NCBI GenBank assembly: GCA_048938445.1
Contig: JBHLME010000137.1
Coordinates: forward strand, 1 to 11,542
Origin: Promethearchaeota archaeon
GTDB taxonomy: Archaea; Asgardarchaeota; Lokiarchaeia; Sigyniarchaeales; SOKP01
Direction: 5' to 3'
DNA length: 11,542 bases
In this document: positions 1 through 11,542 of the stretch, piece by piece
Position numbering within the stretch: the stretch's first letter is position 1
Layout: each line of letters opens with the position of its first letter
Position numbers and translations under genes: made by a program
The notes under the pieces: generated by a model
The model's input: only the letters and a program-made list of their open reading frames with translations
What the model was told of the DNA's origin: nothing
The model's database searches: none

Positions 1-635
1 AGAGTTGAATTATTATGGTTTTTTGATGCTACGACAGCTAATTGTCGTTGTGTAGTGCCATATTTTTGCATATGAAAGCGTGCTGCTGCTGCGTAAAGAT
101 CCATAAAAGCAGAGTGTCCACCTTTTTTCTCCTTGTTAACTTCGATACCCTGTTTTTTGGCTTCTCGTTCCTTTCTTTTTTTAGCCATTTTTTTCAATTG
201 TTCAATTAATTTAGTAGTCCTTTCCACATCAGTTGCCGCAATAAAACCTTCCATCATCTTTTCTCGATCTTCACTATAACCTTTTTCAACACCTATAGAT
301 AGAGCACAATCATAAAGACCTGCTTTTATTGCAGTCCATGCTCCGTGGAAAGCAGTGCTTGCGCCCGCACAAGCATTTTCAACATTTATAATAGGTATTT
401 TATCAATTCCATTGGCAGTAAGTGCCACCTGACCTCGAATGCAATGCTGGAAATCACTCATACCCCAACCTGAATTGGAAAACCAAGCAGCTTCAATGTT
501 ATCCGAATTTATATGATCTTCACAATCTTTTAAAACTGATTCAAGTGCTTCCCCTGTTAATTTTTTAATACTTTTTTCAAGAAATTTACCAAACTTGGTC
601 ATTCCAACCCCAAATACATAAATTTTATCGCTCAT
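1..635 (-). CDS. Thiolase, SCP-x/archaeal lipid-transfer type; 5' part only (~211 aa), continues past the left edge
   Basis: Manual translation from ATG at 635: MSDKIYVFGVGMTKFGKFLEKS...IPIINVENACAGASTAFHGAWTAIKAGLYDCALSIGVEK...FMDLYAAAARFHMQKYGTTQRQLAVVASKNHNNS. It has the N-terminal GVGMTKFG, the ENACAGAS nucleophile motif (Cys89), GVEK and KNHxN, all typical of SCP-x-type thiolases. No stop before the window edge, which is why the ORF track misses it. Confidence 0.93.
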   Translation of the reverse strand, partial: MSDKIYVFGVGMTKFGKFLEKSIKKLTGEALESVLKDCEDHINSDNIEAAWFSNSGWGMSDFQHCIRGQVALTANGIDKIPIINVENACAGASTAFHGAWTAIKAGLYDCALSIGVEKGYSEDREKMMEGFIAATDVERTTKLIEQLKKMAKKRKEREAKKQGIEVNKEKKGGHSAFMDLYAAAARFHMQKYGTTQRQLAVVASKNHNNST

Positions 636-896
636 CTTTTTCCATTTTTTCGTTTTTATATTGTTAATTAAGTTAATTAATAAAAAAATAAATATAATGT
701 TATGATAGTAGATAAGATTAAGATTTTAGGGGAGTAAAAAGGCTATAAAAAATTTAGAATTAATGAATAAGCACTTATTTTAGTAAAATTCCTTATTTAA
801 TTCTTAAGAGTTATAATTTTAGATTTTATGGTAGTAAATTCTATTTATAGAAGTTAAAATAATAAATTTATTTACGCTAAAATATATATATATGTT

Positions 897-2411
897 ATGA
901 AAGCAGAAATAATTGAAAAAACAGATATAATAAAAACAAAATCTGGAAATATACGAGGCTATTGCGAAAATGATTTAAATATCTTCAAAGGTATACCTTA
1001 CGCAGAATCACCCATCGGAGATTTGAGATTTGAACCCCCTATCGCTAAGAAACCGTGGGATGATATTCTTGAGGCTACGGAATATGGTTCTTGTGCTTAT
1101 CAAGCATATACAGAGCTTGAAGATTGGCTTGGTAAACCTGAACCTGAGAGTGAGGATTGCTTATTCCTTAATATTTGGACTCCCGCTACAGATGATAAGA
1201 AGCGCCCTGTAATGTTTTGGATACATGGAGGTGCATTTGTTATTGGAACCGGAAATGATCCATGGTATGATGGCTCAGCATTAGTTCGACGTGGGGATGT
1301 TGTGGTAGTTACAATTAATTATAGATTAGGATTCTTTGGTTTTTCATATATCTCAGGTATAACTGCTAATGTAGGCCTTCTTGATCAAATAAAAGCATTA
1401 GAATGGGTTCAAGATAATATTGAACTTTTCGGTGGTGATCCTAATAATATAACGATTTTCGGTCAGTCTGCTGGAGGATATTCTGTTTTATCATTATGTT
1501 CAATACCTGCTGCTAAAGGTCTTTTTCGCCGTGTAATAGCTCAGAGTGCTCCATATATCGATCCAAGCAAAGGTGAAAGCGTTACTAAAAGAATATTACG
1601 TAAATTAAAGATTAAAGGAGGAAATTTAAATGCAGCACGGGATTTCCCTCCTGAACAAATTATTGACGCACAAAATAGATTTTTTGCTGATGATCCTAAT
1701 AATATTCTTGCTCTAAGACCCATAATAGATGAAGAAACATATCCTAAACATCCAATAAAGGACTTTAGAGATGGTAATTGTTCAGATATTGATTTTATGA
1801 TTGGTACGAATTTGGACGAAGCAAAAATGTTTACAGCCATGAAAGCTTTAAGATCAGTGACTACTATGGGAGAAAGACTTGCAGTAGGATATTTGGGTAT
1901 GCAGGGAATTGATCTTGAGACAAGCAAAAAAATAATAAATAAATATAAAGAGGCCAGAGAGGGAAAATTTTCCACTGAACCTAAAGATATTTTTGATGCA
2001 ATAATGACAGATGGCACATTTCGTATACCTACAATACGATTACTGGAAGCTCAGAGCCCCCATCAACCTAATACATATAATTATATGTTTACTTTACCAT
2101 CAACCGGATTGAATGGAATTCTAGGTGTTTGTCACGCTCTTGAAATACCATTCATTTTTAGTACCCTTGAAGCACCAAATGTTAAGAATTTTGTTAAAGC
2201 AAATTCTCAAACAAAAGCCCTTAGTGAAAAAATGATGGATGCTTGGATTAATTTTGCACGTACTGGAAATCCTAACCATAAAAATATTCCCGAATGGCCA
2301 GCTTATAATGCCGAAACTAGAGCAACAATGATTTTTGGAGAAGAATGTAAAATTGAAAATGCTATTTTTGACCAAGAACGTAAGCTTTGGGATGGATTTT
2401 TAGAAATTTAA
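897..2411 (+). CDS. Type-B carboxylesterase/lipase (COesterase, PnbA-like alpha/beta hydrolase)
   Basis: 504 aa with FKGIPYA, SEDCLFLNIWTP, oxyanion WIHGGAF, NYRLG, nucleophile elbow GQSAG (Ser191), acid residue in GTNLDE, His in CHALEIPFIF, and C-terminal FARTGNPN/WPAY. No signal peptide evident. Confidence 0.95.
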   Translation: MKAEIIEKTDIIKTKSGNIRGYCENDLNIFKGIPYAESPIGDLRFEPPIAKKPWDDILEATEYGSCAYQAYTELEDWLGKPEPESEDCLFLNIWTPATDDKKRPVMFWIHGGAFVIGTGNDPWYDGSALVRRGDVVVVTINYRLGFFGFSYISGITANVGLLDQIKALEWVQDNIELFGGDPNNITIFGQSAGGYSVLSLCSIPAAKGLFRRVIAQSAPYIDPSKGESVTKRILRKLKIKGGNLNAARDFPPEQIIDAQNRFFADDPNNILALRPIIDEETYPKHPIKDFRDGNCSDIDFMIGTNLDEAKMFTAMKALRSVTTMGERLAVGYLGMQGIDLETSKKIINKYKEAREGKFSTEPKDIFDAIMTDGTFRIPTIRLLEAQSPHQPNTYNYMFTLPSTGLNGILGVCHALEIPFIFSTLEAPNVKNFVKANSQTKALSEKMMDAWINFARTGNPNHKNIPEWPAYNAETRATMIFGEECKIENAIFDQERKLWDGFLEI

Positions 2412-2429
2412 ATGAGCTATTATTAAGAC

Positions 2430-2438
2430 TTTTTTTTT
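2430..2438 (+). terminator. Oligo-T tract, probable archaeal-type terminator of the esterase gene
   Basis: T9 run starting 19 nt after the esterase stop, in the 31-nt gap between convergent genes. Confidence 0.45.
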
Positions 2439-2442
2439 GATA

Positions 2443-3570
2443 TTATTTTTTTATATTACTTATATATTCTTCCCATGTAGGAGGATAATAAGTAATTTCT
2501 TTACCATTTTCATCGATTTTTTTAACATATTCTCTACCTTTTTCATCAAGAAAAACTTTTCCTGAAGTTTTTAACATTTTATAGAGTTCTGCTCTTTTTT
2601 TAGGATCAGCTACACAAATAAAATTACAATTACCACAGCGAGGATTAGTATCCTCAATAGGTCTTAGTCCTACATTTTCAGTTATACCCACTTTTCCGAA
2701 AGAAGCGGCAATCCGGTTATTAAATTTACGTATTATTCTAGGAGTTTCTCTGCTCCTTAGTAATTTGATCATTAAATTTTGGATATAATGACGATTTAAT
2801 TCATTATTAGGCACTTTTTTAAGACAGATATGATCAGGTGTCCAAGTACTCCATTTTCCATCTTTTGATAATCCAGTCCAGCCAGCACAGCCAATACCAC
2901 ACTTCATATATAATCCTCTCTTTCCATAGATCTGTTTTATACCTCCAATAATTACAGGCTGCCTTTCTTCTTGCTCATCTTTAGCCACATATCCCGTTGT
3001 ACATACCTTTTGACATATAAGACATCGATTACAGTTATTTTCTTTTGCCATAGGATCTGGCTCTAGAGGCGCAGTAGTAATAACTCCATCAAGATATAGT
3101 GATCCTCCATATTCTTTGGTAACTAAGTTTCCAGACCAACCGAGATGCCCAAGACCAGCAGCTACAGCACCATAGCGAAGTGAAAAATCTGGAAATGCTT
3201 CACCATCTTTAATAACAACTTTTACTCCTCCTCTATATTTTGCATTCGGTATGACTGGATGAGCTCTATATTCCGTATTATTTTCAATATATTCAACAAT
3301 CTTTACTGCTGTTTTCCAACCAGTAGCATAACCTATATCTTGGCGAACTTTAATACTCATTCTCTCTTTTTTAGAAAAGTAATTTTCCAAAGCTTCCATA
3401 GTGTTTGGATATGCCCAGATTATGCAACTCAATGCCCCAGGGAGACAATAATCCATATTACCAGAGGGTGGAGCTTCTTTAAGTCTGTCCTTACTCCCAA
3501 CGCCAAACAATTTTGCCCCCGAATCGAGAGCAATTTTTTTTATGTCTTCCTTTAATTTTTTTAAGTCCAT
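2443..3570 (-). CDS. QueG / reductive dehalogenase-fold protein, putatively binding cobalamin and two [4Fe-4S] clusters; substrate unknown
   Basis: 375 aa. FSLRYGAVAAGLGHLGWSGNLVTKEYGGSLYLDGVITTAPLEPDP matches the AxxAGLG-x-G...G...T..pL.pD core of QueG/RdhA. Cys motifs: C180xxCxxCxxxC190, C224xxxC228 and C312xxCxxxC319. No twin-arginine signal. Confidence 0.85.
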   Translation of the reverse strand: MDLKKLKEDIKKIALDSGAKLFGVGSKDRLKEAPPSGNMDYCLPGALSCIIWAYPNTMEALENYFSKKERMSIKVRQDIGYATGWKTAVKIVEYIENNTEYRAHPVIPNAKYRGGVKVVIKDGEAFPDFSLRYGAVAAGLGHLGWSGNLVTKEYGGSLYLDGVITTAPLEPDPMAKENNCNRCLICQKVCTTGYVAKDEQEERQPVIIGGIKQIYGKRGLYMKCGIGCAGWTGLSKDGKWSTWTPDHICLKKVPNNELNRHYIQNLMIKLLRSRETPRIIRKFNNRIAASFGKVGITENVGLRPIEDTNPRCGNCNFICVADPKKRAELYKMLKTSGKVFLDEKGREYVKKIDENGKEITYYPPTWEEYISNIKK

Positions 3571-3586
3571 TTTTATTGCTTTTCAG

Positions 3587-4735
3587 TTAAAATTTCTTCT
3601 TTACATAATAAAATCGAATCAGAAGAGTTACACTGAATAATAATATGTTAAAAAGTATCCTTAAATCTGATACAATAAAGAAGAATATTAATAATGCGGA
3701 TATTAATGTCAGACATAGGGTTATTAAAGCCTTAATCTGAACTTTCACATCCACTTCAAATTTTAACTTATTTCCATATTTTATATTATATATACCAAAT
3801 ATAATAGAAAAAACTACAACTAAATAATGTGGATCTGGTGGTTGAAGATAACCAGTAAAACCAAATAGTAAGTTCATTCCTAATCCTCTTATTAATATAA
3901 CAGAAAAGTAGTTTAGTTTTTCATCCATATCCATACTATTTAACTGAGATTTTGTGTTAAAAAATATTATAAAATTAACTAAATTAAGAGATAATACAAT
4001 GTACATGAACATATTTAAGAAAAATCGTCCTTCTGTAACTCCATTGAGTATGAATATCAAATAACTAATGGAGCTTAAAACAGTAATAGTTGTAATTGAT
4101 ATCAAAATATCTGTTTCATTAATTACATTAATTCTTACTAACTTTATAAACATACTAGAAAGCCAAATAACAAAAAATGCCAAGATATAAGCGGTTATAG
4201 ATACATTTAATAAATCAAAGGCTAAAATACCTATAATTATATGAAAAATACCAGAGATAAGGGATAATCTAGCGGCTATAAATTGTTTTGTTCTATTTTT
4301 AAGATATTTTGGCTTTGGTTCATCACTATCAGGCAAGAAGGAGTATAATTTTTGAATAATAACAAAATAAATAAGACCTCTAACCTTAATTTTCCGAGTA
4401 GCAACCATTAACAATAATTTATTCTGTGATATCATTCCGGCCGCAAGTTCCATAAAGATTTGCAATTTCGTTGTCATTTTTCCATTCCAACCTAGTTTCT
4501 TCTGCTCTAGATTACTTGAGTCATCATTACGGATTCCTTCAATGTTAAGTGTTCCTCTATCAATAGTTATTAACGCAGCATATTTTCCATCTGATGGGTT
4601 CAGTAACAATTTAATGCTAAGGTTCTTAGTAAATTCCTTAAATTCCTCGCTTTCTTTAACTAATTCAAGTCTTTTTCCTAAAGTAAAGGCAAAACCTCTT
4701 AATTTTCCCGTACGTTTTAGTTTAGTTTCATACAT
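3587..4735 (-). CDS. Fusion of an N-terminal SCP2-like (sterol carrier/lipid-binding) domain to a C-terminal ~8-TM membrane domain
   Basis: 382 aa. Residues ~1-135 are soluble with an SCP2-like pattern (helix, beta strands KLLLN/AALITIDRGTLNIE, then MTTKLQIFMELAAGMISQNKLLLMVATRKIKVRG, cf. the SCP2 end motif 'GklkvkG'). Residues ~150-380 have about eight hydrophobic segments. Confidence 0.7.
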   Translation of the reverse strand: MYETKLKRTGKLRGFAFTLGKRLELVKESEEFKEFTKNLSIKLLLNPSDGKYAALITIDRGTLNIEGIRNDDSSNLEQKKLGWNGKMTTKLQIFMELAAGMISQNKLLLMVATRKIKVRGLIYFVIIQKLYSFLPDSDEPKPKYLKNRTKQFIAARLSLISGIFHIIIGILAFDLLNVSITAYILAFFVIWLSSMFIKLVRINVINETDILISITTITVLSSISYLIFILNGVTEGRFFLNMFMYIVLSLNLVNFIIFFNTKSQLNSMDMDEKLNYFSVILIRGLGMNLLFGFTGYLQPPDPHYLVVVFSIIFGIYNIKYGNKLKFEVDVKVQIKALITLCLTLISALLIFFFIVSDLRILFNILLFSVTLLIRFYYVKKKF

Positions 4736-4798
4736 TTTGCGATAAATTATGATTTATATTTTTTTTTACTACGAATTCTACTTATAGTTTTGCTTAAT

Positions 4799-5052
4799 TT
4801 ATATAATATTGATTGGATATTTTCCATATTTATTCAAAATCTTGTACATTATTGGAAAATTTATTAACTTAACAGAAAGATTCATGTTATGAACAGAGCT
4901 TAAAATATAACCTCCTCTTGGTGAATATTCCTTAATTTATCTTTTTGTATAATTCTCAATAAAATCATTACTTATTTTTGCTAAATCTTGCGGAGAAACA
5001 TTCCCTGTTAATGTAATTTTATCCCAATATTTTCATACAATTTGAAAATATC
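4799..5052 (-). pseudogene. Degraded 3' remnant of a uroporphyrinogen decarboxylase / MtaA-CmuA (URO-D/CIMS) family gene
   Basis: Manual translation: DIFKLYE (from 5052), a 1-nt frameshift near 5033-5030, then KYWDKITLTGNVSPQDLAKISNDFIENYTKR*IKEYSPRGGYILSSVHNMNLSVKLINFPIMYKILNKYGKYPINII* (internal TAA at 4939-4937, final TAA at 4801-4799). This matches the remembered URO-D-family C-terminal pattern kyGdki.l.GNv...e..k.li....pgGGyILss.h.i...v..en..am.....kyGkYP. Confidence 0.78.
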
Positions 5053-5054
5053 AT

Positions 5055-6104
5055 TTAGAGATTTTCATTGATTTTATTCCATACGACATCAATATTTAAT
5101 GGTTGAAAAGTGCTTTTATTAAATTGAGTTTTGCAAAGCTGATAGACTGTCTTGATAAAAGGAGCTTTGATATTTAAAGAATCCGCTAATTTAACAAAAT
5201 ATCCATTTAATGATTCTAATTCTGATTGACTTTTCCCTCTAATAATGATATCTTGCATCATACTATTAACACCATACTCCTTCATACTTTGTTTAAATAA
5301 CTCGTCTGCTTTATCATCTGGAGTATCTCTCATGATTTTCAATATTTTCCAAGAAGGGATTCCTTTTAATTTGTACTCTTTATAACCTGCAGATTGAATA
5401 ATTTGTATTCCCTCATTTAACATATTAATTAAAATTTTCCTAAGCTTTGAAATTGAAGAGATTTCATTAAGCATTTTATCATAATTGAAATCAATTAATG
5501 TCAAGATAGAATTACCTATGTTAATAATCATTTTAGAATGTGCAGCGTCTTGTAACCTCTTAGTTATTTTGGTTGAAATACCAAAATTAAGAATCTGGCT
5601 TAATTTTTCCATAATTGATTGTAAGGAGTTATCAATTGTACCAAGAATTATTTCTCCATTCCTCCTATAACCAAAAATTCCAGGTTTATCTCTCCATGCG
5701 TTAAAAGCAATGACCCCATAAATTACTTTAGTAAAATAATTCGGTAAAATTTTCTGATTCTCGACACCATTCTGAAAAGCAACAATAATAGGTTTATCTC
5801 CTAATTTTGAAAAAATATCTTTGGCAACCTCTTCGAGATCATAATTTTTTACAGCAATGACTATTACATCTGCCGATGGTTTTTCGTTTAAATTTTCAAT
5901 AACTTTTACAGGAATTGATATTTTATTATTATCTCCTCTCTGATAAATAATTAAACCTCTTGATTTCATTATTTTTGCATTTTCTCCTCTCGCCAATAAA
6001 TAGATCTCATCATAATGAGGAGATAACCATCCACCAAGTGAAGCACCAATAGCACCTATTCCGTAAATTACTATTTTAAATTTGTCATTATTATCCATTT
6101 TCAT
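5055..6104 (-). CDS. panE: Ketopantoate reductase family (PanE/ApbA) NAD(P)-dependent 2-oxoacid reductase
   Basis: 349 aa with Rossmann GIGAIG, AVKNYD, FQNGVEN, catalytic-Lys region SKMIIN, NSMMQD and ELESLNGYFV. The symbol is family-level only. The start could be Met3 (6098). Confidence 0.88.
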   Translation of the reverse strand: MKMDNNDKFKIVIYGIGAIGASLGGWLSPHYDEIYLLARGENAKIMKSRGLIIYQRGDNNKISIPVKVIENLNEKPSADVIVIAVKNYDLEEVAKDIFSKLGDKPIIVAFQNGVENQKILPNYFTKVIYGVIAFNAWRDKPGIFGYRRNGEIILGTIDNSLQSIMEKLSQILNFGISTKITKRLQDAAHSKMIINIGNSILTLIDFNYDKMLNEISSISKLRKILINMLNEGIQIIQSAGYKEYKLKGIPSWKILKIMRDTPDDKADELFKQSMKEYGVNSMMQDIIIRGKSQSELESLNGYFVKLADSLNIKAPFIKTVYQLCKTQFNKSTFQPLNIDVVWNKINENL

Positions 6105-6202
6105 CTCAATTGTGCTTTTTATTTATAGAAATTCTATTTTTACAAAAAATTTTATTAATCTAATCTCTAATTTCAAATTGAAAAATTTGGTGATAATTTT
6201 GC

Positions 6203-6236
6203 TAATATAAGATTATTTAATAATAATCTTTATTTA
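6203..6236. promoter_or_regulatory. Perfect 9-bp inverted repeat (AAGATTATT-taat-AATAATCTT, 6209-6230) running into TATA-like boxes on both strands; candidate bidirectional promoter or operator
   Basis: Lies in the divergent gap between panE-like (start 6104) and the SAF gene (start 6298). The + strand reads AATCTTTATTTA and the - strand reads AATCTTATATTA. Confidence 0.45.
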
Positions 6237-6285
6237 TTACTAAACTAGAATTAAATTTTGCCATAAGATTCAAGAGATTAAAGTT

Positions 6286-6290
6286 GGAGG
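6286..6290 (+). promoter_or_regulatory. Shine-Dalgarno GGAGG
   Basis: GGAGG followed by a 7-nt spacer and ATG 6298. Confidence 0.7.
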
Positions 6291-6297
6291 ATTTTAT

Positions 6298-6579
6298 ATG
6301 AAAACCAAATTCATTATTATGCATACTGAAGATAATTGTGCTACTGCTTTAGATAGAATTTCTAAAGATACTGAAATAGAAATAAATGATTATCGAATTA
6401 AAATAAATCAAGATATTGATATTGGCCATAAAATTGCTTTAAAAAATCTTAAAAAAGGAGATTTAATTAAAAAATATGGAGAAATTATAGGTATCGCTAT
6501 AGACGAAATAAAAGCAGGGGATTGGATTCATACACATAATATAAAAAGCCATTATTTAGAGGAAGCAAAAATTGACTGA
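6298..6579 (+). CDS. UxaA-family small subunit (SAF domain; altronate dehydratase N-terminal / SuyA-like)
   Basis: 93 aa with DNCATAL, GHKIAL, IKKYGEIIG and GDWIHTHN, the signature of the UxaA/GarD SAF domain. Good SD. Confidence 0.92.
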   Translation: MKTKFIIMHTEDNCATALDRISKDTEIEINDYRIKINQDIDIGHKIALKNLKKGDLIKKYGEIIGIAIDEIKAGDWIHTHNIKSHYLEEAKID

Positions 6580-7753
6580 AGAATTTTTAGGTTATCAACG
6601 ACCAAAGAATTTAGTAGGAATACGTAATAAAATCGCCATTTTATCCTCTGTAGTATGTGTTAATCATATTGTAGAACAAATCGTAAAAAAAGTTGAAAAT
6701 GCAGTAGCAATAACTCATCCACTTGGTTGTGGACAATTTGGAACCGATTTATCATATACAGTACGTACTTTGGCAGGTCTTGCTATTAATCCTAATCTCT
6801 ATGGAGTAGTTATTATAGGTCTTGGATGTGAAAATTTAACGAGCAATCTCTTAGCAAGACATATAAAAAGATCTAAGAAACCAGTTGAATTTTTTAATCT
6901 TCAAGATATAAGCGGAGGATCAATAGCAGCCATTGAAAAGGGAATAGAATATGGTAAAAAAATGGCTATTGAAGCAAATGAATTAAAAAGAGAGCCATTT
7001 GATTTTTCCCATTTGGTTTTAGGATTAGAATGCGGAGGTTCTGATTCAATATCGGGGATTACTGCAAATCCTGTTGTAGGCATTGTGTCTGATAAAGTTA
7101 TTGAATTAGGCGGTACCTCAATTCTTCCTGAATTTACAGAATGGATTGGAACAGAGCATTTATTGATGAGACGAGCAATAAATGAAAAAGTTGCTACAGA
7201 TATTCATCATCCAATTAAAAAATTTTTAGAGAACACCATGAAAATGGGTATTGATTTTACAGGATTCCAACCTACACCTGGAAATATTAAAGGAGGATTG
7301 ACTACAATAGAAGAGAAATCCTTAGGCAATATTGCTAAATCGGGTAAAGCTCCAATACAGGGAGTATTAGATTATTCAGTAAAACCAAGAAAAAAACGAT
7401 TATGGTTAATGATAGAACCTGGTTTTGACATCGAATCTATGACTGGTCTGGCGGCTGCTGGAGCTCAAGTAATTATAATGACTACTGGTCGAGGGAGTCC
7501 TTGTGGAAATCCTGTAGCGCCTGTAATTAAAGTATGCGGTAATGTTAAAACGTGTGATTGGATGAGAATCAATATTGATATAGATGCAAGTAAAATTATT
7601 ACAGAAAATATTTCGATAGAAAATATTGCTGATAATTTATGGGAAAAATTAAAAAATACTTGCAATGGGGATCTAACACAAGCAGAGATTTTGGGTTTCA
7701 AGGATATAGCAATCTGGCGTGTAACAGGTACTTTTCCCTTTTCTCTTAAATAA
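6572..7753 (+). CDS. uxaA: UxaA-family large subunit (altronate/galactarate dehydratase or SuyB-like lyase)
   Basis: 393 aa with FLGYQR..VGIRN, SSVVC, HPLGCGQ, GLGCE, GLECGGSD.SG.TANP, PTPGNIKGGLTTIEEKSLG and TTGRGSP. TTG start overlaps the upstream gene by 8 nt (TTGACTGA) with GAGGA at 6559-6563. The symbol is family-level only. Confidence 0.92.
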   Translation: MTEEFLGYQRPKNLVGIRNKIAILSSVVCVNHIVEQIVKKVENAVAITHPLGCGQFGTDLSYTVRTLAGLAINPNLYGVVIIGLGCENLTSNLLARHIKRSKKPVEFFNLQDISGGSIAAIEKGIEYGKKMAIEANELKREPFDFSHLVLGLECGGSDSISGITANPVVGIVSDKVIELGGTSILPEFTEWIGTEHLLMRRAINEKVATDIHHPIKKFLENTMKMGIDFTGFQPTPGNIKGGLTTIEEKSLGNIAKSGKAPIQGVLDYSVKPRKKRLWLMIEPGFDIESMTGLAAAGAQVIIMTTGRGSPCGNPVAPVIKVCGNVKTCDWMRINIDIDASKIITENISIENIADNLWEKLKNTCNGDLTQAEILGFKDIAIWRVTGTFPFSLK

Positions 7754-7775
7754 ACAGTGATAACTCACTTCATTT

Positions 7776-9578
7776 TTACGTTTGAGCTGTTAAACTTGAC
7801 TCTATTTCATCGAATTTTCCTTCTATTATTCTCTGAAATTCCGATCTGTTAAACGTTTTATATTTTTTTAGACTGTCATTCCAGATCATAAGCTGATCTT
7901 GAATGATTTCAATATTATAACCTTCCTTTTTGAGGTTAATCTTTCTTATTTTAAAACTACTGGAAGTTGTTTCGAGGTCATCACAGATACGTATGAAAAT
8001 TGGAATGGCATATCTTGGTAATACTTCGTAAATGAATCGTGAAAAATCATTGATATCAAACTTAATTGCCAGATCTAATTTAATTGCTGCCATACAAGCT
8101 TTTCCTTCAGTATTAGGTATTGCCACACCATATACAGCAGATGTTTGTATAGATTGGTATGAATTTAAAATAGATTCTACCTCTAATGTAGAGACATTTT
8201 CTCCTTTCCAACGGAATGTGTCACCAAATCGATCTGCAAATGAAATATACAAATCTTCGTGGAGTTTTAACATATCCCCAGTATTAAAATATACATCGTT
8301 TTTTCTAAGAACGTTATGCATAATTTTTTTCTGAGTCATCTCTTTATCTTTATATCCTGTAAAAAAGGTCATCTTATCTAATTTCATTAAGGCCATCCCT
8401 ATGTCGCCAGATTCACATAAAATACAAAATCCTTTCTCATTTCTATAAAATTCACCAGTTTCTGGATCAACTTTTGCTAAAATAAGCCCCGTCTGATTAT
8501 TCCGTCCGACCATTCCAGGGACTTCATTAACATTACCAAACAACCGAATACCTTCGGTTAAGCCATAAAATTCATAAATATGATCAACTTTAAAGCGAGA
8601 TTGAAAGCGTTCCCAGACATCTTTTCTGAGTCCTAAACCTGTCATCTTTTCAAGAGTATGGTTTTTTTCATATTCTGACGCTGGTTGATTAAGAAGATAT
8701 CGAGTTATTTCCCCGATGTACATAGTAAAAGTTGCTTTATAATTCTGAATATCTTTCCAGAACTCTGAAGCTGAAAATCTTTTTCTCAGCGCAACAGCTG
8801 CGCCAGTCGCGAATGATGTGGTCCAAGCAATTCCTATCCCCAAATTATGATACAATGGAGTGGGGATGTAAATGATATCTTGAGAAGATACTTTAGACAA
8901 GGCGATTCCAATGTATAATGCTTGAGTATACAATTTAAAATTATCCATAATTACCGCTTTAGGAAGGCCAGTCGTACCTGAGGTAAATATATAAAGAGCA
9001 GTTTGTCGTAAAATAGAATCAAAAGTTGTTTTAGGATTAGATTTAGATGTGGATTTTAGCTGATCTGGTAACTCAATAAAATCATGTGAAATACTTTCAT
9101 TATTATTAATTACATAAATTTGTTCATTCTTATGAGGAAGGTCTTGAAGAGTCTCATTAAGGGATGTTAAACAATATCCATCAACTACAATCCATCGCGG
9201 ATCAACAATTTTAAACGCATGAGTTAATGCTTTTTTTCTTTGATAAATGTTCATAAGAGCAGTGATGCCTTGAATTTTATTTATTCCACTTGTAAGAAAG
9301 AGATATTCAGGTGAATTTTCAAGCATTATTGCAATAGTATCTCCTGGATTTAATCCTAAATTATAAAAATAATTAGCAATTCTATTAGTTTCCTCGTTAA
9401 AAGCCTGCCAAGTCCATGATGAATCCTGAAAATATAAAGCACACTTATTTGGCATTTCTTCTGCTAATTGCTCAATTTTTGTGCCGATACTCTGCTTTGG
9501 ATTTTTGATTATCTTATCCATTAATTCTACAAATTTCTTTACTTGTTCAATTTCTTTTTGGGTATAAAGATCAACCAT
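7776..9578 (-). CDS. FATP/SLC27-type (FadD6-like) long-chain acyl-CoA synthetase
   Basis: 600 aa with AMP-binding YIFTSGTTGLPKA, FSASEFWKD, YIGEITRYL, EFYGLTEG, YFNTGDML and the FATP signature DRFGDTFRWKGENVSTLEVE. Confidence 0.95.
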   Translation of the reverse strand: MVDLYTQKEIEQVKKFVELMDKIIKNPKQSIGTKIEQLAEEMPNKCALYFQDSSWTWQAFNEETNRIANYFYNLGLNPGDTIAIMLENSPEYLFLTSGINKIQGITALMNIYQRKKALTHAFKIVDPRWIVVDGYCLTSLNETLQDLPHKNEQIYVINNNESISHDFIELPDQLKSTSKSNPKTTFDSILRQTALYIFTSGTTGLPKAVIMDNFKLYTQALYIGIALSKVSSQDIIYIPTPLYHNLGIGIAWTTSFATGAAVALRKRFSASEFWKDIQNYKATFTMYIGEITRYLLNQPASEYEKNHTLEKMTGLGLRKDVWERFQSRFKVDHIYEFYGLTEGIRLFGNVNEVPGMVGRNNQTGLILAKVDPETGEFYRNEKGFCILCESGDIGMALMKLDKMTFFTGYKDKEMTQKKIMHNVLRKNDVYFNTGDMLKLHEDLYISFADRFGDTFRWKGENVSTLEVESILNSYQSIQTSAVYGVAIPNTEGKACMAAIKLDLAIKFDINDFSRFIYEVLPRYAIPIFIRICDDLETTSSSFKIRKINLKKEGYNIEIIQDQLMIWNDSLKKYKTFNRSEFQRIIEGKFDEIESSLTAQT

Positions 9579-9583
9579 ATAAT

Positions 9584-9637
9584 CTCCTCTTAATCATTTA
9601 ACTAATGAAATAAATATGAATAGTTATAAAACTTTCC
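9584..9637 (-). promoter_or_regulatory. Archaeal BRE/TATA-like promoter plus SD of the acyl-CoA synthetase
   Basis: The minus strand reads GGAAAG-TTTTATAA (9637-9624), about 50 nt upstream of the ATG, and GAGGAG (9589-9584) 5 nt before ATG 9578. Confidence 0.6.
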
Positions 9638-9645
9638 ATCAAAAT

Positions 9646-9674
9646 CATAATTACATAATTTCCATAATTTCATA
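9646..9674. repeat. Short tandem repeat of CATAATT(A/T), about 3.5 copies
   Basis: cataatta (9646) cataattt (9654) c cataattt (9663) cata (9671), directly upstream of the BRE/TATA of the acyl-CoA synthetase. Confidence 0.55.
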
Positions 9675-9774
9675 GTGTCTAAATTTTGATTTGGAAAAAA
9701 TTTTAAATTTGTTGATTTAAAAGTTTCTATAAATTTTAACATACATTAAGATTTGATTTAATAAAAAAATAATT

Positions 9775-9790
9775 AAAGATTTTTATAGAA
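9775..9790 (+). promoter_or_regulatory. BRE/TATA-like element for the small Cys-rich ORF
   Basis: AAAGATTTTTATAGAA about 60-75 nt upstream of ATG 9852. Confidence 0.35.
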
Positions 9791-9851
9791 TGAATCATAC
9801 TTTCACAACTATTTTTAAATTTTTCCATTTTACCCCAAAAATTTATTAGAA

Positions 9852-10034
9852 ATGAATAGCTTTAAAAAAATAATGAGTTCTAAATCAAAATTTAATATTA
9901 ATAGTGAAAAAATTAACCTACTTCTATGTCCTTTTAAGGACAAGTGTGTTCTAAAAAAAATAGAGACTTGTCAATTTCCTGACTTTTGTGCTTGTCCCGA
10001 ATATCAAGCGAAGAAAAAAAAACTGCTACAATAG
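9852..10034 (+). CDS. Small basic Cys-rich protein, putative metal-binding microprotein
   Basis: 60 aa (53 aa if it starts at ATG 9873). CPFKDKC-x7-CQFPDFCACPEY has five Cys in 23 aa, followed by a poly-Lys tail. It sits in an otherwise non-coding gap and overlaps nothing. Confidence 0.65.
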   Translation: MNSFKKIMSSKSKFNINSEKINLLLCPFKDKCVLKKIETCQFPDFCACPEYQAKKKKLLQ

Positions 10035-10236
10035 AGCATAGAAATAATCGCTCAAGTCTTTATAAATTTATTAAGTTTTTTTCGTGTTAAGTTATTAATT
10101 TAAAAAAACTAAAAAATTATAGGAAAACTCTTAAAATATAGACAGTATCTTTGAGCTAAGAAATATTTAAAAATATTAACAATTATTTAGATAAAAAAAA
10201 TATATATCGAATTCAAATAAAAAGGAAGTATATAAT

Positions 10237-10974
10237 ATGAGTTTAGAAGGATTGACACATCTAGAAATTATTAGGGGCATTAGTAATATATTTAGCATGA
10301 TACTTTCGATTACATTAGGAATATTAATGGCTCGTAAGTATTTTAAATATAAACAAATAGAACTTTTGATAATGGGACTTAATTTTATTGCTCTATCCGC
10401 TTTAGCGTGGGGGCCTATTTTAGCATTCATAATGTATGTTTTTTTTAGTGTTGAAATTTCAGACACATTATATTTATTCCTTGTATGGGGACTTGGACAC
10501 GTGTCTATTATATTATGGATGTATGTGTTTAGCCATCTTGTTTATCCAAAATGGAGTAAACAAATTGTAATAGTAGTTTTAATATTTATTATCTTATACG
10601 AGATTTTTGTAATCACATTTTTATTCATAGATCCATCTATGGTTGCTGTAAGAGTAGAACTAATGAATAGTGATCCTAGTCTTTATGTAAGTATTTTCTC
10701 ATTAATTATATTAATAAATGCAATTATTACCTATACCCTATTTTTTAGAGATACCTTACGCTCAGTTGAACAAAAAATCCGATTGAAAGGGAAATTCGTT
10801 TATTCTGGCGCAATCTTGTATATTGTAAGTCGTATAATAGATGTTATTGTTCCTTTGGATCTGGTAATGTTATTTTTAACAAGATCTCTTATAACAATAT
10901 CTTCTATTATAACTTATATTGGATGGGTTATGCCAGATCGAATAGCAAAATGGTTCATTAAAGAGAAGCAATAA
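10237..10974 (+). CDS. Standalone ~7-TM membrane protein of unknown function
   Basis: 245 aa with seven hydrophobic segments, basic loops (RKYFKYK, KIRLKGK) and a C-terminal GWVMPDRIAKWF. Purine-rich AAGGAAG upstream and an oligo-T tract downstream. Confidence 0.85.
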   Translation: MSLEGLTHLEIIRGISNIFSMILSITLGILMARKYFKYKQIELLIMGLNFIALSALAWGPILAFIMYVFFSVEISDTLYLFLVWGLGHVSIILWMYVFSHLVYPKWSKQIVIVVLIFIILYEIFVITFLFIDPSMVAVRVELMNSDPSLYVSIFSLIILINAIITYTLFFRDTLRSVEQKIRLKGKFVYSGAILYIVSRIIDVIVPLDLVMLFLTRSLITISSIITYIGWVMPDRIAKWFIKEKQ

Positions 10975-10986
10975 TAAAATAATTGA

Positions 10987-10996
10987 TTTTTTTTTT
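10987..10996 (+). terminator. Oligo-T tract, probable terminator
   Basis: T10 run starting 13 nt after the stop codon of the 7-TM gene. Confidence 0.5.
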
Positions 10997-11156
10997 ACAT
11001 TTTTAACATTAATTGATAATTCTGATTTTGATCCTCAAAGATTTAGAGTATAGCAATAATCTTTAGATTTTTTTTTAATTTGGATGTCATATTTATCTAT
11101 GAAATGGTTTAATTCAAAACGAAATATATTATAATGTTGAAAAAAGATATTACTTA

Positions 11157-11174
11157 CGTAATTTCATAATTACG
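11157..11174. promoter_or_regulatory. Inverted repeat CGTAATT-tcat-AATTACG, candidate operator
   Basis: Perfect 7-bp arms containing CG in very AT-rich intergenic DNA, about 100 nt upstream of the terminal ORF. Confidence 0.3.
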
Positions 11175-11268
11175 CATTTAAATAAGAAAATTTTTAAATT
11201 AATAATTATTAGTGAGAAGTTAATACCCATTCGTCAACCGAAAATTAAATTTGCATGGAGAAAAAATA

Positions 11269-11542
11269 TTGGAATTAATGCAAACACCCGACGAGAGTTT
11301 TGAAAGCTATTACAATAATTCATTAGAAAAAATGGATAAAATTAAGATAAGCTATTTTTACTATTTACTTGGATTTCATATCAATTGGTACTTTCTTTTA
11401 TTATATTCATTGTCCTTCGTTAATAGCAGTTCAGAAAGAATTTCAGAAATAATCTCCCATAATATCACCGTATTCTTTACATCTTTAAATTATTATTTAG
11501 GAATAAGAACTGTTGTATTTGACGCAATGAAAAGAATAAAAA
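11269..11542 (+). CDS. Possible hypothetical ORF, open to the right edge
   Basis: The frame has no stop from 11224 to the end (~106 codons). TTG at 11269 has GGAG 8 nt upstream, and there is an in-frame ATG at 11278: MQTPDESFESYYNNSLEKMDKIKISYFYYLLGFHINWYFLLLYSLSFVNSSSERISEIISHNITVFFTSLNYYLGIRTVVFDAMKRIK. No recognisable motif; may be degenerate. Confidence 0.3.
   Translation, partial: MELMQTPDESFESYYNNSLEKMDKIKISYFYYLLGFHINWYFLLLYSLSFVNSSSERISEIISHNITVFFTSLNYYLGIRTVVFDAMKRIK

Follow-up and report, generated by a model that had tools for sequence, protein, structure and literature searches.

To our knowledge, QueG and the reductive dehalogenases (RdhAs) are the only characterised members of the class III cobalamin reductase group. 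The QueG/RdhA-type fold derives from nitroreductases. Canonical RdhAs are marked by a TAT signal with RdhB encoded next to them, by TM helices at the N-terminus or by a fused reductase module. RdhB is a small (~100 aa) protein with 2–3 TM helices whose gene adjoins rdhA, and PceA has the active-site pair Tyr-246/Arg-305. QueG, whose catalytic features are a D-Y-H motif (Tyr-101) and Asp-130, takes as its substrate oQ, which is made by QueA. In the portions of the QueG study used here (PMC4646009), which also cover the role of Arg-305 of PceA, the ligands of the QueG [4Fe-4S] clusters are Cys184/187/190/243 and Cys194/210/236/239, and a C-terminal HEAT-repeat domain is given as specific to QueG. 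The C-terminal domain of the alkylsulfatase SdsA1 (2cfu), UbiJ-SCP2 (6h6o) and SCP2/SCPx are of the SCP2 fold and share the principle of an SCP2 module that serves enzymes with hydrophobic substrates.

Here we describe two adjacent genes, one for a reductase of the QueG/RdhA fold and the other for a membrane protein (hereafter the partner) with a domain of the SCP2 fold, in an 11,542-nt window, by which we mean the whole stretch of DNA analysed (Table 1). Source names of homologs and loci place the host among the Asgard archaea, in line with the archaeal origin entertained in a preliminary description of this DNA. The co-directional arrangement and 16-nt gap given there were confirmed, both genes being on the minus strand, and they are probably co-transcribed; the carboxylesterase is convergent with the pair and hence on another transcript. 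The esterase and thiolase that had been said to flank the pair are indeed present, but both are found beyond the reductase gene of the pair, and next to the partner gene there is a PanE/ApbA-type reductase gene instead. The 319-nt region 5' of the partner gene is AT-rich, with several TATA-like strings.

Table 1. Features of the window around the partner–reductase gene pair.
Feature	Position	Strand	Basis
Partner gene, 382 aa, SCP2-fold domain fused to orphan 8-TM module	3587..4735	-	ORF
SCP2-fold domain, ~aa 13–134 of partner	4334..4699	-	Foldseek, VIA-align
Orphan 8-TM module, aa 145–382 of partner	3590..4303	-	AF2 model helices
Intergenic spacer, 16 nt	3571..3586	-	Sequence
Reductase gene, 375 aa, QueG/RdhA-fold (class III cobalamin type), Cys for two [4Fe-4S]	2443..3570	-	ORF, AF2, Foldseek
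Reductase core common to QueG and RdhA, aa 128–200: corrin-binding loop and first CxxCxxCxxxC	2971..3189	-	Profile alignment
Type-B carboxylesterase	897..2411	+	PF00135, E 1.5e-118
Thiolase, SCPx / lipid-transfer-protein type, N-terminal part, cut by window edge	3..635	-	PF00108; NF004720/NF006102 sub-threshold
PanE/ApbA-type reductase, on partner side of pair	5055..6104	-	Pfam search
Long-chain acyl-CoA synthetase	7776..9578	-	NF006134, 633.5 bits vs 625-bit cut-off

The reductase belongs to a so far uncharacterised clade in the QueG/RdhA superfamily (class III cobalamin, two [4Fe-4S]). Its AF2 model (pLDDT 94.8) matched best, among PDB entries searched with Foldseek, PceA (4uqu, 8q4h; E 5.6e-9, TMq 0.42), QueG (E 3e-8), NpRdhA (4ras, 6zxu) and MMACHC, and nine Cys are invariant (C180, C183, C186, C190, C224, C228, C312, C315 and C319), so that the fold assigned in the preliminary description held. 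The pattern C180/183/186/190, C224/228 and C312/315/319 fits the QueG ligand scheme and is enough for two [4Fe-4S] clusters, and the protein shows what characterises the superfamily, namely a nitroreductase-like B12-binding fold together with eight Cys as ligands in a ferredoxin domain. As in QueG (5d6s, 5d08; TIGR00276), the ferredoxin domain follows the B12-binding fold and its second Cys motif is split; unlike QueG, the reductase has an 84-residue family-specific insert between the Cys motifs, from C228 to C312. Sequence similarity to QueG and RDH is confined to residues 135–201, that to B12 enzymes being significant over ~70 residues only, alongside a Foldseek TM of 0.42. Profile alignment of the core (aa 128–200) yielded E 2e-12 for QueG 5d6s and E 1.5e-9 for PceA 4uqu, the segment common to QueG and the reductase being AGxGxxGxxxxxxTxxyGsxxxL...PD..CxxCxxCxxxC.

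The reductase family is large, mostly Asgard and without a Pfam model, with relatives at 30–35% in anaerobic bacteria; among the 120 homolog clusters listed, 118 matched at E 6.6e-40 or better and were mostly Asgard by source names. Eight superfamily loci occur in the host genome (4.6 Mb), with TIGR00276 scores of 22–72 bits that are all sub-threshold. This genome also has CobS and 40 B12-binding domain matches above cut-off, making it plausible that cobamides are available, and the conserved corrin-loop motif together with this cobamide-rich setting is an indirect hint that the reductase may bind a base-off corrinoid.

The partner had no sequence match in Pfam (E 0.01), NCBIfam or PDB. Its AF2 model (pLDDT 78) has an alpha/beta domain at residues 14–132 and eight long helices at 148–381, and in Foldseek the ~45 top rows were all of the SCP2 fold (best E 7.7e-3, TMt 0.55–0.66), including the SdsA1 SCP2 domain, Yarrowia and human SCP2, AF1534 and UbiJ. 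VIA-align to SCP2 entries gave Z 9.7–10.2 (3bks: Z 10.2, rmsd 3.1 over 111 residues). The model helices and the two structural comparisons thus agree with the earlier call of eight TM helices plus SCP2; since the Pfam SCP2 model (PF02036) found no match in the partner, the SCP2 assignment is at the level of fold only. The domain is 38–45% identical to the products of stand-alone SCP2 genes (~135 aa) common in the family, and the TM module is homologous over its full length to unfused proteins of ~240 aa; invariant among these are a His in TM1, an LDxMDxxxK loop, (R/K)GLG, a Gln and a C-terminal IRxYY. The partner joins an SCP2 domain of a kind that is common as a stand-alone protein to an orphan 8-TM module, which is a new observation, and we found no description of this fused architecture in the literature. 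Partner homologs form 13 clusters, the window's own included, and the full-length fusion is present in 5 of 400 genomes of the phylum. A K/R-rich linker between SCP2 and TM segments and a KKKF C-terminus fit an N-in/C-in topology, with the SCP2 domain probably facing the cytoplasm.

Searches for the identity of the TM module in Pfam, NCBIfam, PDB sequences and with Foldseek returned nothing, and the atlas gave no usable match; VIA-align retrieved generic four-helix bundles only (Z 12–14.5, within the noise of the tool for helical proteins). An exhaustive profile search of 1.84 billion representative proteins recovered 26 relatives, all of its own small family. In SdsA1, UbiJ and SCPx, unlike here, the SCP2 module is not fused to an integral 8-TM protein. 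SCPx has a further link to this locus through the SCPx-type thiolase encoded near the pair, and the SdsA-type alkylsulfatases encoded beside paralogous reductases have MBL and dimerisation domains, with no SCP2-like C-terminal domain in Pfam. Of 16 loci with a stand-alone SCP2 gene, 15 share an RNase III-like gene and the gene for a 143-aa protein that has no Pfam assignment, 13 an RPB9-type zinc-ribbon gene and 11 a GDPD gene; no reductase lies within 1.5 kb in any of them, and these loci are thus uninformative on the reductase.

The fused partner is followed by the reductase in four of the five genomes that carry it (G000, G167, G168, G173), always with a spacer of 16–17 nt, and the pair recurs in a metagenome contig (L086). 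In the fifth genome (G171, locus L121), partner, esterase, thiolase and acyl-CoA ligase are kept in otherwise intact synteny with no reductase in 14 kb. Viewed from the reductase side the association is rare, with a TM module within 6 kb at 5/79 reductase loci. The adjacency, for which a neighbourhood survey had been proposed as a check, was borne out from the side of the partner, except in G171, and is weakened from that of the enzyme: the pairing is real but narrow. When fused and unfused TM modules are taken together, 11 of 21 informative loci (fused 4/6, unfused 7/15) have a reductase-family gene no more than 3 kb away, against a chance rate that we estimate at ~1–2% from the eight superfamily loci in 4.6 Mb, the related genomes in these counts not being independent samples; the other ten loci have unrelated genes around them and no reductase nearby. 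The linkage extends over five of the seven genera with the module, two reductase subfamilies (~30% identical) and both gene orders. In G181, G225, G193 and G204, an unfused TM module, with neither SCP2 nor a nearby esterase, is directly downstream of distant reductase paralogs. Divergences of partner and reductase are discordant, and coupling and spacing nonetheless persist. Reductases linked to the fused partner fall into two clades within an unresolved polytomy, {window, L006} and {L026, L029}, a tree that gives no support for their monophyly. We found no described system that pairs an SCP2–TM protein with such a reductase, consistent with what had been anticipated. Complex prediction for reductase and partner, run with alignments and without controls, gave an ipSAE of 0.00, which counts neither for nor against contact.

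Ester hydrolases recur around these genes. The carboxylesterase is the most conserved syntenic neighbour, occupying the same position in L006, L026, L029 and L121 and syntenic in 5/5 genomes with the fused partner; the thiolase is syntenic in the same four loci and the long-chain acyl-CoA synthetase in L121. An ester hydrolase is found in 9 of the 11 linked TM-module/reductase loci (COesterase in four, sulfatase in three, alkylsulfatase with MBL in two). Over 74 reductase loci, recurring neighbours were DUF169 (10), SDR (9), arylsulfatase (8), alkylsulfatase (8), acyl-CoA ligase (6), thiolase (4) and ACAD (4), with nitroreductase and flavin-reductase genes also recurring, and one paralog (L125) has a flavodoxin gene 22 nt upstream. 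In the largest Asgard reductase subclade (nine rows), the neighbours are limited to an aminotransferase gene and an MFS gene.

Some sources call homologs of this reductase "epoxyqueuosine reductase", and QueG is its best sequence match in both PDB and NCBIfam; that it is a true tRNA epoxyqueuosine reductase is nevertheless almost certainly wrong, and had been held unlikely in the preliminary description for an archaeal host. It scored 43 bits against TIGR00276, over residues 135–198 only, compared to the curated equivalog cut-off of 200 bits, and its Foldseek alignment with QueG spans only ~230 columns. It lacks the HEAT-repeat tRNA-binding domain, with no Pfam HEAT match and with last 55 residues that are mainly beta in the model (three strands and short helices over 320–375). 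Profile alignment put P127/D128 nearest to QueG Asp-130, and this is not a conserved Asp in the family, while an invariant N109-x-x-Y112-R113, placed by HMMER alignment only, could supply a QueG-type Tyr. QueA (PF02547) was not found in the 96.5%-complete host genome, in a search whose control matched in 9/14 genomes, and TGT is present. Eight sub-threshold paralogs in one genome and the metabolic, catabolic gene contexts also argue against QueG, as does the bacterial nature of Q biosynthesis stated in the portion of PMC4646009 used here. Resemblance to RdhAs raises another idea, that of a respiratory or otherwise energy-coupled complex like RdhA–RdhB, where the TM module passes electrons (e.g. 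from quinol) and an organohalide is the terminal acceptor. The RdhA-type fold and the invariant His in TM1 speak for it, as does the pairing of known RdhAs with small membrane subunits in the sections of PMC12219181 available. RdhAs also resemble the reductase in the predicted architecture of two [4Fe-4S] clusters plus corrinoid and, for RdhA–RdhB, in having a membrane protein encoded alongside. We consider it very unlikely, since the reductase N-terminus, MDLKKLKEDIKK, is not TAT-like or signal-like and instead forms a helix within the fold (pLDDT 96), the TIGR02486 score is 24.3 bits against a cut-off of 160.35, and a Pfam search gave no PF13486 match at E 0.01 or better. Tyr159, moreover, aligns to Arg-305 of PceA, where QueG also has a Tyr, and by HMMER alignment alone the invariant Y112-R113 might substitute. 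TMq to PceA is 0.42–0.43, compared to TM 0.63–0.90 reported for cold-seep RdhA-like proteins in the available part of PMC12219181, the methods differing. N-terminal TM helices and a fused NAD(P)H-reductase module were likewise not found at this locus. The partner is unrelated to RdhB, its TM module having 8 TM in ~240 aa, and one invariant His does not suffice for a bis-His haem site; near the reductases, genes for soluble donors (flavodoxin, Fer4 proteins, flavin reductases) are met repeatedly. The RdhA/RdhB analogy drawn in the preliminary description is thus loose, given an enzyme whose N-terminus is not TAT-like and a partner that is an 8-TM orphan rather than a protein with 2–3 TM helices. 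Being signal-less, the reductase is cytoplasmic, like QueG and like the catabolic NpRdhA, with which it also shares a degradative gene context. Asgard "putative RDases" reported earlier, which in the part of PMC6737245 consulted carry PF13486 and PF13484, are a different family.

The fold might also operate without corrinoid-dependent reductive elimination, for example in an oxidoreductase of Fe-S (or flavin) type that targets a different functional group on ester-derived substrates. We judge this quite improbable, given that all significant structural matches bind B12, that the conserved segment is the corrin-contacting loop and that the host is rich in cobamide-dependent proteins, even if conservation with B12 enzymes is limited to this core loop and the Fe-S motifs, the insert is peculiar to the family and the fold is of nitroreductase descent, with the nitroreductase and flavin-reductase genes nearby. 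A last alternative, somewhat unlikely in our view, is that the genes are neighbours without a common mechanism, the SCP2–TM protein serving lipid uptake or handling for the esterase, acyl-CoA ligase and thiolase, and the reductase being a separate, exchangeable catabolic enzyme in the slot. The G171 locus, the conservation of the esterase in one more fused-partner genome than the reductase, a type of reductase at the slot that varies by lineage and the few reductase loci with a TM module would all fit; the unfused modules downstream of distant paralogs, the spacing kept across reductase types and the separate transcript of the esterase would not. Our best reading, held tentatively, is that the enzyme is a cytoplasmic, corrinoid-dependent reductase that acts at the membrane on hydrophobic compounds released by ester cleavage. 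The TM module would serve this reductase family as its membrane partner, being a docking site and/or substrate portal, and the SCP2 domain would collect hydrophobic substrate from the membrane for presentation, in keeping with the anchoring and delivery role put forward in the preliminary description. With electrons from ferredoxin or flavodoxin, the reductase could carry out a two-electron, corrinoid-dependent reductive elimination (dehalogenation, or epoxide or other deoxygenation) on a lipid-like molecule freed by the neighbouring ester hydrolase, and its product would proceed to CoA activation and thiolysis.

More specifically, though improbable in so full a form, the locus may belong to a membrane-associated catabolic module, specific to Asgard archaea, for halogenated or epoxidised lipids that are masked as esters, such as alkyl lipids bearing sulfate or chlorine or polyesters of epoxy fatty acids. 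In such a module, the carboxylesterase, sulfatase or alkylsulfatase would unmask the lipid, the 8-TM protein, sometimes fused to SCP2, would extract it from the membrane, and the new class III cobalamin reductase clade would remove the halogen or epoxide oxygen ahead of CoA activation and beta-oxidation. Were this so, the QueG/RdhA superfamily would gain its first member that is lipid-directed and SCP2-coupled, and with it a membrane partner of a new kind. The name "QueG" on Asgard proteins like this one is best treated as a label by resemblance, and a large, Asgard-expanded family that has no Pfam model and is often mislabelled in this way is a sign of B12 chemistry yet to be explored in anoxic sediments. 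Partner and reductase provide a defined protein pair for biochemistry, and the linkage to sulfatases, alkylsulfatases, carboxylesterases and an orphan membrane protein that gained SCP2 in some lineages provides a testable hypothesis on how Asgard archaea handle modified lipids, in which the pairing may mark an unstudied route for degrading those that are ester-linked.

Both ORFs of the pair lie on the same strand with 16 nt between them, confirming the pair as first described, and are carried on contig C81 of a 256-contig, 4.63-Mb genome (8.2% contamination, G+C ~30%); by the source names given for homologs, the organism belongs to the Asgard archaea (Promethearchaeota). The preliminary description had read them as a membrane-anchored SCP2-like carrier co-transcribed with a cobalamin/Fe-S reductase, an interpretation that as a whole is supported in part. 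In the 319-nt gap that precedes the partner gene, two short open stretches, out of frame, look coding-like and may be the relic of a lost gene; neither matched Pfam at E 0.1 or better. The altronate/galactarate-dehydratase-type enzyme is split into SAF-domain and GD_AH genes overlapping by 8 nt, a layout that is syntenic in another genome of our phylum scan (G171, locus L121), and a hydrophobic 245-aa protein had no family in Pfam or NCBIfam.

Features of the window and their positions relative to the pair
Feature	Coordinates	Strand	Length	Position or match
Partner ORF	3587-4735	-	382 aa	
Reductase ORF	2443-3570	-	375 aa	
Type-B carboxylesterase	897-2411			convergent, downstream of pair; PF00135 E 1.5e-118
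Thiolase, truncated by window edge	3-635			beyond carboxylesterase, downstream side
PanE/ApbA-type reductase	5055-6104			upstream of pair
SAF + GD_AH dehydratase, split	6298-7753			upstream of pair
SAF-domain gene	6298-6579	+	93 aa	
GD_AH gene	6572-7753	+	393 aa	
Long-chain acyl-CoA synthetase	7776-9578			upstream of pair; NF006134, 633.5 vs 625 bits
Open stretches in spacer	4799-5032	-	45 + 31 aa	upstream of partner
Hydrophobic protein	10237-10974	+	245 aa	

The reductase matched no Pfam family, and its scores against the NCBIfam models TIGR00276 (QueG; 43 bits, cut-off 200) and TIGR02486 (RDH; 24.3 bits, cut-off 160.35) came from residues 135-201 only. With its AF2 model (pLDDT 94.8, pTM 0.93), Foldseek returned PceA (E 5.6e-9, TMq 0.42), QueG (E 3e-8) and NpRdhA as best PDB matches and MMACHC as a weaker one, all of them nitroreductase-like, B12-binding folds. 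Nine Cys are invariant in a 44-sequence family alignment (C180-x2-C183-x2-C186-x3-C190, C224, C228, C312-x2-C315-x3-C319), a set that fits the QueG ligand scheme in print (distal cluster Cys184/187/190/243, proximal Cys194/210/236/239; PMC4646009). Significant alignment of the family profile, to QueG at E 2e-12 and to PceA at E 1.5e-9, is confined to the corrin-contacting loop and first Cys motif; Tyr occupies the position of PceA Arg-305, as in QueG, and QueG Asp-130 has no conserved counterpart in the profile alignment. This QueG-like Tyr leans slightly away from an active site of the PceA type. The conserved Tyr that PMC4646009 places above the corrin may correspond to the one in the invariant N109-x-x-Y112-R113. 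The protein lacks the HEAT domain specific to QueG, its last 55 residues being mainly beta strands in the model, and its N-terminus forms a helix belonging to the fold and shows neither TAT nor signal features. Genome-wide, TIGR00276 gave eight matches (22-72 bits each), TGT and CobS are present, and QueA was not found in this 96.5% complete genome, with a positive control. Taken together, the fold matches, Cys set, sub-cut-off scores and cobamide genes of the genome place the modelled protein by its fold among class III cobalamin-type reductases, outside both QueG and canonical RdhA, and make a corrinoid cofactor plausible on physiological grounds. The earlier view that it is unlikely to be a tRNA epoxyqueuosine reductase thus holds, given the QueG score, the absent HEAT domain and the QueA result; canonical RdhA was rejected on the RDH score and the lack of a Pfam match and of TAT or signal features.

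The window's genome (G000) also contains 41 matches to B12-binding PF02310, 40 of them over the cut-off, many of them within 470-510-aa open frames clustered on few contigs (C17, C144, C97), pointing to a large expansion of enzymes that depend on cobamides. Short Fer4_16-type superfamily paralogs (233-282 aa) occur there at L134 (C187) and L137 (C255), between two CoA-transferase subunit genes and beside MaoC dehydratase and tautomerase genes.

In a 5.8-billion-protein search for reductase relatives, 118 of 120 clusters among the matches listed were at E 6.6e-40 or better; the named clusters among them were nearly all Asgard, and several were labelled 'epoxyqueuosine reductase', the automatic label also borne by the nearest atlas clusters, which have no shared Pfam family. 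Species-representative genomes yielded 100 stretches with relatives, from which 79 loci were retained. Asgard members are 50-90% identical, and full-length relatives at 28-37% come from Dehalococcoidia, Desulfobacterota, Spirochaetales, Hadarchaeota and other Asgard paralogs. Unlike the published Asgard 'putative RDases', which carry PF13486 and PF13484 (PMC6737245), the window reductase has neither domain, and its score of 0.42 to PceA compares, by different methods, with TM 0.63-0.90 reported for cold-seep RdhA-like proteins (PMC12219181). Asgard-type reductases (57-64% identity) also lie on three contigs binned as 'Deltaproteobacteria' or 'Acidiferrales' (L022, L023 of 1.6 Mb, L032), which could reflect mis-binning or recent transfer.

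The partner matched nothing in Pfam, NCBIfam or PDB sequences. Its AF2 model, built from 13 sequences (pLDDT 78), comprises an alpha/beta domain (residues 14-132) and eight long helices (148-381). Each of the ~45 top Foldseek rows was SCP2-fold (best E 7.7e-3, TMt 0.55-0.66), including the SCP2 domain of SdsA1 alkylsulfatase, Yarrowia, human and insect SCP2, AF1534 and UbiJ; VIA-align independently recovered the SCP2 domain (Z ~10), and for the TM part only generic four-helix bundles. The '8-TM + SCP2' reading is therefore correct at fold level. Full-length fusions were rare in a scan of 400 phylum genomes (G000, G167, G168, G171, G173), with a degraded, stop-containing copy in G276. Elsewhere the halves are separate genes, for SCP2 proteins of ~135 aa (38-45% identical) and TM proteins of ~240 aa (31-39%), and 128 of 134 genomes of the family had some match to either half. 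Whether fused or free, the TM modules can be aligned from end to end, with invariant features comprising a His in TM1, an LDxMDxxxK loop, (R/K)GLG, a Gln and a C-terminal IRxYY. Since searching 1.84 billion representatives exhaustively with its profile found only 26 proteins at E 0.001 or better, the module is an orphan family. The 135-aa stand-alone SCP2 gene (L099, L104-L120), seemingly a core gene in this Asgard family, has highly conserved surroundings: of 16 loci, 15 carry an RNase III-like gene together with one for a 143-aa protein lacking a Pfam family, 13 an RPB9-type zinc-ribbon gene and 11 a GDPD gene. A preprint on Asgard lipid-transfer proteins mentions, in its available portion, just one SCP-2 homolog, in MK-D1 (PMC12139934).

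Adjacency across genomes, surveyed from both proteins, was upheld from the partner side and infrequent from the reductase side. Fused partner precedes reductase in four of five genomes with an intact fusion (gap 16-17 nt) and, in the same order, on metagenome contig L086; four other metagenome contigs with the partner end too early for a neighbour call. No reductase was found in the remaining 483 nt of L090 (41% partner), nor in 14 kb at the G171 locus (L121), where the 3' end of the fused partner directly faces the esterase, with thiolase, SAF/GD_AH genes and acyl-CoA ligase in place. Across 135 family genomes, we located the TM module at 22 loci in 21 genomes (one locus, a 2.1-kb fragment, was excluded), and a reductase-family gene lies within 3 kb at 11 of the 21 informative loci (fused 4/6, unfused 7/15). 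Among the unfused, reductase precedes the TM gene in G181, G225, G193 and G204; G274 has the order reductase, MBL hydrolase, TM gene, the two are divergent and 2.5 kb apart in G164, and G186 completes the set. The ten loci without a reductase (G171, G276, G145, G146, G147, G149, G162, G277, two in G273) have mostly unrelated neighbours (HMGL-like, EMG1, Rpr2, radical SAM, aminotransferases). Linked cases span five of seven module-bearing genera, two reductase subfamilies (~30% mutual identity) and both gene orders; chance proximity is estimated at 1-2% per locus, from eight superfamily loci per 4.6 Mb, a formal test being inflated by kinship. In HMM searches of the 79 reductase loci, the link is a minority one, with a TM module within 6 kb at five (L006, L024, L026, L029, L031) and SCP2 only at the three fused loci. 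The interrupted fusion of G276 (L129; C5, ~6970-8276) lies directly 3' of an SdsA-type alkylsulfatase gene, and its surrounding 6 kb contain no reductase.

An IQ-TREE tree of 32 reductases, 25 Asgard-type (ORF of at least 300 aa, at least 45% identity) and seven remote outgroup rows, with all other remote loci and loci lacking a clean ORF left out, placed the window and L006 reductases as sister (100/99) to alkylsulfatase-linked L007, L008 and L009, and L026 and L029 as a separate clade (100/100) within an unresolved polytomy. Pairwise identities are consistent with the tree: partners are 70-82% identical in every comparison, reductases 90% within type and 62-68% between types, and the window/L006 type 75-78% to its alkylsulfatase-linked paralog. 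From the tree and these identities we infer that one or more in-place replacements of the reductase took place and that it was lost once (G171), coupling to a family reductase being otherwise retained. In the main rival reading, which we consider less likely than the mechanism favoured below, the partner would serve the esterase, acyl-CoA ligase and thiolase genes, all present in G171, and the reductase would be an exchangeable passenger.

Clustering and Pfam annotation of 366 neighbours from 74 reductase loci identified DUF169 (10 loci), SDR (9), arylsulfatase (PF00884), SdsA-type alkylsulfatase (MBL + Alkyl_sulf_dimr; SCP2-like C-terminal domain not detected) and nitroreductase (8 each), Fer4 proteins and MFS (7 each), aminotransferase and acyl-CoA ligase (6 each), thiolase and ACAD (4 each) and COesterase (3). 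An ester hydrolase accompanies nine of the 11 TM-linked loci, as COesterase in four, sulfatase in G186, G193 and G204, and alkylsulfatase with MBL in G164 and G274. The G204 genes form a co-directional run (reductase, TM gene, short Fer4_16 paralog, sulfatase), and in G164 the reductase paralog has a flavodoxin gene 22 nt upstream. Other recurrent neighbours of the reductases are 358-372 aa long and end in a 2x[4Fe-4S] ferredoxin domain, their N-terminal part having no annotation; they were seen at seven loci in the neighbour cluster and again in L122 and L151 (named loci L007, L009, L031, L062, L078, L122, L151), and may be a further redox partner or distant paralog. Literature searches found no paper combining DUF169 with sulfatase, sterol carrier protein with reductive dehalogenase, or reductive dehalogenase, sulfatase and Lokiarchaeota.

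We favour, at somewhat less than even confidence, a cytoplasmic corrinoid/2x[4Fe-4S] reductase that would receive electrons from ferredoxin or flavodoxin and work at the membrane jointly with the orphan 8-TM protein. Neighbouring esterases or sulfatases would supply the unmasked hydrophobic substrate, the SCP2 domain, where fused, would extract or present it, and the product would pass to CoA activation and thiolysis. Candidate reactions are dehalogenation and deoxygenation, whether of an epoxide or of another kind. What the analysis establishes is the two folds, the Cys set, the exclusion from QueG and RdhA and the neighbourhood statistics, on which the rest of this mechanism is proposed. The reductases constitute an uncharacterised QueG/RdhA-superfamily clade whose membrane partner has a narrow distribution and had not been described before, a rare system with putative functional steps, for which the pair offers a concrete biochemical hypothesis.
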